Source: an uncultured Clostridia bacterium
Lineage (GTDB): Bacteria > Bacillota > Clostridia > TANB77 > CAG-508
Reading direction: 5' to 3'
DNA: 64,000 nucleotides
Assembly (NCBI GenBank): GCA_963556905.1
Contig: CAUWAY010000004.1
Coordinates: forward strand, 1,150-65,149
The translations under genes were made by a program, and so were the position numbers. The notes below the pieces were generated by a model, which made no database searches, was not told the origin of the DNA, and saw only the letters and a program-made list of their open reading frames with translations. This document shows positions 1 to 64,000 of the stretch, in pieces; position 1 is the stretch's first letter; each line of letters begins with the position of its first letter.

Positions 1-903
1 TAAGTTGTTTGTTATTTTGCAATCTTTTTTTACATCTTCAAAATAAAGTTTTAGACCATCCATATCATTATTTTCAATGAAACCATTTATTGTAGAAACT
101 ATATTATCGAAATCATGCTTAAATCCTTTAACTTTATCATACAAAATTTCTAAAGACTTATTATATTCTTCTGCACTTTGCAAATCTCTTTTAGTATTTG
201 ATAATTTAATTACACGATTAAAACTATAAATACTTAAAACAAGAAATGAAACTAGCAATAGAAAATTTAAAATGCTAATAAATATAGGAACAATGTTTAT
301 ATAATAAGCAGTTGTTATCAATTGCAAGATAAGAGTTAAAAAACCTATACAAATATTTATGCATAATAGCTTAATCGTCTGTTTATCTAAATTATCTATT
401 ATTTGTAAGTCAATTCTGATGTTTTTGAAATGTTTTAAAAATAAACAAATAATACCTAATATAGAGTATAACATAAATAGATATAAGACACGATATATAG
501 GAACTACTGAGAAAGTTTCAAGTGTTATTTTAAATGTACCTAAATAAGGCTTTTGCATTAATATATTAACTAAGCCAAAAATAAATGTAGAAAAGATAAG
601 AGCCATTAAACTTTTTAGCCAAGTTAATTTGAAAATTAGTTTTACTGAAATTAAAACTGCTACATAGTTTAATATAACATTAAATGGAGATGGAACAATA
701 AATAGATTAAGTACTGTAACAATTTCCATAAAGAATATATATTTGATTTTTTGTTTAAAACTAGATTTTACACAAAAAGCATTTAAAAATAAAAACATTA
801 GTAAAGTATTTTCAATTATACCAGCAGGTATCAATAACATATTAATTAAAGCAGGATTCTCTGTACTCAAAGCTATCCAAATATTATTTAAAAACTGAAT
901 CAT
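1..903 (-). CDS. AgrC-like membrane sensor histidine kinase, partial (C-terminal part lies beyond the window start)
   Basis: Absent from the ORF track because it runs off the window. Minus-strand ATG at 903-901 follows GGAGGTG (911-917). My translation starts MIQFLNNIWIALSTENPALIN, stays hydrophobic for about 200 aa, then reads ...KVKGFKHDFDNIVSTINGFIENNDMDGLKLYFEDV (bases ~140-1). This matches the H-box region of AgrC/ComD-type kinases as I recall it (S. aureus AgrC RFKHDYVNIL...DMPGL..YF). Overlaps the upstream regulator gene by 20 nt. Confidence 0.75.
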   Translation of the reverse strand, partial: MIQFLNNIWIALSTENPALINMLLIPAGIIENTLLMFLFLNAFCVKSSFKQKIKYIFFMEIVTVLNLFIVPSPFNVILNYVAVLISVKLIFKLTWLKSLMALIFSTFIFGLVNILMQKPYLGTFKITLETFSVVPIYRVLYLFMLYSILGIICLFLKHFKNIRIDLQIIDNLDKQTIKLLCINICIGFLTLILQLITTAYYINIVPIFISILNFLLLVSFLVLSIYSFNRVIKLSNTKRDLQSAEEYNKSLEILYDKVKGFKHDFDNIVSTINGFIENNDMDGLKLYFEDVKKDCKITNNL

Positions 904-1597
904 ATTTTATCACCTCCAAGAAACTATTTTTATATTTTGGACCAATATAGCAAACAGAACCATTTTTAAAAGTAATAGAGCTATCAGTTAAAGAAATATT
1001 AGTTATATTGTTAATATTGGCAATAAAAGACTTATGACAACGAACAAAATTACTAGGCAAAGTTATCTTATTAAAAGAATTATAAGTAATATAATCTTTT
1101 TTTGAGCCATGATAAATAATCCTAACACCATTTTTTTCAATAAATTGAATATCTGTTAAATCTACAAAAGTGCCTTTATTATCAAGTCTTAAAAAATTAT
1201 TATGAGGATTAGAAACATCTTCAAATAATCTAGCCAAAGTATCATTAATAGTGTCAACAGTAATAGCACTTTTAATAAGATAATCAAAAGTTTTATATTT
1301 ATAAGCTTGCATAACATATTCAAAATGGCTAGTTGTAAAAATTAAATAACAATTTTTATTAATTTTTCTTATTTTATGAGCAATATCTAAACCGTTAGTT
1401 TTAGAACTAGCAAATTCAATATCAAGAACAACTACATTAATAGAATTATTGGCAATATAAGAAAGTAATTTATTATAATCGGTAGTTTTAAATACAATTT
1501 GAGCGTTAAAATCCCCTAATATAAATGCTTTTTCAAATAATGAAGAAAGTCTATTCAACATATGAATATCATCATCACAAATTACAAAATTTAACAT
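884..1597 (-). CDS. LytTR-family response regulator (AgrA/LytR-like)
   Basis: ORF 884..1651(-). Likely start is ATG 1597 (MLNFVICDDD) just after AGGAGGG. Receiver domain (VICDDD, VVVLDIEF) plus C-terminal LytTR DNA-binding domain (FVRCHKSFIANINNI). Confidence 0.85.
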   Translation of the reverse strand: MLNFVICDDDIHMLNRLSSLFEKAFILGDFNAQIVFKTTDYNKLLSYIANNSINVVVLDIEFASSKTNGLDIAHKIRKINKNCYLIFTTSHFEYVMQAYKYKTFDYLIKSAITVDTINDTLARLFEDVSNPHNNFLRLDNKGTFVDLTDIQFIEKNGVRIIYHGSKKDYITYNSFNKITLPSNFVRCHKSFIANINNITNISLTDSSITFKNGSVCYIGPKYKNSFLEVIKYDSVFK

Positions 1598-1875
1598 AAA
1601 TACCCTCCTAACAAAAATTAACAAATTAAACAATAATATAACATAATACACTCATAGACTATAAAACAAAAATCGAAAAATGTCAATACACAAATTGAAC
1701 ACATCCTACTCAAGACTTACTATAGCAATTAATTTAAGAGACTCAATTCGATTTATTAAATACAAAAATTGTAAGAAAAATATAATATGTTATAATATAA
1801 AAATCTTAAGCATAGAATTTAGCAAAATAACATTATAGTTAAGTATAAATAAATTTTGGAAAGGAAAGTGACACA

Positions 1876-2670
1876 ATGAAAACAAAATATAAAATGCTAG
1901 TATTATCTTCATTGACATTAGCAATATTTGCAATTAGTGTAATATCGGCTAACAATGCTCAAACAATATTGACATCAGGAGAAGAAAGCAAAGCTATAGG
2001 TTGGGGAATAAAAAGAAATAACATTCATGAGCAACCTGATGTTGGAGAAAAAAATAAGAAATTACTTGAAGAAAATGCGGGGATATGTTTTGGAAAAAAG
2101 GAAGAAAAGAATATATATTTGACATTTGATTCTGGCTATGAGGCAGGATATATGGATAAAATTTTGGATACTTTAAAAAAATGTGATGTTAAAGCTACAT
2201 TTTTTATAACATCACATTATTTGAATACTGCTTCAGAAAAAGTAGAAAGAATGATAAGCGATGGACATATAATAGGAAATCATACAGTTAATCACAAAAG
2301 TCTTCCTAGTATAACAAATGAAGAAATAGAAAAAGAAATAATGAAATTACACCAAGCAGTATATGAAAAATACAAATACGAAATGAAATATATAAGACCG
2401 CCAAAAGGAGAATTTAACAGTAGAACACTAAAAAAATGTGAAGAACTAGGATATAAAACAGTAATGTGGAGTTTTGCATACTGCGACTGGGATGAAAAAA
2501 AGCAACCACAAATAGAAGAAGCTGAAAAAATGATAACAAACAATTTCCACCCAGGAGAAATTATGTTATTACACTCTAATTCAAAAACAAATTCAGAAGT
2601 ACTAGAAAAAATAATAAAAGAAGCTCAAAAACAGGGATACGAATTTAAAACATTAGACCAATTCAAATAA
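1876..2670 (+). CDS. pdaA: Polysaccharide deacetylase, PdaA-like (spore cortex delta-lactam de-N-acetylase)
   Basis: Signal peptide followed by a NodB core: IYLTFDSGYEAGY, ATFFITSHYL, GHIIGNHTVNH, IRPPKGEF, MLLHS. Collinear with B. subtilis PdaA as I recall it. Adjacent to yqfC/yqfD. Confidence 0.8.
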   Translation: MKTKYKMLVLSSLTLAIFAISVISANNAQTILTSGEESKAIGWGIKRNNIHEQPDVGEKNKKLLEENAGICFGKKEEKNIYLTFDSGYEAGYMDKILDTLKKCDVKATFFITSHYLNTASEKVERMISDGHIIGNHTVNHKSLPSITNEEIEKEIMKLHQAVYEKYKYEMKYIRPPKGEFNSRTLKKCEELGYKTVMWSFAYCDWDEKKQPQIEEAEKMITNNFHPGEIMLLHSNSKTNSEVLEKIIKEAQKQGYEFKTLDQFK

Positions 2671-2704
2671 AAAGTTAAAACCTAAAAGAAAGGAAGAAAG
2701 CAAA

Positions 2705-2974
2705 ATGAAAAAAAATAAATTAGAAAAAATACTTGAAATTCCAGAAGAAGTATATTCAAACATTCCCAAAGTAACAATAACAGGATTTAATGAAATGATT
2801 TTAGAAAACTATAAAGGAATACTAGAATATGAAGAATTTTTTGCAAGTATAAGTACATATATAGGCATAATAAATATAAATGGATATAATTTAAACTTAG
2901 AAAAAATGACAAATGATGATATCAAAATCACTGGAAAGATAGAAAGTGTTGAACTAGAAAGAACAGAAGATTAA
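2705..2974 (+). CDS. yqfC: Sporulation protein YqfC
   Basis: 89 aa with ITGFNEMILENYKGILEYEEFF...IKITGKIESVEL, typical of the YqfC family. Conserved pairing with yqfD. Confidence 0.85.
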   Translation: MKKNKLEKILEIPEEVYSNIPKVTITGFNEMILENYKGILEYEEFFASISTYIGIININGYNLNLEKMTNDDIKITGKIESVELERTED

Positions 2975-2998
2975 AAAAATAAAAAAGTAGGAGGAACT

Positions 2999-4213
2999 AT
3001 GTTAATTAAGATATTGCTAAAATACATATTAGGTTTTGTTAGGATAACAGTAGAAGGATATTACATAGAAAGATTTATAAATATATGTACTGCTAGTAAA
3101 ATCTTAATATGGAATCTAAAAAGAGAAAAAGGAGTTAAACTATACTTAAATGTAGGAATTCAAGATTTTTATAGAGCAGTAAAAGTAGCAAAAAAATTAA
3201 AATGTAGGATAAAAATAGTTAAAAAAAGAGGAATTCCATTTATAATAAATAAATACAAAAAAAGAAAAATATTTGTACTATCATTAATAATAATAGTAAT
3301 ATCATTATGTATAAGCACAAATTATGTATGGAATATAGAAATAAAAGTAGAAGAAAATTTAAAAATAGAAAATATAATACAAGACGTAAATGAAGCAGGA
3401 CTAAAAACAGGAATAAGAAAAAATAAAATAGATATACAAGACATAACAAATAAAATAAGGCTAAAAAGAAATGATATATCATGGATAGGAATCGAACTAA
3501 AAGGAACAAATGCAATAATAAAAGTTGTAAAAGCAAAAGAAGCACCTAAACTTATAGATAAAAAAGATTATTGTAATATAGTAGCAACAAAAGATGGAAC
3601 AATAAGCAAAATAATAGCTCAAAATGGAACAGCGATAGTAAAAGCAGGAGATGAAGTAAAAAAAGGTCAAGTACTAATACAAGGAACAATGGAAGGCAAA
3701 TATACAGGAATGAGATATGTACATAGTTTAGGAGAGATAGAAGCAATTGTAAAATATAGTAAGAAAGAAAAAATATATCTAAAACAAGTAGAAAAAGTCA
3801 AAACAGGGAACATTGAGAAGAAATATCAAATAAAAATAAATAATTTTCAAATAAATTTTTACAAAACACTTTCAAAATTTAAAATTTATGATACAATAAA
3901 GGAGGATAAAAAGTTTAAAATATTTTCAAACTTATATTTACCAATTTCAATTTCAAAAATAATAAATGAAGAAAAGCAAGAAAAAACAAAAGAATACACA
4001 ATAGAAGAGGCAACAGTTATAGGAACACAAAAACTAGAAAAAGAAATAGAAGCGAAAATTGGAGAAAACAAAAACATTCTTAGTAAAAATGCAACAGTTG
4101 AAAAAACAGAAGAATATGTTGAAGTAACAGTAATATATGAAGTAATTGAAAATATAGGAATGCAGGAAAAACTAGAAGAAAGTAAAGTACAAACAACAGA
4201 AAAAAATCAATAA
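2999..4213 (+). CDS. yqfD: Sporulation protein YqfD (stage IV-like)
   Basis: 404 aa. N-terminal VRITVEGYYIERFINIC, a single TM segment and a long YqfD-type C-terminal domain. Lies directly after yqfC. Confidence 0.85.
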   Translation: MLIKILLKYILGFVRITVEGYYIERFINICTASKILIWNLKREKGVKLYLNVGIQDFYRAVKVAKKLKCRIKIVKKRGIPFIINKYKKRKIFVLSLIIIVISLCISTNYVWNIEIKVEENLKIENIIQDVNEAGLKTGIRKNKIDIQDITNKIRLKRNDISWIGIELKGTNAIIKVVKAKEAPKLIDKKDYCNIVATKDGTISKIIAQNGTAIVKAGDEVKKGQVLIQGTMEGKYTGMRYVHSLGEIEAIVKYSKKEKIYLKQVEKVKTGNIEKKYQIKINNFQINFYKTLSKFKIYDTIKEDKKFKIFSNLYLPISISKIINEEKQEKTKEYTIEEATVIGTQKLEKEIEAKIGENKNILSKNATVEKTEEYVEVTVIYEVIENIGMQEKLEESKVQTTEKNQ

Positions 4214-4296
4214 AAAGAAACAAACCTGCCTACAAAAACTTAGAAATGATTATTAAATTTCCCAAAACATTATTTCTAGAAAGGAAAGGTAAGACT

Positions 4297-5499
4297 ATGG
4301 AAGAAAGAAGCTTAAGAGTAGTAGGAACAGACAAAACATTTATAAATAAATTAACAAACACAATATCAAAACTACTAATACCAACACAAATTGGAATAAA
4401 TGGAGTAAAAATATCTATAAAAAGAAATGCATTATTAAAAGCATATGATGTATTAACAAATGAAAAAAACACATCAAATAAACAAGACGAAATAGAAAAA
4501 AAATATGAAGAAGCATATACTTCATATTTAGAATCATTAGACAAATATGTATTAGACACAATATACAAAAAAGTAAAAAATGAAACAGCAACAAACTTTG
4601 AAAGTATGGCATTATCACAATATTATGGAATAGTATCATTAAAAGATAAAGAATATACAGAATACAAATACAGAAAACAAAAATACTTATTAGAATTAGA
4701 CAATGAAAACGTAAAAAACTCTGGAAAAGAAAAAATGATAGAAAAATATAAAAAATTTTACATATCAAAACAAGACACTTTATATAAAGGAATATTAAAA
4801 AACTATTCAATAAAATTAGCTGATAGTACAAATGTATATGATTCAACAAAAGAATGGATATATATAAAAATATTTGACACATTAGAAGATTATATAAAAA
4901 ATATATTACCATTAAAAATATCAGACCAAAAATTAGAAACAGTAGTAAAAGAATATGAAAAATACGAAAGATTTTCAGTAGGAAAATTAGACTCAAGAGA
5001 CAACATTGAAAAAAATATGATATTATTAGGAATAAGTAGGAATTTATTCACACATAGTTTACCACTTGTTGTTGCAGAACAGTGTTATATGAAACTATTA
5101 AAAGATGCAAGATGTTTAGTACAAGATACAAAAATTGCAGCAAAAAGAGAAAAAGCATATGCAATGTTATTAACTTTAATAGAAGATTACAATATACGCT
5201 TATTAGCAACAAAAGTATATTGGGATAACTCAAAAGATAGAGAAAACTTTAAGAAATTCTATGATAAATATAAAGAAATAGAAAAACTAAAAGAAACAGA
5301 CTTTATAGAATATGTAAAACAAAAAGAGATATTATTCATAAAAGATGATATGAAAAAATTAACAAAAGAAAAAACAGACTATAGTAGAATAATTAAATAT
5401 TATAAGAGAAAATTAGTAGATTATGGAGTTATGAAAGAAATAAAATTAGGCAAATTAGAAAAAACTAAATTTACTAAAAAAGCTACACAAAAGGTTTAA
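4297..5499 (+). CDS. Hypothetical protein, Lys/Glu/Tyr-rich, predicted helical, no recognised domain
   Basis: ORF 4246..5499. Likely start is ATG 4297 (MEERSLRVV), 7 nt after GAAAGG. No TM segment and no motif I recognise. Occupies the position where phoH usually follows yqfD. Confidence 0.6.
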   Translation: MEERSLRVVGTDKTFINKLTNTISKLLIPTQIGINGVKISIKRNALLKAYDVLTNEKNTSNKQDEIEKKYEEAYTSYLESLDKYVLDTIYKKVKNETATNFESMALSQYYGIVSLKDKEYTEYKYRKQKYLLELDNENVKNSGKEKMIEKYKKFYISKQDTLYKGILKNYSIKLADSTNVYDSTKEWIYIKIFDTLEDYIKNILPLKISDQKLETVVKEYEKYERFSVGKLDSRDNIEKNMILLGISRNLFTHSLPLVVAEQCYMKLLKDARCLVQDTKIAAKREKAYAMLLTLIEDYNIRLLATKVYWDNSKDRENFKKFYDKYKEIEKLKETDFIEYVKQKEILFIKDDMKKLTKEKTDYSRIIKYYKRKLVDYGVMKEIKLGKLEKTKFTKKATQKV

Positions 5500-5556
5500 A
5501 GATTATTGCATAAATAATTGTGTTTAAGGTTATATAGAAAAGAAAGGAAACAAAAT

Positions 5557-6048
5557 ATGCCTAACAAAAATATAATAAAAAAAAGAGAAAAAGAGAACAA
5601 AAACATATCAAAAAATGAAAAAGGAATAACAATAATATCTGTTACAATAACAATAATAATACTACTAACTATATCAGGAGTAGCAATATATAGTGGAATA
5701 AGTTCAATAAAAAGCAGTAAATTTCAAAAATTTAAAATTGAATTACAAATAGTACAAGCACAAGTAAATTTATTGAATGAAGAATATAAAGAACAAATAC
5801 AAACAGGTCAAACAATATCAATAGGAAAAAGTTTAACAGAAGTAGATCAAACGAAATTAAATGAAGCATTAGCAGGAGAAAGCAGTGCAGAGTATAGATA
5901 TTTTGACACAAGTGTATTTGAAGAGCTTGGAGTAAAAGGAATAGAAAATGGATATTTAGTAAATATAAAACTAAGAAAGGCAATATCAATAGATAGCTTT
6001 GAATATAATGGAAAAAAATATAATCAAATAAGTCAAATAAAATACTAA
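5557..6048 (+). CDS. Hypothetical membrane-anchored protein with degenerate type IV pilin-like N-terminus
   Basis: ORF 5518..6048. Likely start is ATG 5557 after GAAAGGA. A 22-residue Lys-rich leader ends in KG, followed by ITIISVTITIIILLTISGVAIYSG and then an amphipathic helix. Followed by a terminator. Confidence 0.55.
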   Translation: MPNKNIIKKREKENKNISKNEKGITIISVTITIIILLTISGVAIYSGISSIKSSKFQKFKIELQIVQAQVNLLNEEYKEQIQTGQTISIGKSLTEVDQTKLNEALAGESSAEYRYFDTSVFEELGVKGIENGYLVNIKLRKAISIDSFEYNGKKYNQISQIKY

Positions 6049-6060
6049 TTCAAGCGTAAA

Positions 6061-6088
6061 ATAGCAAGAATTTCTTGCTATTTTTTTT
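6061..6088 (+). terminator. Rho-independent terminator
   Basis: ATAGCAAG-aattt-CTTGCTAT hairpin followed by a T7 run. Confidence 0.8.
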
Positions 6089-6121
6089 CATATTTGGTAA
6101 TATATATTAGGGGGAATAAAA

Positions 6122-6610
6122 ATGTATCAATTAGAATATTTAAACATAGAAGAAAACAATAAATATGAAGAAATTATAAAAAAAGTAATAACAAGATGTT
6201 TTGAAGAAGAAAAATTAAAAAATTCAAAATTATACATAAGCATAACATTAACAACTCCAGACAATATACATCAAATAAATAAACAATATAGAAATGTGGA
6301 TAGAGCAACAGATGTATTATCATTTCCAATGTTTGAAAAAGAAGAAATAGAAAAAAAAATCAAAAATAATGACTTTGAACATGAAGACATACTTGGAGAT
6401 ATAGTAATTTCAATAGAAAAGGTAGAAGAACAAGCAAAAGAATATGGACATAGCTTTGAAAGAGAATTTGCATATATGTTAGTACATGGATTTTACCATT
6501 TGATGGGATATGACCACATAAAAGAAGAAGACAAATTAAAAATGAGACCTAAAGAAGAAAATATATTAAATAAGTTAGGAATCACAAGGGAGGAAATGAA
6601 TGAAAAATAA
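6122..6610 (+). CDS. ybeY: rRNA maturation endoribonuclease YbeY
   Basis: 162 aa with the zinc-binding motif HGFYHLMGYDH. Confidence 0.9.
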   Translation: MYQLEYLNIEENNKYEEIIKKVITRCFEEEKLKNSKLYISITLTTPDNIHQINKQYRNVDRATDVLSFPMFEKEEIEKKIKNNDFEHEDILGDIVISIEKVEEQAKEYGHSFEREFAYMLVHGFYHLMGYDHIKEEDKLKMRPKEENILNKLGITREEMNEK

Positions 6611-7748
6611 ATCAACAATCATATTATTATCAATTTTATCAATTCTTATAATAGTAGCAGGAGGAGTGCTAATATATAAAGTAATAACAAATGAAAAAGA
6701 AACAATAAATCATCAGACAACAGATGAACAAATACCAGATAAAGAAGAAGAAAAACCAATTATTGTAGAACAAAAAGAACCTGAAATTTTTTCAGGAAAT
6801 GATAGACCGATAGCTGTAATGATAGATAATCATAAAGGAGCATGGCCACAAGCCAATTTAGAAAAAGCATATATAGTTTATGAAATAATAGTAGAAGGTG
6901 GAGAAACAAGACTAATGGCAGTATTTAAAGGACAAAATTTAGACAAAATTGGACCAATAAGAAGTTCAAGACACTATTTTCTAGATTATGCCTTAGAAAA
7001 TGATGCAATATATGTTCATCATGGTTGGAGTCCACAAGCACAAAATAACATAAAAACACTAGGAGTAAACAACATAAATGGAATTCAAGAAAGCTCAAAA
7101 GATTTTTGGAGAGTAAAAAACAAGTCAACACCACACAATTTATTTACAAATACAGAAAGTATACTAAAAATTGCAGAAAGAAAAGGATATTCTACAACAT
7201 CAAGTAAAAAAAGTATACTAAAATATGTAACTAATGAAATAAATTTAGGGGAAAAATATGGTGAAAATATATCAGAAAATCCAGAGCAAAGTGTAGAAAA
7301 TACAACTATACAAACAAATACAAGTGAAATAGAAAATAAAACAAAAGCAATAAATGCAACTACAATTACAATACCACATTCATCTTTACAAACAGTAAAA
7401 TATGAATATAATGAAGAAACAAAAAGATATACAAGATATGCAAGAGGAAGGCTGCAAATAGACTATATAACAAATGAAGATGTTACAACAAAAAATATAA
7501 TAATAACAATGTGTGATAATTACACACTAGAAGACAGCGAGAAAAAAGGAAGACAAGGATTAAAAAATATTGGAGAATTTGATGGATATTATATTACAAA
7601 CGGAAAAGCTATACCAATTAAATGCATAAAAAACTCTAGAGAAGCACAAACTATTTACAAAGATTTGACAGGAAACGAAATCCAAGTAAATGACGGAAAC
7701 ACTTTTATAAATATTTGCCCAGCAGATGCAAAAGTTGTAATAGAATAA
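6600..7748 (+). CDS. DUF3048 domain protein (YerB-like), membrane-anchored
   Basis: N-terminal TM segment, then DRPIAVMIDNH...YEIIVEGGETRLMAVF...SSRHYF, characteristic of DUF3048. Confidence 0.75.
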   Translation: MKNKSTIILLSILSILIIVAGGVLIYKVITNEKETINHQTTDEQIPDKEEEKPIIVEQKEPEIFSGNDRPIAVMIDNHKGAWPQANLEKAYIVYEIIVEGGETRLMAVFKGQNLDKIGPIRSSRHYFLDYALENDAIYVHHGWSPQAQNNIKTLGVNNINGIQESSKDFWRVKNKSTPHNLFTNTESILKIAERKGYSTTSSKKSILKYVTNEINLGEKYGENISENPEQSVENTTIQTNTSEIENKTKAINATTITIPHSSLQTVKYEYNEETKRYTRYARGRLQIDYITNEDVTTKNIIITMCDNYTLEDSEKKGRQGLKNIGEFDGYYITNGKAIPIKCIKNSREAQTIYKDLTGNEIQVNDGNTFINICPADAKVVIE

Positions 7749-7781
7749 GAAAATTTACAAAATTTTAAAGGAGGAATGACT

Positions 7782-8738
7782 ATGAATACAAATAGAAAAG
7801 TCGTATTAGTAGGAACAGGCTTTGTAGGAATGAGCATGGCTTATTCAATATTAAATCAAGGAGGAGTTGACGAGTTAGTATTAATTGATGTAATAAAAGA
7901 TAAAGCAATAGGGGAAGAGATGGACTTATCACATGGACTTCCATATGCATCACAAAAAATGAAAATAAAAGCAGGAGATTATGATGAATGCAAAAATGCA
8001 AATATAGTAGTAATTACAGCAGGACTTGCACAAAAACCAGGTCAATCAAGACTAGAACTAGCAGTAGAAAATTCTAAAATAATAAAAAGTATAACAGAAA
8101 ATGTTATGGCAAGTGGATTTGATGGAATATTCATAATTGCAAGTAATCCTGTTGACTTAATGTCATATGTAGTATCAGAAGTATCTAAATTACCAAAATC
8201 AAGAATAATAGGTTCAGGTACAGTATTAGACACAGCAAGATTAAGATATTTAATTGCAGAATACTTAGAAGTATCAAGTAAAAATGTTCATGCATATATA
8301 TTAGGAGAACATGGAGATTCATCATTAGTACCATGGGAACATTGCTATGTTGGGTGTAAAAAACTAATAGACATAATGAATGATAACAATCATCCAATGG
8401 AAGATTTAAAAAAGATACATGACAGAGTTTGGCAAGCAGCATATGAAATAATAGAAAAGAAAAAAGCAACATATTATGGAATAGGAATGGCATTAAATAG
8501 AATAATAAAAGCGGTATTAAATGATGAAAATGCAATACTTACAGTTTCAACATATCAAGACAATGAATATGGTCAAAAAGGAATGTATATAGGTGTTCCA
8601 GCAATAATAAATAAAAATGGTGTAAAAGAAATTTTACAATTAAAATTAAATAAAGAAGACCAAGAAAAATTTAATAATAGTTGTGAAATAATGATAGAAA
8701 ATATAAAAAATGAAATTAACCCTATATTGGGAAAATAG
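7782..8738 (+). CDS. ldh: L-lactate dehydrogenase
   Basis: KVVLVGTGFVGMSMAYS Rossmann motif, ITAG, GEHGDS. The ATG at 7782 is 7 nt after AAGGAGG (ORF track starts at 7776). Confidence 0.9.
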   Translation: MNTNRKVVLVGTGFVGMSMAYSILNQGGVDELVLIDVIKDKAIGEEMDLSHGLPYASQKMKIKAGDYDECKNANIVVITAGLAQKPGQSRLELAVENSKIIKSITENVMASGFDGIFIIASNPVDLMSYVVSEVSKLPKSRIIGSGTVLDTARLRYLIAEYLEVSSKNVHAYILGEHGDSSLVPWEHCYVGCKKLIDIMNDNNHPMEDLKKIHDRVWQAAYEIIEKKKATYYGIGMALNRIIKAVLNDENAILTVSTYQDNEYGQKGMYIGVPAIINKNGVKEILQLKLNKEDQEKFNNSCEIMIENIKNEINPILGK

Positions 8739-8749
8739 GAGGAAGTCAA

Positions 8750-9037
8750 ATGCAAGTAAGCAAAGAAGAAATACTACACATAGCAAATTTAGCACAATTA
8801 ACATTAAATGAAGATGAAATAGAAAAATATATATTGAATTTACAAGAAATATTAGAATTTGCAAATATAGTAAATAATGCACCAGTAGAAGGTCTTGACA
8901 TTACAATAGGAGCAAATGAAGCAAGAAATGTATTTAGAAAAGATGAAGTAAAAATATTTGAAGATACAGATAGTCTATTACAAAATGCACCAGAAAAAGA
9001 TAGACATATGTTCAAAATACCAAAAGTATTAAATTAG
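8750..9037 (+). CDS. gatC: Asp/Glu-tRNA amidotransferase subunit C
   Basis: 95 aa. Has the typical GatC N-terminus (VSKEEILHIANLAQL) and precedes gatA-gatB. Confidence 0.9.
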   Translation: MQVSKEEILHIANLAQLTLNEDEIEKYILNLQEILEFANIVNNAPVEGLDITIGANEARNVFRKDEVKIFEDTDSLLQNAPEKDRHMFKIPKVLN

Positions 9038-9087
9038 TCAAAAACTTAAATGAATAAATAAACACTAATATACAAGGAGGAAAATAC

Positions 9088-10566
9088 ATGGACATTACAG
9101 AATTAACAGTACATGAATTACAAGAAAAAATCAAAAACAAAGAATTAACAATAACACAAATAAATGAAGCATATATTAAAAGAATAAAAGAAAAAGAACC
9201 AGAAATACAAGCATTTATAACAGAATTAACAGAGCAAGGAATTGAACAAGCAAAAAAAATACAAAACAAAATAGATAAAGGTGAAAAAGTAGGAGAATTA
9301 GCAGGAATACCAATAGGAATAAAAGATATTATATGTACAAAAGGGATAAAAACAACATGTGCTTCAAAAATGTTAGAAAACTTTATTTCTCCATATGATG
9401 CAACAGTTATGGAAAAAATAAATGCAGAAGAAATGATAAATTTAGGAAAATTAAATATGGATGAATTTGCAATGGGAGGATCAACTGAATATTCATATTT
9501 TAAGAAAACAAGAAATCCATGGGACTTATCAAAAGTGCCTGGAGGATCTTCAGGTGGTTCAGCAGCCGCAGTTGCAGCAAATATGGTTCCATGGGCATTA
9601 GGAACAGATACAGGTGGAAGCATACGTCAGCCAGCATCACTTTGTGGAGTAGTAGGTCTAAAACCAACATATGGATTAGTTTCAAGATATGGAGTAATAG
9701 CATTTGCTTCATCACTTGACCAAGTAGGAGTATTCACAAAAGATGTACAAGACTGTGCAACACTTTTAAATGTTATAGCAGGACATGATGAAAAAGATTC
9801 AACATCAATAGATATAGAAAAGAAAGATTATATAAAATCATTAAATAAAGATATAAAAGGACTAAAGATAGGAATTCCAAAAGAATTTTATGGAGAAGGA
9901 ATAAATTCAGAAGTAAAATTAGCTTTAGAGAAGGCAATTGAAAAATATAGAGAAATGGGAGCAGAAATAGAAGAATTTTCATTAGACATTGCAAAATATG
10001 CACTTGCAACATATTACATAATAGCATGTGCAGAAGCAAGCTCAAACCTAGGAAGATATGATGGAATAAGATATACATACAGGTCACCAGAAGCAAAAAC
10101 ATTAAAAGAAATATATAAAAAATCTAGAAGTGAAGCATTTGGAGCAGAAGTAAAAAGAAGAATTATACTTGGAACATATGTATTATCATCAGGATATTAT
10201 GATGCATATTATAAAAAAGCACAACAAGTAAGAACACTTGTAATGAACGAGTTCAATAAAGCATTTGAAAAATATGATGTAATAGTAACACCAACATCTC
10301 CAACAACAGCATTCAAAATAGGAGAAAAATCAAATAATCCTTTAGAAATGTATCTATCAGACATATGCACAGTCTCTGTAAATATAGCAGGTCTTCCTGG
10401 AATTTCAATACCATGTGGAGTTGATAGTGAAGGTATGCCAATAGGAATGCAAATAATTGGAAATAAATTCTGTGAAGAAACAATTATAAAAACAGCATAT
10501 GCTTATGAGCAAGAAACAAAATTTAGAGAAAAGTATAAACCTACATTTAAAGGAGGCAAAAAATAA
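9088..10566 (+). CDS. gatA: Asp/Glu-tRNA amidotransferase subunit A
   Basis: Amidase signature [13 protein letters not shown] and IKDIICTKG. 492 aa. Confidence 0.95.
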
Positions 10567-12005
10567 TGGCAAGAGAAGATTATGAAGTAGTAATGGGGTT
10601 AGAAGTTCATGCAGAACTATCAACAAAAACAAAAATATTTTGTAGTTGTCCAACAAAATTTGGAGCAGAACCTAATACACAAGTATGCCCAATATGTATG
10701 GCAATGCCAGGAACATTACCAAAATTAAATGAAAAAGTTGTAGAATATGCAGTAAAAGCAGGTCTTGCAACAAATTGTAAAATATCAAAAGACAGTAAAA
10801 TGGATAGAAAAAATTATTTTTATCCAGATACACCAAGAGCATATCAAATATCACAATATGATAAACCACTATGTGAAAATGGTTATATAGAAATAGAAAC
10901 AAGTCAGGGAAAAAAGAAAATAGGGATAACACGTATTCATATAGAAGATGATGCTGGAAAATTAGACCATGATGATTTAAAAGGTGGAGCATTAGTCGAC
11001 TTAAATAGAGCCGGAGTTCCATTAATAGAAATAGTATCAGAGCCAGATTTTCGTTCAATAGAAGAAGTAGATGCATATTTGAAAAAACTAAAATCAATAC
11101 TTGAATATATAGAAGTATCAGACTGTAAAATGCAAGAAGGCTCATTTAGAGCTGATGTAAATACATCTATCAGAAAAATAGGAGAAAAACAATTTGGTAC
11201 ACGTACTGAAATGAAAAATATGAATTCATTTAGAAGTATAACAAGGGCACTAGAATATGAAATAAATAGACAAGTAGAAATTATAGACAATGGAGGTAAA
11301 ATATATCAAGAAACATTAAGATGGGATGAAGTATCTGGAAAAACATTTTCAATGAGAGACAAAGAAGATGCACAAGATTATAGATATTTTCCTGAGCCAG
11401 ATTTAGTATCAATAAAATTATCAGATGAATACATAGAAAATATAAAAAAATCTTTACCAGAAATGCCAGAAAGTAGAAAACAAAGATATTTAGCTAATTA
11501 CCAATTATCAGAAAAAGATGCTGGAATTATAACATCATCAAAATATTTATCAGATTTATTTGAAAAAGCAGGAGAAATATGTGGAAATTACAAAGCTGTA
11601 AATAATTGGATAATTTCAGATATTTCTAGAATATTAAATGAAACAGAAATGGATGCAATTGAAATTCCATTTGATGCAAGTCAATTAGCAAAACTAGTAA
11701 TTTTAATAGACAAAGGAACAATAAGTTCAAGTATAGGAAAAAAAGTTTTAGTAGAATTATTTGAAAATCCTAGAGACCCAGAAAACATAATAAAAGAAAA
11801 AGGATGGATACAAATATCAGATGAAGGAGCGATAAAAGAGGTAGTATTAAAAATCATTGAAGCAAATCCTCAATCTGTTATAGATTTTAAAGCAGGTAAA
11901 GACAGAGCTTTAGGATTTCTAGTTGGGCAAGCAATGAAAGAAACTAAAGGAAAAGCTAACCCACAAATGCTTAATAAAATGTTTTTAGAAGAATTAAAAA
12001 AATAG
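10566..12005 (+). CDS. gatB: Asp/Glu-tRNA amidotransferase subunit B
   Basis: YEVVMGLEVHAEL, PICMAMPGTLP, NLNRAGVPLIEIVSEPD. Start codon overlaps the gatA stop by 1 nt. Confidence 0.95.
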   Translation: MAREDYEVVMGLEVHAELSTKTKIFCSCPTKFGAEPNTQVCPICMAMPGTLPKLNEKVVEYAVKAGLATNCKISKDSKMDRKNYFYPDTPRAYQISQYDKPLCENGYIEIETSQGKKKIGITRIHIEDDAGKLDHDDLKGGALVDLNRAGVPLIEIVSEPDFRSIEEVDAYLKKLKSILEYIEVSDCKMQEGSFRADVNTSIRKIGEKQFGTRTEMKNMNSFRSITRALEYEINRQVEIIDNGGKIYQETLRWDEVSGKTFSMRDKEDAQDYRYFPEPDLVSIKLSDEYIENIKKSLPEMPESRKQRYLANYQLSEKDAGIITSSKYLSDLFEKAGEICGNYKAVNNWIISDISRILNETEMDAIEIPFDASQLAKLVILIDKGTISSSIGKKVLVELFENPRDPENIIKEKGWIQISDEGAIKEVVLKIIEANPQSVIDFKAGKDRALGFLVGQAMKETKGKANPQMLNKMFLEELKK

Positions 12006-12022
12006 CAAGTAAATGAGGAAAT

Positions 12023-12658
12023 ATGAAAGTAATAAAATTTGTAGAAAAAAATTTGAAATGGATAATACTATTTATAAGTGTAATATTAGTTATATCAATT
12101 GCAGAAGATGTATTAGACCAAGAAATAATGGAAGCAGATATGATTGGATATAATTTTATTTCCAAATATCTGATTTCCGAAAAATTAACACCAATAATAA
12201 AAATAATTACACATTTTGGAGGGGCAATATTTTTAATATTATTATCAACAATATTATTAATAACAATAAAAAAGAAAAAGATAGGAATATATATTTGGAT
12301 TAACCTTGGAATATCAACATTATTAAATCAAATATTGAAAAATATATTTCAAAGACCAAGACCAACTGAATATAGAATAATAAATGAAATGGGATATAGC
12401 TTTCCTTCAGGACATTCAATGGCAAGTATGGCATTTTATGGATTTTTAATATACATAATTTATAAAAATGTAAAAAATAAATATTTAAAATGGATATCAA
12501 TAATATTGTTAAGTTTATTGATTATTTTAATAGGATTGAGCAGAATATACTTAGGAGTTCATTATACAAGTGATGTATTAGCTGGATTTTTCATATCATT
12601 ATCATATCTAATTATATTTACATCATTTTTCAATGATACAGATTTAATTTATTTTTAG
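12023..12658 (+). CDS. PAP2-family lipid phosphate phosphatase (BcrC/undecaprenyl-diphosphatase-like)
   Basis: Multi-TM protein with the PAP2 motifs KNIFQRPRP, PSGHS and SRIYLGVHYTSDV. Confidence 0.8.
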   Translation: MKVIKFVEKNLKWIILFISVILVISIAEDVLDQEIMEADMIGYNFISKYLISEKLTPIIKIITHFGGAIFLILLSTILLITIKKKKIGIYIWINLGISTLLNQILKNIFQRPRPTEYRIINEMGYSFPSGHSMASMAFYGFLIYIIYKNVKNKYLKWISIILLSLLIILIGLSRIYLGVHYTSDVLAGFFISLSYLIIFTSFFNDTDLIYF

Positions 12659-12689
12659 CAAAATTAATAGTTGTAGGGGGAAATAAAAA

Positions 12690-14303
12690 ATGAACACAAA
12701 ATATGTATTTATAACAGGAGGAGTTGTATCAGGATTAGGAAAAGGAATAACAGCAGCATCACTAGGAAGATTATTAAAAAATAGAGGATACAAAGTAACA
12801 ATACAAAAGTTTGACCCATATATAAATGTAGATCCAGGAACAATGAGCCCATATGAACATGGAGAAGTATTTGTAACAGATGACGGAGCTGAAACAGATT
12901 TAGATTTAGGACATTATGAAAGATTTATAGACGAAAATTTAACTCAAAATTCAAGTGTAACAATGGGAAAAATATATTCACATGTTATAGAAAAAGAAAG
13001 AAGAGGAGATTACTTAGGCAAAACTGTACAAGTTATACCACATATAACAAATGAAATAAAAGAAAAAATATATAGTTTTGAAAATACAGACATAGACATT
13101 GTAATAACAGAAATTGGAGGAACGGTTGGAGATATTGAAGGATTATCAATAATAGAAGCTATACGTCAAGTAGGTTTAGAAAAAAATCCAGAAGATGTTA
13201 TATATATACATGTTACACTATTACCATATATATATGGCTCAAATGAAATAAAATCAAAACCAACACAACATTCTGTAAAAGAATTACAAGGATTTGGAAT
13301 AAAGCCCAATATATTAGTTTGTAGAACAGAACAAGATATTCCAGATTCAATAAGAGAAAAATTAGCACTATTTTGCAATGTAAGAAAAACAAGTGTAATA
13401 CAAAATAAAACAGCAGATAATTTATATTCAGTGCCATTAATGCTTGAAGAAGAAGGATTAGCAAGAGAAGTTTGCAATTATTTAAGACTAGATAAATATG
13501 TTCCAGATAATATGGAATGGCAAAAAATGATAGATAATGTAAGAAATATAGGAAATGAAACAGTTAATATAGCAATAGTAGGTAAATATGTTAAATTAGA
13601 AGATTCATATTTATCAGTAATAGAAAGCTTGCATCATGCAGGTTTTGCAAATAATGTAAAAGTAAATATAAAATTGATAGATTGTGAAACAATAAATCCA
13701 GAAACAGCCAAAGAAAAATTAGTTAATATACAAGGAATAATAATCCCAGGAGGATTTGGTAATAGGGGTATAGAAGGAAAAATTGAAGCAATAAGATATG
13801 CAAGAGAAAATAATATTCCTTTTTTAGGAATATGTCTTGGAATGCAAATGGCAGTTGTAGAATTTGCAAGAAATGTTCTAGGACTAAAAGATGCAAATTC
13901 AGAAGAATTTAGTAAAATAACTAAAAATCCAGTAATACACATAATGGAAGAACAAATAGGAATAGATAAAAAAGGTGGAACTATGAGACTAGGAAGTTAT
14001 CCATGCATATTAAAAGAAGGAAGTCTTGCAAAAAAATTATATGGAAATGAACTAATAGAAGAGAGACATAGACACAGATTTGAATATAACAATGATTATA
14101 AAGAAAAATTAGAGAAAGCAGGTCTTATATGTTCAGGAACATCACCTGACGGAAAATTAGTAGAAATAGTAGAATATAAAGAACATCCTTACTTTATAGC
14201 AAGTCAATTTCACCCAGAATTAAAATCTAGACCTAATAGACCAGCGCCATTATTTGTTGGATTAGTAAAAACAGCCAAAGAAAAAATGATGAAAAGAAAA
14301 TAG
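12690..14303 (+). CDS. pyrG: CTP synthase
   Basis: [17 protein letters not shown]-terminus and the glutamine amidotransferase motifs GICLGMQ and HRHRFE. Confidence 0.95.
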
Positions 14304-14309
14304 AGAAAA

Positions 14310-14341
14310 AACTAGGTTATGTATAGATAACCTAGTTTTTT
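14310..14341 (+). terminator. Rho-independent terminator after pyrG
   Basis: AACTAGGTTAT-gtatag-ATAACCTAGTT followed by a T run. Confidence 0.8.
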
Positions 14342-14426
14342 GCATTTTAGTTCTAATTATAAAAAAGTATGAATATAATTATAATAAATGCAAATGTGAA
14401 AATAATGTGAATTTTTTATAAAAGTA

Positions 14427-14455
14427 TTGACAAAGTAAAAAATACGGTATATATT
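14427..14455 (+). promoter_or_regulatory. Sigma-A type promoter of groESL
   Basis: TTGACA (14427-14432), 17-nt spacer, TATATT (14450-14455). Confidence 0.7.
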
Positions 14456-14456
14456 A

Positions 14457-14483
14457 TTAGCAGTCAAACAAAAAGAGTGCTAA
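14457..14483 (+). promoter_or_regulatory. CIRCE operator (HrcA binding site)
   Basis: TTAGCAGTC-N9-GAGTGCTAA, one mismatch to the consensus TTAGCACTC-N9-GAGTGCTAA. Lies 2 nt after the -10 and upstream of groES. Confidence 0.9.
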
Positions 14484-16499
<2,016 letters not shown>

Positions 16500-16506
16500 A
16501 AAACAT

Positions 16507-16540
16507 AAAAAAGTATATAAAATATTTTATATACTTTTTT
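16507..16540 (+). terminator. Rho-independent terminator after groEL
   Basis: Palindrome AAAAGTATATAAAAT/ATTTTATATACTTTT followed by a T run. Confidence 0.75.
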
Positions 16541-16560
16541 GTGCTTTTTGTATACATAAC

Positions 16561-16589
16561 TTGCAAAAAATACAAAAATGTGATATAAT
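16561..16589 (+). promoter_or_regulatory. Near-consensus sigma-A promoter of the 59-codon gene
   Basis: TTGCAA (16561-16566), 17-nt spacer with a TG extension (16581-16582), TATAAT (16584-16589). Confidence 0.7.
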
Positions 16590-16633
16590 AATATATACAA
16601 TAATATTTGCCCTAAAGGGCGGAGGTAGTAAAA

Positions 16634-16813
16634 ATGAGAAAAGAAATCTTGAAAGAAAAAGGCTGGCAGAAAGATGACAGAGCAACTCTTAAGTGGCCAA
16701 GCACAGGAGTTCTTGCAAGAGAGGTTTTTCTTAATTTTATGATTCGTCTCGGAGTGGAACTCCGATACAATGAATGCGGGGAAATGATTTCCAATAGAAC
16801 TTTCCCACTTTAA
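16634..16813 (+). CDS. Small hypothetical protein, 59 aa (below the ORF-track cutoff)
   Basis: GGAGG (16621-16625), 8-nt spacer, ATG 16634. My translation is MRKEILKEKGWQKDDRATLKWPSTGVLAREVFLNFMIRLGVELRYNECGEMISNRTFPL, ending at TAA 16811-16813. Flanked by its own promoter and a strong terminator. Family not recognised. Confidence 0.6.
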   Translation: MRKEILKEKGWQKDDRATLKWPSTGVLAREVFLNFMIRLGVELRYNECGEMISNRTFPL

Positions 16814-16823
16814 GTAAGAATGA

Positions 16824-16848
16824 GGCACGCCAACTGGCGTGCCTTATT
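16824..16848 (+). terminator. Rho-independent terminator (GC-rich hairpin)
   Basis: GGCACGCC-AACT-GGCGTGCC followed by TTATT. Confidence 0.7.
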
Positions 16849-16873
16849 CGATATAAAAAACTAATGCAAATAC

Positions 16874-16902
16874 TTGATTTTTTAAGTCTATTAAAGTATA
16901 AT
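16874..16902 (+). promoter_or_regulatory. Sigma-A type promoter of alaS
   Basis: TTGATT (16874-16879), 17-nt spacer, TATAAT (16897-16902). Confidence 0.6.
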
Positions 16903-16966
16903 CATATAGATAATAATAAAGAAAATAATATTAATAAAAGTAAAAATAAAGAAAGGACAATAAAAA

Positions 16967-18721
16967 ATGAAAGCAATAGAAATAAGAAATAAATATTTAG
17001 AATTTTTCAAAAAACATGGACATACAATAATACCATCAGCACCATTAATACCAGAAAATGATCCATCTGTACTATTTACAACAGCAGGAATGCAACCATT
17101 AGTACCATATTTGTTAGGAGAACAACATCCGGCAGGAACAAGACTAACAGATTATCAAAAATGTATAAGAACAAATGACATAGAAGAAGTTGGAGACAAT
17201 CGTCATTTAACATATTTTGAAATGTTAGGAAACTGGTCATTAGGAGATTACTTTAAAGAAGAATCAATACAAATGAGTTATGACTTTTTAACAAAAGAGT
17301 TAAATATACCAGCTGAAAAAATATCAGTAACATGTTTTGCAGGAGACGAAGATTGTCCAAGAGATGAAGAAACAGCAAAATATTGGAAAAAAGCAGGAAT
17401 GCCAGAAGAAAGAATATATTATTTTGGAAAAGATGACAATTGGTGGATTGCAGGAGAAACAGGACCATGTGGACCAGACACAGAAATGTTTTATGACACA
17501 GGAAAGCCAAAATGTTCACCAGAATGTAACCCAGCATGCAACTGTGGAAAATATGTAGAAATCTGGAACAATGTATTTATGGAATTCTTTAAAGAAAATG
17601 ATGGAAAATACACAAAATTAAAACAAAAAAATGTTGATACAGGACTTGGATTAGAAAGAATGACAATGCTATTAGAAGAAAAGCAAACACCATTTGAAAC
17701 AGAATTATTTTTACCAATAATGGAAAAACTAGAAGAATTACAAAAACTAGATAACATAGCAAGTAGAAGAATAATAGCAGAACATTTACGTTCAAGTATG
17801 ATGATAATATGTGATGGAGGAAGACCAAGTAATTTAGACAGAGGATATATAGTAAGAAGACTAATACGTAGAATGATAAGACATATGAACAAAATACAAA
17901 TATCACTAGACGAATTATCTAAACTAATAGATATGAATGTGGAAAATTTAAAAGAAATGTACCCAACACTTGAACAAAATAAAGAAACAATAAAAAATGT
18001 AATATTAGAAGAAAAAGACAAATTTGTAAAAACACTAAATAAAGGTGAAAAAGAATTTTCAAAAGAAGTAGAAAAAATAAAACAACAAGAAAAAAATACA
18101 ATACCAGGAGAAATTGTATTTAGACTATATGACACATATGGATTCCCACCAGAAGTAACAGAAGAACTTGCAACAGAAAGTGGAATGAAAATAGATAAAG
18201 AAAAATTTGAAAAACTATATAAAGGACACCAAGAAAAATCAAGAGCAGGGGCAGAGCAAAAATTCAAAGGAGGACTTGCTTCAACAGGTGAGATGGAAAC
18301 AAAATATCATACAGCAACACACTTATTAAATGCGGCATTAAAGCAAGTTTTAGGTTCACATGTACATCAAAGAGGAAGTAATATAACAGAAGAAAGAATG
18401 AGATTTGATTTTTCTCATCCAGCCAAGATGACAGATGAAGAAAAACAAAAAACAGAAGACTTAGTAAATAAATGGATATCAGAAGCAATTCCAGTAGAAC
18501 ATTTAGAAATGAAAAAAGAAGAAGCAATAAAAATGGGAGCAGAAGCAATGTTCATAGAAAAATATGGAGATATAGTATCTGTATATAAAATAGGAGAAAA
18601 ATCAATAGAACTATGTGGAGGACCTCATGTAACAAATACTTCAGAACTAGGTCACTTTAAAATAAAAAAAGAAGAATCAAGTTCTTCTGGAATACGCAGA
18701 ATAAAAGCAATTTTAGAATAA
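16967..18721 (+). CDS. alaS: Alanine--tRNA ligase, short form (584 aa; catalytic, tRNA-recognition and minimal editing domains, no C-Ala)
   Basis: FTTAGMQP, HLTYFEMLGNWSLGDYFK, VEIWNNVFMEF, VDTGLGLERM, FRLYDTYGFP, editing-site HTATHLL and CGGPHV. Confidence 0.85.
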   Translation: MKAIEIRNKYLEFFKKHGHTIIPSAPLIPENDPSVLFTTAGMQPLVPYLLGEQHPAGTRLTDYQKCIRTNDIEEVGDNRHLTYFEMLGNWSLGDYFKEESIQMSYDFLTKELNIPAEKISVTCFAGDEDCPRDEETAKYWKKAGMPEERIYYFGKDDNWWIAGETGPCGPDTEMFYDTGKPKCSPECNPACNCGKYVEIWNNVFMEFFKENDGKYTKLKQKNVDTGLGLERMTMLLEEKQTPFETELFLPIMEKLEELQKLDNIASRRIIAEHLRSSMMIICDGGRPSNLDRGYIVRRLIRRMIRHMNKIQISLDELSKLIDMNVENLKEMYPTLEQNKETIKNVILEEKDKFVKTLNKGEKEFSKEVEKIKQQEKNTIPGEIVFRLYDTYGFPPEVTEELATESGMKIDKEKFEKLYKGHQEKSRAGAEQKFKGGLASTGEMETKYHTATHLLNAALKQVLGSHVHQRGSNITEERMRFDFSHPAKMTDEEKQKTEDLVNKWISEAIPVEHLEMKKEEAIKMGAEAMFIEKYGDIVSVYKIGEKSIELCGGPHVTNTSELGHFKIKKEESSSSGIRRIKAILE

Positions 18722-18745
18722 ATTCTAAAGAGAAAGGAATAAAAA

Positions 18746-19093
18746 ATGGATGAAAATTGTATATTTTGTAAAATAATAAGAGGAGAAATACCATCAAACA
18801 AAGTTTATGAAGATGAAGAAATACTAGCATTTAAAGACATAAATCCAGCTGCACCAATACATATATTATTAATACCTAAGAAACATATAGTATCACTAGC
18901 CCAAATGCAAGAAGGAGACGAAAAAATAATTGCAAAAATTTATAAAATTATAAATGAAATTGCAGAAAAGCAAAATTTTAAAGAAAACGGATATAGAGTA
19001 ATAGTAAATTGTGGAGAAGACGGAGGACAAGAAGTTGGACATTTACACTTCCACTTATTAGCAGGAACAAAACTTGGAGAAAAAATTGTTTAA
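18746..19093 (+). CDS. HIT-family nucleotide hydrolase (Hint-like)
   Basis: CIFCKII N-terminus and histidine triad HLHFHLL. 115 aa. Confidence 0.9.
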   Translation: MDENCIFCKIIRGEIPSNKVYEDEEILAFKDINPAAPIHILLIPKKHIVSLAQMQEGDEKIIAKIYKIINEIAEKQNFKENGYRVIVNCGEDGGQEVGHLHFHLLAGTKLGEKIV

Positions 19094-19161
19094 AAACTCT
19101 ACCAATTTATATTAAAATGTGCTATAATAAATGTATATGGATAAATTGGGAGGTATAAAAT

Positions 19162-19863
19162 ATGAATAGTAAATATAGTAATGTATTAACAATATTACTA
19201 GTAATAATTATAATAGCAATTCTTTGTATAATAGGTTTTTTAGGATATAGATATGTAAAAAGTATAAACAATAAAAATCAATCTGAAGACTTTGTAGATG
19301 CATTTTTAAATGACACGAATGCTAATCAAAATACAGATAATAATACATCAACAGAAAATAATAATACTAATAATGATAATAACAATGATGATGACTATGT
19401 AGTAAATGTAGATGAAGGAACAAAACCAAATGGTGAAACATCAGGAACAGTGCAAAAATATAAAGGATATACAGTAGCAGGTTCAATAGAAATACCAGCA
19501 ACAAACTTAAAATGTCCTATACTATCAAGAGAAGAATATTCAACATCAGCATTAGCAACATCAGTATGTGAAATATATGGACCAGGACTAAATAAAGAAG
19601 GAAACACAGTAATTTCAGGGCATAACTTTAGAAATGGAAACTTCTTTTCAAATAACAAAAAATTAAATAATGGAGACAAAATATATATAACAGATCTAAC
19701 AGGAAAAAGATTATCATACACAATATATAATAAATATGAAACAGAAGATAATGATTCAGACTACATGGTAAGAGATACACAAGGAGCCACAGAAATATCA
19801 TTGACAACATGTACTGATGATAGCCAAAAAAGAATAATAATTTGGGCAAAAGCAGACATTTAG
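19162..19863 (+). CDS. Sortase-family transpeptidase with Asn-rich linker
   Basis: N-terminal TM segment, ISGHNFRNG (His), SLTTC (Cys), RIIIWA (Arg). Confidence 0.8.
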   Translation: MNSKYSNVLTILLVIIIIAILCIIGFLGYRYVKSINNKNQSEDFVDAFLNDTNANQNTDNNTSTENNNTNNDNNNDDDYVVNVDEGTKPNGETSGTVQKYKGYTVAGSIEIPATNLKCPILSREEYSTSALATSVCEIYGPGLNKEGNTVISGHNFRNGNFFSNNKKLNNGDKIYITDLTGKRLSYTIYNKYETEDNDSDYMVRDTQGATEISLTTCTDDSQKRIIIWAKADI

Positions 19864-19881
19864 AATTAAAACTAATATTAA

Positions 19882-21957
<2,076 letters not shown>

Positions 21958-22035
21958 ATAATAATGAATAACTTTAAAAATGTTTAAGCAAGAAAGGAGA
22001 AATAAGATTGCTAAAAAGCAACTTATATACAAAAT

Positions 22036-22290
22036 ATGGACAATTATACTTTTGAAGATATGTGGTTAGATTTAAAAAATGGATATCAGATATATTATAC
22101 TTATGTACGTAATAGATATGTTTTATTTAAAACAGCAAAAAATTGTTATACTCAAAAATTATTAACAGATAATCCTAAAAATCCGCAACCTAAAATGACA
22201 ATGCTTACTTTAAAAAGAGTGCAAGAAATTTTTCCTCATATGGAAGATATAGAGTATAAGGTAGGAACAACAGATGATCTAAATATGTAA
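22036..22290 (+). CDS. Hypothetical small protein (84 aa)
   Basis: ORF followed by a good terminator, but with no clear SD before ATG 22036. No recognised motif. Confidence 0.45.
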   Translation: MDNYTFEDMWLDLKNGYQIYYTYVRNRYVLFKTAKNCYTQKLLTDNPKNPQPKMTMLTLKRVQEIFPHMEDIEYKVGTTDDLNM

Positions 22291-22307
22291 CCATTTAATA
22301 ATGTTCA

Positions 22308-22338
22308 AAGAAGAATAAAAAAAGATTCTTCTTTTTTT
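22308..22338 (+). terminator. Rho-independent terminator
   Basis: AAGAAGAAT-aaaaaaag-ATTCTTCTT followed by a T run. Confidence 0.8.
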
Positions 22339-22504
22339 ATTTACCATATATAAAGTTTTGACTTTAATAATTTAAACATAAAAATATATAAAATTATTAA
22401 AAAGGCACACAAAAAAGCTTAAAAAATGTATATTATATATTGGAAATTTTGATAAGATGTGATAAAATACAAAAGCAAGTAAAACCTTAAGAAAGGGTGA
22501 TAAA

Positions 22505-23293
22505 ATGACGGTAAAAAAAGCAACAGGACGAATGAGTAAACAAAGAGAAATAGAAATGAAAAAGAGAAAAAGACGAAAAAGAAGGCTAATAATATTACTC
22601 ATAATAATTGCAATAATTGGAATATATGCATATTTATTAAATGCAGACATATTTAAAATAAAAGATATAGAAATAATAGGAAATAAACAATTAAGGCAAG
22701 AACAAATATATGAACAATTAGGAGTAAAACTAGGAGAAAGTATATTTTCAAATTTTAACATAGTAACAAAAGTAAGATTAAAACAAAATAGATATATAGA
22801 AGATGTAAAAATAACAAAAAAATATCCTAACAAATTATTAGTAGAAATAAAAGAAAGAGAAAATAAATATCAAATTCAAACAGAAACAGGATTATATATA
22901 TATATAGACTGCCAGGGATATATAACAAATTGTGCAACAGAAAAATTAGATTTAATAACAATAATTGGAATGAATATTACAGAAAACGATTTAGAAAATA
23001 AGAACAGGTTAGAAGATGAAGATTTAACAGTTAAACTTGAAAATATATTACAAATAGAAAAAGAAATGCAAGAAATAGAAATATTTGAAAAAATAACAGA
23101 AATTCAAGTAAAAGACAATTACATAATAAGTTTAGAAAATGGAATTACAATAAATCTAGGAAATGCCACAGACTTAAAAAGCAGAATGTATTATGTAAAA
23201 GCAATATTAAATAAAGAAACAGGTAATACTGGAACAATAAATGTAAATGGAAACTTAAATGAGGGATTTAGTCCATATTTTACATCAAACTAA
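22505..23293 (+). CDS. ftsQ: Cell division protein FtsQ/DivIB
   Basis: Basic N-terminus, one TM segment, POTRA-like KIKDIEIIGNKQL. Position is upstream of ftsA. Confidence 0.8.
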   Translation: MTVKKATGRMSKQREIEMKKRKRRKRRLIILLIIIAIIGIYAYLLNADIFKIKDIEIIGNKQLRQEQIYEQLGVKLGESIFSNFNIVTKVRLKQNRYIEDVKITKKYPNKLLVEIKERENKYQIQTETGLYIYIDCQGYITNCATEKLDLITIIGMNITENDLENKNRLEDEDLTVKLENILQIEKEMQEIEIFEKITEIQVKDNYIISLENGITINLGNATDLKSRMYYVKAILNKETGNTGTINVNGNLNEGFSPYFTSN

Positions 23294-23332
23294 AAATTCC
23301 AAAATAACAATTATAAAGAATTGGAGGAAAAG

Positions 23333-24049
23333 ATGACAGACAAAAAATTAATTAGTTTAATATTAGGATGTATGTGTATATTATTAACAGCAGGAATAGC
23401 AATACAAGTAAGAACAATAAGTGGAATAGGAACAACAACAGGTAGAAATGAAACAGAAAATGAATTAAAAGATGCAATACTAAAAACAAAAGAAAAATAT
23501 GATAACCTTTATACAGCATTAGAAAGAGCAGAAGCAAAATTAGAAGAAGAAAGAACAAATGCAACTCAAAACAATAGTGAATTAGCAAAGTTAGAAGAAG
23601 AAGTAAAAGAAGCAAACAAAAAACTAGGATTAACAGAAGTGACAGGAAATGGAGTAATAATAAAACTAAATGATAGTTTGACACCAAACATTAGCCTAGA
23701 CCCAAATGAAGCGCTAATTCATTATGAAGATATATTAATGGTAATAAATGAACTAAAAAATGCAGGAGCTGAAGCAATATCTATAAATGGACAAAGAATA
23801 GTTCCAAATACAGTAATAAAATGTGATGGAACTGTAATAAAAGTAAATGGTCAAAAAATAGGAACACCATTTATAATACATGCAATAGGAATGCAAGAAA
23901 CATTAGCACAAGTAAATAGATATAATGGATATTTGTGGACTCTAAAATATGATTACTTATTAGATGTAGGATATGAAAGAACTAAAAAGCCAATAACAAT
24001 ACCAAAATATGCAGGAACAATAAAATCAAAATATACTAAAAGCAATTAA
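23333..24049 (+). CDS. DUF881 protein (YlxW/YlxX-like)
   Basis: TM segment, coiled coil, then LGLTEVTGNGVIIKLND...VINELKNAGAEAISINGQRI. ATG 23333 follows GGAGG. Confidence 0.8.
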   Translation: MTDKKLISLILGCMCILLTAGIAIQVRTISGIGTTTGRNETENELKDAILKTKEKYDNLYTALERAEAKLEEERTNATQNNSELAKLEEEVKEANKKLGLTEVTGNGVIIKLNDSLTPNISLDPNEALIHYEDILMVINELKNAGAEAISINGQRIVPNTVIKCDGTVIKVNGQKIGTPFIIHAIGMQETLAQVNRYNGYLWTLKYDYLLDVGYERTKKPITIPKYAGTIKSKYTKSN

Positions 24050-24077
24050 TACTAATTAGGAAGGAAGATATAAAAAC

Positions 24078-24812
24078 ATGAAAACAAAAATAAATAGAAC
24101 TAAAATAGTAATGTCTATTACAATTGGAATAGCATGTTTTGCGTTAATGCTAGTAATGTTTATGCAATTTAAAGTAGTAAAACAAACAGATATAACATCA
24201 ATAGAAACCATGAGAGAATCAGACTTAAGAGCAGAATTATCAGACTGGAAGACAAAATACAGTGAATTATCAGAAAGATATGAAGATGTAATAGCAAAAA
24301 TATCAGAATACCAAAATGAAAGAATATCAGATGAAAAAACGGCACAACTACTACAAAATGAATTAGAACAATTAAATACAGCATTAGGCTTAACAGATGT
24401 AGAAGGAGAAGGAATAATAATAAATCTGCAAGACAAAGGTGGAGAAATGATGCCAGATGATGAAGGATATATAATATCAATTTCAGAAACAGATTTATTA
24501 GTTATAATAAATGAATTATTTGATGTAGGAGCAGAAGCAATATCAATAAATGGTAATAGGATAGTAGCCATGTCTGATATATTCAAAATAGGCGGGAAAT
24601 ATTTACAAGTAAATAGTCAACCAATAAGAGCACCTTATGAGATAAAAGTTATAGGAGATCCAACTTATTTAGAAAGTGCAGTATATAATAAAGATGGAAG
24701 AATAACTCAACTTCAAGATTCAGGACATGTAGTAGAAATTCAGACAGTAAAAAATAAAAAAATGATTATAGAAAAATATAATGGAACAATAAGTACAAAA
24801 TATATGAATTAA
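24078..24812 (+). CDS. DUF881 protein, second paralogue
   Basis: LGLTDVEGEGIIINLQD...IINELFDVGAEAISINGNRI. Same architecture as the preceding gene. Confidence 0.8.
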   Translation: MKTKINRTKIVMSITIGIACFALMLVMFMQFKVVKQTDITSIETMRESDLRAELSDWKTKYSELSERYEDVIAKISEYQNERISDEKTAQLLQNELEQLNTALGLTDVEGEGIIINLQDKGGEMMPDDEGYIISISETDLLVIINELFDVGAEAISINGNRIVAMSDIFKIGGKYLQVNSQPIRAPYEIKVIGDPTYLESAVYNKDGRITQLQDSGHVVEIQTVKNKKMIIEKYNGTISTKYMN

Positions 24813-24865
24813 ATATAAACAATAGATAATAATTTATAAAAAATAAACATGATAGGAGAAAAATT

Positions 24866-25243
24866 ATGATAGTTATAGCAATAATAATAGGTTGTGTTAT
24901 AGGAGCTTTAATAGGAATAAATGCTCCAATAATACCATATACATATTCAACATTTTTAGCAATAGCAGTAATAGCAGCATTAGACTCTGTATTTGGAGGA
25001 ATAAGATCAGTATTAAAGAAAAATTTTGATTTAGTCGTATTTATATCAGGATTTTTTTGCAACAGTATTTTATCAATTGCTTTAACATACTTAGGACAAA
25101 AACTAAACATAGATATATATTTAGCAGCATTAGTAGTATTTGTAGGAAGAATGTTTACAAATTTAACAATAATAAGATTACATTACATTGATAAATGGAA
25201 AGAAAAAAAGTCAATAAAAGAGGAAAATCAAAAACAAACTTAA
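24866..25243 (+). CDS. sbp: Small basic protein Sbp (DUF1290)
   Basis: AIAVIAALDSVFGGIRS...VFISGFFCN, collinear with B. subtilis Sbp as I recall it. Conserved position before ftsA. Confidence 0.8.
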   Translation: MIVIAIIIGCVIGALIGINAPIIPYTYSTFLAIAVIAALDSVFGGIRSVLKKNFDLVVFISGFFCNSILSIALTYLGQKLNIDIYLAALVVFVGRMFTNLTIIRLHYIDKWKEKKSIKEENQKQT

Positions 25244-25300
25244 AGCAAAATTTAAGTTAATAAAATCATTATTTAGGCAATAGAAAAAATCAAAAAGAAT

Positions 25301-25345
25301 ATTACAAAAATATTACAATTATTACAAAAATGTTTCAAAAATATT
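25301..25345 (+). repeat. Phased A-tract repeats (~10-bp period) upstream of the ftsA promoter
   Basis: ATTACAAAAAT / ATTACAATT / ATTACAAAAAT / GTTTCAAAAAT / ATTTC, read directly from the sequence. Confidence 0.6.
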
Positions 25346-25355
25346 TCGATTTGTA

Positions 25356-25384
25356 TTGACTTTTTTTGAAAAATGTAATATATA
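25356..25384 (+). promoter_or_regulatory. Candidate sigma-A promoter of ftsA-ftsZ
   Basis: TTGACT (25356-25361), 17-nt spacer, TATATA (25379-25384). Confidence 0.45.
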
Positions 25385-25491
25385 TAACACTAGAAGAAAA
25401 ACAAAGCAAAAAAATCGCAAATGTTCTATAAGATATGTAATATTATGCATAAATAGTAGAAAGAAAAACATAAACAAATGGAGGAATTATC

Positions 25492-26721
25492 TTGGCAATA
25501 GGTGATATCATAGTTGGTATTGATATAGGTACATCTAAAGTATGCACAGTTGTTGGAGAAGTAAACAACTTTGGTCAAATAGAAACTATATGTAGTTCAT
25601 CTTGTAAATGTAGCGGACTAAAAAAAGGTAAAATAATAAATGAAGAAGAAATTAGCTTAAGTATAGCCAAAACAATTAAAGACTCAGAAGAAGAAGCAAA
25701 TTTCAAAATAAATTCAGCATATGTGACAATACCAGGCAAGTATGTTACAATAGTCCAAAACAGCATATTAAAAGAATTAAAAGACAAGTTTGCGGGAATA
25801 TCATTAAGAGATGTTCAAAATGCAATTATGCAGGCTAAAGACATAGAAATACCAGAAGGGAAAACAATAATAGACATAGTACCATCAGAAATAATACTTG
25901 ATAACGGAAAAATTGTAACAGACCCAGTAGGCAATTTAAGTTCAAGTTTTACACTAAAAGCACAAGTACTATTAGCTAACAAAGATTATGTTAGGCAATT
26001 AACATCTATCTTCAAAAGAGTTGGAATAGAAATAGATGGAATAGTACCAACAGCATTAGCTGAAAGAAATTTAATGTTAGATACTAATGAATTATATGAC
26101 AATGTAATGTTATTAGACATAGGAGCAGGAAACACAGAAATAGGAATATTTGAAGGAAACAAATTCACATATACAAACACAATTCCTTTAGGAGGAGAAA
26201 ACATTACAAATGACATTTCATTAGTATTAAATATTTCAGAAGAAGAAGCGGAAAAATTAAAAAAACAATATGGACTAGCATTAAAATCATTCATAGACAA
26301 TGACAATGAGATAATGTTAAATACATGTAGAGATGAGAGTAGAAATAAAGTTATAAAGAGTTCTGAATTAATTGAAATTATAGAAGCAAGAATTGAAGAA
26401 ATATTTAGTCTAATAAACAAAGATATAACAAACCAAAATGTTAAACAAAATATAAACACTGTAGTTCTAACAGGAAGAGGTATATCTAGTATAAATAAAA
26501 GTGATGTAGCAGGAAAAATAAACTTAAACATACCTGTAAAAATGTCAACAGGAAGACTAATAAGTACAGTAAAAGCAGAATTTAGAACAAGTTATTCTCT
26601 TGTAAGATATATTGCAGCAAGACCATTTGCAAAAACAGTATCAAGTAAAATAGATACACAACCAAATGAAAGCGTATTTAAAGTAATAATGGAAAGAATA
26701 AAAGAATTCTTTTATTCATAA
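25492..26721 (+). CDS. ftsA: Cell division protein FtsA
   Basis: TTG start 7 nt after GGAGG. IVGIDIGTSKV, LDIGAGNTEI (actin-fold phosphate motifs). Confidence 0.9.
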   Translation: MAIGDIIVGIDIGTSKVCTVVGEVNNFGQIETICSSSCKCSGLKKGKIINEEEISLSIAKTIKDSEEEANFKINSAYVTIPGKYVTIVQNSILKELKDKFAGISLRDVQNAIMQAKDIEIPEGKTIIDIVPSEIILDNGKIVTDPVGNLSSSFTLKAQVLLANKDYVRQLTSIFKRVGIEIDGIVPTALAERNLMLDTNELYDNVMLLDIGAGNTEIGIFEGNKFTYTNTIPLGGENITNDISLVLNISEEEAEKLKKQYGLALKSFIDNDNEIMLNTCRDESRNKVIKSSELIEIIEARIEEIFSLINKDITNQNVKQNINTVVLTGRGISSINKSDVAGKINLNIPVKMSTGRLISTVKAEFRTSYSLVRYIAARPFAKTVSSKIDTQPNESVFKVIMERIKEFFYS

Positions 26722-26811
26722 AAATAGTGCTTTGACAAAATAGCTGTTACAAAAAACAGCAAATAAAAAATTTATAATATAAATATATAGTTTTATGGGG
26801 AGGAAATCTTT

Positions 26812-27924
26812 ATGATGGAATGTGAAGACGTAACAATGATAGATGGAGCAGCTACAATAAAAGTTATAGGTGTAGGTGGAGCCGGAAATAATGCAGTAAA
26901 TCGAATGATAGAAGCAGGAATAAAAGGAGTAGACTTTATTGCTGTAAATACAGATAGACAAGCATTACAAAAATCAAAAGCAAGTACAAAAATTCAAATA
27001 GGCGAAAAAATAACAAGAGGACTTGGAGCAGGAGCAAATCCCGATATCGGAGCACAATCAGCAGAAGAAAACAAATCTGAAATTGCAGAAACATTAAGAG
27101 GAGCAGATATGGTATTTGTCACAGCAGGTATGGGTGGAGGAACAGGTACTGGAGCTGCACCAATAGTTGCACAAGCTGCAAAAGAAATGGGAATACTAAC
27201 AATAGGAGTTGTAACAAAACCATTTACATTTGAAGGTAAAAAAAGACTTTCACAAGCAGAAAGAGGAATTGAAAGTTTAAAAGGAAAAGTAGATTCACTA
27301 GTTGTAATACCAAATGACAAACTATTACAAATAATTGATAGAAAAACTTCAATAAATGAAGCATTTAGAATGGCAGATGATGTATTAAGACAAGGTGTTC
27401 AAGGAATATCAGATTTAATAGCAGTAACAGGAACAGTAAACCTAGACTTTGCTGATGTAAAAACAATAATGTTAAATACAGGTATGGCACATATGGGAAT
27501 AGGTAGAGCTTCAGGAGAAAATAGAGCAGAAGATGCTGCAAAACAAGCAGTACAAAGTCCATTACTAGAAACTTCAATAGAAGGAGCAAGAGGAGTTATT
27601 ATAAATATAACAGGAGGAGAAGACTTAGGATTACATGAAGTAAATACAGCAGCTGAATTAGTTCAACGTAGTGTAGACCCAGAAGCAAATATTATATTTG
27701 GTACAGTCACAGACCCAGAGATGAAAGACGAAATACAAATTACAGTTATTGCTACTGGATTTGAAAAACCAGAAGCTAGAGTAGCAGCTAATGTAGATAG
27801 CTTTGTTAATAAACAATGGGAGAAAAAAATAAATTCAATTCCATCATCAACAGACATGAATTCTTCTTCAGGAGATTTAGATATACCAGCATTTTTACGT
27901 AAAAACAAAAATAAAAACATGTAA
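26812..27924 (+). CDS. ftsZ: Cell division GTPase FtsZ
   Basis: [33 protein letters not shown]. Confidence 0.95.
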
Positions 27925-27931
27925 AAAAAAA

Positions 27932-27971
27932 ATACCGGTTCTTAATAAAAATTAAGACCGGTATTTTTTTA
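27932..27971 (+). terminator. Rho-independent terminator after ftsZ
   Basis: ATACCGGTTCTTAAT-aaaa-ATTAAGACCGGTAT followed by a T7 run. Confidence 0.85.
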
Positions 27972-28071
27972 TTTAAAATTTATTTCTCTTTAAGGTAATA
28001 AATGACAATATTTTTATAAGAAAAGTTATATAATAAAAAGGACATCTTAAAAAGAAAGAAGGCAACACAAA

Positions 28072-28959
28072 ATGACAATTTATATAGATGTAATCTTTTT
28101 TGAAAATCTTATAATGAATAGCATAATTTTATATGCAACATCAATAATATTAAAAGTAAAAATAAAAAAAATAAGATTAATATTATCTAGTGTTATAGGA
28201 GCAATTTATTCTATAATTTTATATATATCTGAAATGCAATTATATAATTCCATAATATCAAAAATAATATTATCAATAATTATGGTATATGTAGCATTTA
28301 ACTCACAAAATCTAAAAAAGCTATTTAAACAAATTGTAATATTTTATTTAACATCATTTGTATTTGGGGGAGTAGCTCTTTATTTTATTAATTTTATAAA
28401 CCCACAAGATATTTTCATAAAAAATGGAATAATTGCAAGTCAATATATTTTGCAAGCAATATTATTAGGTGCAATAGTAGCATTTATAGTTATTAAAATT
28501 TCATTTAAAATTATAAAAACTAAAATTAATCCTAGAGACATGTATTGCAATGTAAAAATCAAATTAAATGGAAAATCAGTAAAAGCAAAAGCAATGATAG
28601 ATACAGGAAACCTTGTAAAAGAACCTATTACAAAAACACCAGTTATTATTGTAGAAAGAAGCTTATTATATGATATTTTGCCAAAAGAAATTTTGAACAA
28701 CTTAGAAAATATATTAAGTGGAAATTTGGATGAAATACCAAAAGAAATTCAAGAAAATTATATTTCAAAACTAAAATGTATACCATTTTCGTCTTTAGGA
28801 AAGCAAAATGGCATGTTAGTTGGTATTAGAGCAGAGCAAATAGAAATAGAAAAAGAAGATGAAAACAAAAATTCAAATGATGTTATAATAGGAATATATG
28901 ACAAATCTTTAACTAAGAAAGGAGAATATAGAGCACTAATAGGAATGGAATTAATTTAA
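28072..28959 (+). CDS. spoIIGA: Sigma-E processing aspartic peptidase SpoIIGA
   Basis: IYIDVIFFENLIMNSIILYAT multi-TM N-terminal domain and C-terminal AMIDTGNLVKEP (DTG active site). Confidence 0.85.
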   Translation: MTIYIDVIFFENLIMNSIILYATSIILKVKIKKIRLILSSVIGAIYSIILYISEMQLYNSIISKIILSIIMVYVAFNSQNLKKLFKQIVIFYLTSFVFGGVALYFINFINPQDIFIKNGIIASQYILQAILLGAIVAFIVIKISFKIIKTKINPRDMYCNVKIKLNGKSVKAKAMIDTGNLVKEPITKTPVIIVERSLLYDILPKEILNNLENILSGNLDEIPKEIQENYISKLKCIPFSSLGKQNGMLVGIRAEQIEIEKEDENKNSNDVIIGIYDKSLTKKGEYRALIGMELI

Positions 28960-29043
28960 AAACACAAGTTCGCAAAATCAGTCAAGAGTAAGCGAACTGA
29001 CGTTTTAGAAAATAAAAATTTTTCAAGAATTTTACAAAAAGGC

Positions 29044-29072
29044 TTGCAAAATAATCATAAATGTATTATTAT
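29044..29072 (+). promoter_or_regulatory. Sigma-A type promoter of mraZ (Pmra)
   Basis: TTGCAA (29044-29049), 17-nt spacer, TATTAT (29067-29072). Confidence 0.6.
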
Positions 29073-29081
29073 TGATTCAAG

Positions 29082-29119
29082 GTGGAGAAAAGTGGAGCAA
29101 AGTGGTAAAAAAGTGGAGA
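29082..29119 (+). promoter_or_regulatory. Direct GTGG repeats, candidate MraZ operator
   Basis: GTGGAG at 29082, 29092 and 29113 and GTGGTA at 29102. Spacing is 10, 10 and 11 nt, between the -10 and the mraZ start. Confidence 0.65.
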
Positions 29120-29132
29120 GGAGGAAATTCAA

Positions 29133-29558
29133 TTGTTAATAGGTGAATATGAACATTCTCTAGATGTTAAAGGAAGATTAATAATGCCAGCAAAATTAAG
29201 ACAAGACATTGGAGAAACATTTATAATAACAAAAGGTTTAGATGGATGTTTATTTGTATTTTCACAAAATGAATGGTTGAATTTTGAAACAAAATTAAAA
29301 TCCCTTCCATTATCAGACAAAAATGCAAGAAACTTTGTAAGATTTTTCTTATCAGGTGCAACAGAATGTGAAATAGACAAACAAGGAAGATTTCTTATTC
29401 CAGTAAATTTAAGAGAAGCTGCAAAACTAGAAAAAGATGCTGTAATTGTAGGAGTAGGAACTAGACTAGAAATTTGGGATAAAACAACTTGGGAGAAATG
29501 TGATGAAAATATATCAGCAGATGAAATTGCAGAAAATATGACTATGTTAGGTATATAA
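29133..29558 (+). CDS. mraZ: Transcriptional regulator MraZ
   Basis: TTG start after [30 protein letters not shown] and a second DKQGRFLIP (duplicated SpoVT-AbrB-like repeats). Confidence 0.9.
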
Positions 29559-29645
29559 CTTGAAAAAGTTTATATAAATTAATTTTTATTAAATTGTCAC
29601 TAAATAGGACAATTACTAAAGATTAGTAGTACTAAAGAAAAAAAT

Positions 29646-29738
29646 ACAAAAGAAATCAAACAAAAGAAAAGAATAAAGATACAAAAGATGAAAAAACAAA
29701 AGATAAAATTACAAAAGAATATTCAAAAAAACAAAAGA
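29646..29738 (+). repeat. Six dispersed copies of ACAAAAGA in the mraZ-rsmH spacer
   Basis: Exact octamers at 29646, 29660, 29681, 29696, 29711 and 29731. Confidence 0.7.
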
Positions 29739-29832
29739 TAAAAATATAAAGATAAATTCCAAAGAAAAGAATTATCAAAAATTAAGAGTAAGCAAAAAAT
29801 AAACAGCTTTATAATAAAAATGAGGTGAAAAG

Positions 29833-30762
29833 TTGGAATTTAATCATAAGCCAGTATTATTGGAAGAAACAATAAAAGGATTAAATATAAAATCAAATGG
29901 AATATATGTAGACGGAACTTTAGGAGGAGCAGGTCATAGTAAAGAAATACTAAAAAAGCTATCTTCTAAAGGTTTACTCGTTGGAATAGATAGAGATGAA
30001 GAAGCACTAAAAGCAGCAAAAGAGAATTTAAAAGAATTTCAAAATGTAAAATATATACATGGAAATCATGATGAAATAGAAGAAATATTAGAAAACTTAC
30101 ATATAGAAAAAGTAGATGGAATTTTATTAGATTTAGGTGTATCATCATACCAATTAGATGAAAGAAATAGAGGATTTAGCTATTTAGGAAATAATCAATT
30201 AGACATGAGAATGGACAAAAATCAACCTTTAACGGCGAAAAAAGTCGTAAATTCATATTCAGAAGAACAATTAGCAAATCTCATTTATGAATATGGAGAA
30301 GAAAGATTTTCAAGGCAAATAGCTAAAAATATATGCATATCAAGAAAAGAAAAAGAAATTGAAACAACTGAGGAACTTGTAAAAATAATAGAAAAATCAA
30401 TTCCAGCATTTGCTAAAAAAGATGGTCATCCAGCAAAAAGAACATTTCAAGCAATACGAATAGAAGTAAATAATGAAATAAAGCCATTATATGATACAGT
30501 AAAAAAATGTATAAAACTTTTAAAAAGTGAAGGAAGACTATGTATAATAACATTCCACTCATTAGAAGACAGAGCAGTAAAAAATGCATATATTGATGCA
30601 CAAGGAAAATGTACATGCCCCAAAGATTTACCATATTGTATATGTGGTGCGAAATGTGAAGGAAAAATTATAAATAAAAAGCCAATAATATCAACAAAAG
30701 AAGAACAAGAAGAAAATTCAAGGTCTAGAAGTGCAAAACTAAGAATTTTTGAAAAAATTTAA
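29833..30762 (+). CDS. rsmH: 16S rRNA m4C1402 methyltransferase RsmH
   Basis: TTG start after [47 protein letters not shown]. Confidence 0.9.
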
Positions 30763-30812
30763 AATAAAAAATTTATTATTTTAAATAAAAAAACATAGGA
30801 GGTGAGTAATAT

Positions 30813-31334
30813 ATGCCAAGAAATTTATATCAATACGAAACAAGCCCAAGAAAATATGAACCAGAATATACACCTAAAAGAACAAATAGAGAAAATGTAG
30901 AAAAGAGACAAATTTCTAAAAATAAGAAAACAAAAACAAGATATCAAACAGTAAAAAATAAAAAAACGCAAGAAAAGAAAAAACAAGCAAAACAAATTAT
31001 AATAGTTGCTATAATATTTGGTATGTTACTCGCAGTAAGTTATAGAGAAATTTCAATTATGGAAATGTTTAACCAAAAGAAAAAAATGGAAAACAATTTA
31101 GCAGTTATTGAAAAAGAAAATGGGCAAGTAGAAAAAAGTATTAGAGAAGTAGAGAGTACTTTAGACTGGAATAAAATAAGACAAGTTGCAACAGAAGAAT
31201 TAGGAATGAAGACAAAAAGTGTTTTGCCAATAGAGTTAGAAAAATCAGATAATGTAGAGACAGAAAACAAATTAATAAAAGAAGAAAAAACGAATTGGTT
31301 AGAAGAAATTATAAAAAAAATATTTATAAGATAA
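30813..31334 (+). CDS. ftsL: Cell division protein FtsL (septum formation initiator family)
   Basis: Lys-rich cytoplasmic N-terminus, single TM segment, coiled-coil ectodomain. Conserved position after rsmH. Confidence 0.7.
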   Translation: MPRNLYQYETSPRKYEPEYTPKRTNRENVEKRQISKNKKTKTRYQTVKNKKTQEKKKQAKQIIIVAIIFGMLLAVSYREISIMEMFNQKKKMENNLAVIEKENGQVEKSIREVESTLDWNKIRQVATEELGMKTKSVLPIELEKSDNVETENKLIKEEKTNWLEEIIKKIFIR

Positions 31335-31340
31335 ATTTAA

Positions 31341-31372
31341 AATAAAGGATATTTTTAATATCCTTTATTTTT
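31341..31372. terminator. Bidirectional terminator between convergent ftsL and the HD-GYP gene
   Basis: AATAAAGGATAT-tttta-ATATCCTTTATT flanked by A and T runs. Confidence 0.8.
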
Positions 31373-32303
31373 AAACTTTAAGTTTTTTTATTATTTTAAT
31401 TTCCTCATATAATTTTTCAAGACTATTTTTTCTTAATGTATAGGCTTCTGAAAATTCATGATAAAGGTTTGTTATATTTTCTTTTAATTCATTAGGTTTT
31501 AAATAAAATTTTATATATTGTTCATAATACTTAACATCAGATTTTTTCTTCGAAGAATTTCTTTTTTCTATAAGTTCCTCGATTTTTTCGAATCTTTCAA
31601 TTTCCTTTTTCAAGAAATCAACATAATCTATAGTATAAGCAATTTCATATTCGATATCATTTATAACAACTTTGATAAGTTTTTTTACAATTAATTTGTT
31701 ATTTTTACCAGAATTGGTAAAACCTGTTCCCTTTGGAGCATTTGGAGAGGGCTTAGTATTATCTATAATAATTTTCAAAGCTTCTGAAATTCCAATATGA
31801 GACTTATATTGTCTTTTATTAACAAGTGCATCAAATTCATCAGCAACTCTTATAATTTGGGCTTCAAAAGGAATCTTATTTTTAATCAATCCTTGAGGAT
31901 ATCCTGTTCCATCAAGTGCTTCATGATGATAATAAGCACCAGCATAATATGGCATAAGTTTTTTATCTTTAAGACATAATTGATATCCTAAAGTAGTATG
32001 TGTTTTCATAATTTCATATTCTTCACTTGTTAACTTTGAAGGCTTTTGAAGAATTTTTGATGGAATGAACATTTTACCAATATCATGTAAATATGCACAA
32101 GTAGTACAATATTCAGTAAAACCTTTAGAACAATGTAGTTTTTTACACAAGTTGCAAGTGATTGTAGCAACATTTTCAGAATGTTTTCTGGTAAAAACAT
32201 CTAAAGAATCTAACAAATTCAACTGATATTGTATGGACTTATTCAAATTATAAGATTTTAAATAAGTTTGATCATAAAAATCAAAATTTCCTATATTATT
32301 CAT
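31371..32303 (-). CDS. HD-GYP domain phosphodiesterase (putative c-di-GMP hydrolase) with helical C-terminal extension
   Basis: YLHDIGK (HD) and HHEALDGTGYPQGL (GYP). Likely start is MNNIGNF at 32303, after AAAGGAG (ORF track extends to 32390). Confidence 0.8.
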   Translation of the reverse strand: MNNIGNFDFYDQTYLKSYNLNKSIQYQLNLLDSLDVFTRKHSENVATITCNLCKKLHCSKGFTEYCTTCAYLHDIGKMFIPSKILQKPSKLTSEEYEIMKTHTTLGYQLCLKDKKLMPYYAGAYYHHEALDGTGYPQGLIKNKIPFEAQIIRVADEFDALVNKRQYKSHIGISEALKIIIDNTKPSPNAPKGTGFTNSGKNNKLIVKKLIKVVINDIEYEIAYTIDYVDFLKKEIERFEKIEELIEKRNSSKKKSDVKYYEQYIKFYLKPNELKENITNLYHEFSEAYTLRKNSLEKLYEEIKIIKKLKV

Positions 32304-32501
32304 TTTCTTTTGTCTCCTTTTGTCATTTAAAAATATATTAAATTTCAATAATGTCATTTTCATAATAACATTAATTTTTAAAAAGTGCAAGAAATTTTTA
32401 TTAGTGAAAATAAAAAGTTATAATAAAATTTAAAGAAAAACAAAAAAATAAGAAAAAATATAAGTCTGTAATTCATGAAAAAAGCAGGAATAATGAAGAA
32501 A

Positions 32502-32518
32502 TGTCGAATTAAGTCGAA
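32502..32518 (+). promoter_or_regulatory. Tandem Spo0A-box-like heptamers
   Basis: TGTCGAA (32502-32508, exact 0A-box consensus TGNCGAA) and AGTCGAA (32512-32518), 10-bp period. They end 9 nt upstream of the -35. Confidence 0.45.
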
Positions 32519-32527
32519 CGATTTTTC

Positions 32528-32556
32528 TTGACAATAATATTAAATGATGTTAACAT
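32528..32556 (+). promoter_or_regulatory. Sigma-A type promoter of the sortase operon
   Basis: TTGACA (32528-32533), 17-nt spacer with TG at 32548-32549, TAACAT (32551-32556). Confidence 0.55.
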
Positions 32557-32642
32557 AGTTATAGAATTTAATTCAAACAAATTCAATCAAAAATTATTTC
32601 GAAATAAATCAAAAACTCAACAAAGAAGGTGATAGTAAATTA

Positions 32643-33230
32643 ATGTTTAAATTTACTAAAACTGGTATAAACCGTACAATTGTTATTATATCAATAATTC
32701 TATTTTGTTGTATTCAAATATTTATATATAAAATAACAAAGCCGATAACAAGTAAAACAAAAGAAGAAGTAGAATATATGATAAAAATTGATGAAAAAAT
32801 TATACCAGAACAAAAAAATAGTATAGCCCCAAATATAGAAATATGGCAAATAGAAATACCAGCAATATCATTAATAGCCAATATAGCAGAAGGAACAGAA
32901 AAAGAAACACTAAATAAATACATAGGGCATTTTGAAGAAACTCCAATAGAAGAAGGGAACATATGTCTTGCAGCGCATAATAGAGGATATGAAGTAAATT
33001 ATTTTCAAAATCTAAAAAAATTAAAAGAAGGAGAAGAAATAATATATAGACATGGAAAATTCGAAAAGACATATGAAGTAACAAAAAATAAAATAATAAA
33101 AGACACAGACTGGGAAGAACTAGAAAACACAGATAAAAACACAATAACACTAATAACATGTGTAGAAAATGAGCCAAATTATAGAAGATGTGTTAAAGCT
33201 ATAGAAAAAGACCCAAACTATAATTATTAA
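32643..33230 (+). CDS. Sortase-family transpeptidase
   Basis: N-terminal TM segment, LAAHNRGY (His), TLITC (Cys), YRRCVKA (Arg). Confidence 0.85.
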   Translation: MFKFTKTGINRTIVIISIILFCCIQIFIYKITKPITSKTKEEVEYMIKIDEKIIPEQKNSIAPNIEIWQIEIPAISLIANIAEGTEKETLNKYIGHFEETPIEEGNICLAAHNRGYEVNYFQNLKKLKEGEEIIYRHGKFEKTYEVTKNKIIKDTDWEELENTDKNTITLITCVENEPNYRRCVKAIEKDPNYNY

Positions 33231-33302
33231 GTTAATAATTCCCAAAAGGATTATTATAAATTTCATATTTTTCTAAAAAAACAAAAACAAGGAGGAATTT
33301 TA

Positions 33303-33899
33303 TTGAAGAAAAAAAGTAAAAAAACAAAAACATTAGTAATTGCACTAATAACAATATTAGCTTTAGGATTAGGAGGTGTAACATATGCAAAATATGCATC
33401 AAAAATAGATGTATCAGCTCAATTAGATATAGCAAAATGGGTATTTAAAGTAAATGGAAGTACAGAGCAAAAGCAAACAATAAATTTAACAGAAACATTA
33501 AAACCAGATCCATCATTACTATCAACTGGAAAAATAGCACCAGGAACTCATGGAGAATTTAAAATAAAAATTGATGCAACAGGAACAGATGTAGGAATGA
33601 ACTATGAAGTAAAAATAAAAAGTCTATCTGAAAAACCAAAAAATTTAGTATTTTCATGTGATGGAGTACAACTTGAAAATTTTACTGACACCACTACAAT
33701 AGGAGGAGGTCAAATATTTACAACTCAAGAAGACAAAACAAAAACATTTACAATTGGCTGGAAATGGGATTATGAAAGCAAGAATAATGGAAGAACGATA
33801 GAAGAAAATGACATAGTAGATACACAAGATTCACAAAACATAACAGACTATAGATTTGAAATAATATCAACAGGTGTACAAACACCTATAAACTATTAA
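33303..33899 (+). CDS. Secreted or signal-anchored protein P1, TasA/camelysin-like (tentative)
   Basis: TTG start 7 nt after AAGGAGG. Signal sequence MKKKSKKTKTLVIALITILALGLGG, then VTYAKYASKIDVSAQLDIAKWVFKV, KIAPGTHGEFKIKI, KPKNLVF, IGWKWDYES. No LPXTG. Confidence 0.7.
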   Translation: MKKKSKKTKTLVIALITILALGLGGVTYAKYASKIDVSAQLDIAKWVFKVNGSTEQKQTINLTETLKPDPSLLSTGKIAPGTHGEFKIKIDATGTDVGMNYEVKIKSLSEKPKNLVFSCDGVQLENFTDTTTIGGGQIFTTQEDKTKTFTIGWKWDYESKNNGRTIEENDIVDTQDSQNITDYRFEIISTGVQTPINY

Positions 33900-34024
33900 A
33901 AAAGTAATAACAGAAAAATATGAAAAAAAGAAAAAAGTAAAGGAGGAATTATAATATAAAATTAAAAATTAATAGGAAAATACCTATATTAGCTATTTTT
34001 ACTATAATTATAATAATTCTATCT

Positions 34025-34441
34025 ATGCAAACAACATTTGCCAAATATATATCAAAAATTAAAACTATAGGAACAATAGAAATAGCAAAGCCAATATTTA
34101 TAGTTGAAGGAACCGAAAAAACAAAAATAAATGAAATAAATAATATAGGCTTTTATGAATTCAAAGTAAAAAATTATGACGATACACAAATAAGTGAAAC
34201 AGACTTTTTATACACTATTGAAATCATGTCAGATATATGTGAAAATGTAAAATTTGAATTATATAATGAAGATAAGCCAATACCATTAAAAAATCAAAAA
34301 ACAGATACTTTATATATTTCAGGAAATGTAAAAACAGAACAAAACTATAAATTAAAGGTAACATATGATAAAAAATTAGGAAACAATGGAAAAAACATAC
34401 TAGAAGAAGTACAAGTTAAAGTTCATGCAGAACAAGGATAG
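34025..34441 (+). CDS. P2, paralogue of the P1 N-terminal module; N-terminus probably extends upstream to about 33956 through a non-ATG start
   Basis: MQTTFAKYISKIKTIGTIEIAKPIFIVEG aligns with P1. The frame is open back to 33941 and encodes a signal anchor (KLKINRKIPILAIFTIIIIILS) behind AAAGGAGG, but contains no ATG, GTG or TTG. Confidence 0.65.
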   Translation: MQTTFAKYISKIKTIGTIEIAKPIFIVEGTEKTKINEINNIGFYEFKVKNYDDTQISETDFLYTIEIMSDICENVKFELYNEDKPIPLKNQKTDTLYISGNVKTEQNYKLKVTYDKKLGNNGKNILEEVQVKVHAEQG

Positions 34442-34448
34442 TGAGTAA

Positions 34449-35003
34449 ATGAAAAAGAAAATAATTTTTGTAATAATAATAATTTTGATTCTAATATTTA
34501 TAATTCTAAATTTTTATAATTCAAAAACAAATATAATAGAAGATATAGAAATATTCGGAATGTGGGAAGATATCATAAAAAAAGACAAAATTGAAAATAA
34601 AAAAAGAAATGAATATAACATAGATGAAAGCAAAGAAATAAATATAGACATAATGAGTACAATTCAAAATGGAATAAATCCATATAATAAAAATAAAATA
34701 TACAAAAAAATAGCACCAGGTTGTAAAGGAAACTTTATTTTAAAATCAAATAAACCATTAAGTTTTGATAATAAACTAATAATAGAAGAAATGTATCAAA
34801 AGCCACAAAATTTAAAATTTATTATAGATAATACTTCATTTAGCACTATACAAGAATTGCAACCTAAAATAACTAAAATTCTTAGAAAAACAAATAGAGT
34901 AGTAATAGAATGGGAATGGAAGTATGAGTCAGGTAAAGACGAACAAGACACTCAAGAAGGAGAAAACTTAAAAGAATATAAAATTATAATAAAAGTATTA
35001 TAA
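34449..35003 (+). CDS. P3, signal-anchored paralogue of the P1 body
   Basis: MKKKIIFVIIIILILIFIIL TM segment. KIAPGCKGNFILKS, KPQNLKF and IEWEWKYES match P1. Confidence 0.7.
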   Translation: MKKKIIFVIIIILILIFIILNFYNSKTNIIEDIEIFGMWEDIIKKDKIENKKRNEYNIDESKEINIDIMSTIQNGINPYNKNKIYKKIAPGCKGNFILKSNKPLSFDNKLIIEEMYQKPQNLKFIIDNTSFSTIQELQPKITKILRKTNRVVIEWEWKYESGKDEQDTQEGENLKEYKIIIKVL

Positions 35004-35050
35004 AATATATGAAAGGAGAAAAGCTAGAATAAAAAGCTAATATGTGAAAA

Positions 35051-35200
35051 ATGAAATTAAAAAATGCAGTTTTAATAATTATAATTTGTACATTAATAAT
35101 AATTTTTACGCCAAAGTCATATGCCAAATATGTTTTTGACTATACGCAAAAGGCTATAGAAATAGAAATAACTTCTGAAAATTTAGTAAAAAATGAATAA
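35051..35200 (+). CDS. P4, 49-codon mini-paralogue (signal anchor plus shared N-terminal strand only)
   Basis: Not in the ORF track. My translation is MKLKNAVLIIIICTLIIIFTPKSYAKYVFDYTQKAIEIEITSENLVKNE, and it shares the [YF]AKY...IEI motif with P1 and P2. No obvious SD. Confidence 0.45.
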   Translation: MKLKNAVLIIIICTLIIIFTPKSYAKYVFDYTQKAIEIEITSENLVKNE

Positions 35201-35382
35201 AATTATAATTTATAATATTAACAAAACATAAGAAAAAAAGAAAAAAGTTTTAATTTGAAAATTATATATAAATAGATAGTTAATATTACAAACAAAATAA
35301 TTATAATATTTAATATAAAAACTGTATAAATTCCATTATAGTGGAAAAAATTAGAATATAAACTTTCTAAAGGAGTGATATA

Positions 35383-35724
35383 ATGGAATCAAGCGATATG
35401 AAAAATATGGTAGTTCTAAAAAATCTTCCATCTAATATGGTAGAAGAAGCGATAATAATTTTTAAAGAAACGCAAAAAATTAAAGAGAAAGAATTGGTAG
35501 ATAAAAATTTAAAAATCAATATTAGTCAAGAAAAAACAAAATCAAAAGAATATATTTTAAAAGAAGCAGAAATGCTTGTAACAGATTATATCAATAAAAT
35601 AGAAAAACGAAAAAATTCCAATAAAAATAAAGAAAGTACAAGCAAAAAATATAAATATTTAAAACAATATAGTATTGTTTCTACTATACTTTTAATTGTC
35701 AGTTTAATAATTAATTTCATATAA
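35383..35724 (+). CDS. Hypothetical tail-anchored membrane protein (113 aa)
   Basis: AAAGGAG 8 nt before the ATG. Lys-rich soluble part and a C-terminal TM segment (IVSTILLIVSLIINFI). Confidence 0.55.
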   Translation: MESSDMKNMVVLKNLPSNMVEEAIIIFKETQKIKEKELVDKNLKINISQEKTKSKEYILKEAEMLVTDYINKIEKRKNSNKNKESTSKKYKYLKQYSIVSTILLIVSLIINFI

Positions 35725-35730
35725 TAGTAT

Positions 35731-35790
35731 AAAACACTTTGCAAATGCATAAATATTAAAAAAAGCATTAGACAAAGTGTTTTATTCATT
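35731..35790 (+). terminator. Possible terminator (long compound hairpin)
   Basis: AAAACACTTTG...CAAAGTGTTTT with an inner AATGC/GCATT hairpin, followed by ATTCATTT. Confidence 0.4.
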
Positions 35791-35839
35791 TAAAGAACAT
35801 ATTTATATCTTTATAAAATGTTTTTAGTAGGAGGAACAT

Positions 35840-36820
35840 ATGGAAAAAGTAATGTCAGTTGAAGATAGAATTAAAAGAGCAGAGGAAAGATATTATAAAA
35901 CAAGATTAGATGAAAACATTGCAAAAAATGAAGGAATAAATGAATTAAGAAGAAAGATATCAAAAGATAAACCAAAAAAAGAAATAAAACTTTTTCAAAA
36001 AATAGTAAAACAAATAATATTATGTTTGTTAATATATGGAGGATTTTATTTAATAGTAAACAATAATTACATATTTTCAAAAGATTTTACAGATAAAGCA
36101 AAAGAAATATTAGAACAAGATATAAACTTTGTTAAAGTTTATAAAGTTATAAAAAGTAAACTAGATGAATTTTATCAGAAAGTAAATAATGAAGAAAACT
36201 TGCAAAACAATGATGTAAACATAGGCGGAGCTATTGAAGATGAACCTATACAAGATATAGATACTTTAAGTATGGAAACTAATATTGAAGATATCATAAA
36301 TATTACAGATATTGCTGAACAAACAGTAGAAAATTTAGAAGCACCTCAAGAAAATAATGAAGAAAAGCTAGAGATTAACCAAGATATAAACAATTTAAGT
36401 CAAATGGAACAAGATGCAAACTTTGTTAAAAGTACGGTGAATTTCGTAAAACCTATAAATGGTGAAATAACTTCAAAGTTTGGACCTAGAAATCCCACAA
36501 CATTAACAGTTCCGAAAAATCATAAAGGTACAGATATAGCATCTACAATTGGAACTAAAATTATATCTGCAACAGATGGAACTGTAGTACTTGCATCTTC
36601 ACAAGGAGACTATGGAAATCATTTAAAAATACAAATAGGAGACATATTAATTGTATATGCACATTGCAATAAGTTGTATGTAAATCAGGGAGATAACATA
36701 AAACAAGGTCAAGAAATTGCAGAAGTTGGAGATACAGGAAATGTTACAGGTCCACATTTGCATTTTGAAATAAGATATCAAGGCAGATATATAGATCCGG
36801 AAATGATTTTAGAATTATAA
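35840..36820 (+). CDS. M23/LytM-domain membrane protein, SpoIVFA-like
   Basis: Cytoplasmic N-terminus, one TM segment, C-terminal M23 domain with HKGTDIA and GDTGNVTGPHLHFEIR. Immediately upstream of an M50 protease, as in spoIVFA-spoIVFB. Confidence 0.7.
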   Translation: MEKVMSVEDRIKRAEERYYKTRLDENIAKNEGINELRRKISKDKPKKEIKLFQKIVKQIILCLLIYGGFYLIVNNNYIFSKDFTDKAKEILEQDINFVKVYKVIKSKLDEFYQKVNNEENLQNNDVNIGGAIEDEPIQDIDTLSMETNIEDIINITDIAEQTVENLEAPQENNEEKLEINQDINNLSQMEQDANFVKSTVNFVKPINGEITSKFGPRNPTTLTVPKNHKGTDIASTIGTKIISATDGTVVLASSQGDYGNHLKIQIGDILIVYAHCNKLYVNQGDNIKQGQEIAEVGDTGNVTGPHLHFEIRYQGRYIDPEMILEL

Positions 36821-36853
36821 CAAAAGAAAATACTTTAAAAAAGGAGAAAAGCT

Positions 36854-37513
36854 TTGAAAATTAGAATAGATTTAAAAATTTTTGTTTTTTTGTTTTTATT
36901 TTATCTAACAAATCAAATAAAAATTTATTTAGTAATAATGATATTTTGCGCAATTCATGAATTTGGACATATTGCAATAGGACTGTTATTAAAAATGAAA
37001 ATAGAAAAATTAGAAATTTTACCATGTGGATTATCAATTTCATTTAAGGTAAATCCTAAAGATTTAAACTATAAAATAAAAAAAGGAACATTATTAGAAC
37101 TGAAAAAAGCAATAGTTGCATTATCAGGACCTATTGTAAGTATAATTTTGACAATAATATATATTTATATTGATCCTACTTTTATAACAAAAGAAGAAGC
37201 AATATATTCAAATATTTTGATTTTAATTTTTAATATGTTACCAATATATCCTTTAGATGGTGGAAGAATTTTAAAGGGAATATTATACATAGAAATTGGA
37301 AATATAAAATCAAAAAAAATAGTAAACTATATTTCTAATTTTACAATGATTATATTTACAATTTCAAGTAGTATTGCTGTGTACTATTTTAAAAATATAG
37401 CAATTTTTTTAATATGTATATTTTTATGGGTTATAACACTACAAGAAAATAAAAAATTTAAAAATGACATGAAAATTTATGATTTAATAGACTTAGAAAA
37501 TAAAAAATCATAA
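36854..37513 (+). CDS. spoIVFB: M50 site-2 metalloprotease, SpoIVFB-like (short, no CBS domain)
   Basis: TTG start after AAGGAG. HEFGH zinc motif in a TM helix and NMLPIYPLDGGRIL (NPDG-type motif). Confidence 0.7.
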   Translation: MKIRIDLKIFVFLFLFYLTNQIKIYLVIMIFCAIHEFGHIAIGLLLKMKIEKLEILPCGLSISFKVNPKDLNYKIKKGTLLELKKAIVALSGPIVSIILTIIYIYIDPTFITKEEAIYSNILILIFNMLPIYPLDGGRILKGILYIEIGNIKSKKIVNYISNFTMIIFTISSSIAVYYFKNIAIFLICIFLWVITLQENKKFKNDMKIYDLIDLENKKS

Positions 37514-37589
37514 AATACTGACAAAATAGTAATAGAGTGTTATAATAAAAAGCAAAATTAAAAATAATATATTGAATAAAGAGGTAAAA

Positions 37590-38468
37590 ATGTTAGAAAA
37601 ATGTACAATATGTCCACATAAATGTGGAATAGATAGAACAAAAAATATTGGAAGATGCAAGTCAACAGATAAAATAAAAATAGCATTATATTCAATACAC
37701 AACTTTGAAGAACCATGTATAAGCGGAACCAATGGTTCTGGAACGATATTTTTTTCAAATTGTAATATGAACTGTATTTATTGCCAAAATTATGAAATAA
37801 GCCAATTAGGAAAAGGAAAAGAAATAACAATAAGAGAACTTGCAAATATTATGTTAGAACAACAAAAAAGGAAGGTAGAAAATATTAATTTAGTAACACC
37901 AACAAGTTATGCAATTCAAATAATAGAAGCAATTAAAATTGCCAAATCAGAAGGATTAAACATTCCAATAGTATATAATACAAATGGATATGAAAATGTA
38001 GAAACATTAAAATTATTAGAAGGATATATAGACATATATTTACCAGATTTAAAATATTTTTACAATGAATTAGGAAAGAAATATTCAAAAGTAGATAATT
38101 ATTTCGAAATTGCAACAAAAGCAATAAAAGAAATGTTTAGACAAGTTGGCAAATTTGAGATAAACGAAAAAGGAATAATGAAAAAGGGGCTAATGATAAG
38201 ACACTTAATTTTACCAAATCAGATAGAAAACAGTAAGAAAATTTTAGAATGGATAAAAGGAAATTTAAGAGACGATGTATATATAAGTATTATGGCTCAA
38301 TATTTTCCAACATATAAAGCAAAAGAAATAAAAGAACTAAATAGAAAATTAACAAATGAAGAATATGAACAAATAGAAAACTATTTATACTCACTAGATA
38401 TACAAAATGGATATATTCAAGAACTCGGAGAACATGAAGAAGAATATGTGCCTAAATGGAATTTTTAA
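37590..38468 (+). CDS. Radical SAM protein, PflX-like (pyruvate formate-lyase activase-related)
   Basis: CTICPHKCGIDR N-terminal Cys cluster and CNMNCIYCQN (CX3CX2C), GSGTIFFS. ATG 37590 follows AAGAGGT. Confidence 0.75.
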   Translation: MLEKCTICPHKCGIDRTKNIGRCKSTDKIKIALYSIHNFEEPCISGTNGSGTIFFSNCNMNCIYCQNYEISQLGKGKEITIRELANIMLEQQKRKVENINLVTPTSYAIQIIEAIKIAKSEGLNIPIVYNTNGYENVETLKLLEGYIDIYLPDLKYFYNELGKKYSKVDNYFEIATKAIKEMFRQVGKFEINEKGIMKKGLMIRHLILPNQIENSKKILEWIKGNLRDDVYISIMAQYFPTYKAKEIKELNRKLTNEEYEQIENYLYSLDIQNGYIQELGEHEEEYVPKWNF

Positions 38469-38530
38469 ATAAAAATATTGATAAAAAATTACTTTTTGAT
38501 ATAATATATAAAAAAATAAAGGAGGAAAAT

Positions 38531-39202
38531 ATGAGATTAGTTGAACCATGGATTAAAGCTGAAAAATTTGACGGAGTAAGAATAATGAAAAAAATTGAAA
38601 AAGCATGTAGGACATGTTATAGGTCTGAAGGAAGTATAACAGAAGATAGCTATAAAAATTTATTAAAAAATTGTATAACAAGAGGACATGAATCAGTATT
38701 AGAACATGAAAAAATAACAGTAAGAATTTGTTGTGATATAGGCTTTTATAAAGACATAACAAGACATAGATTTGGAAGTTTCTCAATAGAATCAACAAGA
38801 TATTGTAGTTACAATAAAGACAAATATGGAAATGAAATAGCATTTATAAATCCATCTGCATATATAAAAGATAAAGAAATATTTGAAACATGGAAAAAAT
38901 GTATGGAAGAAATAGAACAAAAATATATGAAGATGAAAGAATTGGGAGCTACCACAGATATGTGTAGATTAGTATTACCACATTCAACAGCAGCAGAAGT
39001 AACGATGACAGCCAATATAAGAGAATGGAAACATATTTTAGGACTAAGATGCTCAAATAAAGCACATCCTTCAATAAGACAAGTACTTATACCACTATTA
39101 AAATTATTTCAAAAGGAAATGCCAGAAATATTTGATAGTGTACAATATGATACAGAGTTTTCTGAAAGTGATTATGCACAACTATCAATTGAAGAAATAT
39201 AA
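38531..39202 (+). CDS. thyX: Flavin-dependent thymidylate synthase ThyX
   Basis: RHRFGSFSIESTRY matches the ThyX RHRxxSxxxxSxR motif. ATG 38531 follows AAAGGAGG. Confidence 0.8.
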   Translation: MRLVEPWIKAEKFDGVRIMKKIEKACRTCYRSEGSITEDSYKNLLKNCITRGHESVLEHEKITVRICCDIGFYKDITRHRFGSFSIESTRYCSYNKDKYGNEIAFINPSAYIKDKEIFETWKKCMEEIEQKYMKMKELGATTDMCRLVLPHSTAAEVTMTANIREWKHILGLRCSNKAHPSIRQVLIPLLKLFQKEMPEIFDSVQYDTEFSESDYAQLSIEEI

Positions 39203-39222
39203 AAGATAAGAGGAAATAAAAG

Positions 39223-40113
39223 ATGGGATTAAAAGTAGAAAAAGTTAGTAAATATTTTGGAGAAAGATTAGCAGTAGACAATATAAGTTTTGAAATGGAA
39301 AAACCAGGAGTATTTGGGTTATTAGGAACAAATGGAGCCGGAAAAACAACAACAATAAGAATGATACTTGGAATCTTGAAAAAAGATGCTGGAGAAATAA
39401 CTTGGAATGGAAGAAGTGTAGAAAGAAAAAATGTAAATTTTGGATATTTGCCAGAAGAAAGAGGAATATATCCAAAAATAAAAATATATGAACAATTACT
39501 TTATTTTGCAGAATTAAAAGGAATGAAAAAGGAAGAAGCTTGCAAAGAAATAGATTATTGGATGAGTAGACTAAAGGTAGAAGAATACAAAAATATGCAA
39601 GCAGAAAAATTATCAAAAGGAAATCAACAAAAAATACAATTCATAACAGCAATACTAAACAACTCAGAATTAATAGTTTTAGATGAACCATTTAGCGGAC
39701 TAGACCCAGTTAATACTGAAATATTAAAAGAAGTAATAACAGAACTTGTTGAAAAAGGAAGATATATAATAATGTCAAGCCACCAAATGAGCTCAATTGA
39801 AGAATTCTGCTCAGATGTAGTAATTATAAATAGAGGAAAAACTGTATTAAAAGGAAATTTAAAACAAATAAAAGATAGTTATCAATCAAATAGACTAGAA
39901 ATAAGTGTAAAACAAAACATTACTACATATATAGAAGAGTTAGAAATGCAAATTGAAAAAAATATAGACAACAATTATGAAATAAAAATAGAAAATGAAA
40001 AACAAGCACAAACTTTATTAAAAAAACTTGTAGATAAAAATATTGAAATATATAAATTTGAATTAAAAAAACCAAGTTTAAATGACATATTTATAGAAAA
40101 GGTAGGTGCTTAA
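39223..40113 (+). CDS. ABC transporter ATP-binding protein (NatA/ABC-2 type)
   Basis: Walker A GTNGAGKTT, signature LSKGNQQK, Walker B LIVLDEP. Confidence 0.9.
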   Translation: MGLKVEKVSKYFGERLAVDNISFEMEKPGVFGLLGTNGAGKTTTIRMILGILKKDAGEITWNGRSVERKNVNFGYLPEERGIYPKIKIYEQLLYFAELKGMKKEEACKEIDYWMSRLKVEEYKNMQAEKLSKGNQQKIQFITAILNNSELIVLDEPFSGLDPVNTEILKEVITELVEKGRYIIMSSHQMSSIEEFCSDVVIINRGKTVLKGNLKQIKDSYQSNRLEISVKQNITTYIEELEMQIEKNIDNNYEIKIENEKQAQTLLKKLVDKNIEIYKFELKKPSLNDIFIEKVGA

Positions 40114-40114
40114 G

Positions 40115-41359
40115 ATGAGAGATTTATTTGTAGTAGCAAAATTTACTATTAAAGACATGATAAAAAGAAAATCTTTTATAATATCAAATATTATAATATT
40201 AGTTATGATAATAATAGGTTTTAATGTTCCTAATATAATAAAATTGGTAAAAGGAGAAAACGAAACTTTTGATGAGACAAAATTATGCATAATTGATAAT
40301 AATAACATATTTGAAGGAACATTAGAACAATTAAATGAGATGAAATTAGGATATAAAGTAACTGTAAAAAATGAAGATATTGAATTTGAAAAAATAAAAG
40401 AAATGATGGAAAAACTTGAAATAGATGAAGCAATAGTAATAACCAAAATGGAAGATGGAAAGATAAATTTAGAATATATTGTTGAAAATATAGCATATAT
40501 AGAAAAAATGCCAGAACAATTAACAAATGCTATAACTAATATATATAGCAATTTACAAATATCAAAATTAGGATTAACACAAGACCAACTACAAACTTTA
40601 GTACCAAATTTTAATTTCGAAATAAAACAAACTGATGAGCAAGAAGTTCATGGAAATCAATTTGCAATGATGTTAATGTCACTGATATTATTTTATGCAA
40701 TATATTTTTGTGCATATCAAGTATCAACATCAATAACAACAGAAAAAACTTCAAAAATAATAGAAACACTTGTCACATCAACAGCACCAAGAACAATAGT
40801 GCTTGGTAAAACTATTGGAATAGGAATAGTAGGATTATTACAAATTATAGTAATGATAATAACAGCATTAATATCTGGAAGACTATTTTTAGAAGAAGGA
40901 ATGTTAGATGGAATAATAGATTTATCAAGCATAACACCATTTTTAGGTATTATAACTATAATATATTTCTTATTAGGATATGCAGTTTATGCATTATTAT
41001 ATGCATTAACAGGCTCAACTGTTAGTAAACCAGAAGATGTTCAATCTGCTAATGGGCCTATTGCAATAATTGCAGTTATTGGATTTTATTTAGCATATTT
41101 TACAATGATAAATCCAACGAGTGAACTAAATAAGCTAGCAGCAATACTTCCAATATCATCACCATTTTGTATGCCATTTAGAGTAATGATGGGACTTGCA
41201 TCAACTTCAGAAATAGTAGTGTCAATTTTGTTAATATTAGTTACAATATTTGTAGTAGCAAAAATATCTATAAAGATATATTCACAAGCTATATTAAATT
41301 ATGGAAGTAAAATTAATTTTAAGGACATGCTAAATATGTATAAAAATAAAAATGTGTAG
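40115..41359 (+). CDS. ABC-2 type permease (NatB-like)
   Basis: N-terminal TM segment, large extracytoplasmic loop, then five or six C-terminal TM segments. Directly follows the ATPase gene. Confidence 0.8.
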   Translation: MRDLFVVAKFTIKDMIKRKSFIISNIIILVMIIIGFNVPNIIKLVKGENETFDETKLCIIDNNNIFEGTLEQLNEMKLGYKVTVKNEDIEFEKIKEMMEKLEIDEAIVITKMEDGKINLEYIVENIAYIEKMPEQLTNAITNIYSNLQISKLGLTQDQLQTLVPNFNFEIKQTDEQEVHGNQFAMMLMSLILFYAIYFCAYQVSTSITTEKTSKIIETLVTSTAPRTIVLGKTIGIGIVGLLQIIVMIITALISGRLFLEEGMLDGIIDLSSITPFLGIITIIYFLLGYAVYALLYALTGSTVSKPEDVQSANGPIAIIAVIGFYLAYFTMINPTSELNKLAAILPISSPFCMPFRVMMGLASTSEIVVSILLILVTIFVVAKISIKIYSQAILNYGSKINFKDMLNMYKNKNV

Positions 41360-41444
41360 AAATGATAAACTAGATTAATATGTAATAAAAGTAAAAAAAC
41401 CTCATATACATTAATAAACAAAAAATGTATAGGAGGTTTTTTAT

Positions 41445-42998
41445 ATGGAAGTAACAAAAGAGACTTTAAAAGTAAATAAAAATGTATGTATAAAAAAAGA
41501 AATTATAAATGTTAAAGGAGACATGATAGTTCCTGATTCTAAACCAGATATATTAAACACAATAAACACTAATGGAAATGTATGTATATACAAAAAAGAA
41601 GTTATAGATGGAAAACTAAGAATAGATGGAAACATATTAACATATATAATGTATTTAGCAGATGGAGAAAAAGACAATATAAGAGGGTTAAATACAGGAC
41701 TAGATTTTTCAGAAACTATAAATATTCCTGAATTACAAGTAGGAATGGATGCAGAAATAGAGCCAAAAATAAAATCTATAGAATGTAAAGTATTAAATGG
41801 AAGAAAAATAGCAATAAAAACAACTTTAGAAATAGTTATAAAAATAACATCTAAAGAAGATGCAAATATTGTAATAGGAACAAATGATGAAAATATTCAA
41901 GTTCTAAACAAAAAAATGAAAATAAACTCATTATTAGGAACAGGAACTACAAAAGGCTATGTTAAAGAGAACATATCAATTCCTAATACAGATAATTTTG
42001 CAGAAATATTAAATGTACAAATTTGTTTAACAGATAAAGACATTAAAATAAGTTATAATAAAGTGATTGCAAAATCAGAAGTAGAAGTAAAATTAGTTTA
42101 TTTAACAGAAGAGGGAAAAATATGTACAACACAAGCAAAGTTACCATTAGTTGGTTTTATAGATATGCAAAATATAAAAGAAGAAAATATGTGTGAAATA
42201 TCATATCTAATAAAAAATATAGTAATTAAACCAAATTCAATGGAAGAACATTCAATATATATTGAAATAGAAGTTGAAATTTCATGTATAACATATGAAG
42301 AAAAGGAAATTAATGTGATTCAAGATATGTATTGTCCCGGTGAAAAAATAGAATTTGAAGAAACCAAATTAAATACAATGACAAATAAAAAACATAATAA
42401 AAATTTATGTGCAATTAGAGAAAAAATAAATGTATCAGAATTAACAACAGGAAAAATAATAGATGTTGGAATTATTACAATTATAAACAAAGAAAATAAA
42501 CTAAATGGCAAGATAATATATGAATGTGAATTAGAATTAAACTTTATATTTACAGACAATTCTTCAACAGGAGTAAATACAAAAAAAGTTAGTATTCCAT
42601 TTGAACAAACAATAGAAGGAATAAATAATGATAGCATTACAAATACAAAAATAGATATAAGTTCACAGGAATTTATTAATCAATCTGGAGTAGTAAGTGT
42701 TAATGCAGATTTGATATTTGAAACAGATACATATCAAAATTCAGAAATACCAGTAATAAATAATATTACAGAAGAGGAAATAGAAAACTTTGAAGATTAT
42801 AGTATAATAATATATGTAGTAAGAAATGGGGATACTTTGTGGAAAATAGCTAAAAGATTTGGAAGCACAGTTGATGATATTATAAGAGTAAATGGAATTG
42901 AAGACCCAAATAAAATAAATGTTGGAGAAAAAATATATATTCCTAAATATGTACTAAAAAAAGCAAAAGAACCAATAACATTATCTATAAATGTCTAA
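41445..42998 (+). CDS. SPOCS (DUF3794)-repeat protein with C-terminal LysM, SpoVID/SafA-like spore coat morphogenesis candidate
   Basis: C-terminal LysM YVVRNGDTLWKIAKRFGSTVDDIIRVNGI. Repeated beta-rich modules precede it. Neighbour of yunB. Confidence 0.6.
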   Translation: MEVTKETLKVNKNVCIKKEIINVKGDMIVPDSKPDILNTINTNGNVCIYKKEVIDGKLRIDGNILTYIMYLADGEKDNIRGLNTGLDFSETINIPELQVGMDAEIEPKIKSIECKVLNGRKIAIKTTLEIVIKITSKEDANIVIGTNDENIQVLNKKMKINSLLGTGTTKGYVKENISIPNTDNFAEILNVQICLTDKDIKISYNKVIAKSEVEVKLVYLTEEGKICTTQAKLPLVGFIDMQNIKEENMCEISYLIKNIVIKPNSMEEHSIYIEIEVEISCITYEEKEINVIQDMYCPGEKIEFEETKLNTMTNKKHNKNLCAIREKINVSELTTGKIIDVGIITIINKENKLNGKIIYECELELNFIFTDNSSTGVNTKKVSIPFEQTIEGINNDSITNTKIDISSQEFINQSGVVSVNADLIFETDTYQNSEIPVINNITEEEIENFEDYSIIIYVVRNGDTLWKIAKRFGSTVDDIIRVNGIEDPNKINVGEKIYIPKYVLKKAKEPITLSINV

Positions 42999-43701
42999 AA
43001 TTTATTCTAGAAAAAGATTTATATTAAAGCCCAGAAATAATATAAATCTAAAAGTTGTAAAATTTAAGAAAAAGACAATGAGAATTATTCTAATTTTAAT
43101 AGTAATAATTTTACTTTTAAAAATGTCTTTTAACCGAATAGAACCAGTATTTAAGGCAATGTGTGAAGAAAAAGCAAAATCAATTGCAACAATTATAACA
43201 AATCAACAATCTAGTATTATAATTAATAATTACAAATATGAAGAATTATATACAATAGAAAAAGACTCCAATGGAAATATTGCAGTCATAAAATCGAATG
43301 TTGCACCAATAAACAATATGGTGTCACAATTAACAGAAGCGATTCAAAATAAATTTGATAGTATTGAAGATATTGAAATTAGTATACCATTTGGAAATTT
43401 AACTGGTATATATTTTCTTTCTGGGTTTGGACCTGATATTCCGTTAAAAATTTCTATGACAGGAATGGTTGATACAGAAATAAAAAGTGAATTTATTTCA
43501 CAAGGAATTAATCAAACACTACATAGAGTATATGTTAATTTTGAATGTAATATGTCTGTTGTTACATCATTCAAAAATTATGATAAAAAAATAGTTAATC
43601 AAGTAATTATTGCTGAACATGTTATTGTTGGAAATATTCCTGATTCTTATTATAATTTAGAAGGTATGTCTAAAGAAGATACAATGAACGTTATACAATA
43701 A
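42991..43701 (+). CDS. yunB: Sporulation protein YunB
   Basis: N-terminal TM segment and IPFGNLTGIYFLSGFGPDIPLKI...GINQTLHRVY, as in the YunB family (from memory). Confidence 0.7.
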   Translation: MSKIYSRKRFILKPRNNINLKVVKFKKKTMRIILILIVIILLLKMSFNRIEPVFKAMCEEKAKSIATIITNQQSSIIINNYKYEELYTIEKDSNGNIAVIKSNVAPINNMVSQLTEAIQNKFDSIEDIEISIPFGNLTGIYFLSGFGPDIPLKISMTGMVDTEIKSEFISQGINQTLHRVYVNFECNMSVVTSFKNYDKKIVNQVIIAEHVIVGNIPDSYYNLEGMSKEDTMNVIQ

Positions 43702-43743
43702 AAAAATCAAGTTATAACTTAATAATTATAACTTGATTTTTTT
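43701..43743. terminator. Bidirectional terminator between yunB and rpsT
   Basis: ATCAAGTTATAA...TTATAACTTGAT flanked by A7 and T7 runs. Confidence 0.85.
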
Positions 43744-43755
43744 GATTAATAATAA

Positions 43756-44019
43756 TTATGCCATAGCATTTAATTTCTTTGACATACTAGATTTTTTTCT
43801 AGCAGCTGTATTTTTTACAATAACACCTTTTGTGCAAGCTTGGTCTATTTTCTTTGTAGCTTCAGACATTAATGTAGTAGCTTCAGTTTTATTACCAGCA
43901 GCAACAGCTTCCTCAAATTTCTTTACAGCTGATTTATATGCACTTTTAACCATATTATTTGTTAATGTTTTCTTTTCAATAATTTTAACTCTTTTTTTTG
44001 CTGATTTAATATTTGGCAT
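43756..44019 (-). CDS. rpsT: 30S ribosomal protein S20
   Basis: [22 protein letters not shown]. 87 aa. Confidence 0.95.
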
Positions 44020-44068
44020 GTTTAATGCACCTCCTCTTAGTAAATTAAACTATAACGCATACAATTAT

Positions 44069-44097
44069 ATCATACAAAAATAAATTTGACAAGTCAA
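44069..44097 (-). promoter_or_regulatory. Candidate sigma-A promoter of rpsT
   Basis: On the minus strand: TTGACT (44097-44092), 17-nt spacer, TATGAT (44074-44069). Confidence 0.45.
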
Positions 44098-44284
44098 AAA
44101 TAGAAATAATTTTTTGTTATACCAAAAATATTTATAAACTAACAATAATACCAAAAAAATATTATAAAATAAGTCACATTTCGAAAATTTTTTAAAAATA
44201 TTGCACTTGAAGAAAGAATATGTTATATTAATATATAATATTGAACAAACAATTAGGTTCAAAATAGAAAGGAAAGTGGTAAAA

Positions 44285-44731
44285 ATGATAGCAATAGGAA
44301 GTGACCACGGAGGATATAAATTAAAAGAAGAAATAAAAAAATATTTAGAAGAAAAAGAAATTGAATATGAAGATTGCGGAACATTTTCAGAAGAAAGAGC
44401 AGAGTATCCAGAAATTGCAAAAGTAGTAGCAAAAGAAATACAAAACAAAGAATGTAACCAAGGAATATTAATATGCCGTTCAGGTATAGGAATGAGTATA
44501 GTAGCAAACAAATTTAAAGGAATAAGATGTGCAAAATGTGACAATGAAGAAGAAGCAAAATTTTCAAGAATGCACAATAATAGTAATGTTTTAGCACTAG
44601 GAGCAGATTATATAAATGTAAACCAAGCAATATGCATAGTAAGAGCATGGATTGCAACAGAATTTGAAGGTGGACGACATGAAGAAAGAATAGAAATGAT
44701 TAATGAAATAGAAAATGAAAATATGAAATAG
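44285..44731 (+). CDS. rpiB: Ribose-5-phosphate isomerase B
   Basis: MIAIGSDHGGYKLKEEI, ILICRSGIGMSIVANK. ATG 44285 follows GAAAGGAAAG. Confidence 0.9.
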   Translation: MIAIGSDHGGYKLKEEIKKYLEEKEIEYEDCGTFSEERAEYPEIAKVVAKEIQNKECNQGILICRSGIGMSIVANKFKGIRCAKCDNEEEAKFSRMHNNSNVLALGADYINVNQAICIVRAWIATEFEGGRHEERIEMINEIENENMK

Positions 44732-44744
44732 TGGAGGCACATCA

Positions 44745-45848
44745 ATGTGGGGAAATATAGCGATAGCATTTATATTAGCATTTATAGTATCATTTATGGC
44801 GACACCATACACAATAAAAATAGCTAATAAAATAGGAGCAGTAGATATACCAAAAGACCAAAGAAGAATGCATACAAAAAAAATGCCCAAATTTGGAGGT
44901 CCTGCTGTAATATTAGGATTTATTGTTTCAATGATATACCTAGTAATAGTAATGAGTATAGAAGAAAGTTTAGACTTATTTGCAGAACAAGAATATGGAA
45001 AAAAACTAATAGGAATATTGCTAGGAATAATAGTAATTGCAATAACGGGGATAATAGATGACATAAAAACATTAAAGCCTTGGCAAGAATTATTAGGACA
45101 AATTATTGCAGCAATAATAGTAGTATCATTTGGAATACAAATTGAACATTTAGATATACCATTTTTATATATGGTAGGCTTAAATAATGAAATATCTACA
45201 ATAGTTACTATATTGTGGATAGTAGGAGTAACAAATGCAATTAATTTAATAGATGGGCTAGATGGCTTATCATCAGGAATATCTCTAATATCATGTATAT
45301 CATTATTAATAATATTTTTAATGAACGGCTCACCTATAATTGCAACAGTTATAGTAACAGCAATGAGTGGAGCATTAGTAGGATTTTTACCATATAATTT
45401 TTCACCAGCCAAAACATTTATAGGAGATACAGGTTCAAATTTTTTAGGATTTATGTTAGCAGTAGTATCAATACTAGGAGTTGCCAAAACATATACAGCA
45501 GCAGTAATAGTATTACCAGTAATAGTATTAGGATTACCGATATTTGATGTATTATTTGCAATAATAAGAAGAATAGTAAAAGGAAAATCAATAAAAGCAG
45601 TATTTAAACCGGACAAAGGGCATCTACATCATAGACTAGTTGAAAAAGGATTTTCACAAAAGCAAGCAGTATTGATATTATATGGTTTAAGTGCATCACT
45701 TGGAATGTTTGCAATAATATTATTTGACAGTGGAATATGGAAAGCACTATCATTTCTACTAATGATAATTGCATCAGTTGCGATTGGATATAGAAACTTT
45801 ATAAAAGAAAAAGAAAAAAAATCACAAATAACAGAAGGAGAAAAATAA
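44745..45848 (+). CDS. Glycosyltransferase family 4, TagO/WecA-like undecaprenyl-phosphate HexNAc-1-P transferase
   Basis: IDDIK, NAINLIDGLDGL, FIGDTGSNFLGF, HLHHRL. The N-terminus (KIGAVDIPKDQRRMH) is WecA/TagO-like rather than MraY-like. Confidence 0.8.
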   Translation: MWGNIAIAFILAFIVSFMATPYTIKIANKIGAVDIPKDQRRMHTKKMPKFGGPAVILGFIVSMIYLVIVMSIEESLDLFAEQEYGKKLIGILLGIIVIAITGIIDDIKTLKPWQELLGQIIAAIIVVSFGIQIEHLDIPFLYMVGLNNEISTIVTILWIVGVTNAINLIDGLDGLSSGISLISCISLLIIFLMNGSPIIATVIVTAMSGALVGFLPYNFSPAKTFIGDTGSNFLGFMLAVVSILGVAKTYTAAVIVLPVIVLGLPIFDVLFAIIRRIVKGKSIKAVFKPDKGHLHHRLVEKGFSQKQAVLILYGLSASLGMFAIILFDSGIWKALSFLLMIIASVAIGYRNFIKEKEKKSQITEGEK

Positions 45849-45885
45849 AATAAAGAAAAAATGCAGAAATGGATGTGAAAAAAAC

Positions 45886-46431
45886 ATGTTAAAAGAATTT
45901 AAAGAATTTGCAACAAAAGGTAATATAATGGACTTAGCTGTTGGTGTGGTAATGGGAGGTTCTTTTCAAAAAATAGTAACATCATTAGTTCAAGACATAA
46001 TAATGCCAGCTGTATCAGTACTTACTGGAAAAGTTGACTTTTCAGATATGGTAATAACAATAGGAGACTCAACAATAAGATATGGAAATTTTATAACAGC
46101 AATAGTTGACTTTTTAATAATATCATTTTCAATATTTATAATGATAAGATATTTAAACAAATGGAACAAAATTAAAGAATTAGGAGAAATGGCAGCAATA
46201 AAGTTAGACAAAAATGGAAAAATTATAAAAGTAAAACCAAAAAAGAAACAAGAGCCTGAGCCAGTTAAAGAGCCAGAAACTAAGATTTGTCCATATTGTT
46301 TAACTGAAATAAAATATCATGCAACCAGATGTCCAAATTGTACTTCAAAATTAGAACTAATAGTAAAAGATGTACCTAATGTAGAAAATGTTTTAGAAGA
46401 AAACAAAGAAGAGATAGAGGAGGTAAAATGA
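45886..46431 (+). CDS. mscL: Large-conductance mechanosensitive channel MscL with C-terminal zinc-ribbon extension
   Basis: MLKEFKEFATKGNIMDLAVGVVMGGSFQKIV MscL N-terminus. The tail carries CPYC...CPNC. Confidence 0.85.
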   Translation: MLKEFKEFATKGNIMDLAVGVVMGGSFQKIVTSLVQDIIMPAVSVLTGKVDFSDMVITIGDSTIRYGNFITAIVDFLIISFSIFIMIRYLNKWNKIKELGEMAAIKLDKNGKIIKVKPKKKQEPEPVKEPETKICPYCLTEIKYHATRCPNCTSKLELIVKDVPNVENVLEENKEEIEEVK

Positions 46432-47321
46432 AAGACCAAATAATAAAATTTTTAGCATATAATGGAAAAATATCAGTAGTATGTAGTAATACTACAAATT
46501 TAGTAGAAGAAGCAAGAAAAATGCATGACTTAAGCCCATTAACAACAGCAGTATTAGGAAGAGTATTAACAATAACAGCATTAATGGGAGCTGAAATGAA
46601 AAATAAAACAGATAAATTAACAATTCAAATTAAAGGAAATGGAGAAGTTGGAAAAATTGTATCAGTATCAGACAATTTTCCACATGTAAAAGCATTTATA
46701 ACAAATCCAAGAGTAGAATTACCACTAAATGAATTTGGGAAACTAGATGTAGGAAAAGCAGTAGGAGAAAAAGGATTTATAAATGTTATAAAAGATATAG
46801 GATTAAAAGAACCATATATAGGAATAAGCCCATTAACATCAGGAGAAATAGCAGATGACTTTGCAAACTATTTTCAAACATCAGAACAAAAGCAAACAGC
46901 AGTAGCCTTAGGAGTATTAGTAGATAAAGATGGAGTTCGTTCATCAGGAGGATATATAATAACACCTATGCCAGATGCAACAGAAGAAGAAATATCAAAT
47001 GTAGAACAAGCAATATTTAAAGCTGGAGCAATGTCAAAAATGCTTGACAATAACTTAAGCTTAAAAGAAATTGCCCAAAAAATAACAGGAGACAAAAACG
47101 TAAAAGTAGTTGATGAATCAATACAACCAGTATATGAATGTGGTTGTAGCAAAGAAAAATTTGCAGAAAGTTTAGTTACATTAGGAGAAAAACAACTTAC
47201 AGAAATAATAGAAGAAGATGAAAAAGCAGAAATAAAATGTCAATTCTGTAATAAAACATATAATTTTAACAAAGAAGAATTAGAAAATATAAGGGAAAAA
47301 AATAAAAAGAATAAGTTATAA
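46428..47321 (+). CDS. hslO: Redox-regulated chaperone Hsp33
   Basis: C-terminal zinc centre CGCSKEKF...CQFCNKTY. 297 aa. Confidence 0.9.
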   Translation: MKDQIIKFLAYNGKISVVCSNTTNLVEEARKMHDLSPLTTAVLGRVLTITALMGAEMKNKTDKLTIQIKGNGEVGKIVSVSDNFPHVKAFITNPRVELPLNEFGKLDVGKAVGEKGFINVIKDIGLKEPYIGISPLTSGEIADDFANYFQTSEQKQTAVALGVLVDKDGVRSSGGYIITPMPDATEEEISNVEQAIFKAGAMSKMLDNNLSLKEIAQKITGDKNVKVVDESIQPVYECGCSKEKFAESLVTLGEKQLTEIIEEDEKAEIKCQFCNKTYNFNKEELENIREKNKKNKL

Positions 47322-47350
47322 AATACTTAAATAAAAAAGGAGTAATTAAA

Positions 47351-48271
47351 ATGGAAGAAAAAATATTAGTATTTGGACACAAAAGTCCTGACACAGATTC
47401 AATATGCTCAAGTATAGTAATGGCAGATTTACAAACAAAAATAAGAGGAAAAGAAGTAATACCTTGTAGATTAGGGGAAATTAGTGAAGAAACAAAATAT
47501 GTATTAAAACATTTCAAACAAGAAGAACCAAAATATATAGAAAAAGTAGAAGAAGGACAAACAGTAATATTAGTAGATCATAATGAATTTTCACAAACAG
47601 TTGAAGGAATAGAAAAAGTAAAAATAGATACAGTAGTTGATCACCATAGGATAAATAATTTCCAAACATCAGAACCATTATATTATTATGCACAACCAGT
47701 AGGATGTACATCAACACTATTATTTGAATTATATAAAACAAATAATATAAAAATAGAACCACAAATAGCAGGACTAATGCTAAGTGCAATAATATCAGAT
47801 ACATTATTATTAAAATCACCAACAACAACAGATAAAGACAAAAAAGCAATTAATGAACTTTCTCAAATAGCAAATATTGATATTGAAAGTTATGGACTAG
47901 AAATGTTAAAGGCTGGCACGAATTTAGATAAATATACAGAAGAAGAACTAATTTGTTTAGATGCAAAAAAAATAGAAAAAGAAGATACTAAATATATAAT
48001 AGCACAAGTAAATACAGTAAGTATTGCAGATGTTTTAAAAAGAAAAGAAAAAATAGAACAAGCAATAAATAAAGAAATATTATCAAAAGGTTTAAGCCTA
48101 TTTGTATTTGTTATAACAGATATAATAAATAGTAATTCAGAAGCAATTGTTTTAGGAGATAAAACAGAAGCAATATCAAAAACATATGAAATAAAAGATA
48201 ATATAGCGGTTATGCCAGGAGTAGTATCAAGAAAAAAACAAATATTACCTTTAATTGAAAAAAATATATAA
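47351..48271 (+). CDS. ppaC: Manganese-dependent inorganic pyrophosphatase (family II, DHH)
   Basis: FGHKSPDTDSICS, VDHN, DHHR, SPTTT. Confidence 0.9.
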   Translation: MEEKILVFGHKSPDTDSICSSIVMADLQTKIRGKEVIPCRLGEISEETKYVLKHFKQEEPKYIEKVEEGQTVILVDHNEFSQTVEGIEKVKIDTVVDHHRINNFQTSEPLYYYAQPVGCTSTLLFELYKTNNIKIEPQIAGLMLSAIISDTLLLKSPTTTDKDKKAINELSQIANIDIESYGLEMLKAGTNLDKYTEEELICLDAKKIEKEDTKYIIAQVNTVSIADVLKRKEKIEQAINKEILSKGLSLFVFVITDIINSNSEAIVLGDKTEAISKTYEIKDNIAVMPGVVSRKKQILPLIEKNI

Positions 48272-48279
48272 ATAATAAT

Positions 48280-48312
48280 AGAAAAAGATGGGGAAACCGT
48301 CTTTTTCTATTA
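48280..48312 (+). terminator. Probable rho-independent terminator
   Basis: AGAAAAAGATGG-ggaaa-CCGTCTTTTTCT (one G-U pair), followed by a weak T tract. Confidence 0.5.
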
Positions 48313-48409
48313 TTACTTAGAAATTAAAAATAGACATGTATAAAGGAATTGACATAATTGAGAAAAGAATATATAATATATAACGATAAAAAATAAAGAA
48401 GGTAATAAA

Positions 48410-49642
48410 ATGAAAAAAATAGAATTATTAGCCCCAGCAGGGTCATTTGAAAAAGCAAAAATAGCATATTTATATGGAGCAGATGCAGTATACTGTGGAA
48501 CATCATCACTATCATTAAGAACTAGAGCAGACATGAAAGATGATGATTTAGTAAATACAATAAAATATGCACATAACATAGGAAAAAAAGTATATGTAAC
48601 ACTAAATATATTTGCATGGGATGAAAAATATGAAGAAATAATAGAAATGGCAAAAAAATTAGAAGAATTAAAGCCTGATGGAATAATTGCAGCAGATGGA
48701 GGAGTAATTGAAACACTAAAAAAATATGCACCAAGTATACCAATAAATGTTAGTACACAAGCAAATATAGTAAGTCTACAAGCATGTGATTTTTGGTATA
48801 AAAATGGTGCCAAAAGAATGATAATGGCAAGAGAAATGAATAAAGAGCAACTAAAATATATAATGGAAAATAAACCAGAAGACATGGAAGTAGAAATATT
48901 TATACATGGTGCAATTTGTTTTGCATATTCAGGAAGATGCTTTTTGAGTGATTTCTTATCATGTAGAAGTGCAAACCTTGGAGACTGCGCACAGAGTTGT
49001 AGATGGTCATATAATTTATATGCAGAAGAAAAAAACAATCCAGGAGAATTTATGCCAATCGAGGAAAACGAATATGGTACAAGTATATTCTCATCAAAAG
49101 ACTTATGTTTAATAAGAGAAATTCCAGAAATAATTGAAATGGGAGTAGATAGTTTAAAAATAGAAGGACGTTTAAAAACAGAATATTATGTAGCAAGTAT
49201 AGTAAATGTGTACAGAAATGCAATAGATGATTATCAAAAAAATCCACAAAATTATGATGCAGAAAAATATTTAAAAGAAATTGAAAAAATAAAAACAAGA
49301 GGATTAACAACTTTTTATTTTAATGAGAGAAAAAATAAAGATATACAAGAATATTCTGGAAAACAATATAATGAACAATATCAATTTGGTGGAAAAGTTA
49401 TAGAATATCAAGAAGAAAAATCAATAATTGAAGTACGAAATAGACTTCAAATAGGAGATATAATGGAAATAATAGTACCACATAAATTAAAACCAATTGA
49501 ATTTAAAATTGAAAAATTATGGGATATTGAAACAGAAGAAGAAATTGAATTTGTAAATCCAGGAGTAAAAGGCCAAAAGGTAAAAATATTATTACCAATA
49601 AAATGCGAAAAAGACTGGATAATTAGGAGATTTAAAAAATAA
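48410..49642 (+). CDS. Peptidase U32 family protein (RlhA/TrhP-type RNA hydroxylation factor family)
   Basis: ELLAPAG, DAVYCG, E..IHGA.C.AYSGRC.LS, typical of U32. 410 aa. Confidence 0.85.
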   Translation: MKKIELLAPAGSFEKAKIAYLYGADAVYCGTSSLSLRTRADMKDDDLVNTIKYAHNIGKKVYVTLNIFAWDEKYEEIIEMAKKLEELKPDGIIAADGGVIETLKKYAPSIPINVSTQANIVSLQACDFWYKNGAKRMIMAREMNKEQLKYIMENKPEDMEVEIFIHGAICFAYSGRCFLSDFLSCRSANLGDCAQSCRWSYNLYAEEKNNPGEFMPIEENEYGTSIFSSKDLCLIREIPEIIEMGVDSLKIEGRLKTEYYVASIVNVYRNAIDDYQKNPQNYDAEKYLKEIEKIKTRGLTTFYFNERKNKDIQEYSGKQYNEQYQFGGKVIEYQEEKSIIEVRNRLQIGDIMEIIVPHKLKPIEFKIEKLWDIETEEEIEFVNPGVKGQKVKILLPIKCEKDWIIRRFKK

Positions 49643-49667
49643 ATTTCATTTTAGAATAGGAGAAAAA

Positions 49668-50687
49668 ATGAAAAACATAAAAGATTATAATTTAGATTCA
49701 TTAAAAGAAGAATTTATTAATATTGGAGAAAAAGCATTTAGAGCAGAACAAGTATTTAAGTGGATATATGAAAATAAAGTAAGAAGTTTTGATGAAATGA
49801 CAAATTTATCATTAGAACTAAGAGAAAAATTAAAACAAAACTATGAAATGCATAATTTCAAAATATTAAAAAAACAAGAATCATCAGACGGAACAAAAAA
49901 ATATTTATTTGATACATTAGATGGAAATGCAATAGAAACAGTACTAATGAGCTACCATCATGGATATAGCATATGTGTATCATCTCAAATTGGTTGCAAA
50001 ATGGGATGTAAATTTTGCGCATCAACCGGAATTAAATTTATAAGAAATCTAACATCTGGAGAAATTGTTGAGCAAATATTAACAGTTGAAATAGATAATA
50101 ATATAAGAATATCAAACGTAGTATTTATGGGAATAGGAGAACCATTAGACAACTATGAAAATGTAGTAAATGCAATAAGAATCATAAACAACCCAAAAGG
50201 AATAAACATAGGAGCACGCCATATAAGTATATCAACAAGTGGATTAGTACCTAAAATATATCAATTAGCAGAAGAAAACATTCAATGTACATTATCAATA
50301 TCACTACATGCAACAACAAACGAAAAAAGAAGTAGTATGATGCCTGTAAATAACAGATATAATATCGAAGAACTACTACAAGCATGTAAAGACTATATAA
50401 AAAGTACAAATAGAAGAATTTCATTTGAATATGCATTAGCCAAAGAAAATAATGATGATTTGGAAGATGCAAAAAGATTAGTACATTTATTAAAAGGAAT
50501 GATATGTCATGTAAATTTAATTCCTATCAATAAAATAGAAAATGGAGAGTACACAAAAAGCTCTAATGAAAATATTATAAAATTTAGAGACTACTTAAAT
50601 GACCATGGAATAGTTGCGACAATAAGAAGAGAATTAGGGTCAGATATTGATGCAGCATGTGGACAATTAAGAAGAAAAAATTTATAA
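49668..50687 (+). CDS. rlmN: 23S rRNA/tRNA m2A methyltransferase RlmN (radical SAM)
   Basis: FRAEQVFKWIY, CVSSQIGCKMGCKFCAS, GMGEP, C-terminal DIDAACGQL. Confidence 0.9.
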   Translation: MKNIKDYNLDSLKEEFINIGEKAFRAEQVFKWIYENKVRSFDEMTNLSLELREKLKQNYEMHNFKILKKQESSDGTKKYLFDTLDGNAIETVLMSYHHGYSICVSSQIGCKMGCKFCASTGIKFIRNLTSGEIVEQILTVEIDNNIRISNVVFMGIGEPLDNYENVVNAIRIINNPKGINIGARHISISTSGLVPKIYQLAEENIQCTLSISLHATTNEKRSSMMPVNNRYNIEELLQACKDYIKSTNRRISFEYALAKENNDDLEDAKRLVHLLKGMICHVNLIPINKIENGEYTKSSNENIIKFRDYLNDHGIVATIRRELGSDIDAACGQLRRKNL

Positions 50688-50793
50688 CAAAATAAATTAC
50701 AAATGTAATTAAAATGGAAAAATATTTAGCTCAAATAATTGAAAATTATAATAAAGTATGATATAACTTTAATAGAAAGATAAGAGGTGAAAT

Positions 50794-51528
50794 ATGATAA
50801 TAGCTTATGCAAAATCGGATATAGGAAAAACTAGAGAAATGAACCAAGATTCATATTACATATCTGATTCGTTAAGTGATGTCAAAATATATTTATTAGC
50901 AGACGGAATGGGAGGCTACAAAGGAGGAGAAATAGCAAGTAAACTAGCAATAAAATGTGCTAAAAACTATATTGAAAACAATTTTAAAGAAACTCCAAAA
51001 GATAGAGAAAGCTTAATTCAACTTGTAGCAAGTAGTATGGAATATGCAAATATGGTAGTATATGAGAAATCAAAAGAAAATAAAGAATTTGAAGGAATGG
51101 GTACTACTTTAGAAGTTTGTTTAATATATAATAATAAAGCATATATTGGTCATATAGGAGATAGTAGAATATATAGAATACGCAAAAATTTCATTAGAAA
51201 ACTAACACAAGACCACAGTTATGTTCAAAAATTAGTAAAAGACGGAACAATCACAAAAGAAGAAGCAGAAGTACATCCAAAGAAAAACATGCTTTTAAAA
51301 GCACTTGGTTGTAATGCATTTGTAGAGCCAGATGTAGCAGTAAAAGGTTTTTTAAGAGACGATATTTTAGTAATAACATCAGATGGATTAACAAATATGG
51401 TAAAACAAGACAAAATATTCGAAATTGCAACAGGAAATATAGAAAAAGCACCTGTAAAATTAGTCGAATTAGCAAACCAAAATGGGGGAATAGATAATAT
51501 AACAGTTATAGTTATAAAAAACATATAA
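50794..51528 (+). CDS. prpC: PP2C-family Ser/Thr phosphatase (Stp/PrpC)
   Basis: DIGKTREMNQDS, LADGMGG, ITSDGL, GGIDNITVI. Confidence 0.9.
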   Translation: MIIAYAKSDIGKTREMNQDSYYISDSLSDVKIYLLADGMGGYKGGEIASKLAIKCAKNYIENNFKETPKDRESLIQLVASSMEYANMVVYEKSKENKEFEGMGTTLEVCLIYNNKAYIGHIGDSRIYRIRKNFIRKLTQDHSYVQKLVKDGTITKEEAEVHPKKNMLLKALGCNAFVEPDVAVKGFLRDDILVITSDGLTNMVKQDKIFEIATGNIEKAPVKLVELANQNGGIDNITVIVIKNI

Positions 51529-51606
51529 CCAAAGGAAAATTTGAAAAACCTGCAAAAAATAAAAACACGATATTCAAATTATATATACCTAGGAAGGATG
51601 AAAATA

Positions 51607-53598
51607 ATGGATTTAAAAGGTAGATTATTAGGAAATAGATATGAAATCCTAGAAAAAATAGGCAATGGCGGAATGGCTACAGTATATAGAGCTAAATGTC
51701 ATGTATTAAATAGATATGTAGCAGTAAAAATATTAAGAGATGAATTTACGACAGACGAAGAATTTATAAAAAGATTTGAAGTAGAAGCACAATCAGCAGC
51801 AAGTATTACACACCCAAATATTGTTTCAGTATATGATGTAGGTGTTGATGGAAATTTACATTATATAGTAATGGAATTGGTAAAAGGAAAGACATTAAAA
51901 GAAATAATAGTTGAAGAAAAAGGACCACTACCATGGAAATGGTCAGTAAACATATCAATACAAATAGCTTCAGCATTAGAAATAGCACACAGAAATCATA
52001 TAATACATAGAGATATAAAACCACACAATATAATAATAACAGAAGATGGAGTTGCAAAAGTAACAGATTTTGGAATAGCAAAAGCTGTATCAAATTCAAC
52101 AATTACAGCATTTGGAACAACAATAGGTTCAGTACATTATTTTTCACCAGAACATGCAAGAGGAGGATTTACAGATGAAAAATCAGACTTATATTCTTTA
52201 GGAGTAGTAATGTATGAAATGCTAACAGGAAAAGTTCCATTTGATGCAGACACACCAGTTTCAGTAGCATTAAAGCATATGCAAGAAGAACCAATACCAG
52301 CAAATGCAATAAATCCGAACATACCTAAAGCAGTAAATGATATAATAATGAAAGCATTAAGAAAAGAACCAAATATGCGTTACCAAAGTGCAACAGAATT
52401 TGTTATAGATTTAAAAAGGTCATTAAAAGACCCAAACGGAAGTTTTGTAGATAATGAAGAAAATATGAGTGACTTTCCAACCCAAAGAATTACTACATTA
52501 GGAGAAGAAGACAGAAGTCCAAAATCAGAAAAGAAAAAAGAAAATAAATTTAAAACATTTATAAAAAAACATAAGGTAATATCATCAATTGTAGGACTAA
52601 TAATACTATTTTCAATAAGTTTAGGAACAACAATAGGAATAGCAAATGCCAGAATACCTAAAGAAGTTCAAATACCAAGCCTAGTTGGAAAAACTGTAGA
52701 AGAAGCAAAACAAATATTAGAAGAAAATAAGCTAATATATGTTGAAGAAAAATCAGAATATAATGCAGAACATGAAGCAGGAAAAATAATATCACAAAAT
52801 CCTGAATTTGTAGAAAATAGAAACATAAAAGAAAACACTGAAGTAAAAGTAGTAATAAGTTTAGGAGTAGAAACAACAAAAGTTCCAAAACTAAAAGGTT
52901 TAACTAGAGATGAAGCAGAATACACTGCAAAAACATCAAAAATAAAACTTGAATTTATTGAAGAAACAAGCAAAACTGTTGAAGCAGGAGTGATTATAAA
53001 ACAAGAAACAGATGAAGGAGAAACAGTAAATGCAGGAGATACTGTAAAAGTACATATAAGCATAGGAACTGGAATCAAACAAGTAGCTGTTACATCAGTA
53101 TTTGGAAAAGATGAAGCAACTGCAAAACAAACTCTTGAAAAAGCAGGATTAAAAGTTGAAGTTGAGTATGAAGAAGATTCAACAAAAGACAATGGAACAG
53201 TATTAAAACAAAGTATTTCATCTGGAACAACTGTAGATGAAGGAACAGTAATAGTAATTACTATAAACAAATTATCAGAAATAAAGAATGGAACAATTAT
53301 TATTAATGTAAAAGAATTAACAGATTATAGTGAAACAGAAAAAGTGATAATAACTAATAAAGATGGAAAACAAGAAATAGTTGAACAGAAAAAAAACCCA
53401 AAAGATGTAAGTTTCAAAGTTACAGTAAATGGAGAACAAGTAACAAGAAATAATGAAACAGTAAAAGAAAATGAAACAGCAAAAAAAGTTGAAGTTTCAG
53501 GAAAAGGAACAATTGAAATAAAAGTAATAATAGATGGAGCAACAAAAAAACCATATAAAATGGACTTAAATAAAGTTACAGAAATGCAAATACCATAA
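51607..53598 (+). CDS. prkC: Ser/Thr kinase PrkC with PASTA repeats
   Basis: GNGGMATVY, VAVK, HRDIKPHN, DFGIA. One TM segment, then three PASTA-like repeats (P.LVGKTVEEA, PKLKGLTRDEA, VFGKDEATA). ATG 51607 is preferred over the upstream TTG. Confidence 0.9.
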   Translation: MDLKGRLLGNRYEILEKIGNGGMATVYRAKCHVLNRYVAVKILRDEFTTDEEFIKRFEVEAQSAASITHPNIVSVYDVGVDGNLHYIVMELVKGKTLKEIIVEEKGPLPWKWSVNISIQIASALEIAHRNHIIHRDIKPHNIIITEDGVAKVTDFGIAKAVSNSTITAFGTTIGSVHYFSPEHARGGFTDEKSDLYSLGVVMYEMLTGKVPFDADTPVSVALKHMQEEPIPANAINPNIPKAVNDIIMKALRKEPNMRYQSATEFVIDLKRSLKDPNGSFVDNEENMSDFPTQRITTLGEEDRSPKSEKKKENKFKTFIKKHKVISSIVGLIILFSISLGTTIGIANARIPKEVQIPSLVGKTVEEAKQILEENKLIYVEEKSEYNAEHEAGKIISQNPEFVENRNIKENTEVKVVISLGVETTKVPKLKGLTRDEAEYTAKTSKIKLEFIEETSKTVEAGVIIKQETDEGETVNAGDTVKVHISIGTGIKQVAVTSVFGKDEATAKQTLEKAGLKVEVEYEEDSTKDNGTVLKQSISSGTTVDEGTVIVITINKLSEIKNGTIIINVKELTDYSETEKVIITNKDGKQEIVEQKKNPKDVSFKVTVNGEQVTRNNETVKENETAKKVEVSGKGTIEIKVIIDGATKKPYKMDLNKVTEMQIP

Positions 53599-53643
53599 AA
53601 CACAAAAAATTGACTATTGTAACAATATTCAATTTTCATTTGT

Positions 53644-53680
53644 AAAAAAAATAGGAAAGTTATAACTTTCCTATTTTTTA
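53644..53680. terminator. Bidirectional terminator between prkC and the SPFH gene
   Basis: ATAGGAAAGT-tata-ACTTTCCTAT flanked by A7 and T5 runs. Confidence 0.85.
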
Positions 53681-53686
53681 AAATTA

Positions 53687-54586
53687 TTATTTTTTATCTG
53701 TGAATATTTCTTTTGCAGCACCTAATCCGCTTAAAGCACCTGTTGCTTCAAATGGGATAAATACTTTATTTGCTTCACCTTTTGCTATTTCTTCAAGAGC
53801 TTCTAGTGATTTTATTTGTACAAGTTTCTCATCTGGATCAGAAGCTTTTATTGCATCATAAACCATTGAAATTTCTTTAGCTTTAGCTTCTGCAACAGAT
53901 TTAATTGCTTGAGCTTCACCGGCAGCTCTTCTAATTCTAGCTTCTCTATCAGCTTCAGCTTCAAGAATAGCAGCAGCTTTTTTACCTTCGGCAATAGTAA
54001 CAGCAGATTGCTTTTGAGCTTCTGCTTCAAGAATTAAAGCTCTTTTATTTCTTTCTGCATTCATTTGTTTTTCCATTGCATCTCTAATATCTGCTGGTGG
54101 TGTAATATCTTTTATTTCAACTCTATCTATTTTACAACCCCATCTATCTGTAGCATCATCAAGTATTGTTCTTAGTTGAGAGTTTATTCCATCACGAGAA
54201 CTAAATGTTGCGTCTAAATCCATTTTACCAACTATATCACGAATAGTAGTAATAGCAAGATATTCAATACCCTTCTTTAAACTTTGAATTTCATATACTG
54301 CTTTAGCTGGATCTGTTATTTGATAAAATACAACAGTATCAATTGTGATTGTAACATTATCTTTAGTAATAACTCCTTGAGGTGGAATATCCATTGTTTG
54401 TTGCTTTAAACTAACAACACTTCTTACATGATCAAAAAATGGAATTATTATTGTAAGACCTGCATCAGCAATTTTATGGAATTTTCCTAATCTTTCTATA
54501 ATATAAACCTCAGATTGTCTAACGACTTTAATTGATTTGAATGCTATAACTAAAATTATAACAAGTAGTACAATTAAAAACCACAT
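53687..54586 (-). CDS. SPFH/band 7 (stomatin-like) membrane protein
   Basis: N-terminal TM segment, IKVVRQSEVYIIERLGK, followed by an Ala/Glu-rich coiled coil. Confidence 0.9.
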   Translation of the reverse strand: MWFLIVLLVIILVIAFKSIKVVRQSEVYIIERLGKFHKIADAGLTIIIPFFDHVRSVVSLKQQTMDIPPQGVITKDNVTITIDTVVFYQITDPAKAVYEIQSLKKGIEYLAITTIRDIVGKMDLDATFSSRDGINSQLRTILDDATDRWGCKIDRVEIKDITPPADIRDAMEKQMNAERNKRALILEAEAQKQSAVTIAEGKKAAAILEAEADREARIRRAAGEAQAIKSVAEAKAKEISMVYDAIKASDPDEKLVQIKSLEALEEIAKGEANKVFIPFEATGALSGLGAAKEIFTDKK

Positions 54587-54647
54587 AATTTCCTCCTTTT
54601 GACAAGATTTTTCTTGTCTTAAAAAATATATATAATAATATAAAAAA

Positions 54648-55094
54648 CTAATTATTTTTTGTAGAAATAATATTTATAGGTTTTACATAAGCTTTAACAC
54701 CATTTATTGATTCTATTTCTACTTCACTACCTTTTGGAATAGAGTGTTGTTCTTGAGTTTTTGCTGACCAAATTTCTCCATCAACTTTAATTTGACCTCT
54801 TCCAGTATTATTGTCTATATCTTCTACAACAATAGCTCTTTTTCCTATAATTGAATATACATTAGTTGAAACAACGTCTTTTTTTGCAAGTTTATTTACA
54901 AGTGGTCTTGTTGCAAAAATAAGTAATCCTGAAGAAATAACAAAAACAGTCATTTGAACAACAACATTTGTTGTAAAAAAACTAACTAACATTGCTAATA
55001 ATGCGCCTATACTTAGCCAAAAAACTAAAAAACTAACTGTAAACACTTCAGCTATTAAAAATACTCCAGATGCAATTAACCATATTTGCCACAT
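54648..55094 (-). CDS. NfeD-family membrane protein
   Basis: Three TM segments plus a C-terminal OB-fold (GRGQIKVDGEIWSA). Upstream partner of the SPFH gene. Confidence 0.85.
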   Translation of the reverse strand: MWQIWLIASGVFLIAEVFTVSFLVFWLSIGALLAMLVSFFTTNVVVQMTVFVISSGLLIFATRPLVNKLAKKDVVSTNVYSIIGKRAIVVEDIDNNTGRGQIKVDGEIWSAKTQEQHSIPKGSEVEIESINGVKAYVKPINIISTKNN

Positions 55095-55355
55095 AAAAAA
55101 TCCTCCTTATATAAAATTTATGCATAAAGCTAAATTTAAGAACTATACTTATATTATACTATAAAATTGATAAAAATCAAAGAGATTTGATAAAAATTCT
55201 TGTAAAATTAGTAAAAAAATGATAATATTGTAAAGAAGTAAAGATATTTAGTAGTGAACATAATAAGATTATAGATATAAAAGATAAAATTACAAAAGAA
55301 AAATGTTTATAGGAGCACTAATAAAAACCTAAATATAATAAAAGGAATGATTTTT

Positions 55356-56267
55356 ATGCATGTAAAACAAATAGAAAAGATAATTCCAAAAGAAAGAATT
55401 CATTTGAATGAACCTATGAAAAAGTACACATCATTTAAAATAGGTGGACCAGCAGAATGTTTAATAAAAATCGAAAAAGTAGAAGAACTAATTCAAGTAT
55501 TAAAGATATGTAAAGAAAACAAAATACCACTAACAATAATAGGAAATGGAAGCAATATTTTAGTAAGTGATGAAGGAATAGAAGGAATAGTATTAAAAAT
55601 AGAAATTAAAAAATTTGAAATTCAAGAAAGCAAAAATCAAAATATAAAAAAAATAACAATAGGAAGTGGAAACAAATTAGCAGAAACGGCTTATCAATTA
55701 GCCAAACAAGAAATAGCAGGATTTGAATTTGCAAGTGGAATACCTGGAACAATAGGTGGAGCAATAAAGATGAATGCAGGAGCACATGGAACAGAAATGA
55801 AAGATATTGTAAAAACAATAACATATATAGATAGAGAAGGCAAACTACATAAAATCGAAAATAATGAAGCAAAATTTGAATATAGAAACAGTATATTTTC
55901 TAAAAAAGATTATATTATAGTAGAAACAGAGTTAGAACTTGCAAAAGGTAAAAAAGAAGAAATAGAAGAAAAAATGCAAGAATATGCAAAGTACAGAAAA
56001 GAAAAACAACCAATTGAATACCCAAGTGCAGGAAGTACATTCAAAAGAGGAACAGATTTTATTACAGCTAAACTTATAGATGAATGTGGATTAAAAGGAT
56101 ACAAAATAGGAGGAGCACAAATATCAGAAAAACATGCAGGATTTATAATAAATAAAGAAAATGCAACAGCAAAAGATGTAAAAGAACTAATAAAATACAC
56201 AAAAGAAAAAGTATATGAAAAATTTAGAAAAAATATAGATACTGAAATTGAAATGATAGGGAAATAA
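55356..56267 (+). CDS. murB: UDP-N-acetylenolpyruvoylglucosamine reductase
   Basis: FKIGGPAE, IIGNGSNIL, GIPGTIGGA, SAGSTFK. Confidence 0.9.
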   Translation: MHVKQIEKIIPKERIHLNEPMKKYTSFKIGGPAECLIKIEKVEELIQVLKICKENKIPLTIIGNGSNILVSDEGIEGIVLKIEIKKFEIQESKNQNIKKITIGSGNKLAETAYQLAKQEIAGFEFASGIPGTIGGAIKMNAGAHGTEMKDIVKTITYIDREGKLHKIENNEAKFEYRNSIFSKKDYIIVETELELAKGKKEEIEEKMQEYAKYRKEKQPIEYPSAGSTFKRGTDFITAKLIDECGLKGYKIGGAQISEKHAGFIINKENATAKDVKELIKYTKEKVYEKFRKNIDTEIEMIGK

Positions 56268-56329
56268 TAGTAACATAAAATTAGTAAAGGAGGAAGCGGA
56301 AAAGCAAAAGCAAAATCCGCAATAGGACA

Positions 56330-57844
56330 ATGAAAGGAATAATGAATTGGCTAAAATCAAGTTCTAAAATGAAAAGATGGATATTCTTAATTTTAGTAGG
56401 AATAGTATTAACATGTTATGGAATATCAAAAATATTAGTTCAAAAAGAAATGCAATTTTTAGAAGCAGGGAAAGTTATAGTAGTATTTGTTATAGGATTT
56501 TCATTTATAGTATTAGGACTAATAATGTTAAATAAAAGAAATATGGAATTGTTTATAGAAGCAACAGATGAAAGAATGAAAAACAAAAAAAATGTAAATG
56601 TAAAATCACTAATATTTGACAGAACTATTTATAATCAAGGACCTAAAATAGTAGTAATAGGTGGAGGAGCAGGTCTAGACACAGTGCTTTCTGGAATGAA
56701 AAGATATACAAATAATTTAACAGCAATAGTAGCAGTTTCAGAATACGGAAAAGAACCAACAGATTCAAGAAAAGTATTAGGAACAACATTACCTTTTGAA
56801 GAGGTAAAAGACAGTATAGTTGCACTTGCACCAGAAAAAAAAGATGAACTAAATAAGTTATTAAACCATGAAATGACTAATCCAGCATTAAGAGGACTAA
56901 AATTTTCAGACATATATTTCACTGCAATGAAAGAAATATATAAAAATGATACTGTATCAATAGAAAAAAGTAATGAAATATTTAATATAACAGGAAATGT
57001 GTTACCTGTAACATCAGAAGAAATGACAATATGTGCAGAACTTGAAAATGGATATATAGTTGAAGAAAAAGATAAAATACCAGAAATAGTAAGTGAAAAA
57101 ATGACAAAAATAAATAGAGTATATATAAAACCATCAAATTGTAGACCAGCAGAAGGAGTACTAAAAGCAATAAAAGAAGCAGACAGTATAATAATAGGAC
57201 CAGGAAGTCTATATACAAATATAATACCAAATTTATTAGTAAATGGAGTTGCAAAAGCAATAAAAGAAAGTAAAGCAATAAAAATATATGTAAATAACAT
57301 AATGACAGAACTTGGACAAACTGACGATTATACAGTAGCAGATCATATAAAAGCAATAATAGAACATTGTGGAGAAGGATTAATAGATTATTGTATATAT
57401 GATACAGGAGAAGTAATTCCTGAATACATAAAAAAATATAATAAAGAAGGATCAGACTTAGTAGAGCAAAAATTAGATGATCCAGAATTAAAGAAAATCA
57501 AATTTATTAAGAAAAACATTTCAACAATAATAGATGGAAGAATTAGGCATGACCAATATCTAGTTGCAGAATCAGCAATAAAATTAATTTGTAATGACTT
57601 AAAATATGAAGATAAAGAAGATGATCCAGAATATGTAATGCTTAATGCAAAACTAAAATCAGATAAAAGAATTAATAAAATAAGAAAAGAACAAGCAAAA
57701 AATGCCAAAAAAACTCAAAGAAAAGGAAAAGAAAAAACAAAAGACACAAGAAAAAGTAAATTTAGTAATAAATACAGTGAAAGAATAAAATCAATAAAAG
57801 AATCAGATGAAAAATTCAACAGAACACATAATGATAAAAAATAA
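56330..57844 (+). CDS. YvcK/CofD-family protein with N-terminal TM anchor and Lys-rich C-terminal tail
   Basis: IVVIGGGAGL, IIIGPGSLYTNIIPNLLV and IYVNNIMT..GQTDDYT are collinear with B. subtilis YvcK (from memory). Two N-terminal TM helices. Confidence 0.75.
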   Translation: MKGIMNWLKSSSKMKRWIFLILVGIVLTCYGISKILVQKEMQFLEAGKVIVVFVIGFSFIVLGLIMLNKRNMELFIEATDERMKNKKNVNVKSLIFDRTIYNQGPKIVVIGGGAGLDTVLSGMKRYTNNLTAIVAVSEYGKEPTDSRKVLGTTLPFEEVKDSIVALAPEKKDELNKLLNHEMTNPALRGLKFSDIYFTAMKEIYKNDTVSIEKSNEIFNITGNVLPVTSEEMTICAELENGYIVEEKDKIPEIVSEKMTKINRVYIKPSNCRPAEGVLKAIKEADSIIIGPGSLYTNIIPNLLVNGVAKAIKESKAIKIYVNNIMTELGQTDDYTVADHIKAIIEHCGEGLIDYCIYDTGEVIPEYIKKYNKEGSDLVEQKLDDPELKKIKFIKKNISTIIDGRIRHDQYLVAESAIKLICNDLKYEDKEDDPEYVMLNAKLKSDKRINKIRKEQAKNAKKTQRKGKEKTKDTRKSKFSNKYSERIKSIKESDEKFNRTHNDKK

Positions 57845-57880
57845 TCGTTGCTTGCGATTTGTAAGAAAGGAAAATAACAA

Positions 57881-59911
57881 ATGAAGTTTTCAAAAGAAAA
57901 ATTAAATTTAGAAGAAGCATTAACTAAAGAATGGATAATAACGAATGGACTTGGAGGATTTTCATCATCTACAATAATAGGTGCAAATACCAGAAAATAT
58001 CATGGACTATTAGTTGCACCTCTTAATCCACCAGCAAAGAGAACAATGATTTTGTCAAAGATAGATGAAAGTATAGAAGTATCAGGAAATAGATATGACT
58101 TATATACAAATATAGGAAAAAGATATATAACACATGGATACAAATATCAACAAGAGTTTAGAAAAGAATATATGCCGATATTTGGATATAAAGTTCAAGA
58201 CATAGAAATAAAAAAAGTAGTATGTATGGAGCACTTAAAAAACACAGTAGGAATATATTATAAAATAAAAAATGGGAAACAAAAATCAAAATTAATATTA
58301 GCACCATTAATGAATTACAGAGATGTGCATGGAACAAGTGAAAATCATATATTTAATATAGAACAACATTATAATGGAAAAAAATTAGAGATAAATATAG
58401 ATAATGGAAAAACAATATATATGACCATTTCAGAAGGAAAATATATTGAACACAAAAATGATACATTTTTTAATATGTTTTATATAGAAGAAGAAAAACG
58501 TGGACTTGGGGCAGAAGAAAATCATGTAGTTCCAGGAAGATTCGAAATAGAAATACAACCAAATGAAGAAAAAGAAATTTCAATAATATGTTCATTAGAA
58601 AAAGATATAGAAAGTTTAGATGCAAGAGCAATTATAACAAATGAAGTAGTTAGACAAAATAGAGAATTTATAAGATCACAATTAATTGATAGTAAAAAAG
58701 AAAATAAAACAGAAAAAGAAAATTTAAAAGAGCAATTAATAAAACAATTATTAGTCGCAAGTGACAATTTTATAATAGAAGTTCCATCACTTAATACATG
58801 TTCTATAATTGCAGGATATCCATGGTTTTCTGACTGGATGAGAGATACATTGATTTCATTTGAAGGACTTTTGTTAATTACTAAAAAATATAAAATAGCA
58901 AAAAAAGTTTTAAAAAATTGTATTAAAGATATAAAATGTGGATTAGTACCAAATTTATATAATGAGGAAAATCATAAACCACTATATAATAGTGTAGATT
59001 CGTCATTATTATTATTTGAGCAAGTAAAAAAATATTTACAATACACATCAGATTATAAATTTATAATGGAAGAAGTTTACCATAAACTAGAAAACATTAT
59101 AGAAAATTATTCAAAAGGAATAGAGCTAGACAACAATAATATTTATTTGGATATAGATGGATTAATAGTTTCTGGTACAGAATATACACAAAATACATGG
59201 ATGGATGTAAAATATGATGGAATACCAGCAACGCCAAGAAATGGCAAACCAGTTGAAATAAATGCAATGTGGTATAATGCTTTAAAAATAATGGAAGAAC
59301 TTACAAATGAAAATGGAGAAAAAGAAAAAGCAGCAAAATATGAAAAAATGGCATTAAAATGTAAAAATTCTTTTCAAAAAGAATTTTATAACAAAAGAAG
59401 AAAATGTTTATATGATGTATTAGGAGATTCTAAAATTAGACCAAATCAATTATTTGCTTTGAGCTTAACATATTCTGTTCTTGATATTAACTCAAAAGAA
59501 GCAAAAGAAATGTTTGAAACAGTAACTAAAAAATTACTTAATAATTATGGGCTAAAAAGCCTCGCAAAAGGTGAAGAAAATTATGTTGAAATATATGAAG
59601 GAGATACTTTTAGAAGAGATTTTAGTTACCATCAAGGAATTACATGGACATGGCTTTTAGGAATATATTATAATTCTTTGAAAAAATTTGCAAAGGAAAC
59701 AAAAAACAACGCAGAAAGAATAGAATATGAAAAAAAATTAAAAGAATTTGTAGATTTAATAACAGAAACATTTACTAAAGAAATAAATGAAAGAGGATGT
59801 ATTGGAAGTATATCAGAAATATATGATTCTAAAAAGCCATATGAGCCAAAAGGTGCAATTGCTCAAGCATGGAGTGTTGCAGAAATATTTAGAATAATAT
59901 TAGAAAAATAG
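57881..59911 (+). CDS. Glycogen debranching enzyme family protein (GDE N-terminal plus amylo-alpha-1,6-glucosidase domains)
   Basis: EWIITNGLGGFSSSTI..NTRKYHGLL N-terminus, GYPWFSDWMRDT, AQAWSVAE C-terminal motif. Confidence 0.8.
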   Translation: MKFSKEKLNLEEALTKEWIITNGLGGFSSSTIIGANTRKYHGLLVAPLNPPAKRTMILSKIDESIEVSGNRYDLYTNIGKRYITHGYKYQQEFRKEYMPIFGYKVQDIEIKKVVCMEHLKNTVGIYYKIKNGKQKSKLILAPLMNYRDVHGTSENHIFNIEQHYNGKKLEINIDNGKTIYMTISEGKYIEHKNDTFFNMFYIEEEKRGLGAEENHVVPGRFEIEIQPNEEKEISIICSLEKDIESLDARAIITNEVVRQNREFIRSQLIDSKKENKTEKENLKEQLIKQLLVASDNFIIEVPSLNTCSIIAGYPWFSDWMRDTLISFEGLLLITKKYKIAKKVLKNCIKDIKCGLVPNLYNEENHKPLYNSVDSSLLLFEQVKKYLQYTSDYKFIMEEVYHKLENIIENYSKGIELDNNNIYLDIDGLIVSGTEYTQNTWMDVKYDGIPATPRNGKPVEINAMWYNALKIMEELTNENGEKEKAAKYEKMALKCKNSFQKEFYNKRRKCLYDVLGDSKIRPNQLFALSLTYSVLDINSKEAKEMFETVTKKLLNNYGLKSLAKGEENYVEIYEGDTFRRDFSYHQGITWTWLLGIYYNSLKKFAKETKNNAERIEYEKKLKEFVDLITETFTKEINERGCIGSISEIYDSKKPYEPKGAIAQAWSVAEIFRIILEK

Positions 59912-59958
59912 CTATAAATAAAAAATTAATAAGTAATAGAAGTTTTAAGAGGTGCAAA

Positions 59959-60978
59959 ATGTTAAAAGTAGAAGACTTAGAAAAACAACTAAATCAAGAA
60001 ATTGTAAAAGGAATATATCTATTATATGGTGAAGAAACTTTTTTATTAGAACAGCAATTAAAAAAAATAAAAAAAATATTTGGAGAAGCAATAAAAGGTA
60101 TAAACTATATATTAATAGATGAAAATAATATACAAGAGATAATATCAGACATTGAAACACCAGCATTTGGATATCAAAATAAATTGATAATTGCAAAAAA
60201 TACAGGAATATTTAAAAGAGAATCAAAAGGAAAAAACAGTGGAGTAAGCAAAGAAATAAAAGACAAAATAAATAATTATTTAAAAGATAATATAGAAATT
60301 ATAAATGATACAGTAATTCTTATATTTGTTGAAGATGAAGTAGAAAAAAATTCAATATATAATACAATTGAAAAAATAGGACAAATATGTAATTTTGAAG
60401 AACAAAAGCCATTTCAAATAGTAAAAAGAATAAAAAATGTTTGTAATGCATATAAAGTTAATATTGATGAAAATGTAATCCAATATTTGATTGAATGTTG
60501 TGGAACAAATATGCAAGACCTAATGAATGAAACAAGGAAACTTATAGAATATTCAGGAGAAAATGGTATAATAAAAAAACAAGATATTGACCTATTGTGC
60601 ACAAAGAAAATTGAAAGTGTAATATTTGATTTAACAGATAATTTAGGACAGAAAAAAATAAAAGAAGCAATAGATGTTTTACATAATTTGATTTCTGCTA
60701 AAGAGCCAATACAAAAAATATTAATTACTTTGTATAATCATTTCAAAAAATTATATTTTGTGAAACTTGCAATCAAATATAATAAAGACATTACTACAAG
60801 TTTGAATTTAAAACCTAATCAAATGTTTTTAGTAAACAAATATAAAATACAATCAAAAGGTTTTCAAACAGAAGAACTTAGAAAAATAATTCAAAATTTA
60901 GAAGACTTAGATTATAAATATAAGATAGGACTTATTGATATAAACATAGGATTAGAAGCTATTATATGTGGAATATAA
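59959..60978 (+). CDS. holA: DNA polymerase III delta subunit
   Basis: IYLLYGEETFLLEQ N-terminus. 339 aa with HolA-like length and layout. Confidence 0.75.
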   Translation: MLKVEDLEKQLNQEIVKGIYLLYGEETFLLEQQLKKIKKIFGEAIKGINYILIDENNIQEIISDIETPAFGYQNKLIIAKNTGIFKRESKGKNSGVSKEIKDKINNYLKDNIEIINDTVILIFVEDEVEKNSIYNTIEKIGQICNFEEQKPFQIVKRIKNVCNAYKVNIDENVIQYLIECCGTNMQDLMNETRKLIEYSGENGIIKKQDIDLLCTKKIESVIFDLTDNLGQKKIKEAIDVLHNLISAKEPIQKILITLYNHFKKLYFVKLAIKYNKDITTSLNLKPNQMFLVNKYKIQSKGFQTEELRKIIQNLEDLDYKYKIGLIDINIGLEAIICGI

Positions 60979-60985
60979 AACAAAA

Positions 60986-61021
60986 ATAAGAATGAAAGTT
61001 ATAATTCATTCTTATTTTTTT
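60986..61021. terminator. Terminator between convergent holA and nifS
   Basis: ATAAGAATGAA-agttataa-TTCATTCTTAT followed by a T7 run. Confidence 0.8.
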
Positions 61022-61046
61022 ATAAGAGTGCAAAAAAACTACAAAA

Positions 61047-62195
61047 TTAATTAATAATTTGTTTTAAAACATTGATAAAATAGTCAATTTCTTCAAAAGT
61101 ATTGAAATCACCGAAAGTGGTTCTAATAGGACAATGTAAAAATTCTTTAGGAGTATTTATCGCAGTTAAAACATGAGAAGGAGTAAAATTTCCAGAAGAA
61201 CAGGCAGAACCACTTGAAACACAAATACCTTTTTCATCTAATTTATAAATTAATTCAGAGGAATTTATATTTAAAAAAGAGACATTAGCATTTCCTGGTA
61301 ATCTGTTTTCAATAGAACCATTAAGTCTATATTTACCAGGAAACTCCTTTTTTAATTTTAATAAGTAATAATCTCTTAATTTAGATAAATTTATAATATG
61401 AGTATTTAGATTTTTATTACAAATCTCACAAGCTTTTCCAAGTCCAACTATACCTGCAACATTTTCTGTTCCAGCCCTCTTATTTTTTTCTTGATGTCCT
61501 CCATTAATAAATTTTGTAAATTCAATCCCATTTTTTATATAAAGAGCACCAATCCCTTTAGGAGCATTAATTTTATGTCCAGACATAGAGAGCATATCAA
61601 TATTCATTTTTTTTACATCAACCAAAGTGTTTCCAACAGCTTGAACTGCATCAGTATGAAAAGTAATATTATTTTTATGAGAAATTTCAGCTATTTTTTT
61701 TACAGGTTGAATAGAACCAATTTCATTATTTGCAAACATTATACTAATAAGAAAAGTAGATGGTTTAATAGTATTTTCTAATTCATCTAAATTTATTATG
61801 CCATCAGAATTTACACCAATATAAGAAACTTCAAATCCCTGTGTTTCTAAAAAATTGCATGTTTCTAAAATAGCTGGATGTTCAATTTTTGATGTTATAA
61901 TATGATTTCCTTTACTTTTGTTGGAATATGCAAATCCTTTTAATGCAGTATTATCACTTTCAGAGCCACTACCAGTAAAATAAATTTCATTTGGATTACA
62001 ATTAAGTAAATTAGCAATTTTAATTCTTGAATTTTCTATTGCATGTTTTGAATTTCTACCAATTAAATAAGGGGAAGAAGCATTACCATATTCTGTACTT
62101 AAATATGGTAGAATTTCATTTAGTACATCTGTTTTTATTTTTGTTGTAGCAGCATTGTCAAAATAAATAGTTTTCATTTTTGTATAAGCCTCCAT
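61047..62195 (-). CDS. nifS: Cysteine desulfurase (NifS/IscS class V aminotransferase)
   Basis: IYFDNAATT, HTDAVQAVG, SMSGHKINAPKGIGALY (PLP lysine), SSGSACSS (catalytic Cys). Confidence 0.9.
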   Translation of the reverse strand: MEAYTKMKTIYFDNAATTKIKTDVLNEILPYLSTEYGNASSPYLIGRNSKHAIENSRIKIANLLNCNPNEIYFTGSGSESDNTALKGFAYSNKSKGNHIITSKIEHPAILETCNFLETQGFEVSYIGVNSDGIINLDELENTIKPSTFLISIMFANNEIGSIQPVKKIAEISHKNNITFHTDAVQAVGNTLVDVKKMNIDMLSMSGHKINAPKGIGALYIKNGIEFTKFINGGHQEKNKRAGTENVAGIVGLGKACEICNKNLNTHIINLSKLRDYYLLKLKKEFPGKYRLNGSIENRLPGNANVSFLNINSSELIYKLDEKGICVSSGSACSSGNFTPSHVLTAINTPKEFLHCPIRTTFGDFNTFEEIDYFINVLKQIIN

Positions 62196-62381
62196 TCTTT
62201 TTTATTATCTTATTTGTTCTATTATATGCAAAAAATTTTAAAATTTAACAAGAAGTTATAGAAAAATAATCGAAAAAAAACGATTATTTCTTTTTTTCTA
62301 CAATAAGATAAGACAGTATTTTCATATACAAAGTTGTACAATAAAGAAAGCTAAACAATAAAAATATTTTTAGGAGGAAAT

Positions 62382-63128
62382 ATGAAAATGAATTTTATAG
62401 AATTAATAAGGAAAAGTATAAACAACATTTGCTTAAAATATTTAGAAAAAGAAACTGCTCAAGATGAAATATTACCTATATTTTATGTAGCAGGTAGCCA
62501 AACATTGCCACCACCATTAAGTCAGGAAGAAGAAGAAGAAACAATTAAAAATTTAGAAACAGAAAATGCCACAGAAGCTAGAAAAACATTAGTAGAACGC
62601 AATTTAAGATTAGTTGTTTATATAGCAAAAAAATTTGAAAATACTGGTGTTGGAATAGAGGATTTAGTATCAATAGGAACTATAGGGTTAATGAAAAGTG
62701 TTAATACATTTAATTCAGAAAAAAAGATAAAACTTGCAACATATGCTTCAAGATGTATTGAAAACGAAATTTTAATGTATTTAAGGAGAAACAATAAGAT
62801 TAAAACAGAAGTATCAATTGATGAACCATTAAATAAAGATAGTGATGGAAATGAATTATTATTATCAGATATATTAGGAACAGAACCAGATGTTACATAT
62901 AGGAATTTGGAAGATGAAGTAGACATGTGTCTTTTAAAAGAAGCTATAAAAAAATTAAATGACAGAGAAAAAAATATAATGGAAATGAGATTTGGGTTCA
63001 TAAGTGGAAAAGAAAAAACACAAAAAGAAGTTGCAGATGAACTAGGAATTTCTCAAAGTTATATTTCAAGATTAGAGAAGAAAATTATAGGGAAAATGAA
63101 AAAAGATATAATGAGTAAAACAGGATGA
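62382..63128 (+). CDS. sigE: Sporulation sigma factor E precursor (pro-sigma-E)
   Basis: Pro-sequence followed by [81 protein letters not shown]. Closely collinear with B. subtilis SigE (YYIGGSEALPPPLSKDEE...), not SigK. Confidence 0.85.
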
Positions 63129-63134
63129 AAATTC

Positions 63135-63175
63135 AGCATAGAATACACTTTTGGGTATTCTGTGCTATTTTTTAT
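63135..63175 (+). terminator. Rho-independent terminator after sigE
   Basis: AGCATAGAATAC-acttttgg-GTATTCTGTGCT (one G-U pair) followed by ATTTTTT. Confidence 0.75.
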
Positions 63176-63263
63176 AAACTTTTTAACAAATATAAAAATT
63201 TATGATGAAAAAAAATAAAAAACATGATATACTAATATCATAAATAAAAAAGGAGAAATTAAA

Positions 63264-64000
63264 ATGTATAATGAATTTGGAATAAAAAATGAAATACTTG
63301 AGTTATCAAAAGATGTAGAAAAAGAAATAAAGCCACAATTTGAAAAAATTGAAAAAATAAAAGAATTAAACAGTTTAAAAGTGTTATATGCATTTCAAAA
63401 ATGTGGATTATCAGAGATGCATCTACATTCATCAACAGGATATGGAATAGATGAAATAGGGAGAAATAAAATAGAAGAAATATATTCAGAAATATTCAAA
63501 ACAGAAGATTCATTAGTAAGAGCACAACTAATATCAGGAACACATGCATTAGCAGTGACTTTATTTGGGTTATTGCGTCCTGGAGATATAATGTTAAGTG
63601 TAACAGGAGCACCTTATGATACATTACAAACAATAATAGGAATAAGTAAAGAGCAAAGTAAAAGTTCTTTAAAAGAATTTGGAGTAAAATATGAACAAAT
63701 AGAATTAATAAATAATGATTTTGACATTGAAAAAATAAAACAAAGAGTAGCAAAAAAAGATATTAAATTAATAGAAATCCAAAGGTCAAAAGGATATTCA
63801 ACAAGAAAAAGTCTAACAATAGATAAAATAGAAAAAGCAATAAAAGCAATAAGAGAAGTAAATAAAGATGTTATAATTATGGTAGACAACTGTTATGGAG
63901 AATTTGTGGAAAAAAAAGAACCAACAGAAGTTGGAGCAGATATAATTGTGGGTTCATTAATGAAGAACTTAGGTGCTGGAATTGCAACAAGTGGAGCATA
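63264..64000 (+). CDS. YnbB-like PLP enzyme (aluminium-resistance / Met gamma-lyase-related family), partial; continues beyond the window end
   Basis: AAGGAG followed by ATG 63264. My translation reads MYNEFGIKNEILELSKDVEKEI...SSTGYGIDEIGRNKIEEIYSEIFKTEDSLVRAQLISGTHA...DNCYGEFVE...GADIIVGSLMKNLG. Not in the ORF track because it has no stop in the window. Confidence 0.7.
   Translation, partial: MYNEFGIKNEILELSKDVEKEIKPQFEKIEKIKELNSLKVLYAFQKCGLSEMHLHSSTGYGIDEIGRNKIEEIYSEIFKTEDSLVRAQLISGTHALAVTLFGLLRPGDIMLSVTGAPYDTLQTIIGISKEQSKSSLKEFGVKYEQIELINNDFDIEKIKQRVAKKDIKLIEIQRSKGYSTRKSLTIDKIEKAIKAIREVNKDVIIMVDNCYGEFVEKKEPTEVGADIIVGSLMKNLGAGIATSGA

Follow-up and report, generated by a model that had tools for sequence, protein, structure and literature searches.

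A putative surface fibre module beside a sortase gene in an uncultured Clostridia bacterium

In a 64 kb stretch of DNA from an uncultured gut Clostridia bacterium (the window, meaning the whole 64,000 nucleotides analysed), a sortase gene stands directly ahead of four genes, P1 to P4, whose products carry no sorting signal that a sortase would be expected to recognise. The question raised by this locus is whether the sortase acts on the proteins encoded next to it, possibly in the place of a signal peptidase, or whether the two lie side by side for another reason. On balance, we favour the view that there are two separable modules here: P1 to P4 would form a surface fibre that resembles TasA in mechanism, and the sortase, which is under purifying selection, would be an orphan.

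Gene layout, start codons and selection

The five co-directional genes of the preliminary description were all confirmed as real ORFs, each on the forward strand. The first (32643-33230) encodes a sortase of 195 aa with an N-terminal membrane anchor (Pfam Sortase, E 2.3e-22), in which the His/TLITC/Arg signature read earlier is intact, as AAHNRGY, TLITC and NYRRC. After a gap of 72 nt it is followed by P1 (33303-33899), with a signal peptide ending GGVTYA/KY (the slash marking the predicted cleavage site), an N-terminal amphipathic strand and a β-sandwich body (alignments A1 and A3). P2 (33956-34441) has a signal peptide ending TTFA/KY and a P1-type N-terminal strand on a distinct, small β-rich body, while P3 (34449-35003) consists of a P1-like body behind an N-terminal membrane anchor without the A-K-Y cleavage motif. 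The 49 codons of P4 (35051-35200) provide a signal peptide ending KSYA/KY and then about 20 mature residues, making it a strand-only protein.

These genes had been placed behind one good sigma-A promoter. A promoter-like site is present at 32528-32556 on the forward strand (TTGACA, a 17-nt spacer and TAACAT, with a TG before the -10, agreeing with 10 of 12 consensus positions), but such matches are common in the window, whose DNA has 26% GC: 37 were found against 25.9 ± 4.6 expected. As sites of this kind are frequent in AT-rich DNA, the promoter is plausible but unproven. The lack of an LPXTG signal in P1-P4 was borne out and extends to the whole 64 kb window, as LPxTG does not occur in any of its ORFs of at least 60 aa, and neither P1-P4 nor any other ORF there ends in an LPXTG-like motif, a hydrophobic segment and a basic tail. 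No S26 signal peptidase is encoded within the 64 kb window, in agreement with the earlier observation that a SipW-type peptidase is missing there.

For P2, no ATG, GTG or TTG was found ahead of the signal peptide. The ancestral P2 ATG at 33920 is severed by an in-frame TAA at 33938-33940 and now opens a leader ORF of six codons (MKKRKK and a stop; 33920-33940, forward strand), which overlaps the P2 ribosome-binding site, whereas in two relatives (L004 and L033) this ATG still reads through into P2. The first ATG of P2, at 34025, falls within the signal peptide. It is likely that P2 starts from the ATA at 33956, 9 nt after GGAGG, and the leader and P2 start region was identical in two independent assemblies (L090 and L091).

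The in-frame stop ahead of the P2 signal peptide could indicate an operon in decay, whose remains have hardly any function, or none, in this lineage, the sortase being kept only for substrates encoded elsewhere. The same could be read from the absence of the thioester-domain (TED)-SpaA adhesin gene that relatives carry between sortase and P1, where only the 72 nt are found, from the truncation of P4 and its dN/dS of 0.59, and from a frameshift of P3 in a close, 89%-identical relative (L008/L009), which hints at a partial decay of the operon among these bacteria. However, P1 and P2 are under purifying selection (dN/dS 0.28 and 0.19, the latter over 161 codons counted from the ATA), and at least eight other loci, sortase-type and SipW-type among them, likewise have no canonical P2 start but an ATA or ATT behind a ribosome-binding site. 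A short P4 (mini-P4, 41-55 aa) has kept its length and pattern across 14 diverged loci, and the operon itself is identical in independent assemblies, with the same arrangement on 22 further contigs. Decay of the operon as a whole is, in our view, improbable.

Sequence family and predicted fold of P1 to P4

P1-P4 were described earlier as paralogues and this relationship is real, as the bodies of P1 and P3 are homologous (BLASTP E 5e-10 over 110 residues) and P1 and P2 have the N-terminal strand in common (E 3e-5 over 31 residues). In some relatives the P4 protein reaches 440-530 aa, and the P4 of this window is a strand-only form of it, aligning with the N-terminal end of the 520-aa orthologue in L006 (E 1.5e-7). 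None of the four is matched by a Pfam or NCBIfam model. The P1 domain family comprises 6143 cluster representatives, of which most come from uncultured gut Clostridia and some from Bacilli and Saccharibacteria, and P1-like domains also form the N-terminus of adhesin-like proteins of 400-3000 aa. Naming a family that has no model in either database could lead to the annotation of many "hypothetical" surface proteins, including very large adhesins.

The preliminary description further called P1-P4 TasA/camelysin-like, but their membership of that family is not supported by the sequence comparisons. PF12389 (Peptidase_M73, IPR022121) is present in all of at least 120 listed TasA homologues, but it gave no match at E ≤ 1 with P1-P4, with ten family representatives or with ten distant relatives. 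When profiles of the P1 family (A3, 114 sequences) and of TasA (A4, 37 homologues) were compared with hhalign, only the signal peptide was aligned (probability 22%), with the T-Y-A-K-Y motif set on TasA GGGTWA/AF. Local cross-searches between the P1 family and TasA gave 17 bits or less, and TasA was not found by a profile search of PDB sequences. The NCBIfam models for SipW-exported proteins (TIGR04087-04090 type) did not match P1-P4 at E ≤ 1, and the P2-like protein of one relative gave a non-significant E of 0.059 with the TapA model TIGR04087.

At the level of fold, the earlier picture of an N-terminal strand and a β-rich body of the fibre-subunit type fared better. Mature P1 was modelled with a pLDDT of 89.4, its N-terminal strand being disordered in the first model and disordered or unpaired across the monomer models. 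The top Foldseek matches of P1 are donor-strand pilins (the PapG pilin domain, CS17, CfaB, the TasA fibre 8aur and AbpA 7ueg), all of them weak (E 2e-3 to 4e-2, TM-score 0.3-0.4). The TasA fibre (8aur_A) comes at rank 9 (E 1.1e-2, probability 0.93, TM-score 0.39), with other donor-strand pilins higher, and AbpA at rank 30 (probability 0.82).

The weakness of these matches, together with the occurrence of P1-like domains in the large adhesin-like proteins, would also fit P1-P4 being monomeric cell- or spore-surface proteins that have merely a signal peptide type and a β-sandwich in common. Against this, the amphipathic strand is common to proteins with unrelated bodies and stands alone in P4, and a complementary set of subunits (a strand joined to the body, a body on an anchor that lacks the cleavage motif, and a strand joined to a different body) is conserved across locus types. 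With donor-strand pilins dominating the structural matches, we give the monomeric alternative a low probability.

Sortase, signal peptidase and adhesin in related loci

The protein encoded by the first gene belongs to the sortase superfamily (PF04203), with 76 bits for TIGR01076 against a cutoff of 39 and the catalytic His, Cys (TLxTC) and Arg in place, and it reached none of the cutoffs of the NCBIfam class models (bits/cutoff: class C 66/160, SrtD 65/140, class E 58/160, class D 53/165 and class F 15/166). Its nearest solved structures are 2kw8 and 4d70 (class D), and it is an unclassified sortase, nearest to class D. The features of a sortase-assembled pilus are lacking, as there is no LPXTG in the window, the class C cutoff was missed, and the candidate lysines, K30 and K77, can give way to Arg or other residues.

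An archaeal/SipW-type S26 peptidase adjoins the P1 homologue in 35 of the 66 related loci that were judged; 23 of the 66 have a sortase, and both are found in two. Sortase and SipW thus nearly exclude each other: besides the two loci with both, 21 have only the sortase and 33 only the peptidase (Fisher p = 8e-8, without correction for phylogeny). The peptidases in these 35 loci scored 78-90 bits with TIGR02228 (cutoff 51.85), which strengthens the earlier idea that the signal peptides of P1-P4 are SipW-like, and six loci encode the peptidase as a fusion with P2.

This mutual exclusivity could be explained by the sortase replacing SipW, cleaving or transpeptidating the LPXTG-less P1-P4 at or near T-Y-A-K-Y, as was originally proposed; the window encodes no peptidase, and the sortase has been kept where its adhesin partner is missing. 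However, the motif is identical in sortase-type loci and in loci that have SipW and no sortase, and the Leu-Pro of every known sortase signal is missing from it. Its Lys had been suggested to act as a transpeptidation nucleophile, but a subclade of eight sortase-bearing loci has Arg at this position in P1 throughout, and in most of its P2 proteins, and the Lys is not an obligatory nucleophile. In addition, the genome CAKPLT01 has both a sortase-type locus (L034) and, at a second site, a SipW-type locus (L085), and the sortase of the relatives has a clear cognate LPVTG substrate. A sortase standing in for SipW is therefore highly improbable.

In the relatives, the partner of the sortase is a TED-SpaA adhesin, encoded between sortase and P1 in 16 loci. 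Of the 120 homologues closest to this adhesin, 119 stop one residue after LP[VIK]TG and have no membrane tail, and the codons of this end vary synonymously; the 919-aa TED protein of L048 has an LPXTG-like motif, a hydrophobic segment and a basic tail. The tail-less LPVTGM end, together with a small sortase of its own, is a departure from the textbook sorting signal. L093 has the sortase and the adhesin at the same syntenic chromosomal site, but P1-P4 are missing from the 11 kb that were examined there; the sortase-adhesin pair thus seems able to do without the fibre. The earlier claim that the sortase processes P1-P4 is unsupported, since in the relatives it has its own LPVTGM adhesin and this pair also occurs without P1-P4.

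Adhesin-less loci are scattered over the sortase tree. Judging from these arrangements, this lineage most likely deleted the adhesin gene, leaving the sortase directly before P1, and the sortase is most likely a neighbour left by gene loss and not a new signal-processing enzyme. As it is intact and under purifying selection (dN/dS 0.28 against L008), it probably serves substrates encoded elsewhere.

The mutual exclusivity with SipW and the retention of the sortase by P1 after several adhesin losses are also predicted by a direct role of the sortase in fibre biogenesis. It could ligate an LPxTG-ended adhesin, which is the adjacent TED-SpaA protein in relatives and would be encoded elsewhere here, to an amine of the fibre such as the N-terminal Lys of P4, or it could fix the fibre to the wall. 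Such coupling would account for the order sortase, adhesin, P1, P2, (P3), P4 being conserved in 16 diverged loci, for the sortase remaining under purifying selection where the adhesin has been lost independently, and for an adhesin signal without a tail, as might be expected if the acceptor lay outside the usual membrane-retained pathway. The mini-P4, moreover, is found in 14 of the 22 loci with a sortase only but in none of the other 57, and has kept its +1 Lys even where P1 and most P2 have Arg. However, this Lys is equally conserved in SipW-type loci without a sortase, and the sortase loci form one clade, so that the association with mini-P4 is confounded by descent. The sortase and adhesin of L093 stand without P1-P4, and the window is without an LPxTG protein. 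We regard a fibre-coupled sortase as unlikely.

A further reading, quite improbable in our estimation, would make P4 an adaptor. A signal peptidase would free the P4 strand of about 20 residues with its N-terminal Lys, the sortase would join the LPVT carboxyl of the tail-less LPxTG adhesin to this Lys, and the strand would plug the adhesin into the groove at the tip of the P1 fibre. If true, sortase chemistry and donor-strand exchange would be combined in a hybrid that is not yet described.

The proposed fibre and known systems

In the favoured reading of a fibre module that is separable from the orphaned sortase, P1-P4 would make a secreted, self-assembling fibre of several subunits, on the plan of TasA/BsaA-type fibres. 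P1, P2 and P4 would each stay anchored to the membrane through a signal peptide of the SipW type with T-[YF]-A at its end. A cut before K-Y would free the amphipathic N-terminal strand, which would then fill the open β-sandwich of a neighbouring subunit (donor-strand exchange). P1 is probably the major subunit, repeating as the shaft. P3 is probably a membrane-bound base or terminator subunit; with its P1-like body and uncleavable membrane anchor it would end the fibre and hold it at the cell. The cleavage motif is also missing from P3 orthologues of both locus types, and a P3-like paralogue in L001 has a full sorting signal (LPRTG, a hydrophobic segment and a basic tail). P2 and P4 would bear the strand on other bodies. 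For P2, which has orthologues in sortase-type and SipW-type loci, the role of a minor subunit is proposed, and P4, being bodiless in this window, would fit into the groove left free at the distal tip of the fibre. The peptidase would be expected elsewhere, as an archaeal/SipW-type or a general signal peptidase. If these are donor-strand fibres, their parts are cleanly separated into shaft, anchored terminator, strand-bearing accessory and strand-only peptide, and the operon could show how chaperone-free fibres start, stop and become attached in Gram-positive bacteria.

Cpa of Streptococcus pyogenes is an example of a thioester-domain tip adhesin of sortase-assembled Gram-positive pili. The relatives of our locus resemble such pili in having a TED and SpaA-fold LPxTG protein beside a dedicated small sortase, but their sorting signal is LPVTGM and then a stop, without the hydrophobic segment and basic tail. 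Here, furthermore, a backbone pilin carrying a pilin-motif lysine is lacking, the sortase falls short of the class C cutoff, and the adhesin is absent from the window.

The best structural matches of the P1 body are chaperone-usher pilins (PapG pilin domain 2wmp, CfaB 4y2l and CS17 8ehs; probability 0.98-0.99, with TM-scores of 0.32-0.35). These are incomplete β-sandwiches completed by a strand of another subunit, and the same is proposed for P1. However, they are Gram-negative proteins with no sequence relation to P1, and depend on a periplasmic chaperone and an outer-membrane usher.

The TasA/TapA/SipW system of Bacillus subtilis (8aur; PMC9674648, PMC10151520) has a similar small-residue end to its signal peptide (GGGTWA/AF against GGVTYA/KY) and a dedicated archaeal/ER-type signal peptidase in the operon, which for P1-P4 is found in relatives only. 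TasA is a β-sandwich subunit with an N-terminal donor strand, as predicted for P1, and TapA is an accessory protein with the same strand on a different body, as are P2 and P4. The bodies of P1-P4 have no detectable sequence homology to TasA, and our locus differs in its extra anchored, body-only P3, its strand-only P4, the presence of a sortase and the lack of SipW in the window.

A clostridial operon of TasA-like paralogues is also known from Clostridium perfringens, where BsaA/BsaB/SipW lie with an adjacent srtB (PMC7395162, PMC11580942). In strain 13 the sortase gene adjoins LPXTG-less subunits, as here, and other strains have an LPXTG paralogue, as in L001. The combination had been called undescribed in the preliminary description, but the BsaA preprint (2024-25) already notes operons of TasA-like paralogues with sortases, SpaA-domain and LPxTG proteins and signal peptidases (PMC11580942). 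The isopeptide triad of BsaA (strand Asn, Glu and Lys), on the other hand, is not conserved in the P1 family, where strand positions 36-42 are variable (T, D, E, S, Q) and K77 is Lys in only 84 of 114 sequences. The NCBIfam models of SipW-exported proteins miss P1-P4, and in our system the sortase heads the operon and has, in relatives, a dedicated TED-SpaA partner with the tail-less LPVTGM.

The bundling pili formed by AbpA (7ueg; PMC9245690, PMC9715654) are archaeal homopolymers without a sortase or adhesin module, and their structural similarity to P1 is weak. In their assembly, which is chaperone-free, dependent on a signal peptidase and based on donor-strand complementation, they are nevertheless like the fibre that we propose for P1-P4.

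Organisation of the operon and the start of P2

All five ORFs of the region are co-directional. The sortase (32643-33230; Pfam Sortase E 2.3e-22; TIGR01076 76 bits, cutoff 39) has an intact signature of His, TLITC and Arg, and is separated by 72 nt from P1 (33303-33899), which is composed of a signal peptide, an amphipathic N-terminal strand and a beta-sandwich body. The strand is common to P1 and P2 (E 3e-5) and the body to P1 and P3 (34449-35003; BLASTP E 5e-10), and P4 (35051-35200) is matched by the N-terminal part of a 520-aa orthologue (E 1.5e-7). LPxTG was found in none of the ORFs across the whole 64 kb window, and no S26 signal peptidase gene was found within it. The five-gene arrangement reported in the preliminary description is confirmed. 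For the promoter it proposed, a promoter-like site is present, but similar matches are commonplace in this 26% GC DNA.

For P2, there is no canonical start codon ahead of the signal peptide in the window. The ancestral ATG at 33920 has been severed by an in-frame TAA, and the probable start, which is the best candidate, is ATA at 33956, with a strong ribosome-binding site ahead of it. The absence of ATG, GTG and TTG before the signal peptide recurs among relatives (window 33920-34030; related loci L008 6251, L006 about 6680, L025 about 8610, L053 8583, L014, L016, L019 and L020), with ATA (or ATT) 7-9 nt downstream of a consensus GGAGG, and P2 is under purifying selection (dN/dS 0.19) despite lacking a canonical start. 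The recurrence suggests that a non-canonical start codon has been conserved, perhaps to limit how much of this minor subunit is made. Six loci (L040 8760-9536, L043, L056, L061, L063 and L065) carry a fusion of the SipW-type signal peptidase with P2 as one ORF of about 258 aa, in which the C-terminal hydrophobic segment of the peptidase replaces the P2 signal peptide, directly before the A-K-Y site.

The operon may in part be decaying in the lineage of the window, as two independent samples of an 89%-identical relative (L008 6744-7299; L009 3849-4404) have P3 split by a frameshift at the KIAPGC codons, with P1, P2 and the sortase intact beside it. Against decay, P1 and P2 are constrained, and the operon sequence is identical between independent assemblies.

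All syntenic relatives have a 113-aa ORF with a C-terminal membrane segment (window 35383-35724, MESSDMKNMVVLKNLPSN...) immediately 3' of the operon and ahead of an M23/M50 peptidase pair. Its conservation is very strong (dN/dS 0.04), and Pfam gave no match to it.

The P1 family and the putative fibre subunits

No Pfam or NCBIfam model matched P1-P4, scans of family representatives and distant relatives against both collections gave nothing for the P1, P2 and P4 bodies, and PDB sequences searched with P1 and the family profile A1 gave no significant match. Just 26 P1 relatives were recovered by a word-indexed search; with an exhaustive profile search there were 6143 cluster representatives at E <= 1e-3 (2965 at E <= 1e-10). 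With this number of representatives and no Pfam or NCBIfam model, the P1 family is large and uncatalogued. Many representatives form the N-terminal domain of adhesin-like proteins of 400-3000 aa.

A P1-like domain also forms the N-terminus of very large, repeat-rich (Flg_new, Glug) homologues (P0053, P0080, P0083, P0128 with 3136 aa and P0164 with 2694 aa). Genome bins labelled Saccharibacteria (Nanosyncoccus; L066, L072, L075, L083), Gastranaerophilales (L032) and Paludibacteraceae (L088) contain it too; these labels span CPR bacteria, Melainabacteria and Bacteroidota.

A full-length P1 model from 24 sequences (pLDDT 67) gave generic beta-sandwich Foldseek matches and was disregarded. With a deeper alignment, mature P1 was modelled at pLDDT 89.4, and its best structural matches, all with weak E-values, were pilins that a neighbour's strand completes, namely the PapG pilin domain, CS17, CfaB, the TasA fibre 8aur (probability 0.93, TM-score 0.39) and archaeal AbpA. 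When compared with a TasA alignment by hhalign, the signal peptides alone aligned, placing g-TyAKY on GGGTWAAF, and local HMM cross-searches returned the signal peptide alone or a marginal 17-bit match around GK(I/T)AP. At the sequence level, P1-P4 are not members of the TasA/camelysin family; in their mode of action, they plausibly resemble TasA.

An acidic motif, N-D-x-x-D-T-x-D, at P1 residues 169-176 (33807-33830) is nearly invariant across 114 family members, D173 being invariant. It is a candidate site that might bind a metal ion, by analogy with calcium-dependent archaeal donor-strand filaments.

P1, having signal peptide, strand and body, would be the likely shaft subunit. In both locus types, P3 is a body behind an N-terminal membrane anchor that lacks a cleavage motif, and would fit a base subunit, accepting the strand and tethering the fibre to membrane or wall. 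A P3/P1-like body with LPRTG, hydrophobic segment and basic tail (L001 6869-7564), from a locus that has a SipW-type peptidase and, up to 8 kb away, no sortase, would be a wall-anchored form of this base subunit. P2 and P4 bear the strand on bodies other than that of P1 and, as proteins or as bare peptide, could plug the groove left free at the distal end of the fibre. The long forms of P4 have 440-530 aa; the mini forms (41-55 aa) end exactly at the strand end, consisting of a signal peptide plus a strand of roughly 20 residues with the pattern YAKY.F.Y...AE[IV].I. Of 22 sortase-only loci, 14 have mini-P4, against 0 of 57 others. It is present in the window (35051-35200; P4 peptide KYVFDYTQKAIEIEITSENLVKNE), L004 (7658-7786), L028 (9128-9268), L034, L036, L038, L042, L046, L050, L051, L053, L055 and L059. 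We infer these subunit roles for P1-P4 as a set.

The sortase, its adhesin and the signal peptidase

Class-specific NCBIfam models did not reach their cutoffs with the window sortase, and the nearest solved structures, 2kw8 and 4d70, are class D enzymes. Compared with the 89%-identical relative, the sortase is under purifying selection (dN/dS 0.28), so it still has a job.

The survey covered loci from exact-protein look-up and 80 loci from species-representative genomes, the latter selected with a subset alignment of the P1 family (A2) and the pattern [NDS]GKIAPGTxG; the window species is absent from the 80 because its TGKIAPGTHG falls outside this pattern. ORFs were called per locus and searched with the window proteins and their relatives. 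Among 66 judged loci, 33 had a SipW-type peptidase only, 16 a sortase with a thioester-domain/SpaA adhesin (TED-SpaA), five, including the window, a sortase only, and two both sortase and SipW-type peptidase, with neither in ten. The neighbouring peptidases pass TIGR02228, the archaeal/ER-type model, with SipW as second-best match. Sortase and SipW-type peptidase are almost mutually exclusive (Fisher p = 8e-8; shared descent not corrected for), and the two locus types do not differ in the cleavage motif, T-[YF]-[AS]-[KR]-Y. A single genome contains both a sortase-type (L034) and a SipW-type locus (L085), making a peptidase acting in trans realistic.

In syntenic sortase-type loci, a 400-470-aa TED-SpaA protein is encoded between sortase and P1 (L004 4647-5915; L006 4703-5917; L010, L018, L025 and others). 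In all of about 20 loci it ends in [KR]LPVTGM followed by the stop codon, with no hydrophobic tail, and a tail-less [KR]LP[VIK]TGM end, with no basic tail, was found in 119 of the 120 closest homologues (P0295-P0414). The LPVTGM codons vary synonymously, indicating that selection acts on the peptide sequence, and we read the tail-less LPVTGM as a conserved sorting signal. Only L048, one of the two loci with a sortase plus a SipW-type peptidase, has a TED protein that carries a canonical LPQTG, a membrane segment and a basic tail. Readthrough past LPVTGM as the source of a membrane tail was rejected, as the TED-to-P1 gaps of 12-85 nt vary in length.

Locus L093 (4450-6209) has just a sortase, 56% identical to that of the window, and a TED-SpaA gene at the same chromosomal site, flanked by an HD-domain gene and a conserved 111-aa ORF. 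As P1-P4 are absent there, sortase and adhesin form an autonomous module, and the two modules are gained and lost independently; L093 also argues against an obligatory link between sortase and fibre. Adhesin-less loci are spread over the sortase tree. The window has lost the adhesin gene and its sortase is most likely orphaned by this loss, the substrates probably being encoded elsewhere.

Room is left for a direct sortase-fibre link by the near mutual exclusion of sortase and SipW-type peptidase, the adhesin sorting signal without a tail, the sortase remaining beside P1 after adhesin loss, and the confinement of strand-only P4 to sortase loci, with its +1 residue always kept as Lys even where P1 and most P2 have Arg. 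The AKY lysine had been suggested as a transpeptidation nucleophile; Arg stands at this position in 12 of 114 P1 sequences, eight sortase-bearing loci among them, a pattern by which the lysine is not an obligatory nucleophile. K77 was rejected as a universal nucleophile, being Lys in only 84 of 114 sequences, and the C-terminal VTGTQ of P1 and the invariant IAPGT were rejected as cryptic sortase motifs because both are equally present in SipW-type loci. Of the readings considered, that in which the sortase itself processes P1-P4 is the least likely.

Comparison with known fibre systems

What stands of the original interpretation is a probable fibre operon: the locus would encode a surface fibre of the signal-peptidase-dependent, donor-strand type, with the subunit roles assigned by inference, beside a sortase most likely orphaned by gene loss. 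The closest systems are TasA/TapA/SipW of B. subtilis and BsaA/BsaB/SipW of C. perfringens, with srtB adjacent. According to the BsaA preprint (PMC11580942), subunits without LPXTG adjoin a sortase in strain 13, other strains have an LPXTG-bearing paralogue, and LPxTG proteins, SpaA-domain proteins, sortases and signal peptidases are often near operons of TasA-like paralogues. The combination of a sortase with LPXTG-less TasA-like subunits, initially considered undescribed, had therefore already been reported. New elements are the P1-P4 protein family itself, for which no sequence link to TasA was detected, together with its defined subunit set, the strand-only peptide and, among the relatives, an LPVTGM adhesin that lacks a tail and has a sortase of its own.
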